A stretch of DNA of 34,689 nt from IMG/VR virus record IMGVR_UViG_3300024520_000266, positions 1 through 34,689 of that record; one strand, 5' to 3'. Below are positions 1 to 34,689 of the stretch, in pieces. Position 1 is the first letter of the stretch, and each line of letters begins with the position of its first letter. Below the pieces are notes generated by a model. It was given only the letters and a program-made list of their open reading frames with translations, did no database searches and was not told where the DNA came from. Both the position numbers and the translations under genes were made by a program. The stretch comes from a virus (taxonomy: Duplodnaviria; Caudoviricetes).

Positions 1-2
1 TT

Positions 3-338
3 CGCAAGCCTCTCTAACCTGACGAGACGATCCTGAATTTCGGCAAATAACTTGCGGTCTATTTCTTCTCGGGCATCGTCCATTTTCATTCGCTCAGCGA
101 TGAGCTGGATTGCTGTTGCGTTGCTCGTACTGCTTGCCTCGTATGAGGCGGCACTGACGCGGACCAGCACCTTGAGTTCGGAAACCTCCATCGATAGGTG
201 GGTCACATCAGACGACAACACTGCCGCCCGCCAGACTCCGGTAATTGTGGCCGCTAGGATCACGCCGACCAGAGCGATGCTGATCGCGGTCTGCTGGGTC
301 AATATCCGTTTCTCAGGCGTGTCGGTTCGAGCTGTCAT
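3..338 (-). CDS. membrane-anchored coiled-coil protein, truncated by the window edge (holin/spanin-like position)
   Basis: Not in the ORF track. Read manually from ATG at 338: MTARTDTPEKRILTQQTAISIALVGVILAATITGVWRAAV...DRLVRLERLA, open to the edge. One N-terminal TM helix then heptad-like sequence; starts just after the stop of the 340-531 gene. Confidence 0.7.
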   Translation of the reverse strand, partial: MTARTDTPEKRILTQQTAISIALVGVILAATITGVWRAAVLSSDVTHLSMEVSELKVLVRVSAASYEASSTSNATAIQLIAERMKMDDAREEIDRKLFAEIQDRLVRLERLA

Positions 339-339
339 G

Positions 340-531
340 TTAGTGCTTTCGCCGTATCTTCCAGATCCGGTAAATCGTCACCACAGCCCCTACGCAAGCG
401 ATGCCGACGCCCGACTTGACCACCTCGTCCATGTCGGACCAATCGCCCGCCATGCACCACATCGGAGCGACAGCGAAGATGAACACCAACACGAGTTCTC
501 TAAGGTCATTCTTTGCGGGCGCGTCCGTCAT
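340..531 (-). CDS. small two-TM membrane protein, putative holin
   Basis: 63 aa with two hydrophobic segments and a basic C-terminal tail (RIWKIRRKH); ATGA overlap with the upstream gene. Confidence 0.6.
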   Translation of the reverse strand: MTDAPAKNDLRELVLVFIFAVAPMWCMAGDWSDMDEVVKSGVGIACVGAVVTIYRIWKIRRKH

Positions 532-1526
532 GTCGAAACCCCCGGAAGTTGCGAATATAACAATGCGAACAATTGGTCGTCGACCTGCGGGAACGCTCGG
601 CGAAGGGTCGCGCGGTCGGCTTGCTTACCGTCCGCACCGAATGGGGCGAGCGGGTTGTCTGGCAGTTCGACGTCGACCAGCGCGAACGTGTTATGTTTGG
701 AATCGTTCCACATCCGTCGCGAGTCCTTCAGTCGGCCGTTGACGCCTCGGTCTTTATCGTAAGAGTCCAGATATTCGGCGTATGGCGTTTTGCCGTCGAA
801 AACCAAATCGCTGTACTGGATCGAATGACCGGCACGACCCGTGAGAATCGGCAAGCGGTGAAGCATAGCCGAGGCGATTTCCTCGTCCGAGTCAAGGGCG
901 ATCCATTCCCGCGTTCGGATGTGGGCCGCCGTGATTTCCCATCCGTTGGGCAAGTCACGAGGCCCGGCGTGCGGGCTGTTCTGGTGGAAATGATGGCGGG
1001 CGAGAAGCAAGGTTCGATTGTGGCATTCTGTCAGCCCTGGGGCGGTTGACTTGTCTGACGACGACTCCGGCAATTGGCCCACGTCCATCGAATGCTGCAT
1101 GACCTTCGCCATGTAGTCGCCTGCCCGAAATCCGCGCCCTCGGGCTGCGTAGCTCGACATCGGCGAAGCCTTGATCAGGAACCCGCGACCAAACTCGCGG
1201 CAATAGTGATAACGGCGGCACGCTTCGACGGCATTATGGACGCACGACGATTGCGGGGCTTGGTCGTTCCACGGGTCGGCATACAGCCAGCCGGGACGGT
1301 CTGGCGGGAGTCCATACGATTCGAGCATCGGACCCAGTATCTTTTCCTGCTCGCGCTTGGCGTCTCGCCATTCGGACGACTCAAACAGTTTGAGCGTTGA
1401 CGGCCAGCCACGCGACGCGCCAAATGCTCGGTCCTCGTCCGTCTCGATAAAGCCGACGGTTCCGTCCGTGTAGGTCAGATCCACGTCGATGAATCGCGGG
1501 TCAAAGTCGTTCGGAATCGTGGTCAT
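528..1526 (-). CDS. papain-fold (C1-like) cysteine peptidase
   Basis: DQAPQSSCVHNA resembles the papain Q...SC motif; GHSIQY supplies the His; LDSY stands in place of NSW. Confidence 0.65.
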   Translation of the reverse strand: MTTIPNDFDPRFIDVDLTYTDGTVGFIETDEDRAFGASRGWPSTLKLFESSEWRDAKREQEKILGPMLESYGLPPDRPGWLYADPWNDQAPQSSCVHNAVEACRRYHYCREFGRGFLIKASPMSSYAARGRGFRAGDYMAKVMQHSMDVGQLPESSSDKSTAPGLTECHNRTLLLARHHFHQNSPHAGPRDLPNGWEITAAHIRTREWIALDSDEEIASAMLHRLPILTGRAGHSIQYSDLVFDGKTPYAEYLDSYDKDRGVNGRLKDSRRMWNDSKHNTFALVDVELPDNPLAPFGADGKQADRATLRRAFPQVDDQLFALLYSQLPGVST

Positions 1527-2215
1527 GGCTTGCGGACCTCCGCGACGATTGCGTCGGACGTGGAAGGCATCGGGAGTGCGCGGGCGACGCTAGTGCCGTC
1601 CAGAAGGACCAACGCGGGCAAGCCTATTTCTGCGGCCCTCTCAACAGCCAGCTCAAGAAAGGCCGGCGGCGTTGACCCTTCGCCGGCGGCCATGAAAAAA
1701 ACACTCTCACCGTCCTTCCGAAGTTGGCCGGTTGCGGCCTCGCCAGCAAGCGGAGGCCCGCTTGCCTTGTCGTACACAATGACAGCCGTCTTGACGCCCG
1801 GTGCGGGCTTCTCTGGATCTTTGACCGGGTCGACGGGAACGGTCCCAGTAACGGTCAATTGGGTGACGCTGGTCTTCTTGTCGAACACAACCTTGCTGTC
1901 TTCGGCCTTGGCCAGGAAGACTTCGAGTTCGATTTCATAGGTGCCGGGAGGCGCCCAAACGTGCAGCGTTCGTCCGTTATTGACCTCCCGACCCTTGGCC
2001 GGTCGCTCGACGTCCCAGTCAAACAGGGCGGACCATCCGTCCGGGATTTCGACGTCCGCTTCGATCACGATGGGCTCGAACGTGGCGGCCTCGATTCGGC
2101 CAGCGAGTGCGGCGGACTTGAGAGGGCGGGCATCTTGATTCGCCCACAGAAACGGGGCGACGAAGACCGTGCCAGCAAGCAACAAGCCGACCGATGTGCG
2201 TGGTTCGCATCGCAT
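1523..2215 (-). CDS. exported/membrane-anchored protein: beta-rich (PKD/Ig-like) domain, Pro-rich linker, thioredoxin-like-fold C-terminus
   Basis: Hydrophobic N-terminus; HVWAPPGTYEIEL beta motif; PVDPVKDPEKP linker; GLPALVLLDG end; ATGA-coupled to the peptidase gene. Confidence 0.55.
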   Translation of the reverse strand: MRCEPRTSVGLLLAGTVFVAPFLWANQDARPLKSAALAGRIEAATFEPIVIEADVEIPDGWSALFDWDVERPAKGREVNNGRTLHVWAPPGTYEIELEVFLAKAEDSKVVFDKKTSVTQLTVTGTVPVDPVKDPEKPAPGVKTAVIVYDKASGPPLAGEAATGQLRKDGESVFFMAAGEGSTPPAFLELAVERAAEIGLPALVLLDGTSVARALPMPSTSDAIVAEVRKP

Positions 2216-2219
2216 GGTC

Positions 2220-2525
2220 CTACCCGCCTTCCCGCATCAGCCCATCATCGTCAACGAAGAACCCGTCGATGGCGTCGTGGATAGCGGCTAGCGCTTGCTT
2301 CTCCAGTCGCTTTTCGATGAACTCGGGAATCCAAGGGATGTCGTAAGGCACAACCGTTGATTCCCAGACCGAGTCGACGCATTGCGTCACGAGGTCGGCG
2401 TCAACGCCCTCTCGCAACGCTTCGAGAACGGTTTGCAGCATGTTTGACGCCTTCGCCATCGGATCGCTTGTCGTTCGATCCTCGATAGATGCCGCCATTG
2501 CGGCTTGTAGTTTCTCGCGTGTCAT
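2220..2525 (-). CDS. hypothetical protein
   Basis: 101-aa ORF with GGAG RBS (GGAGCGAACCAAATG), tightly packed in the operon. Confidence 0.75.
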   Translation of the reverse strand: MTREKLQAAMAASIEDRTTSDPMAKASNMLQTVLEALREGVDADLVTQCVDSVWESTVVPYDIPWIPEFIEKRLEKQALAAIHDAIDGFFVDDDGLMREGG

Positions 2526-2611
2526 TTGGTTCGCTCCGATAGTGGGCCGGAAGGGTCGGGGCCCGTGCGCGACTGGCCTGCGGTCGCGTGGGCTGCCGCG
2601 TGTGCGGCGTG

Positions 2612-3283
2612 TTATGGGTAGCCGAGCCAGCTTTCACGGACTGCGGGCGGGGCCGACGGTGGCGGCGTGGCGGCAATTATCGACTCTCGGACTTCGGAAA
2701 CCTCCGCGACCCATCCCCCGGTTTTTGTCTTCTGGATCTTATCAATCTTGAATTTTGTGTCTCTGGGAAATAGAACCTCAGATTCTCCGGGATTATTCGA
2801 GATGTTAGAAATGTCAACGCCGGTTTTGCCTTCGATTCTCATTACAAGCGAATCGGGAACGACTGCCTTGTCTACGAACGCCGCCCGCGTTGTCAGGTCT
2901 GGCTTCTTTCTCGATGACGAAAATGCGGAATCTGAAATCACTCCGCCGACTTTCAGGTTTGACACCATATCAGGCGGAACCGACCCGATTGTCCGAAATG
3001 ACGACCCGTCGAACTTTGGGGCGCGATCTAGGGCGTCGTCCATCGCTGATACAATTTTGTCCGTGCTCGCGGATGTTTCTTTGCTCCGAAGTTCACTGTT
3101 TATTGTCTGAAATTGATCGCCCGAGTAATCCTGAATGGAGTTCGTCTGTGTCTTTGTTAGCTTTCTTGGTTTCGGTGACGAACCGCCCCCTCCACCCTTC
3201 GCACAAGTGTTGCCCGACTTGAACCCGCCTTCGCCCGTTCCGCAATCCTCGCCTACGGCGACCGCCGTTTTTTTAGGATGTGC
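2612..3283 (-). CDS. ADP-ribosyltransferase domain (VIP2/Alt-like, R-S-ExE class), in frame with the portal beyond a single UGA
   Basis: Frame is open from 3283 to 2612: AHPKKTAVAVGEDCGTGEGGFKSGNTCAKG...LTKTQTNSIQDYSGDQFQTINSELR...SFRTIG...AFSSS...GESEVLFPRDTKFKI. The first in-frame ATG/GTG/TTG (3043) lies inside the domain. Confidence 0.8.
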   Translation of the reverse strand, partial: AHPKKTAVAVGEDCGTGEGGFKSGNTCAKGGGGGSSPKPRKLTKTQTNSIQDYSGDQFQTINSELRSKETSASTDKIVSAMDDALDRAPKFDGSSFRTIGSVPPDMVSNLKVGGVISDSAFSSSRKKPDLTTRAAFVDKAVVPDSLVMRIEGKTGVDISNISNNPGESEVLFPRDTKFKIDKIQKTKTGGWVAEVSEVRESIIAATPPPSAPPAVRESWLGYP

Positions 3284-5119
3284 TCAAAGGTGCATCTCTA
3301 AGAATGACTCTTCCACTTCTGCCGGGGGCTCGCGGCCAACCTGGCCTACGCCTGTCAGTTCTCGGGCCTCGTCCATCGGGATTTTTAGGAACATGGCCAG
3401 CGCTTGGGCTCCCTGCTCAGGTGTCATGGAGCCGTCTCGGATGGCGTCGAGCACGGTGACGGTTCCGGTCATGCCGCCGACCTTGTCAGTCAGCCCGCCA
3501 CCACCGGCTTGACTTGGCGCCTTCCCGCCCGCGCCCGGCTGGCCCGTCGCGAACGGAGACGCGCCGGTCGGCTTCGCGCCCTTCCGTTGCTCTTCGGCCA
3601 GCTCGCGGCCAACCTCGGCGGCCCATGTATCAAGCGACAAGATCCCAGCGGCGTGCTCGCCTTGCTTGATCGTGTGATCCTCGGCGCGATTCCTGACGGC
3701 TACTTCCGGCGTGTCGACGGTGAGCTGAACGCGCCGCTTGATCTTGGACAGCGAGACGTTGCCAAACAGTCCTGTCCGCTTGGCGACGATGCCAACGGCC
3801 TTCCATTTTATTTCGCGGTATTTGCGAGAGTACACAGACTGCCGGGCTTCGGTCGCCTTCGTGAACGGCGCCTCGGCAACCAGCGTGGAGGCGAAGTTGC
3901 CATTTGACGCATCGCCGCTGATCATGTATTCGGGCATCGCCCAACGGATGCCAACCATTCGCATGGCGGCTTGGACGACCTCGACGAATCGCGGACCGTT
4001 GGGCGAACCCATCGGGCCCGCCTGATACTTGGTTCCGGCGGTCACGTCGTGGATTTCGCCGGGTTTGGCGTTGCGGATGTTCCGGGTGTTCTGGCCGCCT
4101 CGGTCGGTCGTCTCGGTGATGGTCTTGGTTGCTGCTCCGACGACCATGTCCGAGATGGCGTCGGAGGTCGTCCCCATTGCATGCTCGCGGATGTATGCGA
4201 TAGCGGCTTGGCCTGCGGCTCCCTCAAGCGTGTTGCCCAATAGCTTCTCGCCACGGGTTAGGTTGCCGTGAACGGCGTAATAGTCCGACAATCCGCGTTT
4301 CACTTCGGGCGCGACGTTGAGCTTCAGGTGGACCATTGATTCGGGCGGTATGACATTCCAGTCGTTCGCGTCGCCGTTCCATTCTGCGAAGTAGGCGTGG
4401 ACGCGGGTTGGGTCGCCTTGGTCCGCCGCGACGCCATACTTCCATTCGAGCCCGGTTGGCAATCCAGCGTATTCCTCGACGCCTTGCCGGTTGTCGGGCT
4501 CGGTGATGAAGCAGGGATCGACTTGGCGTAAGCTGACATTGGAGCCGCCGCGATGAGTCAGGCAGGCGAAGAACTCGCCATCCTGGCGCGACCGTTCGAA
4601 CAACGACCGCTCGCCGTCTTCCGCGAATCCGTTGGCCTCGTCGAAGTTGTCGCTGATCCGCTGGCAGAGTTCGGCCCACTTGCGGGCCTCGGTGTCGTCC
4701 TCATCCTTGGCCGCGAACGAATAGCCGAACCCGTCGCCAATCGTGTAGTTGGTCAGATTCTCAAGGGCGGCGAGCGCGACTTCGGACCGCGACGCGACGA
4801 GTCGGGCTTGACCGATGATCGTTCTGTGCTCGGCCTCGGATTGCCAAAACGGGAAGTTGTCGCCGAAGCGTCGGTCGGTCGGGCGGGCGATCCCAGTGGC
4901 GACTGAGTCACCAAAGTAACTCATGCCCGCGCCGTCTCGGAATGGTTCGTCGATTGGGACTTCATCGCCCCAGCCTTCGCGAACGCGCCGACCACCAACG
5001 AATGACTCAGCCATTTTCATCGCGTGCGTTTGGGCCTTGAGCGTCGCGAGGTCGCTTTCCAGTTTCGCAGCCTCGACAAGTTCGCGGAGTCGGTCCAGAT
5101 CAAGGGCGGCGGTTGTCAT
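3284..5119 (-). CDS. portal protein
   Basis: 611 aa, downstream of the large terminase; QDGEFF and ISGDASNGNFAST motifs typical of portals; low-complexity C-terminal tail. Confidence 0.85.
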   Translation of the reverse strand: MTTAALDLDRLRELVEAAKLESDLATLKAQTHAMKMAESFVGGRRVREGWGDEVPIDEPFRDGAGMSYFGDSVATGIARPTDRRFGDNFPFWQSEAEHRTIIGQARLVASRSEVALAALENLTNYTIGDGFGYSFAAKDEDDTEARKWAELCQRISDNFDEANGFAEDGERSLFERSRQDGEFFACLTHRGGSNVSLRQVDPCFITEPDNRQGVEEYAGLPTGLEWKYGVAADQGDPTRVHAYFAEWNGDANDWNVIPPESMVHLKLNVAPEVKRGLSDYYAVHGNLTRGEKLLGNTLEGAAGQAAIAYIREHAMGTTSDAISDMVVGAATKTITETTDRGGQNTRNIRNAKPGEIHDVTAGTKYQAGPMGSPNGPRFVEVVQAAMRMVGIRWAMPEYMISGDASNGNFASTLVAEAPFTKATEARQSVYSRKYREIKWKAVGIVAKRTGLFGNVSLSKIKRRVQLTVDTPEVAVRNRAEDHTIKQGEHAAGILSLDTWAAEVGRELAEEQRKGAKPTGASPFATGQPGAGGKAPSQAGGGGLTDKVGGMTGTVTVLDAIRDGSMTPEQGAQALAMFLKIPMDEARELTGVGQVGREPPAEVEESFLEMHL

Positions 5120-5144
5120 TTAAGCGCGCTCCGAAGACAAAATG

Positions 5145-5178
5145 GAAGCGGCCCCAGCTATGGGACCAGGGCCGCTTC
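5145..5178 (-). other. GC-rich hairpin in the portal leader
   Basis: GAAGCGGCCC (5145-5154) pairs with GGGCCGCTTC (5169-5178); followed on the minus strand by CATTTTGT. Confidence 0.55.
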
Positions 5179-5199
5179 GGAAACCTCCGACCAGCACAA

Positions 5200-5229
5200 A
5201 GGGTGGTTCGTCGGTTCGCTGTTTGTCAA
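5200..5229 (-). promoter_or_regulatory. putative late promoter TTGACA-N18-CACCCT upstream of the portal
   Basis: Minus strand TTGACA aacagcgaaccgacgaac CACCCT; same architecture as the element at 10028-10057. Confidence 0.55.
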
Positions 5230-5390
5230 GCGTCGCCGTCTTTTGGCGGAATCGAGATTCTCACATACTTAACGACTGACCAGCGAGAGACGCCCGTCAG
5301 TCGGGCTATTTCACTGAGCGATTTTCCCTGAGCTTTGAGCCTCCGAATCGTCTTGACGAGGTGTTCGGGTATCGGTCGGCCTGAGGTCAT
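5226..5390 (-). CDS. small helix-turn-helix DNA-binding protein (54 aa)
   Basis: Below the ORF-track cutoff. Manual translation MTSGRPIPEHLVKTIRRLKAQGKSLSEIARLTGVSRWSVVKYVRISIPPKDGDA; resolvase-type HTH pattern; GAAGGGGG RBS. Confidence 0.75.
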   Translation of the reverse strand: MTSGRPIPEHLVKTIRRLKAQGKSLSEIARLTGVSRWSVVKYVRISIPPKDGDA

Positions 5391-5733
5391 CGTCGCCCCC
5401 TTCGTTGAGTTGCGGATTCTGGGCCGCGTGAAGTTTGTTCTGTAGGTCCATTGCTAACTCGACCGCAAGGTCAACAGGGCCAGCGTCGTCCAAGTCGGTC
5501 GACCATCCCGAGCGAATCAGCGCGACGAGTATTTGACGCGCCGACCGTTCGACCCTCGATTCGCCTCCTAAGCAAATGGGCTTGATGGCGCCGGGCGACT
5601 GGTGGACGATCCAGTGCGGGTCGGCAATCGGCCCGGACAGATACGTCGGCGCTTCGAGTTGCATCGAGTTCGGGTTGATTATCGAGGACGCGCCGCCTTG
5701 CAATCCGTTGTAGCCTTTGGGGTTTCCGCCCAT
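5311..5733 (-). CDS. hypothetical protein
   Basis: 140-aa ORF with GGAGCGAACCAAATG start context; 3' end overlaps the HTH gene. Confidence 0.65.
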   Translation of the reverse strand: MGGNPKGYNGLQGGASSIINPNSMQLEAPTYLSGPIADPHWIVHQSPGAIKPICLGGESRVERSARQILVALIRSGWSTDLDDAGPVDLAVELAMDLQNKLHAAQNPQLNEGGDDDLRPTDTRTPRQDDSEAQSSGKIAQ

Positions 5734-5744
5734 TTGGTTCGCTC

Positions 5745-5966
5745 CTAATCGGGTTTTGCGTACTTAGTCGGGGCGTGCTTGTGCCCTTTCGGTTTATCGA
5801 GCTGCTCCGACGAGGCCAGCCCGCTCAGTCGTTCATAGCACCTATCGCACCAAGCGACGGCAGACGTAGCGCGGCCTGTCATCGGCGACCTTGAATAGCC
5901 GGGGTTGGTTCTGCCGCATTCATGGCACGACTTGGGCTTCGGGTGTTCGGTGGGGTTCCATCCCAT
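5745..5966 (-). CDS. small Zn-finger-like protein
   Basis: 73 aa with CHEC...CDRC; fills the gap after terL. Confidence 0.6.
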   Translation of the reverse strand: MGWNPTEHPKPKSCHECGRTNPGYSRSPMTGRATSAVAWCDRCYERLSGLASSEQLDKPKGHKHAPTKYAKPD

Positions 5967-5978
5967 CGTGGGCGGGCC

Positions 5979-7346
5979 TCATTGGTGTTGAGCCAAGTGA
6001 TTCAAAAGCCGATGGGCCATTTCGAGCGCGTCGGGTCCGTCATCATGGTCGGCCTGGGGGAATCCTTTCAGTTGCTTGACTAGCAAGTGAGTCGAAGCGT
6101 TCGCCCGAAAGCGGAACGCGTGACGCCCAAGATACGGGCCAAGGCGGGCAATCCGCAAGCCTTTGTTGATGTTGTTGTTGAGCAACGCCAGAGGCAACGG
6201 GGCCCCGCCCCGGGTGCGGATCTTATTTTCGATGATCGGCGCGAGCAGGTCTTGGAACGCGTTGGACTCGATGCCGACGCGGTCACTCGGGTGCGTATCG
6301 CAGAACCCGATCAGGTTGTCCGTCAATTGATCCGCTGGCCAACGGCCGAGAAGCGAGTCGACCCAGAGCAAGCCCCGCGCGAGGCCAAGAAACACTATCG
6401 CCGCGTAGTCGCTCCGGGTGTTCGCGCCCTTGGACGGGTCTAGCGCGATGGCCGAGAACTCGAATCGGTCGGGCCATTCGATGCCGTCGCACCAAAACGG
6501 GTCTTGGAAGTAATCGTCGGGCCATTCGCTTCGACCGTACTGGGTTGGCCGCCCCTGGTACAACGCGTTCCACCAATAGTCCTCAGTCAGCGACTTCTTC
6601 TGCAGCAACGATTCGATGGGCCAGCGGTCGGGCCAGAGCGCCTCGCCGGGCTCGCGGCCAAGGATGTCGTCCGCTTCTGCGATGGCGGGGAAGCTGAGCC
6701 GCTTGACTTTCATGCCGTCGAGTTCGTTGGCTTCGGCCGCCTCAAGCACTCGCCCGATCAAGTCTTCTTCGTGCCATCGGGTCATCATCAGCACACAGAC
6801 GCCGCCCGGTTCGAGACGCGAGAACGCCGTCGACTGGAACCACTCCCACTGCTTCTCCCGTTGGGCCTCGCTGACCGCCATCTCGGCGTTCTTGATCGGG
6901 TCGTCGATGACCAGCAGGTTGGCCCCGCGTCCGGTCAACGGACCGCCAACGCCCGCCGTGACCATCCCGCCGCCATGCTCGGCAACCTCCCAATCGGACG
7001 CCGCCGAGACGTTCGGGTTGACGCCAGGGACGTCGAACCAGTTGGCCCGCTCGATCAGCAGGTCGCGGCATCGGCGTCCGAACTGGGACGCCAGAGCGTC
7101 GGCGTAGGACGTGAGAATCACCCGCTTCGTCGGCCACTTGCCCAGGTACCATGTCGGGAGGTACTTGGAAATCAGCTCGGACTTGCCGTGCCTTGGCGGG
7201 GCCTCGATGACGAGGATGTTGTGATCGGTGTGGCCCATCGCGAGCGTGGTCAGTTCGTCGTCGATCACAAGCAGATGGGGCGCGGCGTGCCACTCGGGCA
7301 ACTGCTCTGGCTCACCCGGTCGGCTAATCGGGATCGACGCCTCCAT
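5979..7346 (-). CDS. terL: terminase large subunit
   Basis: Walker A EAPPRHGKS, GVGGPLTGRGA, Walker B LLVIDDP, MTRWHEED, nuclease ALDPS and DDGPD. Start at 7346 (MEASIP) preferred over 7562, which overlaps terS extensively. Confidence 0.93.
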   Translation of the reverse strand: MEASIPISRPGEPEQLPEWHAAPHLLVIDDELTTLAMGHTDHNILVIEAPPRHGKSELISKYLPTWYLGKWPTKRVILTSYADALASQFGRRCRDLLIERANWFDVPGVNPNVSAASDWEVAEHGGGMVTAGVGGPLTGRGANLLVIDDPIKNAEMAVSEAQREKQWEWFQSTAFSRLEPGGVCVLMMTRWHEEDLIGRVLEAAEANELDGMKVKRLSFPAIAEADDILGREPGEALWPDRWPIESLLQKKSLTEDYWWNALYQGRPTQYGRSEWPDDYFQDPFWCDGIEWPDRFEFSAIALDPSKGANTRSDYAAIVFLGLARGLLWVDSLLGRWPADQLTDNLIGFCDTHPSDRVGIESNAFQDLLAPIIENKIRTRGGAPLPLALLNNNINKGLRIARLGPYLGRHAFRFRANASTHLLVKQLKGFPQADHDDGPDALEMAHRLLNHLAQHQ

Positions 7347-7854
7347 CGCGAAGGCGGCGGGCGTTCCGACTCGCAGCTTCAGATCGAACGAATCGAGCCC
7401 ATCTTGGGTCTTGTTCGAGGATGTCGAGTTCGTCGCGGATTCCGACGGTGCCGCTGACTTCGACTTGGGCTTGGACCGCAAGCTCTTGGCGTTCAATGTA
7501 GCCCCGATCCTTGGCTTGGCATTTGAGGTAAAAACAGACGGCCCACGCGTCGCCCTTGCCAATCGCTTTCATCAAAGAAGCCTCGGCGAAGTCCTTGGTC
7601 GCTTCGCGCTCGTCGTGCAACGCTTGGCGGATTTCTTCGTGGTCTTCCATTCGCTTATAGATCGCGCGGCCCGACATTCCCAACCGTCGAGCGGCGGTAC
7701 TGACGAGGCCCCGCGAATGTTGCAAGGCCGCGATGATCTCCGCGTTGGTCGCCTTCTGGCGGATGTGCGTGCCGTCGGCGTAATAGCCGGGCGTCTCGGC
7801 GGGCTGGGTCCGCTTCGGTGGCGGCTTGGTCTTGGCTCTCTTTCGCTTCGCCAT
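7324..7854 (-). CDS. terS: terminase small subunit (HTH)
   Basis: IIAALQHSRGLVSTAARRLGMSGRAIY HTH; AEASLMKAI...AVCFYLK...DRGY motif; directly upstream of terL. Confidence 0.8.
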   Translation of the reverse strand: MAKRKRAKTKPPPKRTQPAETPGYYADGTHIRQKATNAEIIAALQHSRGLVSTAARRLGMSGRAIYKRMEDHEEIRQALHDEREATKDFAEASLMKAIGKGDAWAVCFYLKCQAKDRGYIERQELAVQAQVEVSGTVGIRDELDILEQDPRWARFVRSEAASRNARRLRDGGVDPD

Positions 7855-7860
7855 TCGAGT

Positions 7861-8901
7861 TCATGCCCCAATCTTCGACAAGATGTTATCGCGAACGGCT
7901 TCGGCAATCGCTCGCATCATCAGCGGCGGCACGCTGTTCCCGAGTCGTTCCCATTGCTGGCCGTACTTGCCCGTCAGGACGAAATCGGCAGGAAATGAAC
8001 AGATCGCCTTGAGCTCATTAATTGTAAATCGCCTCGGATCGTCAGGATGCGTTAATCCCGTTCCACTCGGGCCAATGATTGTCGGTGCGGGCTGTCCCCA
8101 GTCGCACCGGGCAAGTGAAAAATATGTTTTGCTTGTCTTGCCTCTTGGCGTATTTTTCCATGCTTCCAATACTTTCGGTCCGAGATTGACACCACCTGAC
8201 ACTACAGATTCAACATGCCTAACAGAATCGCCAAGACTGTAGCAATAGTTCAGCGGCTTTGGAAAACTCGGACTAAACGGAAGGTCGTTTCGGACTCCCT
8301 GAAATATCACGCGCTTGCGGACTTGCGGCACGCCGAGCCATTGGGCGTCAAGCAACTGGCACTCGACCCGATAGCCGCACTTTTTCAGTCGGTCAAGGAT
8401 CTCAAGAAAGAAACCCTTGGCGGTCCCCTTGACTAACCCGCTCACATTTTCAGCGATGAATACCTTGGGTTGCAGTCCATCAAGAAGTCGAATGTAATCG
8501 AAAAACAACTCTTCGTTACACTGGCTCGCCCCGTGTTCGTATTTCTTTTTCTGACCCCAACCTTTGTCACGCTTACCAGCCGTCGAGAATGCTTGGCATG
8601 GCGGAGAACCATCGAACAGATCCAAGCCGCCGCGGTCAAGCTCGCATCGCTCGAGAATTTCCGCTGGTTCGATGTTCCGAATGTCTCGCTTGTCCAGATA
8701 CGAACATTCCGTCGTGTTCGCTTCATATGACTCCTGCGCCGCCGGAACGAACTCATTAGCCCAGACCACTCGAAACCCGGCCATTCGATAGCCCGTACAC
8801 GAACCGCCAGCGCCGCTAAACGTCGAAGCGACCCGAAACCCATTCCACGGAATACCTCGAATTTCGGCCATTGTGGGCACTTTGTAAGGCGGCTTGCTCA
8901 T
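7861..8901 (-). CDS. DNA (cytosine-5)-methyltransferase
   Basis: Motifs I FSGAGG, IV GSPPCQAFS, VI ENV, VIII QVRKRVIF, IX RRFTINEL and X LGNSV. Start MSKPPY overlaps the upstream stop (ATGA). Confidence 0.93.
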   Translation of the reverse strand: MSKPPYKVPTMAEIRGIPWNGFRVASTFSGAGGSCTGYRMAGFRVVWANEFVPAAQESYEANTTECSYLDKRDIRNIEPAEILERCELDRGGLDLFDGSPPCQAFSTAGKRDKGWGQKKKYEHGASQCNEELFFDYIRLLDGLQPKVFIAENVSGLVKGTAKGFFLEILDRLKKCGYRVECQLLDAQWLGVPQVRKRVIFQGVRNDLPFSPSFPKPLNYCYSLGDSVRHVESVVSGGVNLGPKVLEAWKNTPRGKTSKTYFSLARCDWGQPAPTIIGPSGTGLTHPDDPRRFTINELKAICSFPADFVLTGKYGQQWERLGNSVPPLMMRAIAEAVRDNILSKIGA

Positions 8902-9473
8902 GCTCCCCCGCTCCACTTATATCCGCACTTTGGGCATTCGTGTTCCGTGACAATGTCTTTATCGAAAGACGGGAACCCGTCTGGCGGTTCTGCCTCTGGG
9001 AACATCGCGTCTTCGGCTTGCTTCGACAGGTCCGCCAGAAGGTCATCGAGGCCCGGAAGCTCGCCGATGTCCTCGAGCAACGAATCGAGTCGTTCGCCTT
9101 GAACACCAGCCATTGCCGAAATCGGGTCATGGGTCGCGATGGCGACGTCCGATTCTTCGGGCGTGAAGTCGGTCACGTTGACCTCGACCTCGGCGTCCGG
9201 CCCGTACTCGGCGAGCAGCTTCGACCGTAGTTCGCCGTCGATCAGCATCACCTTGCCAGGGTGCTCTGGGTGCTCGAAGACGTCGGGGTAACCATAGAAT
9301 CCGATCTTGTCCACGACGGCTTGAAGCGTGCCTTGCTGGACCTCGTCGTGCGTTCGGAAGTTCTTTGGATTCGCGACGATGTCAGACACGCGAACCGTTC
9401 TGATTTCTTGGTTGCGACTCGCTGGGCCTGGGCTCGGCTTCGGTTTCTTCGTCGCTCGTTTTCGCTTCGCCAT
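8898..9473 (-). CDS. ParB/Srx-like N-terminal domain protein with C-terminal Zn knuckle
   Basis: VSDIVANPKNFRTH, LIDGELR, and CPKCG at the end. Start is 9473 or 9524. Confidence 0.75.
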   Translation of the reverse strand: MAKRKRATKKPKPSPGPASRNQEIRTVRVSDIVANPKNFRTHDEVQQGTLQAVVDKIGFYGYPDVFEHPEHPGKVMLIDGELRSKLLAEYGPDAEVEVNVTDFTPEESDVAIATHDPISAMAGVQGERLDSLLEDIGELPGLDDLLADLSKQAEDAMFPEAEPPDGFPSFDKDIVTEHECPKCGYKWSGGA

Positions 9474-9566
9474 TGGTCGGTGGCTTTCCTTTTCGGGCTC
9501 GTCGAACTTTGGGCGTCCGCCCATTCTGTCTGTTTCTGGCCCTCGTTCGTTTCTCCGGTCGGAGGT

Positions 9567-9929
9567 CTATGGAACGGGGAACGGATCGGCGGGGATGGTT
9601 CCGCCCTGTTTCGCAGCGGTCCACCCATTTTCCGCCGCCTGCCTTAGGGCATCCCGGCGTCGATACAAGTAGCTCGCTAAATCATCAGACGTCCCTGCGT
9701 CTTCGTTGATGGCCGCAATTGTGCGAATTGCATCAGCTACGTCACGACCGGAAACTTGGACCGAATTAGCTTTCCCCAGCGATTGCACGACGCTGCGCCA
9801 GTGTTGTCTGGCGTCGCACCCGAAATGATCGGCAGCCTCACCTTCATTAGCGGCCCGAGCCAGTTCGTCAACGACCTCAAGCACGGGCACAAATAGCTCA
9901 TAGATGAGCCAAGAATGGGCGTTTGTCAT
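9567..9929 (-). CDS. hypothetical protein, first gene after the late-type promoter
   Basis: GAGGA RBS before ATG 9929 (MTNAHSWL). Confidence 0.65.
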   Translation of the reverse strand: MTNAHSWLIYELFVPVLEVVDELARAANEGEAADHFGCDARQHWRSVVQSLGKANSVQVSGRDVADAIRTIAAINEDAGTSDDLASYLYRRRDALRQAAENGWTAAKQGGTIPADPFPVP

Positions 9930-10027
9930 GTCAGTCCTCACATTTCGGTGGTCGGTTCGTTTCTTTCGCGCGCGTTGTTAGTAGCGCTGTAGCTTCTTGG
10001 TTCCGGTGCCCCCCCGTCCACCCGACG

Positions 10028-10057
10028 AGGGTAGTTTAGCGATGGGGTTCTTGTCAA
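10028..10057 (-). promoter_or_regulatory. putative late promoter TTGACA-N18-TACCCT
   Basis: Minus strand TTGACA agaaccccatcgctaaac TACCCT, in the intergenic region before the packaging operon. Confidence 0.6.
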
Positions 10058-10068
10058 ACCCGCACGCG

Positions 10069-10120
10069 TTTCGAGTAATTACCGAAACTCGAAATCAAAA
10101 CTCGAAATCAAAACCCGAAA
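10069..10120. repeat. 13-bp-period repeats of ACTCGAAA plus one inverted copy
   Basis: ACTCGAAA at 10087 and 10100, ACCCGAAA at 10113, inverted TTTCGAGT at 10069. Confidence 0.75.
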
Positions 10121-10189
10121 CGGCTAGAGGACACAAATACCATATGTGGCGCAACTAAGTCCATTCTTGGCCCTTGATCAGCCAGCGCA

Positions 10190-10234
10190 ACGAAGAAAGC
10201 CCGCAAGACGGGTTGGGGGCGTCTGGCGGGCTTT
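10190..10234 (-). terminator. probable intrinsic terminator (second of a pair)
   Basis: AAAGCCCGC/GCGGGCTTT stem plus AGACG/CGTCT; minus-strand tail CTTTCTTCGTT. Confidence 0.6.
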
Positions 10235-10277
10235 GGTGACTCGGCGGCAATCACTCCGTCGAGGCGTTGGATTGTAC

Positions 10278-10325
10278 AAAAAAAGAGCCCGCGAACCAAA
10301 CCAGTGGGATAGCCGGTTCGCGGGC
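10278..10325 (-). terminator. intrinsic terminator ending the early/replication operon
   Basis: 11-bp stem GCCCGCGAACC/GGTTCGCGGGC followed on the minus strand by TCTTTTTTT, about 40 bp after rusA. Confidence 0.8.
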
Positions 10326-10364
10326 GTGTCCCCTTCCACAGGGAGTGCCAAGCAGGCCGACCGA

Positions 10365-10898
10365 TTAGAACGGCAAGGCAGCCTCGACGTCAAGGACTTC
10401 GGCTGCTGGCGGGATCGGGTTGAACGGTCTGAGGTCGATTATGGCGTGGGGTTTTTCTGGGACCGCGACGCCTTTGATGAGTCCGCCGCCAGCCATCCAG
10501 CGGGTGACTTCGAGCTTGGCGACTTGGCGGTCGTCGTTGTACGCCGTGCCGTTTAGGGCGTCGAGGACCGCTTTGGCGAGGTTGTCAGCGTCGCCCGTGT
10601 TCCGGGTGTCGGGGACTCGGGGCATGGGCTTGGTTTTCCAGACCAGATTGGCCGGGCGGGGCATGACGAACACGAGGTCGGCGCTTATTGGGCCTGTGAA
10701 TCGGAAGCCCTGAAACGGCATCGCGAGCCGCCACGCATCGACAATCTGAGCTTTCCACAGGTTAACCGGGTGCTTTTTCGGGGCGGCGTAGACTTGAGCG
10801 GTCGGGGCCTTGCCGGGGCTCTGGAACACTCTCGCCCGTGGTCGGGGCTGCGGGATCGGCTTAGCCATGACCTCGAACCGGACGGTGGTTTTGCTCAT
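10365..10898 (-). CDS. rusA: RusA-family Holliday junction resolvase
   Basis: KPIPQPRPR N-terminus and DADNLAKAVLDALNGTAYNDDRQV catalytic motif. Confidence 0.92.
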   Translation of the reverse strand: MSKTTVRFEVMAKPIPQPRPRARVFQSPGKAPTAQVYAAPKKHPVNLWKAQIVDAWRLAMPFQGFRFTGPISADLVFVMPRPANLVWKTKPMPRVPDTRNTGDADNLAKAVLDALNGTAYNDDRQVAKLEVTRWMAGGGLIKGVAVPEKPHAIIDLRPFNPIPPAAEVLDVEAALPF

Positions 10899-11218
10899 TG
10901 GTACGACTTTCGGTAAATCTTGGTTTCACGGGCGTGGCTGCCTTTGGATGTCATTTGTCGATAGCGGCCCGTGGGCTCAAGCTGACCTGCCCGAACAAGT
11001 CCCGCGATGAACCCGCCCCACGCGTTCGGGTGATGGGGTGTCACGCCCCGCTCGCGACACGCAAGGCGGATATCTTCGCCGGTTAGCTCCCCCGATAGAC
11101 CTCGGAACACGTCCATCGCGTCGGCCTTCCAGTCCTCGCCCGCGTTCTCGACGACGACTGAAAGGGCGGCGTCTCGGGCAGTTTCTTCGCGCTTCCGCTT
11201 CCAGTCAAATAGGTTCAT
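10895..11218 (-). CDS. hypothetical protein, possibly winged-helix
   Basis: Start MNLFDWK at 11218 overlaps the upstream stop; TGEDIRLAC...PHHPNAWG motif. Confidence 0.7.
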   Translation of the reverse strand: MNLFDWKRKREETARDAALSVVVENAGEDWKADAMDVFRGLSGELTGEDIRLACRERGVTPHHPNAWGGFIAGLVRAGQLEPTGRYRQMTSKGSHARETKIYRKSYQ

Positions 11219-11616
11219 TTGACGGCCCCCGCGACTAATGCCCGGACGCCCGCGCCTAGGATCATTGCAACGCCGACACAAACGGCGACAGACCCAGCAG
11301 CTAGGGTGCCCGCCAGAAGGCACGCGGCCCCGAACATGGCGACCACGACCCCGACTGACGCGATCACAACCGTGACACGTCGGTCCTTTCGTCGCTGTTG
11401 GTTCTCGCCGCTGTTGCGATATTGGACGCGGCGGTCAAGCCTTCGCCATACGTCGCCGCGAGGTCCGGGGTCTAGTTTGCGGCGATCCATGATCAGTTCG
11501 TCCTTCCTGGTTGGTTCGGGTTGCCGCTCGCTGAGTCGGCAGACGACGCACTCGCCGTCGTGAATGGTTGTATTTTCGGGCGGTTCGTTGCCGCAGGACC
11601 AGCATGTCGAGTTCAT
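11215..11616 (-). CDS. hypothetical protein with N-terminal CxxC...CxxC and C-terminal TM hairpin
   Basis: MNSTCWSC...CVVC followed by a long hydrophobic C-terminus; ATGA-coupled to rimI. Confidence 0.6.
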   Translation of the reverse strand: MNSTCWSCGNEPPENTTIHDGECVVCRLSERQPEPTRKDELIMDRRKLDPGPRGDVWRRLDRRVQYRNSGENQQRRKDRRVTVVIASVGVVVAMFGAACLLAGTLAAGSVAVCVGVAMILGAGVRALVAGAVK

Positions 11617-12059
11617 CGGGGGCGTAGCTCCATTTGATAGGCGTCGTCGATACACTCGGTATAATAATCTCGCAAGATTCCAGTCGCCCGGAAGCCTACC
11701 TTGCGGAAGAACAATTGCGCGTCGAGGTTGCTGTCACGCACCTCCACTACGGCCTTGTAGCGTCTTCGCGGGTTCAGCTTAGACTCAATCTTTTCGATCA
11801 ATGCGCGGCCCACCCCTTGGCCGTGGAACGCGGGCAAAACCGATAGGTTGAGGATATGCACCCTGTTTGCGTGCAATTCATAAATAACAACCCCGACAAC
11901 CCGCCCGGCATATTCCGCGACTAATCCGATTGAGTTTCGCTGCCGAAGGCATCGGATGAAGTCCTCCTCGGACCAGGGAAACTCGAAGTTTAAGGCGTCC
12001 ATTTCGACGACTTCTGGCATGTCTCGCCGAAGGCACCATCGGATGTAAAGATCATTCAT
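11613..12059 (-). CDS. rimI: RimI-like GNAT N-acetyltransferase
   Basis: FEFPWSEEDF, ILNLSVLPAFHGQGVG (acetyl-CoA motif), EVRDSNLDAQLFFRKVGF, RDYY...DAY. Confidence 0.9.
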   Translation of the reverse strand: MNDLYIRWCLRRDMPEVVEMDALNFEFPWSEEDFIRCLRQRNSIGLVAEYAGRVVGVVIYELHANRVHILNLSVLPAFHGQGVGRALIEKIESKLNPRRRYKAVVEVRDSNLDAQLFFRKVGFRATGILRDYYTECIDDAYQMELRPR

Positions 12060-12865
12060 GCCGTGCCCTCAAATAGATCAGATTGGACGGGCGGGTCGTG
12101 GTTCTCGAAAAACCGTTCGGCCCAACTAACAAGGTGCTCGCGGGCAAGGTCGCTGTGTTTGTGGCCCATGACAACGCAATGCCGGTCGGGATCGTAGATA
12201 GACTCGGCCCCGATCCAGCCAGCCCACGCCTTTGGCGGGTTGGCCTCGGACGTCCAGACCTTGGGCATTCCTGCGGTGCAATGGCAGGGCGCCAAGCACG
12301 TTCGCCGGTGCCCTTTCTCGTCCAGCAGTTCGGGGTCTTCGCGGTACGCCCGAAGTGTGTGGGACGACCAGACGGTGACGTAGCCCGAATCTCGGCAGTC
12401 CCGACAGCGGGCCCGGTACCCGCCCTCGTCGTCGGGGATAGCTTCGGCGGACGCTTGCGAGTTGCAACGTCCAGACGCGACAAGCCGTTGGACCCGCTCG
12501 ATTGCTTGGCGAAGGCTGACGGGTTCGGCTTGGCTCTTCCGGTGACCTCGGGGAAATATCGGGCGGGGCGGTCCCGCGTCGGTCTTCGGGGTGCGGGCCT
12601 CGATCATCCGAGCGGCGGCCCGTTTGACCGTGACGGCGGTTCGCTCTCGGTCGGCGTCCCAGTGCCCGACGGGTTCGAGGTCGCCGTGAGCCATCGCGTG
12701 CGAAACCTTGAGCGCCGCCCGGAACGGGGTCTTGGCGAGCACGTCCCGCCACAGGGCGAGTTGTGCGGCGGTCCCGTCCGGGCCGAGCCGTTCGAGCCAC
12801 TTGGCGACGCTGGGGAACTTGGCGGCGTAGTCTCGCCACCAATCGGAGAATTCGTTCGGGGTCAT
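12056..12865 (-). CDS. putative helicase-loader-like replication protein with Zn-binding motif
   Basis: Helical N-terminus (MTPNEFSDWW...FPSV) and CRDCRDSG...CHC; lies downstream of the initiator. Confidence 0.5.
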   Translation of the reverse strand: MTPNEFSDWWRDYAAKFPSVAKWLERLGPDGTAAQLALWRDVLAKTPFRAALKVSHAMAHGDLEPVGHWDADRERTAVTVKRAAARMIEARTPKTDAGPPRPIFPRGHRKSQAEPVSLRQAIERVQRLVASGRCNSQASAEAIPDDEGGYRARCRDCRDSGYVTVWSSHTLRAYREDPELLDEKGHRRTCLAPCHCTAGMPKVWTSEANPPKAWAGWIGAESIYDPDRHCVVMGHKHSDLAREHLVSWAERFFENHDPPVQSDLFEGTA

Positions 12866-13176
12866 GACGTCGCCCCTTCCCCGATGTCGCCATCGTCGAG
12901 CATGGGCGAATCGCCGATCTTGGTCGGCTCGTCGCGCAATTCGCGGCGAAGCTCGGCCAGTTCATCGGAGGCCAGACGACACAACACGTCAAGCCTCTCC
13001 CAGCTTGGTTCGTCGTTTTCGTTGAGGAAGCAATCAGCGAGAATCACCCGGCACGATTCTTCGTATTCGTCCCGCCGGCCTATGAACTCCTGCTCTGTCT
13101 TCAGCGCCTCAGCGAGTTCGCTGACCTTGTCGAATATCGCTTGCTTGTGGTCTTCGACCATTGATTTCAACAGCAT
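12862..13176 (-). CDS. hypothetical acidic helical protein
   Basis: GAGGGA RBS before ATG 13176 (MLLKSM); ATGA overlap with the next gene. Confidence 0.65.
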   Translation of the reverse strand: MLLKSMVEDHKQAIFDKVSELAEALKTEQEFIGRRDEYEESCRVILADCFLNENDEPSWERLDVLCRLASDELAELRRELRDEPTKIGDSPMLDDGDIGEGATS

Positions 13177-13199
13177 TGAATTATCCCTCGGTTTGTAGG

Positions 13200-13460
13200 C
13201 TAGTCGTCTTGGCATTGCGTGCGACCCTCCGCCGCGACCCGCTGGCACATTTCCAACAGGCCCTCGGTGCAAGGCCCGTCGGTGGTTCCGAAGTGCTCGG
13301 CAAGGACTTCGCGACTCGCTTGGGCAACCGCCAAGAGTTCGTTCGAGGACGACAGCAACGCGGCCTCGCGGTCAAGGGCTGCCCTGTACTTGGCCGCCAG
13401 TTCGTCAACCTTCGGGCCTAGTTCTTCAACCTGTTGTGCCAATTCGTTCAGTTCGTTCAT
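13200..13460 (-). CDS. hypothetical coiled-coil protein
   Basis: 86 aa, GGAG RBS, heptad pattern. Confidence 0.7.
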   Translation of the reverse strand: MNELNELAQQVEELGPKVDELAAKYRAALDREAALLSSSNELLAVAQASREVLAEHFGTTDGPCTEGLLEMCQRVAAEGRTQCQDD

Positions 13461-13465
13461 CGTGT

Positions 13466-14239
13466 CTACTCCGGTGGAAAGGGTGGTGAATCGTCAACGG
13501 GCGGGGGCATCGGGATTGAGAACTCTCGGCCGCCCCCATTGGCCGAGTCTTTCTGCGCCGTCGCCATCCAGTTGAACAAGAAGCGAGGCATTCCGCGTTT
13601 GGTTTTTCGGCGACTCGGCAGCCCGATCATCCACGCCGAAGCCATTAGCAATTGATGATCGACGTCGATGGACGGGAACGCCAGAACCAGCGACTGATGC
13701 TGGTCGTCGTTGACTCGCCATGTCGACCCGTCTTTGAGCGTGAATTCTGGACCGTGAAAGGGTCCGTTGTCTTTCGTCGGCTGCGAAGGCGTAGCCGACG
13801 CACTTTCTTTGGTACTTTCTTTTACTCTTCTCTTATCTACTCTTATCTTATCTGGTAACGCTTCCGTAACGGTCGGAGCGTTACGGTTTGCGTTACGGGT
13901 GCGTGACGCTTTGGTGCGCCTCGCGCCCTGTGCTCGGACCTTAGCTGTCGAGCCGTTATGTTCTTTGTAGTTCGGTAGATAGACGCTTTCGCCTTCAATG
14001 CGAATCCAGTCCGACGGCAGCGCCGAACAGAACCCCTCGACGCCCACTTCGTCGTCAACGTCATCGGGAGAGTACCCGGCGAGCTTGCCTGTTTCGTCGG
14101 CGTAATCGTCGGCCAGCGTCCAAAGCGTTACGAGTGCGCCGACAACCGTAACGCGCGTTGCGTTACATTTTCTCGCCGTTGAGCGCACACGACCGTCACG
14201 GATTATTGTCTTGCGAAACTTGATCCAACCGGCTGTCAT
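13466..14239 (-). CDS. replication initiator (replisome organiser)
   Basis: MTAGWIKF...VVGALVTLWTLAD N-terminus, basic linker, C-terminal FPSIDV...RRKTKRGMPRFLFNW domain; GAGG RBS before ATG 14239. Confidence 0.8.
   Translation of the reverse strand: MTAGWIKFRKTIIRDGRVRSTARKCNATRVTVVGALVTLWTLADDYADETGKLAGYSPDDVDDEVGVEGFCSALPSDWIRIEGESVYLPNYKEHNGSTAKVRAQGARRTKASRTRNANRNAPTVTEALPDKIRVDKRRVKESTKESASATPSQPTKDNGPFHGPEFTLKDGSTWRVNDDQHQSLVLAFPSIDVDHQLLMASAWMIGLPSRRKTKRGMPRFLFNWMATAQKDSANGGGREFSIPMPPPVDDSPPFPPE
13803..13907. promoter_or_regulatory. putative replication origin inside the initiator gene
   Basis: GTAACG/CGTTAC hexamers at 13855, 13866, 13879, 13891 and variant CGTGAC at 13902, next to an AT-rich strand-asymmetric tract (13803-13853), as in lambdoid O genes. 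Confidence 0.7.
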
Positions 14240-14251
14240 GATGACCTCAAC

Positions 14252-14346
14252 AAAAAACGGCGACGCGTGGTTGGGTGTGGCCTCTGGGAAGAAGCACCCG
14301 CGCACGCGCCGCCGTTTGTGTCCGTTCGGTGGGTTCCCAGAGGCCA
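14252..14346 (-). promoter_or_regulatory. terminator/attenuator-like leader RNA of the initiator gene
   Basis: Long stem 14255-14277/14295-14317 with a U6 tail; loop 14278-14290 is perfectly complementary to 14334-14346. Confidence 0.65.
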
Positions 14347-14366
14347 TCGAACACGCCAAATCTACA

Positions 14367-14963
14367 TTATCCGTCGTCAGAAGTCGAGTCGGAACTTGAG
14401 TCAATCCGCCGCATGTCGCCGGTTTCCAGGTTGACTTCAAGCGGGCCAGACGAACGGACGACCCCAAGGGCGGGAAATCGGACGTTGTCAAGTGCCCGCT
14501 TTTCATCGTAATGGAACGCACAGCACCTCTTGGGCGGGGCTCCCGGCAGCTCGATCAGGACGCTGGCCCGGTTCATGCAATGATCGCCGTGGCGAGTAAA
14601 GCCAATCCGGTCGTGCGTTTCGGGGTCGTCGACCTTGCAATCGCATCTCCCGTCTTGGGTCGGCGTCAAGACCGTTAGGCCCGACGAGGGCTCGGGCTTC
14701 GGGGCTTTCGGCGGTTTCTTCGTCGCCTTCGATTTCTTCTTTGCCATCGGTTTGCTTTCTAGTCTTCGGGGTTCGCCCGGCCAATTCGGACAATAGGATT
14801 CGGGTTCGACAAGCCATTCGCCCAATTCGACCAGACGGGCGCCGAGTTCTGCAAGCAGTTCTGGGCGAAGGTCTAGCGGGGCGACGGGCAGACACTCGGT
14901 GACGATAGCCCGACAAGCGACAAGCGTGTCATCGGGGTTGTAGGTCGGAGGTTGTCTGGTCAC
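14367..14963 (-). CDS. hypothetical protein with Lys/Pro-rich segment and Cys/His cluster
   Basis: 198-aa ORF filling the operon; possible internal start at 14747 (MAKKKSK). Confidence 0.55.
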   Translation of the reverse strand: MTRQPPTYNPDDTLVACRAIVTECLPVAPLDLRPELLAELGARLVELGEWLVEPESYCPNWPGEPRRLESKPMAKKKSKATKKPPKAPKPEPSSGLTVLTPTQDGRCDCKVDDPETHDRIGFTRHGDHCMNRASVLIELPGAPPKRCCAFHYDEKRALDNVRFPALGVVRSSGPLEVNLETGDMRRIDSSSDSTSDDG

Positions 14964-14967
14964 GAGC

Positions 14968-15396
14968 TTAGCCCCTTCCTGTCAGCGATTCGGCGACGGG
15001 CGGGTCCAGCCTCTTGCACTCGATGGACCAAAGCCAACCTTTTCGATTCGTCGACCGCTCGACGTCAACCGCTGTGATTTCTAGCGTGATCCTCGACGCC
15101 CATCGGGGCATGTGCTTCGGCTTCCGCCATCGTCCTAGTGACTTGTTGGCGAACGCCGTATCGTCGCAATTGGCGTATGTAATCCGCTCGCCTTGCGGAA
15201 TATCGCGTGGACTGACATTGTCGAACTCATTGTGGGTCGCCCACTTTTCGCGGACCCAACGCCGCTCCCCAGGGTGGAAGGGGCACTCGACGCCCGCCTT
15301 GATGCCCCGAAAGAGTTGGGCTCTTTGGTCGGCAAAAACTGCCCGGACTTCCCTATCTCGTAGCAGAATCTGCCGCTCTTTAGTTGTAATGGTCAT
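14968..15396 (-). CDS. ASCH-like phage protein
   Basis: CPF.PGERRWVREKW and HMPRWASRITLEITAVDVER, motifs of a widespread phage family. Confidence 0.7.
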   Translation of the reverse strand: MTITTKERQILLRDREVRAVFADQRAQLFRGIKAGVECPFHPGERRWVREKWATHNEFDNVSPRDIPQGERITYANCDDTAFANKSLGRWRKPKHMPRWASRITLEITAVDVERSTNRKGWLWSIECKRLDPPVAESLTGRG

Positions 15397-16598
15397 TTAC
15401 CCAAGCCTTTCGTCTGGGCGATTCGGTCGCGGGCTTCGCTGACCCACCCACTGAGGTCTTCAAACTGGGCGTCGTTCAACGCGTCGTCTTGGCCCGCTGC
15501 CGCGATGACGGCGTCCAGGTCTTTCAGGTGCTTGGCCGCCGCGATGCGTTGTTCGTATGCGACCAGCGCCAGTTCCTGGGGTGAGACGGGGCCGGTTACG
15601 CTTTCGCCGTCGGGCAACACGGTGGGGACGTGGTCGGGGTCGTCGGGGAAGTCGGCCAGCGGGTCCGGTTTCTCGACCTTGCGATGGGCAGCCGGTTTCG
15701 CCGCCTCGCCCTTGACCGCCTCGCCTCCGATCAGGTCGTCCATCGTCGCCGCCTCGCCGCCCGTCTTGGGCTTCGGGGCTTTCGGCGTTTCCGTCTTTTG
15801 GTAGTCCGACCAGCGGGCCGACCCGTCGTGAATGGCCGTGTAGATTTCCCGCAGTCGCATCAGGTCTTCCGCCGTGATCTCGACCAGCCGGCAGCCCAGG
15901 TAGGCTTCGAGCTGCTCCGACGTCACGCTGATTGTGGCGAACGCGCCGACGATTGCCTTGCGGTGTTGCTCCATGTCGTTGCGGATTCCCTTGGCCTGAT
16001 TCTTCTTGATTTCGACCACGACATCTTCGACCATGTCGGCGGGCAGAATCTTCAGCAAGCAGTTGCGTTCCGCGATGGCCCCGTGCTTGTTGATTAGCTC
16101 CCGCTTCTCCCGTTCGTCGGGCTTGATCCAACCCTTGCTCTTCCGATATATCAGCGTCTTGAACGAGGCGTCTTGCTCAATCTTGGTATTGGTTTCCATG
16201 TCCCAGGCATAGCCCCGGACGTGACAAGAATCCTCGGTTTCGCTGACGACCAGGAACCCGTATCGGATGTTGCGCCACGCTCGGGCGAACTCGCGGGCGA
16301 GGTTGACGCTTGGCCCGCTGATCGTCGTGCCGCCTCGCGGGTAGGAATAGACCGCCTTTTGCTGGAACGTCGGACGCTGGCACGCCTTGATGATCGTGCC
16401 ATACGCGACGTCTTCGTCGCGCGGGAACTTCATGGCGACCATGATGGCGCCTTGAATCTCGGACGTCGCCCCGGCACTCGCCCCGGCTGACGCCAGTTCG
16501 TTCGAGCCGCCTGGGTCGCCCGCGATCATCCCGCCGTTGGCGATCTGGTTGGCGCTGGGTGTGCCGTGCTGGTTTCGCTTAGTTAGTTGGTTGGTCAT
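15393..16598 (-). CDS. putative single-strand annealing/recombination protein
   Basis: FPRDE...YSYPRGGTTISGPSVNLA...AWRN conserved N-domain and disordered acidic C-tail; lies just downstream of the exonuclease. Function inferred from context. Confidence 0.6.
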   Translation of the reverse strand: MTNQLTKRNQHGTPSANQIANGGMIAGDPGGSNELASAGASAGATSEIQGAIMVAMKFPRDEDVAYGTIIKACQRPTFQQKAVYSYPRGGTTISGPSVNLAREFARAWRNIRYGFLVVSETEDSCHVRGYAWDMETNTKIEQDASFKTLIYRKSKGWIKPDEREKRELINKHGAIAERNCLLKILPADMVEDVVVEIKKNQAKGIRNDMEQHRKAIVGAFATISVTSEQLEAYLGCRLVEITAEDLMRLREIYTAIHDGSARWSDYQKTETPKAPKPKTGGEAATMDDLIGGEAVKGEAAKPAAHRKVEKPDPLADFPDDPDHVPTVLPDGESVTGPVSPQELALVAYEQRIAAAKHLKDLDAVIAAAGQDDALNDAQFEDLSGWVSEARDRIAQTKGLGK

Positions 16599-16731
16599 TA
16601 GTCTCGGTTTCCTTCAGTCGGGATTGAATAGCGTCCAAGGCGTCGGCCAAGGACTCAAACAGAACGTCTTTTTCGTAACTTGCTCGGGCGCGGCAAACGG
16701 CCGCCGCCTCGGCAATCGCGTCTAGGTTCAT
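16579..16731 (-). CDS. small hypothetical protein (50 aa)
   Basis: MNLDAIAEAAAVCR...; ATGA-coupled to the exonuclease stop. Confidence 0.5.
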   Translation of the reverse strand: MNLDAIAEAAAVCRARASYEKDVLFESLADALDAIQSRLKETETNDQPTN

Positions 16732-17564
16732 TTCGCCCCCCGCTTGTTGTTGACGAACGGGCAGGTAGACCAGTAGCCGCACCACTTCGGCCCGCACCAC
16801 CAAGCGCCCTCGGGTGCCGGCCCGAAGATTCCCGCCTTGATGCCCGCCAATACTGCGTTGACTCGATGGACGAGGACAGCGAAATCGTCCGCCCCACGGG
16901 TGCTCTGCAACAGCTGGCGCTTGACGCCTCGCTTGCCGCCGACCAGAACTTCCAGCCGGACTTGGTCGATAGGCACGCCGGTCAAGACGCGCGACGCCGC
17001 CGAGTAGAACGTGAGCTGGTTCGACAAGTCAACGTCGCCTTGGTTCTTCGACTTGCCCGCCGTCTTGAAGTCGACGACCTGCTCGGGGCATCCGTCGCCG
17101 CCCGCGATAAGATCGACATAGCCGAACAGGTCGTGCGTCGAAGACGGCATGACGATCCGCACCGCCTCTTCCACGATAATCGGCTGATAATCCGGGGCGA
17201 CCTCGTCCGCGTGAACCTTGGCCATTGCCGCCGTCATGTCCTTGGCGTCGGACACGACCAGCGTGGCGCCGCGTGCCGATTCCTCGGGCGTCATCGCGTA
17301 GCCCTTCGATTCGACGGCGTGTTCAAACGCCGCCACCGAGGCGTCCACAATGTCGTCCGCTGGCAGGTCCATGTGGCTTTCAATCTTCTGGTCGAAGTTG
17401 ATCTGGGCGCCACCGTGGACGCCCGTGCCGCGATGGGCCGCGACGCCGGGCGGGATGACCTCGCCCTCGATGTATCGCCGCCGCCATCGCTCCGGGCACA
17501 TTTGCCAAGTGTTCATCTGGGACGGTGAAAGGTGGGGTTTTGGGTCGGGGGTTTCGTCGGTCAT
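16728..17564 (-). CDS. PD-(D/E)XK (RecB/Cas4-like) exonuclease
   Basis: HLSPSQ...CP, GTGVH, GYVDL, VVDFKT, QLTFY and C-terminal C...C.Y...C; GGAG RBS before 17564. Confidence 0.88.
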   Translation of the reverse strand: MTDETPDPKPHLSPSQMNTWQMCPERWRRRYIEGEVIPPGVAAHRGTGVHGGAQINFDQKIESHMDLPADDIVDASVAAFEHAVESKGYAMTPEESARGATLVVSDAKDMTAAMAKVHADEVAPDYQPIIVEEAVRIVMPSSTHDLFGYVDLIAGGDGCPEQVVDFKTAGKSKNQGDVDLSNQLTFYSAASRVLTGVPIDQVRLEVLVGGKRGVKRQLLQSTRGADDFAVLVHRVNAVLAGIKAGIFGPAPEGAWWCGPKWCGYWSTCPFVNNKRGAK

Positions 17565-17974
17565 TTGGTCGGTTCTCCTGGGGTTCGTTTGCACAATTCG
17601 GACGCATCTTGCCTCGTCCGCAGTTCGGTAATTGCAATGGATGAATGGTGCTTTTCGGCGGGACAATGCTGGTAATCGACGAACGTCACGCACATCGCTT
17701 TGCCTTCCTCGATTGCCTCAATGTGGAGTTTTTCCTCGACAACAATCGTGTGCTGACCGAAGGCAGTGCCTGGGCAATTGAACGGCCCATACCATTCTCG
17801 CGTGCAGCAATGGAAATCGCCCACCATGTACTCAATCTGATCGTTTCTCGGATCGACACCATCAAATAGCGTGACGGTGTCACGGTTCGTATTAACGAAC
17901 GCCATGCACCACTCGCCATCGCTGGGCGACTTCGACCAGTACCATCCGTGTTCATCTGGGATTGTTTTTCGCAC
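17561..17974 (-). CDS. hypothetical protein
   Basis: GTG start with CAGGAG RBS; PDEHGWYW...WYGP motif; looks less GC-rich than its flanks. Confidence 0.65.
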   Translation of the reverse strand: MRKTIPDEHGWYWSKSPSDGEWCMAFVNTNRDTVTLFDGVDPRNDQIEYMVGDFHCCTREWYGPFNCPGTAFGQHTIVVEEKLHIEAIEEGKAMCVTFVDYQHCPAEKHHSSIAITELRTRQDASELCKRTPGEPTK

Positions 17975-17975
17975 G

Positions 17976-18053
17976 TTAGTTCTCCTGTGTCAGTTGGTAA
18001 AAGTGAAACCGTCGGTTTCGTAACGTCATTTGCTCGCCCCCGATTTTGTACAT
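17976..18053 (-). CDS. possible 25-aa peptide
   Basis: MYKIGGEQMTLRNRRFHFYQLTQEN with GGAGG RBS; fills the gap between its neighbours. Confidence 0.3.
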   Translation of the reverse strand: MYKIGGEQMTLRNRRFHFYQLTQEN

Positions 18054-18055
18054 GC

Positions 18056-18457
18056 CTAGTCCTCCGGTTTGCTGGGGGTGTAGACAACGTCGCCGCGAGC
18101 GTCGACAACCCGGTAGTTTTGCCATGCGTCGAGGTCGTAGCGGATCGCGCTGGCGACCAACGCTTCCGTCTTGAACGGCGCGTCTGGCCCCGATGGAATG
18201 TTCCGTTCGATTGCAGTCCAGACATCGAGGCGTTTTTGCTCGATGGAATACGGGGCCAACGCCAGCCCGCGATACGCGTCATCGTCTTCGACGAGTTCGC
18301 CGCGAAGAATCGTCGCCGTCTTGGGCGCCGTGATTGCCACGCGGATCTTGCCGCCGTCTTGCGTGACCTGGACCAGCGTGTCGCCAATCCAGAATCCCGG
18401 CTTCTTCGACGTCCGCGAAATGACCAGCGTGCTATACGTCCGTGCGGGGTTGGTCAT
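18056..18457 (-). CDS. csrA: CsrA/RsmA-like RNA-binding domain with C-terminal extension
   Basis: LVISR...FWIGDTLVQV...KIRVAITAPKTATILRGEL follows the CsrA pattern LVLSR...IGD...VRIGIxAP...IxRxE. Confidence 0.75.
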   Translation of the reverse strand: MTNPARTYSTLVISRTSKKPGFWIGDTLVQVTQDGGKIRVAITAPKTATILRGELVEDDDAYRGLALAPYSIEQKRLDVWTAIERNIPSGPDAPFKTEALVASAIRYDLDAWQNYRVVDARGDVVYTPSKPED

Positions 18458-18942
18458 TTCGCACCCGCCTTTCGCGCCACGTATTCGTCGAACATGTCGG
18501 CGATGTCGCGTTCGGTGGTCAATTTAACGTCGCCGCTCCACGGGGCCGAGTCGCACCGAACCGCCTCGATCAAAAGCAGTTCGGCTTGATATGAGAGAAT
18601 CGCGATGTCCAGGTCGTCCAGGCTGTCGATGTCGGCATCGTCGAACCCGCCGTCTTGCATTTCCTTCCGGGCCCGCCCGATGAACCCGGCGTCGTGGTAT
18701 TCAACGTCTCTGACGAAGTCGCACAGTTCCTGCGGCGACGTGTAGCCGATGGTCACCCACCCGCTGTCATCGACCGCATTGGGCTTGATGAGCTTGGCCC
18801 GCTGGCAGATGTCAATAAATCTGTCGATGGGGCATTCCACGCAGTCGGCGTTGCGGGAGTGTATCCCGGTCCCGCCAAGGCGGGTGGCGTGCGTGTAGTC
18901 GTCGCTCGCGTGCCATTTCCGAATGGTGATTGGTTCGTGCAT
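18454..18942 (-). CDS. hypothetical early protein
   Basis: 162 aa, GGAGA RBS, ATGA-coupled to the csrA-like gene. Confidence 0.75.
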   Translation of the reverse strand: MHEPITIRKWHASDDYTHATRLGGTGIHSRNADCVECPIDRFIDICQRAKLIKPNAVDDSGWVTIGYTSPQELCDFVRDVEYHDAGFIGRARKEMQDGGFDDADIDSLDDLDIAILSYQAELLLIEAVRCDSAPWSGDVKLTTERDIADMFDEYVARKAGAK

Positions 18943-19017
18943 TTCGTTTCTCCGTGTGGAAGGAAAGGAACCCCGCCGCCGTCCTGCTACAAGCCGAACG
19001 GCGACGGGAAGCGGGGT

Positions 19018-19299
19018 CTATCGTCCCGCCTGTTTCGATGTCTTTGCGAATCGCTGGGCCGCCTTCATGATCGCCGCGCGGGTTGGCCCGCTGACGAGGT
19101 TGGCGACGGTGTAGCAGTCTTGCTCTAGCCGCTTGGCGACGTCTGGCGGGCACTCTGCCGCGTGGGCGAATCCGACGCCATACGCGACGCGCCCGCGACG
19201 AAGCGAGTCGATGACGCGGTAGGTTTCGTTGTCCCAGTCGCTGGGGCGGTGGAGCCAGAGCAGGTCGAACGCTTGGCTGGATATTGATACTTTAACCAT
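19018..19299 (-). CDS. hypothetical early protein
   Basis: 93 aa; overlaps the upstream stop; GGAGA RBS. Confidence 0.65.
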   Translation of the reverse strand: MVKVSISSQAFDLLWLHRPSDWDNETYRVIDSLRRGRVAYGVGFAHAAECPPDVAKRLEQDCYTVANLVSGPTRAAIMKAAQRFAKTSKQAGR

Positions 19300-19648
19300 C
19301 GTCGCTGTTCTCCAGTACGTCTCGCTCGTCGGTGTGCTCGGCCCAGAATTGGTCGATCAGCGGGGCGGCCAGAGGTTGGCCCGCGAAACAACGGCCGTTG
19401 CCTTCGTCGTCAAAATAGGTGACCGACTCAAGCCGTTCTTCTGTGATGTCCCAGTGCGCCGGGGTGGGCGGCGTCCACCAGTCGCCGGGGTCGGCTGGCA
19501 CGGTGTCGACCGCAAACCGGAACGTCATATCGGCCATGATGGTCGATCCGTCGGCGAGCTTGACTTCGGCCTCGTCCCAGTGGACAAGACAGTCGGACGT
19601 CCCAAAACCGTCGCGGAAAGGACCAGGGTGTTCGAAGAATTCGCACAT
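19292..19648 (-). CDS. hypothetical acidic early protein
   Basis: AAGGAG RBS before ATG 19648 (MCEFFEHP); PADPGDWWTPP motif. Confidence 0.7.
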   Translation of the reverse strand: MCEFFEHPGPFRDGFGTSDCLVHWDEAEVKLADGSTIMADMTFRFAVDTVPADPGDWWTPPTPAHWDITEERLESVTYFDDEGNGRCFAGQPLAAPLIDQFWAEHTDERDVLENSDDG

Positions 19649-19724
19649 GTGTAGCTCCTTGGAAGGGATAGAACCGACTGGGCGGGACGCGTCAACGTCC
19701 CGCCGTATCGGGGCCACGCCTCGC

Positions 19725-20615
19725 CTACGCGACCAACTCGGCTAGGACAAGCGATTCGGCCCGCTTGACGCTCGCGTCGTTCGAGGCGAGCAACGCCCGC
19801 GAAAGGTCAGACGGTTCGCCGCGTCGGTTCTTGTCGTGCTGCGTGTAGCCTTGGATGGCGTTGAATGCTTCCCAGGCGCTGACCATGAAGTCGCCGCCAA
19901 CGTCGGGGCGACCCGTCTTGAGTCGTTCGCGCATGACCCGCCGCATGATCGACTCGGTCCGTCGCCGGTGGCTGTTGACCGTTCGCGGCGGCGCGTCGTC
20001 GGCTAGTTCGCCGTAGACCGAAGTCAGGAACGCGTCGAGGCGGACGCGTCGATTTTCGAGATTCGCGACGACGTCCGCCACGTTGTCCCAACTACCTCGC
20101 AGCCGTTGGAACGTCTGGATCAAGTCGTCCATTTCATCGCGAAGCCCGGACGTATGACGAATGCTGACGGTTGCGCCGTCGACTTGGCGAAGCATCGCCA
20201 TGTTGTCGCAGGCGTCTCGCCAGTAGCCGACCGTCGCCGAGAACGCTCGGCCATCGTATCCTGCCCGAATCACGACGCGCGGGAAGATATTATCGGCCGT
20301 TCCGAAGACAGACCGGCGGAAATCCTTGGACGGGGCCAGCTCGACGAAGTGCCCGTGGTTGAAATGACATCGGGCTGTCAATTCGCTCCCGAACGCGTCC
20401 GCCGACGCTTCGACCAACGCGACGACGTCGTCCGTCGTGTGCGGGACATAGACTTGGCTGACGCTCCGAGGACCGACGGGCTCGCCGTTGCTGTCGAACA
20501 GTCCATACCAGGGCGTTGACATCGAATCGGGGCCGCGAAGCGGGAACTTGTCGACGCTGAAATCAAACGCAGATTTGACTTGGTCAACGGCTGTCGTGGG
20601 GGTCGTGGTCGTCAT
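19725..20615 (-). CDS. DUF932-like protein, first early gene
   Basis: VSQVYVPH, GYDGRAF...RDACDNM...IRHTSG and SAWEAFNAIQGY..H motifs; CAGGAG RBS before ATG 20615. Confidence 0.8.
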   Translation of the reverse strand: MTTTTPTTAVDQVKSAFDFSVDKFPLRGPDSMSTPWYGLFDSNGEPVGPRSVSQVYVPHTTDDVVALVEASADAFGSELTARCHFNHGHFVELAPSKDFRRSVFGTADNIFPRVVIRAGYDGRAFSATVGYWRDACDNMAMLRQVDGATVSIRHTSGLRDEMDDLIQTFQRLRGSWDNVADVVANLENRRVRLDAFLTSVYGELADDAPPRTVNSHRRRTESIMRRVMRERLKTGRPDVGGDFMVSAWEAFNAIQGYTQHDKNRRGEPSDLSRALLASNDASVKRAESLVLAELVA

Positions 20616-20669
20616 CTTAGAAGCTCCTGTGGAAGGTTTGCGGGCGATCAGTCGCCGCCCGACATCAGT

Positions 20670-20698
20670 AATATCGACGATTTGGCTGCCCATGTAAA
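20670..20698 (-). promoter_or_regulatory. early sigma70-type promoter TTTACA-N17-GATATT
   Basis: -35 at 20693-20698, -10 at 20670-20675, 17-nt spacer; lies between a terminator and the first early gene. Confidence 0.7.
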
Positions 20699-20807
20699 CC
20701 CCTAACCCTAAAAAGTTTCGGATTTAGGGCGATTCTTAGGCGGTTCTAAGAGATTCCCGCGATGATTTGTGCTATGCGGTGTCATCCTGTAAGTAACACC
20801 GCGCACG

Positions 20808-20840
20808 AAAAAGGCCCCGAATCTCTCGAAACGGGGCCTT
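20808..20840 (-). terminator. intrinsic terminator at the end of the late/tail transcript
   Basis: AAGGCCCCG/CGGGGCCTT stem followed by a T run on the minus strand. Confidence 0.8.
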
Positions 20841-20858
20841 GATGTTCGACCGCGAAGC

Positions 20859-21089
20859 CTAGCGACCGCGTCGAAACAGCCGAATTCGCTGGGGTTTGGT
20901 TGTCTTCTGAGTTGCCGCCGCCTTCTGGGTTGCCGCCGAGGTTGCCGCCGCCTTCTGGGTTGCCGCCGCCTTCTGGACGGCGGCGGACGATTGGCAAGAT
21001 TGGCACGCGGCTCGGCGACCGAATAGCCGACCGGCTTGGACAGGGGTCGCGGTCGCGAGGACGGCAAGAATTAGGACAAATCGAAACAT
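20859..21089 (-). CDS. small secreted basic protein with CxxC and QKAAAT repeats
   Basis: MFRFVLILAVLATATPVQA signal peptide, then GRLFGRRAACQSC, (QKAAAT)n and RIRLFRRGR; GGAGA RBS. Confidence 0.75.
   Translation of the reverse strand: MFRFVLILAVLATATPVQAGRLFGRRAACQSCQSSAAVQKAAATQKAAATSAATQKAAATQKTTKPQRIRLFRRGR
20905..20976 (-). repeat. 18-bp coding tandem repeat (QKAAAT)
   Basis: Units like TTCTGGGTTGCCGCCGCC, about three copies plus a 12-bp partial unit. Confidence 0.8.
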
Positions 21090-21094
21090 GGGGA

Positions 21095-21442
21095 CTATCT
21101 CCAAGATCGGACGCGGAACCATTGGCCGTTCGCGGCCTGGGCGGATGCGTCGCCGGTGAGGGTCATCTGGTAACTCGGCGTGCAAGTCGCACAATCAGGC
21201 TGAGACGAAGCACCCCAGCCCTCGAAATTGCCGATGTTTCGGCCAACGTGATAATATGCGTAATTTGCCGCCATGTAGGCCGCTTCGGCCTCGCAACGCC
21301 CCTGGTCGTCCTGTGCGTCGCCCCAGACGTCAACGACGGAATATACCGCCGACACGCGAGAACGCCGCCAGCGACGCCGTGCGGACGCCTGGGCGGGAAT
21401 TAGGGCAGCGAAGACCAGACAGGCCAGAATTATCCGTTTCAT
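21095..21442 (-). CDS. small secreted protein, possibly a minimal CAP/SCP-like domain
   Basis: Signal peptide ending AQASA, Arg-rich start, then HVG..GNFEGWG, CATC and WFRVRSW. Confidence 0.7.
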   Translation of the reverse strand: MKRIILACLVFAALIPAQASARRRWRRSRVSAVYSVVDVWGDAQDDQGRCEAEAAYMAANYAYYHVGRNIGNFEGWGASSQPDCATCTPSYQMTLTGDASAQAANGQWFRVRSWR

Positions 21443-21551
21443 CGTGTGTCGCTCCGTCGCTTAAAAGCGGCCAAGCGGCCCGGCGTGGCGAAAGGCAAAT
21501 AACTCCACCCCGGACGCTTGGCCTGATCTATGATGCCGACATTGTCAGCAT

Positions 21552-22808
21552 CTAGCCGACAAGGTCAAGCTCAGCCTGTTTGAGGTACGCGTCCCAAGCC
21601 TTGTGGAACGTCTCAACATCTAAATGCTTTAGAGCTGCCCTTTTCGCGCGTCGCGCGACCTCGACGCCTTCCGACGATTTGGCCCGCTTGATCAGCTCGG
21701 CGAGCGTGGCGGCCCGTTTGCCGTCCCATACGAAACAGACGTCGCCCCACCGCTTGCGGGCCGTATACGCGATCCCAGTGGCTCGTGTAACCGCTGGTAC
21801 TCCGGCCATCCACGCTTCGACCAACGACTGATTAAAGCCTTCGTGCGGGGCCGTGCTGACCATCACATCCATCGCCCGCAGAGGGACTGAGACGTCGGCC
21901 TGTGATTTGACCAACCGAACCCACGGGCACGCCGCCTTGGCCTGGGCCTTGACCTCTTTCGCATTCCAGCCGCCGCCGATCATCACCGGGACGAAATCGG
22001 GGCCGAGCTTCCGGCACGCCTTGGCCGCCGCGATGGGGTCTTTGTCGGGGGCGAATCGGCCCATGTAGCCGACGACGTGCTTGGCGTCTTGGGGAATCCC
22101 CAGTTTCCGCCGGGCGGCTTTCTTCGTCATCGAGGTGCGAACGCGGGCAGGATCGACGCCGTTATGGATCACCGTCGCGTCGCCAGTCGGGAATGGCTTG
22201 ACCGCCAGTTCCGAAACCGCGACGTTGTGCGTCGCGAATGCGGCGACCGCCTCAAGGCTATCTTTTGTCCACTGATCGGCGCCATGACTTACCGAAATTA
22301 TGGGACCGTGAAAACCCCAACCAGCCTGGATCGTCCGCGCGCCCGAGATGATCAACGTATCGGAATGGTTCGCGAGCAACTCCGACGAACCGGGCCCGAC
22401 CATTAGGCGTGTTCCGACTTGGGTGATTCGCTGAGTCACTGTCTTGATGCCGCTGATGTTATTATTCTCAACCGCCACGCCCGAGAATTGTCGGTTCGGG
22501 TTGCGGATCATCGCTTGGACCCACGTTTCGAGCCCGCCGGGGAAGTCGCACGAACCGAGAACCAAGCCAACGCCGCCAACCTTGAATCGGGGCGGGGTTG
22601 GCGGCTTGAGCGTTTGCGAGAAACGTCTGAAGAAGAACTGCGCGTCGGCGTCGCCCTCGCTTGCCAAGAAATGAAGCGCGCACAATTGCGGGCAAACGAC
22701 CGCCGCAAGCTCGTCAGGTTCGAGGCTACTCCAACCGGGCGGCAGGTCCAGTCGTCGCGACGCACTGCCGTACTTGGCCGCACGCTTAACCCAATCACGA
22801 AAGTGCAT
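21552..22808 (-). CDS. GT-B fold glycosyltransferase (GT4-like)
   Basis: GGLETWV, VIHNGVD, GYMGRFAPDKD and EGFNQSLVEAWMAGVP (EX7E) motifs. Confidence 0.88.
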   Translation of the reverse strand: MHFRDWVKRAAKYGSASRRLDLPPGWSSLEPDELAAVVCPQLCALHFLASEGDADAQFFFRRFSQTLKPPTPPRFKVGGVGLVLGSCDFPGGLETWVQAMIRNPNRQFSGVAVENNNISGIKTVTQRITQVGTRLMVGPGSSELLANHSDTLIISGARTIQAGWGFHGPIISVSHGADQWTKDSLEAVAAFATHNVAVSELAVKPFPTGDATVIHNGVDPARVRTSMTKKAARRKLGIPQDAKHVVGYMGRFAPDKDPIAAAKACRKLGPDFVPVMIGGGWNAKEVKAQAKAACPWVRLVKSQADVSVPLRAMDVMVSTAPHEGFNQSLVEAWMAGVPAVTRATGIAYTARKRWGDVCFVWDGKRAATLAELIKRAKSSEGVEVARRAKRAALKHLDVETFHKAWDAYLKQAELDLVG

Positions 22809-23841
22809 AGTGGGGGTTTGATCCTCTCACGGATTGACCAGCGATCTTGCGAATATTCAAGAACCCGTTGAGGCATTCGCCGCTCATGTCTTCGTCGAGT
22901 TCCGAAATCGACAGATAACTGTCGCCGTCGATGATCAGCGGACCGGACGCGGCGAGCGCTTGGTCGCGCCAAAAGGACGTCCCGTATTCGTTGAAATCGG
23001 CATCAGCGCGGGATTGAATCGGGGTCGTCTTGCCGTTCTGGAGGACAACAAACCCCAAGTCCGTCTGACTACTAGCGACTAGGCCATTGGCAGAGCAATA
23101 ACAATCGACGTGATACAAGCCAGACTGAATACCGACCTTTGTTGTCACCGGCCGAGACGTCAGCAGTTGAGCCCCCGACGGGAACAGGTGATGATCCGAG
23201 TATTTGCCGCTGCCGGGGTAGGCTGGCGAAGCGTCCGACCAGATAAAGAACGGCGAGAACCCGCCGACCTCGGCGCCGATCATCTGGATTGTCGCCTCCG
23301 CAAACGACCCAGCCGCCGTCGACAGCGTCCAGTTGAACCAGATTACGCCCGACGCTCGGGACCGCCCCTCATGAATCCAGACAACATCGGCATCGTCTGA
23401 AATCGTTCGGGCCGTGTTGCCCATCAGCGTGAAAGCGTCACCAGTTCCTAAGTAGAATTGGCCGTCAACAGGCCCGACCCGCTGGCCGTTCTGTCGCGTC
23501 GCTCCGGGGGTGGCGCCGAACAACGCCCGACAAGGCATGTCCATTGTCGCCGAACCATAGCCACCCGGCTCGATTGCTAACGGGCCATTGATCAACAGTT
23601 GCGCCGGGTCTTGAGCCGTTGCCGCCGACGCGTCTGGCCGCCAAACCTCGAACGCGTCAACGCCGTCGACTGTCTTCTCGGCGACAGAATACTGAGTCGA
23701 CCCGACCGTATCCGGGTCCGTCTCGGGCACGTAGACACAACCGAACGCTGGCACCCAATACTTTGACTTGTTGCGAACGGGGAGCCAACGCGTTGTATCA
23801 GTGGCGGAACGGGTCGGGTCGTTGAACGGCTGGCTTGGCAT
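22795..23841 (-). CDS. putative tail fibre/receptor-binding protein
   Basis: Last gene of the tail module; N-terminal VRNKS...VPAFG and LLINGP, beta-rich C-terminus (GLYHVDCY). Confidence 0.5.
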   Translation of the reverse strand: MPSQPFNDPTRSATDTTRWLPVRNKSKYWVPAFGCVYVPETDPDTVGSTQYSVAEKTVDGVDAFEVWRPDASAATAQDPAQLLINGPLAIEPGGYGSATMDMPCRALFGATPGATRQNGQRVGPVDGQFYLGTGDAFTLMGNTARTISDDADVVWIHEGRSRASGVIWFNWTLSTAAGSFAEATIQMIGAEVGGFSPFFIWSDASPAYPGSGKYSDHHLFPSGAQLLTSRPVTTKVGIQSGLYHVDCYCSANGLVASSQTDLGFVVLQNGKTTPIQSRADADFNEYGTSFWRDQALAASGPLIIDGDSYLSISELDEDMSGECLNGFLNIRKIAGQSVRGSNPHYALS

Positions 23842-23847
23842 GATGGC

Positions 23848-24126
23848 TTATTCCGCAAATGCTCTATCCATGACTTCGGCAACGACCTCGGGGGCTTCCA
23901 TTCGATGGCGGGCCTCGGTGAGGAGTTCCGCCTTGTTTTCCCGCCAATACCGCTTTCCGTAAATATCCCGAGCAGCTTGGCGCGTCGCCTTCCGCACGAC
24001 GCGCCAGGGAATCTCACCGCCACTCGCCGCGAGGTTCATCAGGTCGGCCTTATCGTATTTGTCGCGGCACTTCTTCTTGATGTACTCGACGACCAGAGTC
24101 ACGATAATTGGGGCTAGGATTTCCAT
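23848..24126 (-). CDS. small hypothetical protein with hydrophobic N-terminus
   Basis: 92 aa; GGAGCGAACCAAATG start context. Confidence 0.7.
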   Translation of the reverse strand: MEILAPIIVTLVVEYIKKKCRDKYDKADLMNLAASGGEIPWRVVRKATRQAARDIYGKRYWRENKAELLTEARHRMEAPEVVAEVMDRAFAE

Positions 24127-24149
24127 TTGGTTCGCTCCGTTGGTACGGT

Positions 24150-25856
24150 TTATCGTCCTCGGGCTTTCCGCGCCTCGCGTCTCTTGCTTCGCCCCGTCGC
24201 CTTCGCGTTCTCGTCAATCACCTTCCGCAGCGATTCCATGAACCGCCGCTCATCGTAACCGCTTCCGAGCATCAAGTCCTCCTGGGCTCGGCTCGCGCGG
24301 GTGATCGCGAAGCCTTGGGAGGTCAGCGACCACGTCACCTGACGGATGGCGCCATCAACTGGAATCGGCAGAAAACCCGGATAGGTGAACGTCCCGCCGT
24401 TTGTTGCCTGATACTCAAGCGCCGCTTTGGCGAGGTAAACTTTCGATTCTTTGAGCAGTCCTTTGTAGTTGTCGATCAGCTTCCGGGGCTTCGATTGCTT
24501 GATATAGATTTCGCGGGCCAGCTCGGGAACGCTGATATAACGCTTCCGTTTGGGGTGCTTGCTCTTTTTCTGCTTCTCCGCGAAAACTTGGCGGAACCAG
24601 TTGCTGGCATCCTTCTCGCGTATCGTAATCGCGATTCGCAAATAGAGTTCAGGGTCGACGACCTGCTTGCTAGAGCCTGGGCCGACCCACGGAAGCTCCT
24701 CGTACTTTGCGACCATATCGGCAAACTTGACGATGCCGTTTTCCGCGTCAATTTCAAATCCTTTGGAATATATCCCCTCTGGCTGTTTGTCTAAATCCGC
24801 GTTCCGCTTTGCCACGTTGGTCGTCGTGTCGTCGTACCCTCGCGCGAACACGCCCCAGACCCAAGGCGGACGCGGTGCGGGGTCGGGTTCCTTCTCGCCC
24901 TTCTTCGCCTTCGTCGGCTTGCCCAGTTCAATCTGTGCGTCTTCGAGCGGCAGAATCCGAGGCCGGTTGATCCAGCCAACAGCCGGAACCCAGGACTTGT
25001 CCTTGATCCGAAACCAGCGATAAACCGTAGACCTTGCCAGATGGCCGATTTCTTTGTCCGTCGCTGCGTGAAAGTGTGGGAAATCCGCCAACGCCCAACT
25101 CTTTCGTCCGACGGGCCGCGAAATCCGGGGCGTATAACTGAGCTTGTTGATTGGTTTGACGCTCCCGTCCTTCTCAAGCCCGACGGGTTCGAGCGGCAGG
25201 TCAACTTGCCATCGCACCTTGTCGCCAACTATCACGATTTCGCCGGGCGGGTCTGGCGGGTCGATTGAGATTCCGCCCTCAAGCGAGCCGTGCGACGGCA
25301 ATTGGCGGCCCATGTTTTTGGGCCAGAGTTCGACTTGGCTATTCGCGCCGAGAACTACCACGAAGTTGAGCGAATCGCACAACGCGGCCAACGCTTCGGC
25401 CGGATTGTTGTAGTCCCACTCGACCTCGGGATAGACAGCCGTTGGCATCAGCTTCGCGACGCCTTTTTCTTGCATCGCAGCAAAGCAGAGTTCGGCCAAC
25501 TCGCGGGCGTTCTTCTGGGTGCCCTCAATGATCCCGCCGCCAGCCTTGCGGGTGTTGTACTGGCCCGAAATCTGGCCCGTCTCTCGCCACATCCAGCGGC
25601 GGTCCATTACGCGCAAACGCCACTTGGTCGCGCCCTGAGAGTCTTGGGCAATATCGACCGTGTCGACACGGCACATCGGAAACCGGACTGTCGAGTTGCC
25701 GTATCGCCACGTCATCGTGGACGTCAGAAGGTGCGCGCCCGGCGTCGGTGGTATAACCAGGGTCGCCACGCTCGGGCTGATGCCCTGGGTGAGCGTGAAG
25801 TCGGCCGACAGAATCTTCGAGATTCTCCCAAACTGGACCGTACCAAATAACGCCAT
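24150..25856 (-). CDS. putative tail hub/baseplate (Tal-like) protein
   Basis: 568 aa in the post-tape-measure tail cluster; LRVMDRRWMW and AEALAALCDSLNFVV segments resemble hub proteins. Largely positional inference. Confidence 0.55.
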   Translation of the reverse strand: MALFGTVQFGRISKILSADFTLTQGISPSVATLVIPPTPGAHLLTSTMTWRYGNSTVRFPMCRVDTVDIAQDSQGATKWRLRVMDRRWMWRETGQISGQYNTRKAGGGIIEGTQKNARELAELCFAAMQEKGVAKLMPTAVYPEVEWDYNNPAEALAALCDSLNFVVVLGANSQVELWPKNMGRQLPSHGSLEGGISIDPPDPPGEIVIVGDKVRWQVDLPLEPVGLEKDGSVKPINKLSYTPRISRPVGRKSWALADFPHFHAATDKEIGHLARSTVYRWFRIKDKSWVPAVGWINRPRILPLEDAQIELGKPTKAKKGEKEPDPAPRPPWVWGVFARGYDDTTTNVAKRNADLDKQPEGIYSKGFEIDAENGIVKFADMVAKYEELPWVGPGSSKQVVDPELYLRIAITIREKDASNWFRQVFAEKQKKSKHPKRKRYISVPELAREIYIKQSKPRKLIDNYKGLLKESKVYLAKAALEYQATNGGTFTYPGFLPIPVDGAIRQVTWSLTSQGFAITRASRAQEDLMLGSGYDERRFMESLRKVIDENAKATGRSKRREARKARGR

Positions 25857-25874
25857 TGGAATCCTCGGGGTTGT

Positions 25875-28800
25875 CTACGCGTCGCTGACGGCGACGACGA
25901 TGTCCGTGCCAAGGTCCAGTTCGACTTCGGTCAGCGACGCCTTGAGCGTAATATCGTTAGTCCAAGTCACTGTTCTATGAGAGTCGATCAACGCCGAGCC
26001 GCCGTATAGCGTCGTAGTTGTGACGGTTTTGTCTTCCATGCTTCCGTTGAACTCGACACGTCCGCCGTCTTGGACTTCGAGTGTCGTGATAGTGCCCGTC
26101 GATTCGTAAAGAACCGCCCCTTCCCATACGTCGAGAAGCGTCACCGCGCCCGTCCCTTCAATTCTCAGCGTGCCGCCCTCTTGGCGAACGGTTCCAGCAG
26201 CAGAACGGACCACCAAGTCGCCGCCGAGTTTTAGGACGTTCGTCAGCGTCGAGACGCCAGTGCCAAGCTCGACAATAGCGTCGGTGTCTTGCTCGGTCCT
26301 GAATCCGACCATCAGCGTCGCCAGTGCTAGGTCGTCGCCGGGCTCGACAGCGCCACCGACCGATCCGCGATAGACCCGCAGGACATTAGCCGTGTTCGTC
26401 CCTTCGAGCAACAACGCGGGCAAGTCCGAATCACTGACGCCCGTGCCGTGGACGTCGACGGTTGACGCGACCGCCTCAAGGTCCAATGCAATCATTGGCG
26501 ACCCAGCCCCTTCGCCGCGTCCGATGAAGACTTTGGTCGCGCCAAGTTGGATTTGCGTGCCGCGATATTCGTAATAGTCGTCACCGTGGCGGGACAGTCC
26601 CGCCTTGCCCGTGTAGCTTGCCGGGAAGTGAACCTCAGCAAACGTCACGCCCGTGAACGCGGCCAAGTCCCATTTGATGTCGACGTCTGTGTTTTCAACG
26701 AAGATGATGTCGGCCGCCACAGGGGCCGTGCCGCCCGACCAGTTCTCGGCTTCGCCCCAGTGGTTCGGGCTGATCGCCGCTTGCGTGACTTCGTCCGTCG
26801 ACGTGTCGATTGTGTATGTTTGCGAACCCGTAACCGTCAGACTTCCGCCGTTTCCGGTTGCCGCGTTTTGATCCGTCGCACCCGCCGAGCCGACCCATTC
26901 GACCTGCCAGCGCGGTGTTCCTGCCGTGCTTGTGTCGGTGACGGAAACCTCGCCAACCGCGATATTGCTGAGCGCTTCGAGTGCTCCCGAGAGTATGGAC
27001 GCGGAAGCGTTGTACGTGATCGCCGACGTTGTTTGGCCGTCCCAAGTCAGCGTGAACGTCCCGCCAGTGGGTGAGCCCGTCAGCTTCACCTCTTGAATTT
27101 CGTTAACTGGGTCGGTCGCTGTTTGGGTGGTCGCAACGATGATGCCAGCCCCGGAAAGCGAGGTTGCGGTGCCAGTCATCTCGGGCACATTGCCGCCGGG
27201 GTCCGCGAACTCAACGCGCCAAGGCCCCTCGGTCGTGTTTTCGCTTGTCACCGTGACGGCGGTCACGTTGCTAAGCGCTTCGACCGCTGATTCCACGTCA
27301 CTCGCGAGCGCATCGAACGCGATGGCCGCCGTGGTTTGCCCGTCGAAGGACAGGGTAAAAGTTCCGCCCTCGGGACAACCCGAAAGCGACACGGTTTGAA
27401 CCTCGTCTGTTGCCGCGACCGCGTCTTGGTTGACTTCGACGTTGATGTTTCCGCCCGTCAAGCTCGCCGCTGATCCCGTCATCAGTTCTAAGTCGGCCTC
27501 GCCAGGATCAACGAAGGTGATGGCCCACGCGGAACCGCTCGAACCGCTGGCCGAGACGGTCACATCGGTTACATTGCTCAGGGCCTCGACGGCGGTTGTC
27601 ACGGCGGACGCGGCGGCGTTGTATGCTATCGCGGCGGTTGTCTGTCCCGCATAGGTCAGCGTAAAGGTTCCGCCGGTTGGCGTAGGCGTTAATCGAACTG
27701 TCTGGACTTCGTCGACCGGGTCTGAGCTTCCCTTTGTCGTTTCAGTCACGGTGACCGTAAGGCTTGGGCTTGCCGTATACGTTAACGCTGCGACGTCCTG
27801 ATTTCCCCAGTCGTTGCGGAACGTGATAACCCAATCTCGCGTTCGATTCGTTCCGCCGGTGTTGGTCGGGTCAGTAACGGTGACGCCGACATTGTTGGCA
27901 CCAAACACCCGCTCCAAGGCCCGTTTGACAGTTCCGGCCGATGCCCCCGCAATATCAAGCCACCCCGTGTCTTGGCCGTGGTGCTTGAGGATAACCGCAT
28001 GACCAAAAGAGGAATCGTAGGCAAACGTCACGGTTTGAACTTCGTCGGTTCCTGCGCCTCCCTTGGTCGTTTCCTCGACATCGACCGACGAGACGCCCGT
28101 CAAGGCTATTCCACTCCCCGTCAGTTCCGCCACGTTGGTCGCGGCAAGGGTGCCGGTGAACTCGACCAGATACGGCCCGCCATCGTCGCCCGTAACTGAG
28201 ACGTCGCCGCCCGCGATATTCGACAGGGCGGCAAGCGCCAACTCGACAGCCGCCGCCGTCGCGTTGTATGCGAGCGATGATGTGGTTTGGCCGACATAGG
28301 TTAGGGTGAACGTCCCGCCGGTTGGGCTCGGCAAGCTGACTTCTTGAATTTCGTTCGTCCCGTCGTCGCCTTGCAGGTTGGTCTTCACTACGACGGCATA
28401 GCCCGACGTCGCTTTCGTCACGCTCGAACCGTCGCCCGTGATCAGTGGCACGTCGACATTGGCGTAGGTCTGCAAGAACTCCACGGTCCACGGTCCGCCA
28501 GCCGATCCAGTGACCGAAACGTCGCCCGCGTCGATGTTACTCAACGCTTCCAGCGCGGTGTCGACCGTCGAGGCGGACGCGTTGTAGGCAATTGTTCCGG
28601 TGGTCTGACCGTCAAACGTCAGGGTAAAAGTTCCACCCGTCGCCGTGCCGCAAATCTCGACCTGTTGCTTCTCGTTGTCGCCCGCGTCGCCGTCTTGTAA
28701 CGTCGTGATCGTGACGCCCGCCGAGCCGTCCTTGTTCGTCGTCGAGGCGGTCACGGTGAATGGCGTGCCATCCGTCTTGCCGGTCAAGAGAATAGCTGTA

Positions 28801-29087
28801 GCGGGTTTGCTCGTCCCGTTGCCATAATGGAGCGACGCCGACACCTCCGCGAACTCCGCGATGGTGTTGTCGTACTGACCGACCGCCGTGACAATCAGCG
28901 GCAGAAGCTCGGCCAACAAGTCCTCTTGAGTCCCGCCGACCAGTGCTTCGGCGACGTCCGACTCGACCGTCACATCCTTGAGGTTGATCGTTAGCGTGAA
29001 CTTATCGCCCGACTCAATGTTTGCCGGAGTCGCCAGCGTCTTCTGGACTTGCGGTTGGGCGTCGCCACGAAATATCTTGATAGCCAT
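25875..29087 (-). CDS. minor tail/adhesin protein with six internal ~105-aa repeats
   Basis: Repeated (N/D)E(V/I)Q.V...GGTFTLT(F/Y)xGQTT..IAYNA.A..V..ALEALSN...W.VEF; beta-rich C-terminal region starting NHWGEAENWSGGTAP. Confidence 0.8.
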   Translation of the reverse strand: MAIKIFRGDAQPQVQKTLATPANIESGDKFTLTINLKDVTVESDVAEALVGGTQEDLLAELLPLIVTAVGQYDNTIAEFAEVSASLHYGNGTSKPATAILLTGKTDGTPFTVTASTTNKDGSAGVTITTLQDGDAGDNEKQQVEICGTATGGTFTLTFDGQTTGTIAYNASASTVDTALEALSNIDAGDVSVTGSAGGPWTVEFLQTYANVDVPLITGDGSSVTKATSGYAVVVKTNLQGDDGTNEIQEVSLPSPTGGTFTLTYVGQTTSSLAYNATAAAVELALAALSNIAGGDVSVTGDDGGPYLVEFTGTLAATNVAELTGSGIALTGVSSVDVEETTKGGAGTDEVQTVTFAYDSSFGHAVILKHHGQDTGWLDIAGASAGTVKRALERVFGANNVGVTVTDPTNTGGTNRTRDWVITFRNDWGNQDVAALTYTASPSLTVTVTETTKGSSDPVDEVQTVRLTPTPTGGTFTLTYAGQTTAAIAYNAAASAVTTAVEALSNVTDVTVSASGSSGSAWAITFVDPGEADLELMTGSAASLTGGNINVEVNQDAVAATDEVQTVSLSGCPEGGTFTLSFDGQTTAAIAFDALASDVESAVEALSNVTAVTVTSENTTEGPWRVEFADPGGNVPEMTGTATSLSGAGIIVATTQTATDPVNEIQEVKLTGSPTGGTFTLTWDGQTTSAITYNASASILSGALEALSNIAVGEVSVTDTSTAGTPRWQVEWVGSAGATDQNAATGNGGSLTVTGSQTYTIDTSTDEVTQAAISPNHWGEAENWSGGTAPVAADIIFVENTDVDIKWDLAAFTGVTFAEVHFPASYTGKAGLSRHGDDYYEYRGTQIQLGATKVFIGRGEGAGSPMIALDLEAVASTVDVHGTGVSDSDLPALLLEGTNTANVLRVYRGSVGGAVEPGDDLALATLMVGFRTEQDTDAIVELGTGVSTLTNVLKLGGDLVVRSAAGTVRQEGGTLRIEGTGAVTLLDVWEGAVLYESTGTITTLEVQDGGRVEFNGSMEDKTVTTTTLYGGSALIDSHRTVTWTNDITLKASLTEVELDLGTDIVVAVSDA

Positions 29088-29093
29088 CTGGTT

Positions 29094-29840
29094 TTATGCT
29101 CCCCACGCGTGCGGGTTTCCAAAGAACGGGAACGGCGAGAGGAACTCATATTTCCACTGGACGCCGTAGTGTTTGAATATCAAGTTCGACCCACTGCCGA
29201 ATCGCTGAGGCGCCGTCTTATTGATGCTCGGTTTCTTCCGAAGCGACGAAGGCCAAAGCGGGGCTGGGACGGTCGGGTAACTGTAGACCCCGACCGCTTG
29301 GCCTTGCTGGGTCGCGATAAAGGTCGTGCTTTGCTTTAGTCGCTGAATAACGGGCCGCCCGATGTTGGGCTCTAGTGAACCGAACTCAGGCCCGCCGCCT
29401 TCGAAGGCTAACGACTCCTCGAAGCGATCCAAGGCAGTCTTCGGATTGGCAACCGGGATAGTGGCCGACAGCGAGAAACTGTAGACCAGATAGTTTGCAT
29501 ACGCGCCGTTGGCATTGCTTGGAAAGCTCGGCGTTGTGTCGATGAGGATGCCGCCGTCTGTGTCCTTCGATGCGAGCGAATGTTGGCTATTGAGAAGTCC
29601 GCCGCCCGCGTCAATGACGACCCGCCAGTCGCGGCCCGGTAACGAATAGGCCGCGACCAACAATTTGACCTTGTCGTCAATTGAACGCGACCCGTCGCCG
29701 AGCAACATGCCCGTTGCGTCGAGGGTCCAACGCTCTTCTTTGGGCGTCTGGGCGTCCGAATAGACACCCTCGCGACGTATCGAATACTCGACCTCGCCGA
29801 CCTCGTGCTTGTAGTCGCCATACTGGCAATACATGGTCAT
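29094..29840 (-). CDS. putative distal tail protein
   Basis: 248 aa, beta-rich, just downstream of the tape measure gene (positional inference). Confidence 0.55.
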   Translation of the reverse strand: MTMYCQYGDYKHEVGEVEYSIRREGVYSDAQTPKEERWTLDATGMLLGDGSRSIDDKVKLLVAAYSLPGRDWRVVIDAGGGLLNSQHSLASKDTDGGILIDTTPSFPSNANGAYANYLVYSFSLSATIPVANPKTALDRFEESLAFEGGGPEFGSLEPNIGRPVIQRLKQSTTFIATQQGQAVGVYSYPTVPAPLWPSSLRKKPSINKTAPQRFGSGSNLIFKHYGVQWKYEFLSPFPFFGNPHAWGA

Positions 29841-29843
29841 GAC

Positions 29844-29963
29844 TTATTTGTCCAATGCGATAGTTGCGGCGGCCTCTTTGACGCCGGGCACGTTCATCGC
29901 GTCTTCGTTTGCGTCGGGTCCAGTCGATTCGCACCGAATCTTGCCGCTCGGTTGTCCGTCCAT
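29844..29963 (-). CDS. 39-aa small protein
   Basis: MDGQPSGKIRCESTGPDANEDAMNVPGVKEAAATIALDK; GAGG RBS; 3-bp gaps on both sides. Confidence 0.45.
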   Translation of the reverse strand: MDGQPSGKIRCESTGPDANEDAMNVPGVKEAAATIALDK

Positions 29964-29966
29964 TGT

Positions 29967-31907
29967 CTAGCCTCTGCGGTTCGGGAATTGGGCGCGTTGC
30001 TGGTCGGCGTGCTGTTGCGCCCGCCGGTCAAGGTCTTCGAGTCGTCGGTCAAACTCCAATTGTATCTTCCGTTCTAGCAATGCTTCGCGTTCTTTGAGTC
30101 TCGCGGCGACAATTTCGGCGACCTGCTTGGCGATTCGGTCTTCGTCGCGTTCGAGGTTGACTTGGATTTCGCGCTGGTCCCGGATTGCTACATCGAGTTT
30201 GCGTTCCTCCCGCTCCATTCCCGCGATGCGACGACGGCCCGCGCCTTCCATTTCGGCGAAGCCCGCACGCTCGGCCGCCCGGATGTCGCCAGCCCTCGCC
30301 GCTTGTTCGGTTTCTTGCGTGCCGACTCCCGCAAGCGTCCGCCGCTCTTCGCGGGTCAGAGAACCGATACCGCCCGCCTTTTGCTTCCTGAAAACTCTCA
30401 GCGTCTCTTGCTGCTCTTCCGCCGACAGTTGGCCGAACCGTTCCTTGGCCGAAAGGAGGCGATCTTTCTCCGCTTTTAGTCGGTCGCGGACGATGTCGCG
30501 TTCCGACTTGGCCGCGTTTATTGCCTTGGTCGCCGCGTCCCTTTTGACCTGCGACGCTTCTTTTTCGAGCGAAAGCCTGTCACTTGCCAACGTGGTCATT
30601 CGCTGATTGAGCGATAGAAGACGCTCGACGGCTTGTTGTTGGCGTTTTGGGTCGGTGGTCGTGGCGAGTTCTTCGCGTTCCGCACCTATGGCCGCGCCAC
30701 CAAGTTGGGCTTCTCGGTGCAATAGCTTCCGACGCTCTCCAGGGGTTCTGGCCTTTTCCCTCGCCCCCGCAGCCGCACCGAACTGGGCGTCGGATCGGGA
30801 ACGCTCGGCGGCTCGACCGGCTTCAGCGGTTTCTCGCTGCTTGAACTCCTCGACATCGCGACGGGATCGCCTCGCCTCGGCTTGCTCTTTCTCTATCTCG
30901 GCGATTTCGGCTTGAGCGGCACCCGCCCGAAACCTGCCGATATAGCCCGACTCACCCATCGCGGCACGTTCCCGAAGTTCTGGCGTTATAACACGGTGAC
31001 CGACTGGCCCGGTCTTGCCCGCGTTTCCCAATGCACGCTCGGCCGCGCTAACCAAATTGAACTCGGTCTGTATAATCTTGTTTGACAGAGAGTTCACATT
31101 ATTTGCCGCGCCGGTCATCTGCTCGACCACGACCCACGTTGCCGCCCCGAGTGCCGTGATTGCTGCCGTCGCCGCGAGTTGCACCCCGCCGCCGCCAACC
31201 GCTCCGCCAGCGCCAACCCTCGCAGCCGCCGACGCCTTGGCCGCCGCTGCCGACGTTCCGCGTGCGGCTGCGAGTTTTCCTTCGGCGACAGTCTCGGCGT
31301 TGACTTGAGCGATACTGGCCGCCCGTGCGGTCGATTCTACGGCCGATGCGGCTTGAACCGCCGACCGATACGCCAGGACGGCTTCGCGGATGTTCTTGTA
31401 GGACTCGGTCGCACCGACCGCCAAGTCCATCACAGCCTTGACCTTGATCAGCGAGCGCACCAGCTTCTCAGTGTTCTTTTCGCCCATCAGGCCGAGCATG
31501 ACGAAGCCGCCCGTCAACTGCGAAATCGAACCAGCCGACGCGGCAAAGCCAGAATGAAGGCGGCCACGCGCCCCCTCCAGCTTATCCATTGCCCGTTCGC
31601 TGTCGGCGGTCATCTTCTCAAGATGGCGCTTTGCGTCGACCCGTTCCTTCGCCCTCCGACGGGCGGCAGTCTTCTCGGCCGCCGCTTGCGACTGCTCTTT
31701 CTTCTTCTGGTGTGCGTCAAACGCTTTGAGCTGATCGTCGTAGCCCTTTTTGACGGTCTTGACTTCCGCGTCCGTCTTCTTGCGCGAACTCTTGAGCAGC
31801 GATTCGTGGGACTTCTTGACCTTATCCTCGAAGTCCTTGGACTTGGCCGCATTGTCCTTCGACGGCTCGACCTTCAGGGTCCATATAATATGCCGTTCGT
31901 TAGCCAC
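29967..31907 (-). CDS. tape measure protein
   Basis: 646 aa, Ala/Arg/Glu-rich and helical with hydrophobic stretches; directly after the chaperone pair. Confidence 0.8.
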   Translation of the reverse strand: MANERHIIWTLKVEPSKDNAAKSKDFEDKVKKSHESLLKSSRKKTDAEVKTVKKGYDDQLKAFDAHQKKKEQSQAAAEKTAARRRAKERVDAKRHLEKMTADSERAMDKLEGARGRLHSGFAASAGSISQLTGGFVMLGLMGEKNTEKLVRSLIKVKAVMDLAVGATESYKNIREAVLAYRSAVQAASAVESTARAASIAQVNAETVAEGKLAAARGTSAAAAKASAAARVGAGGAVGGGGVQLAATAAITALGAATWVVVEQMTGAANNVNSLSNKIIQTEFNLVSAAERALGNAGKTGPVGHRVITPELRERAAMGESGYIGRFRAGAAQAEIAEIEKEQAEARRSRRDVEEFKQRETAEAGRAAERSRSDAQFGAAAGAREKARTPGERRKLLHREAQLGGAAIGAEREELATTTDPKRQQQAVERLLSLNQRMTTLASDRLSLEKEASQVKRDAATKAINAAKSERDIVRDRLKAEKDRLLSAKERFGQLSAEEQQETLRVFRKQKAGGIGSLTREERRTLAGVGTQETEQAARAGDIRAAERAGFAEMEGAGRRRIAGMEREERKLDVAIRDQREIQVNLERDEDRIAKQVAEIVAARLKEREALLERKIQLEFDRRLEDLDRRAQQHADQQRAQFPNRRG

Positions 31908-32304
31908 GGTTTATCTTGCTTTCTATCGCTCGCGACACCGCGTTGGCGGCTCGCTTGCTTTCGTGCTGGCGGAACGTCGTATCAATAACGGCGAAGTTTG
32001 AACGGACAATCGGGTCAGAAGCGATATAGTCAGGAAGCCCGGCCCCCTTCATGGCGCGATGCTGCAAATACAACCGGACGGTTGCCCAGTTCTTCCGGCT
32101 TAGTTCGTATTGTTTCGCCTTCGCGGGCGATTCTTTCGGGCACTCGTGGCAAGGTGTGGGCTGACCTTTCGCGCGACGCTGACGGACGCCTCGACGCTCT
32201 GCAAACGTCCCGGTTTTCGGGTCGAAGATAAAGGCTTTGCATGTCTTGCAGTCCGTGTTCGCGACCTGCGGATGCTCAAGCAGCAACCGAAGGCCGCTGA
32301 TTAG
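31900..32304 (-). CDS. tail assembly chaperone gpT-like extension, reached by -1 frameshift
   Basis: The -1 frame is open from the slippery site: LISGLRLLLEHPQVANTDCKTC...CHEC. Confidence 0.75.
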   Translation of the reverse strand, partial: LISGLRLLLEHPQVANTDCKTCKAFIFDPKTGTFAERRGVRQRRAKGQPTPCHECPKESPAKAKQYELSRKNWATVRLYLQHRAMKGAGLPDYIASDPIVRSNFAVIDTTFRQHESKRAANAVSRAIESKINRG

Positions 32305-32732
32305 TTTTTTTCGTCGGCGTCCGTCGTGCTAACGGGCTCGCCACCTGCTTCGGCGATTATCGCGTCCGCATAATTCTTGCCCTCTTTGTCGGTCGCGCCG
32401 GGTCGAAGGTCTGTCGCTTGTTGGCCGGATATTATCATGTAGAGCCGATTAAAGGGGACATAGCCCAGGCGTCGCACGTTCTCGAACGTGATGGGAACGG
32501 CGGTCCCTTTGTCGTCGACCTCCGACCAATCGACCAAATGACGCTGAACTTGAGCGACAAACAAATGGACTGTTTTTTTGGAATCCGTCCGCCGGTTGAC
32601 TTCCGCGTCCGTCGCCTCGACGTCCTCGGGAAGCATCGGCCGGTAGCGGAATGACAATTCGTCGTGGAGCCCTTCCGCCGCCTCAATGTAGCCCTCAGTC
32701 GTGTAGCCGTCGTTGATGATGTTTCTCGACAT
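32301..32732 (-). CDS. tail assembly chaperone (gpG-like)
   Basis: 143 aa from MSRNII; LVDWSEVDDKGTAVPITFENV motif; between the tail tube and tape measure genes. Confidence 0.8.
   Translation of the reverse strand: MSRNIINDGYTTEGYIEAAEGLHDELSFRYRPMLPEDVEATDAEVNRRTDSKKTVHLFVAQVQRHLVDWSEVDDKGTAVPITFENVRRLGYVPFNRLYMIISGQQATDLRPGATDKEGKNYADAIIAEAGGEPVSTTDADEKN
32304..32310 (-). promoter_or_regulatory. -1 ribosomal frameshift heptamer A AAA AAC
   Basis: GAA AAA AAC TAA at the end of the chaperone gene; X XXY YYZ pattern in the correct phase. Confidence 0.85.
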
Positions 32733-32845
32733 GTGGTTCGCCTTCTGGTTCGCTGGATTGGTTCGCTCGTCGTGTCGCCGGGGTTGCCTCGGACTCACGA
32801 CGCGAACCGAACGCGAGCAAGACAGCCCCGGCTGTGTCATGCGGT

Positions 32846-33727
32846 CTAGGTTTTCGTGACCTTGCACTCGCTGTTGGTGCCGTTGTCGAAGCAGTTTACC
32901 GTGATCGGCAGGTCTATTTCGCTCTTGCCGTCGACCGTGGCGCCATCTTTAGGGATCTTGCAATTCCCGAAATCGACGGTGTACGTCGTCGACCCGTCGT
33001 TGATGACCAGCGAGCCAGCCGCGCCCGCTATTGCCGCGTCGTACAGATCGGAATTGTCCGATGTGAACGGCGTGCCGACTGTCAGCGTGACCTCGCGATC
33101 CTGGGCCGGAATCTCGGAACGGGTCGTCGAGTTGTTGTATCGGTCGGCGTCCAGCATGTTGTCGATCACTAACTGGAACGACTTGAACTTTCGAGCAGTC
33201 GACAATAGAGTCAGCGTGCAGTCGCCCATGATGAACATGTTGTCGGTCACGAATGTCATGGCGGGGAACGTGCCCGCGTTCGCTTCCGATTCGCTTTCCG
33301 CCTCAAGGTCTAGCGACAGCTCAATCGGCTGACCGGCCGTCCCGCTGAATGTCGCTCGGGACACCCTTATGGCTGTATACGTGTAGACCTTCGTGACCTT
33401 GTCGACGCTCATGACGAACTCGCCGAGCGTGTCGGCAACGTCAGTTACTCCCGCCGCCGTGGCCCCGCCGAGAATATAGGGCAAGAAAAAGTCAATCTCA
33501 CTGGCGGTCGGATGCAAGAGCATCGGGCCTGATACGGCCTCTTGCGTTGCCCGGACGCGATAACTCAACCGGCTTCGAGTGCCGCGAAGTCCGGGGCTGT
33601 GAACGTGCGTTTCGGTCGATTTAAGACCACACGACAACACCTCAATCCCGGTGCTTGAAACGTCAATCGGGGCGACGGTGTCAACGCCAACCTGTGCGGC
33701 ATAGCCTTGGGCGGGAACGTCTGTCAT
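32846..33727 (-). CDS. major tail tube protein
   Basis: 293 aa, Thr/Ser/Asp-rich beta protein (GLRGTRSR, FKSFQLVIDNML, REVTLTV); AGGAG RBS; canonical position. Confidence 0.8.
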   Translation of the reverse strand: MTDVPAQGYAAQVGVDTVAPIDVSSTGIEVLSCGLKSTETHVHSPGLRGTRSRLSYRVRATQEAVSGPMLLHPTASEIDFFLPYILGGATAAGVTDVADTLGEFVMSVDKVTKVYTYTAIRVSRATFSGTAGQPIELSLDLEAESESEANAGTFPAMTFVTDNMFIMGDCTLTLLSTARKFKSFQLVIDNMLDADRYNNSTTRSEIPAQDREVTLTVGTPFTSDNSDLYDAAIAGAAGSLVINDGSTTYTVDFGNCKIPKDGATVDGKSEIDLPITVNCFDNGTNSECKVTKT

Positions 33728-33742
33728 CTGGAAGGCTCCTGG

Positions 33743-34300
33743 TTAGGTTGCTTGCGTTGGTCTTGTTTTTCGGTGCCAAGCGCGGACCACAAACGCCGTT
33801 GCGTCATAACCCGCGTTGAAGGCGACCGGCTCAATGATTGGTTGGATTTCGATGTCGCATTTGTGGTAGTCGGCCAGTCCTCCAACCCGCTGATTGAGAA
33901 ACTCGCCGATAGCTCTTTCGCGAAGATAGTGCAGTCTGTCGTGGCCTGATTCTAAATCTCGGTTCGTAGCGTTTGTCAATACCGTCAGCACGCCAAGGCC
34001 CCAGTCATCGCGGCCCGCCTCGATGTTTTCGAGTTTCTCCGGCACCGGAACCATGAAGCAGCCGGGGTTGTCGACTCCGTCCGTCCAAGGAAACTTGCGG
34101 ACGTAAAAGTTGGCGTCTGGAATCGTGAACACGGCCGAACTGGACGCGCCGAAGCTCGACAGGTAAATCGCAGAAACCCGCTCGGCGAGGGTGACCCAGT
34201 TTGAAGATGCCACTAGGCTCGCTCCGTATCCCAAAGTAACCAGCTTGTAGATGTCCGAGAACGTACCGAAGCCGAGCGATACGAGCGGTGATATAGCCAC
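33743..34300 (-). CDS. putative tail terminator/completion protein
   Basis: 185 aa directly upstream of the tail tube gene (positional inference). Confidence 0.5.
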   Translation of the reverse strand: MAISPLVSLGFGTFSDIYKLVTLGYGASLVASSNWVTLAERVSAIYLSSFGASSSAVFTIPDANFYVRKFPWTDGVDNPGCFMVPVPEKLENIEAGRDDWGLGVLTVLTNATNRDLESGHDRLHYLRERAIGEFLNQRVGGLADYHKCDIEIQPIIEPVAFNAGYDATAFVVRAWHRKTRPTQAT

Positions 34301-34687
34301 TTATGTCGCCCTCGTTATCGAGGTCGGCGTCGTGGCGTCATCGAGTGTATACGTCGCCGCCGTTGTCGATCCGTCGCGTTTCTTCACTGTTTTCGTCATG
34401 TCTGCGATAGCGAACTCGCTCACGCTTTGGCAAATCTCGTACAGAGCCTGCGCGACAGTGAACGTCGCCCCGTCAGCGGCATAAGCCTCCGTCATGGCCG
34501 TCGTGAGTACACCATTTGAAATCTGCGACACCGGATGAACGTGAGTTGACAGGATGACAAACTCATCATTATCGGCGGGGGCGGACGTTAGCGCCTCGTC
34601 CAGCGTAATCGTTCCGTTTGCGTTGGCGAAATCTGCGATAGGCTTAGCCTGTCCAGCAAGCGATCCTGAAGTGAACACCAGAACGCA
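34301..34687 (-). CDS. 3' part of a virion structural protein, truncated by the window edge
   Basis: Frame is open to the edge; Thr/Ala-rich, ends TYTLDDATTPTSITRAT. Confidence 0.7.
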   Translation of the reverse strand, partial: CVLVFTSGSLAGQAKPIADFANANGTITLDEALTSAPADNDEFVILSTHVHPVSQISNGVLTTAMTEAYAADGATFTVAQALYEICQSVSEFAIADMTKTVKKRDGSTTAATYTLDDATTPTSITRAT

Positions 34688-34689
34688 AT

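Follow-up and report, generated by a model that had tools for sequence, protein, structure and literature searches.

The locus examined here raises the question of how the portal gene of a marine phage comes to be followed, across a single in-frame UGA, by an enzyme domain that lacks a usable start of its own, and what that UGA does. The 34,689 bases analysed (hereafter the window; G000) cover part of a phage genome whose genes lie on the minus strand. The terminase genes are followed by the portal ORF, whose end reads CTT TGA GCA, and beyond this TGA the portal frame stays open for 223 codons, up to a TAA at 2614-2612; base shuffles of this stretch were stop-free in 1 of 20,000 cases. Elsewhere in the window TGA terminates 16 genes in the ordinary way, in many cases overlapping the next ATG, which rules out genome-wide recoding of TGA, and a tRNA search of the window, itself a partial genome, found no phage suppressor or Sec tRNA.

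An ADP-ribosyltransferase domain in the portal frame

The post-stop stretch encodes an ADP-ribosyltransferase (ART) domain. PF03496 matched its residues 40-195 (E = 6e-16; 58.8 bits against a cut-off of 23.4), and its predicted structure has a mean pLDDT of 85.8, with the Serratia Tre1 ART (PDB 6dre) as the top fold match in Foldseek (E = 9.5e-13) and Vibrio Vis (4xzj) as the best sequence match (E = 8.8e-10). Identity to Tre1 and Vis is only 22-24%, however; their mode of delivery differs, and their substrates are not transferable to the window ART. In an alignment of 39 ART sequences the catalytic residues fall at R97, S123, E167 and E169, with R97 and E169 invariant and Y53, N62 and L65 nearly so. 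An earlier note, made from the letters of the window, had read the 223 open codons as an ART with R, S-x-S and E-x-E motifs. Pfam, the fold model and the alignment agree on the enzyme and on R and E-x-E, whereas the central motif aligns as S123-S124-R125 and not as S-x-S. Because the nearest uninterrupted relatives have STR (P0122 and P0131) or SSR (P0128) at this place, Arg at the third position is, judging by the alignment, a trait of the subfamily rather than decay. There is no second lesion across the 223 codons, and R, S and ExE are retained. The same note had placed the earliest ATG/GTG/TTG of the frame at ATG 3043, inside the domain, and this holds, with the near-invariant Y53, N62 and L65 lying upstream of it; the closest ART (P0135, 59%) was called from the equivalent Met. 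We regard the domain as a candidate arginine-modifying, NAD+-dependent enzyme.

Table 1 Features of the portal locus, with coordinates in the window.
Feature	Position	Strand	Details
Portal ORF as called	3284..5119	-	611 aa, lambda-family portal; PF05136 E 1.3e-15, phrog_21 E 1.6e-27
Portal core common to the cassette-free sister	3565..5119	-	98% aa identity over residues 1-528 vs L001/L002; 22 nt mismatches
Cargo cassette	2675..3564	-	890 nt, 17 nt in the sister; blastn breakpoints; joint 2674-3565 in X6 and X8
Helical spacer module of the portal tail	3356..3466	-	weak kinship to the 'LNGAQ' module of relatives
In-frame TGA, codon 612	3284..3286	-	separates spacer module from cargo; identical in X1-X5 contigs
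SECIS-like stem-loop	3242..3283	-	lower stem directly after TGA, interior loop, 5-bp upper stem (3255-3268), GGUC loop 20 nt after TGA
A7 run	3268..3274	-	three such runs exist on the coding strand; its + strand complement is the T run that, together with the SECIS-like hairpin, makes a terminator-like site
VGE-D predicted protease site, then two-Cys cargo-start motif CGTGxGGFxxGNxC	3203..3256	-	motif in many phage head-protein cargos
ART domain, Alt/VIP2 (R-S-E) clade	2690..3163	-	Arg 2995-2993, Ser 2917-2915, Glu-x-Glu 2785-2777
Native portal C-terminal tail	2612..2674	-	ES-W-x-x-YP stop; common to the 544-aa portal of the sister
Next gene	2220..2525	-	101 aa; present in the ART-free sister as well

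A cargo cassette missing from a sister strain

A sister strain (held in L001, L002, P0001 and runs X6 and X8) has a portal of 544 aa that is 98% identical to that of the window and carries no cassette. The net gain of the window over this sister is 873 nt, or 291 codons, and preserves the reading frame. Because the cassette-free portal ends in the very tail that closes the ART frame, the ART frame forms the 3' terminus of the portal gene, as the note had supposed when it assigned the ART to the portal frame without a usable start. Among related portals, 75 of 119 end in YP, and 53 of those have Trp at -5; the portal TGA itself was considered as a relic of this W-x-x-YP end and rejected, with a profile score of -17.5 against at least 8.9 for true ends.

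The cassette is composed of the spacer module, a linker, the two-Cys motif and the ART. An HMM built from the 'LNGAQ' modules of 22 relatives matched the spacer when the window protein was searched by itself (domain E = 5.9e-5), and the two-Cys motif noticed earlier in the linker proved to be the cargo-start motif of Table 1. Recent gain of the cassette is what a quick tree of 43 portal cores points to, since the window portal nests there among 28 ART-free portals, at 0.011 changes per site from the sister. Mismatches to the sister are clustered at the cassette flanks, where 94 nt on one side hold 10 and 54 nt on the other hold 7; elsewhere in the portal, 1,364 nt contain 12. This pattern would fit arrival by recombination. 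Our search turned up no relative or donor with the same TGA junction from which to date the stop or to read a former sense codon. The 101-aa ORF downstream is not a cassette-linked immunity gene, because the ART-free sister has it too. In the sister, MuF is a gene separate from the portal.

Cargo and stop codons across related portals

Uninterrupted fusions of portal and ART, supported by Pfam, were present in 19 of 346 portal records, corresponding to 13 clusters at 90% identity, while other relatives hold ART-PolyVal or unnamed domains in the same slot of the tail. Presence or absence of cargo differs even between strains with 98% identical portals. The portal tail is firmly a cargo slot, in which cassettes come and go between the core and the conserved end motif. 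Two further proposals of the earlier note thus stand, namely that the cargo is swappable, as the alternative domains and the cassette-free sister attest, and that carriage on the portal is the way of the family, given the fusions in 13 lineages.

Its proposal that readthrough is a conserved design fared differently. We collected 218 loci with portal ends (175 distinct), of which 18 ran off the contig end, and among the 157 left a stop followed by in-frame cargo occurred in the window's own record only, that is, in 0 of the 156 others; nowhere in the family is a portal core split by a stop. Homologs without the stop, which the note had named beforehand as contrary evidence, turned up in 13 distinct lineages. 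We scanned 19 of the 64 parts of the viral collection for the two-Cys motif and added the portal loci, which made 127 segments in all; 59 that were open at the 5' end were left out. Among the other 68, in which the upstream stop could be seen, 66 possess a start of their own, the exceptions being the window and L413. Two scans of the whole collection for TGA-G/TGA-C a short way ahead of the motif, covering 110 loci and 80 segments, yielded five in-frame, start-less rows, four of them chance matches and the fifth L432, on the contig of L413, where a lambda-type portal has an in-frame TGA, with no hairpin, before a start-less cargo module. L432 is one contig, with the TGA near its end and an A10 run that may mask an error. 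Because none of the 156 other portal ends shares the stop and the motif scans gave only L432, the portal-cargo UGA is, on this comparative evidence, lineage-specific and not a conserved feature. A tblastn search with the window portal against 50,697 phage records returned no match. The host is probably a Planctomycete, because of the 55 genome records in which a related portal occurs, 44 are named as Planctomycetota.

Predicted release of the cargo from uninterrupted fusions

The available text of two T4 studies indicates that C-terminal fusions to the portal lie inside the prohead (PMC10893049) and that gp21 cleaves after L/I-X-E, with Alt trimmed at both ends and ejected into the host (PMC9026906). 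The window holds no protease gene; the head protease of the sister matches T4 gp21 in a fold search (E = 3.9e-5), with His and Ser invariant among 62 homologs, and a sequence-profile search of this protease against the PDB gave no match. Sites of the form h-x-E-[S/D/G] occur at residues 36, 46, 165, 602, 622, 810 and 827 of the 835-residue frame, none of them within the ART. ES accounts for 0.19 of all Glu in portal tails against 0.06 in cores, and of 14 fusions inspected, 11 have a Glu among the 3 residues that precede the cargo motif. Because Glu sites flank the cargo and the sister protease folds like gp21, it is likely that cargo of this family is carried on the portal tail and then cut loose by the head protease. 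We infer that a gp21-like protease would cut after Glu at both cargo flanks during maturation, that the freed ART would exit with the DNA into the host, and that the ejected ART would, like T4 Alt, modify arginines of host proteins by ADP-ribosylation.

Readings of the in-frame UGA

In the window itself, we hold it most likely, with moderate confidence, that the UGA is a lineage-specific stop that uncouples the ART cargo and leaves an incidental leak. A recent stop is the simplest reading because cargo-free and stop-free forms are both common, and the recent nonsense mutation that the earlier note listed as its first alternative thereby becomes the leading explanation. The stop would itself be unselected and the cargo dispensable, and virions would contain mostly the plain 611-aa portal, with only incidental readthrough copies. 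The basal leak at UGA is about 1%; at such a rate, about one virion in nine would carry one ART copy. The neat position of the TGA needs no design, because 13 of the 98 single-base routes to a stop within the cassette fall in the linker that holds it. Counter-signs to uncoupling are the intact ART and a TGA exactly at the module boundary, as well as a stop allele assembled at depths of 84, 65 and 29 and in two further runs. Another is that, of the 17 TGA gene ends in the window, only that of the portal precedes a SECIS-like hairpin of at least 5 bp, and it is the sole passer at 5 bp of the descriptor discussed below.

This hairpin was absent from the earlier note and is the one positive sign for functional readthrough. 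It opens a second reading, which we consider possible but unlikely, in which readthrough is partial and gated by selenocysteine (Sec): host SelB would bind the hairpin, Sec would be inserted at the UGA on some ribosomes, and mixed rings would bear the ART on part of their 12 subunits. Sec would then serve, just as tentatively, as a readthrough device only and not in catalysis, with the SECIS setting the ART-carrying share of portal subunits. The geometry is near that of E. coli fdhF, which likewise combines an in-frame UGA, a lower stem right after it and a GGUC loop at 18-20 nt (18-nt spacer), and all five Sec-fdh elements of the likely host class (the class of G003, a Pirellulaceae record) read C-GGUC-U with an 18-nt spacer; in 28 Sec-selD genes of this class the loop is [G/A]GUNN and lies 32 nt out. 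Bacterial SECIS elements in general share a 5/6-bp hairpin whose loop contains an invariant G, according to the available text of PMC4607533. Descriptors set from the host-class elements recover 27-28 of the 33 true ones and let through 0.5-1.5% of the 36,784 background TGAs; the site passes them, including one that admits 27 of the 33 host-class SECIS and 194 of the 36,784 background TGAs (0.53%), although the loop range was widened to 4-5 nt only after the site was known; the loop has 4 nt here against 5 nt in the alignment of all 33 host-class elements. A looser descriptor was passed by 2 of 77 portal TGAs in the family. Of 201 genomes from the G003 phylum, 150 have a SelA above the cut-off, whereas only 1 of 5 prophage-bearing genomes has a SelB above it. 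Sec insertion is put at about 40% efficiency in the available text of PMC7026636, which would lead to mixed rings like those of T4, whose proheads are described as functional with 4-6 gp20-GFP subunits per portal (PMC10893049, available text), and an engineered UGA with SECIS is described as functional in M13 pIII (PMC9393631, likewise).

Several observations weigh against a working SECIS. When the first 8-12 nt are removed, the probability of the upper stem falls from 0.97 to 0.00-0.27, values as low in just 2-5 of the 33 true elements; the fdhF upper stem also collapsed in 2 of 5 of those trimming settings. The hairpin arises in 383 of 5,000 synonymous re-draws of the same peptide, equal or better folding was found at 81 of 928 window TGAs, and the hairpin with its T run makes a terminator-like site on the + strand (four such sites were found, against a shuffle mean of 1.9). 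Rfam gave no SECIS match, only three chance-level matches, and a second UGA + SECIS gene is absent from the window and from the portal cores of the family. Unlike in fdhF, the UGA lies in a non-catalytic linker, the apical stem is weaker, conservation is lacking and no Cys-bearing homolog of the UGA position is known; the fusions of relatives have no stop, but their linkers are unrelated to the window junction. A loose TGA...GGTC pattern, tried on six genomes, was dropped as too unspecific. If the hairpin were a working SECIS, Sec recoding would act as a stoichiometry switch on a virion protein, and the effector dose per virion would track the selenium and SelB state of the host. A literature search, with most subscription papers outside its scope, found no report of readthrough at a portal gene or of natural Sec recoding in a virion gene.

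Somewhat less probable still is a selected near-cognate leak, which takes up the leaky readthrough proposed in the earlier note: ordinary tRNAs would decode the UGA with an efficiency of a few percent, to which the 3' hairpin would contribute, and selection would favour the resulting small number of cargo copies in each virion. The intact ART, the stop at the module boundary and the abundance of the allele speak for it, as does L432, another lambda-type portal with an in-frame TGA before start-less cargo, although that support is a single contig with the TGA near its end and an A10 run possibly hiding an error. A precedent is Q-beta A1, in which a UGA is likewise followed by an in-frame extension of a multimeric virion protein; in the available text of PMC7026636, the yield of A1 is about 5%, and structures located 3' of a stop can promote readthrough. 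A1 is, however, essential and its stop fixed (PMC7026636, in that text), whereas relatives of the window lack the stop or lack the cargo. No relative of this portal type conserves the stop or its context, fusion on all subunits is tolerated in thirteen lineages, and the +4 base is G, while C is the base linked to leaky UGA in the same source.

We think it improbable that the stop is bypassed by frameshifting or re-initiation, either by two slips in succession, +1 at CUU-UGA and then -1 at A-AAA-AAA, or through an overlapping TTG start with a +1 slip at UCC-UAA. CTT stands directly before the TGA, the +1 frame is open through the A run, and only two other A7 runs exist on the coding strand, one of them at the frameshift site of the tail chaperone; presumably CTT-TGA resembles prfB and the A run resembles slippery heptamers. 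Two low-efficiency events would nevertheless be required, and these features were spotted post hoc. The TTG has no clear Shine-Dalgarno and its frame shuts after 4 codons, and the starts inspected were ATG/GTG in 26 of 29 cases and TTG in none (the rest being 2 windows one base off and 1 stop-side row). The note's own variant, a TTG start broken by an indel, is weak, as the cassette differs from the sister by a whole number of codons and closes with the C-terminus native to the portal.

It is very improbable that a separate small gene of 143 aa starts at ATG 3043; this is the sole product called by gene callers (P0127), but it would be left without the helix that bears the near-invariant Y53, N62 and L65, and the part upstream is clearly coding and conserved. 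A sequencing or assembly error at the TGA, conceivable for a single uncultured assembly and named in the earlier note as a point to check, is hardly credible: the X1, X2 and X3 contigs, which may be the window's own source, show 0 differences across 2200-5400 at the three depths given above (in that order), and the X4 (2698-3327) and X5 (3224-3374) contigs, from two runs not flagged as possible sources, bridge the TGA with 0 differences, in a check made on contigs of five runs, in which rare alleles would not show.

Relation to known systems

The locus resembles the portal and head ART fusions already described, and it is neither a MuF toxin nor, as written, an uninterrupted fusion. As in head-packaged portal-effector fusions, an effector lies in frame with the portal of a packaging module; a single uninterrupted polypeptide, which 13 related lineages have, is broken here by the TGA at codon 612. 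T4 Alt, at about 680 aa, is a core protein in its own right, whereas the window ART is a 160-aa domain riding on a portal, with a predicted cleavage and a putative target. The likeness to the T4 Alt/gp21 system (PMC9026906 and PMC5512222, available text) lies in an ART packaged in the head (predicted for the window), a protease of gp21 fold (in the sister) and h-x-E at both cargo ends. Fusions of Alt/VIP2-clade ARTs to phage head or portal proteins have been described in silico (PMC9503650), as have effector-portal fusions (PMC5512222), and in the available text of both an R-S-E ART on a head or portal protein is, like that of the window, predicted to be packaged and injected. Relative to the fusions described there, that of the window is an insertion that follows the portal core and precedes a conserved terminal motif, flanked by Glu sites, cut by a UGA and variably present in near-identical strains. 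The supplements of the two papers list architectures and may already include these portal-ART fusions. MuF polymorphic toxins share a head-associated carrier with swappable C-terminal enzymes, 14% of which are ARTs (PMC5576092, available text); the carrier in the window, in contrast, is a portal (PF05136) with no N-terminal MuF domain, and no immunity gene is linked to the cassette. No report of a protease-bracketed cargo slot in portals of Planctomycete phages was found in the same literature search, with its limited coverage of subscription papers. Through such a slot, a structural protein that forms dodecamers could bring enzymes into a host, and the Glu sites bracketing the cassettes predict release by the head protease. 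The window and its sister form a natural pair of strains with and without cargo.

Cargo modules in the portals of related phages

Besides insertion before the portal end motif, appending after it is a second route by which cargo is acquired. Cargo was seen directly 3' of the natural end motif in P0128, a near relative of the window's ADP-ribosyltransferase (ART), and in related loci (L118, L149 and L154, compared with L074 and L085). A further recurring portal-tail module (...GRMAAFARHRKN...WLGWGG...) was observed in L004-L006, P0057 and P0059, where it is sometimes located upstream of an ART; no Pfam match to it was found in P0057.

The two-Cys motif itself, CGTGxGGFxxGNxC, yielded no Pfam family in the proteins scanned and reaches 6-7 copies in very long phage proteins (P0138, P0148, P0157, P0174 and others), in which Lys-Asn, Arg-Asp or Glu-Asp often precede the copies. 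The motif may indicate to different head proteases where a cargo begins or ends.

In-frame TGA codons and SECIS elements

SECIS elements of the likely host class (L230-L282) have two spacings, 18 nt in fdh and 32 nt in selD, and 5-nt loops in both genes, with G-U starting at the second base. In a second lambda-type portal (L432, on the same contig as L413), an in-frame TGA occurs together with two modules, one of them a two-Cys cargo module and the other lacking a start. An A10 run lies nearby, as does an ATGA overlap, but a SECIS-like hairpin is absent there.

Packaging, head and other genes

The terminase genes share only about 85-90% identity with those of the sister strain (L001), against about 99% for the portal core, a contrast suggesting that the window's packaging module is a mosaic. 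In the sister strain, four accessory genes, together with one that is nuclease-like, lie between the portal gene and those for MuF and the protease-scaffold. The strain's protease has the T4 gp21 fold, despite the absence of a Pfam match.

The tail-assembly-chaperone gene ends in GAA AAA AAC TAA, followed by a hairpin and with an overlapping open frame; its layout corresponds to the usual arrangement for a putative -1 frameshift.

Coordinates and strands of the features
Feature	Location	Strand	Basis
GNAT acetyltransferase	window 11613-12059	-	domain assignment
GT4 glycosyltransferase, behind tail genes	window 21552-22808	-	domain assignment
C5 DNA methylase, beside terminase	window 7861-8916	-	domain assignment
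Terminase genes	window 5979-7833		
Chaperone gene end, hairpin and overlapping frame	window 32301-32320, 31900-32286	-	
Accessory and nuclease-like genes	L001:8955-10912		
Second portal with in-frame TGA	L432:1-253	-
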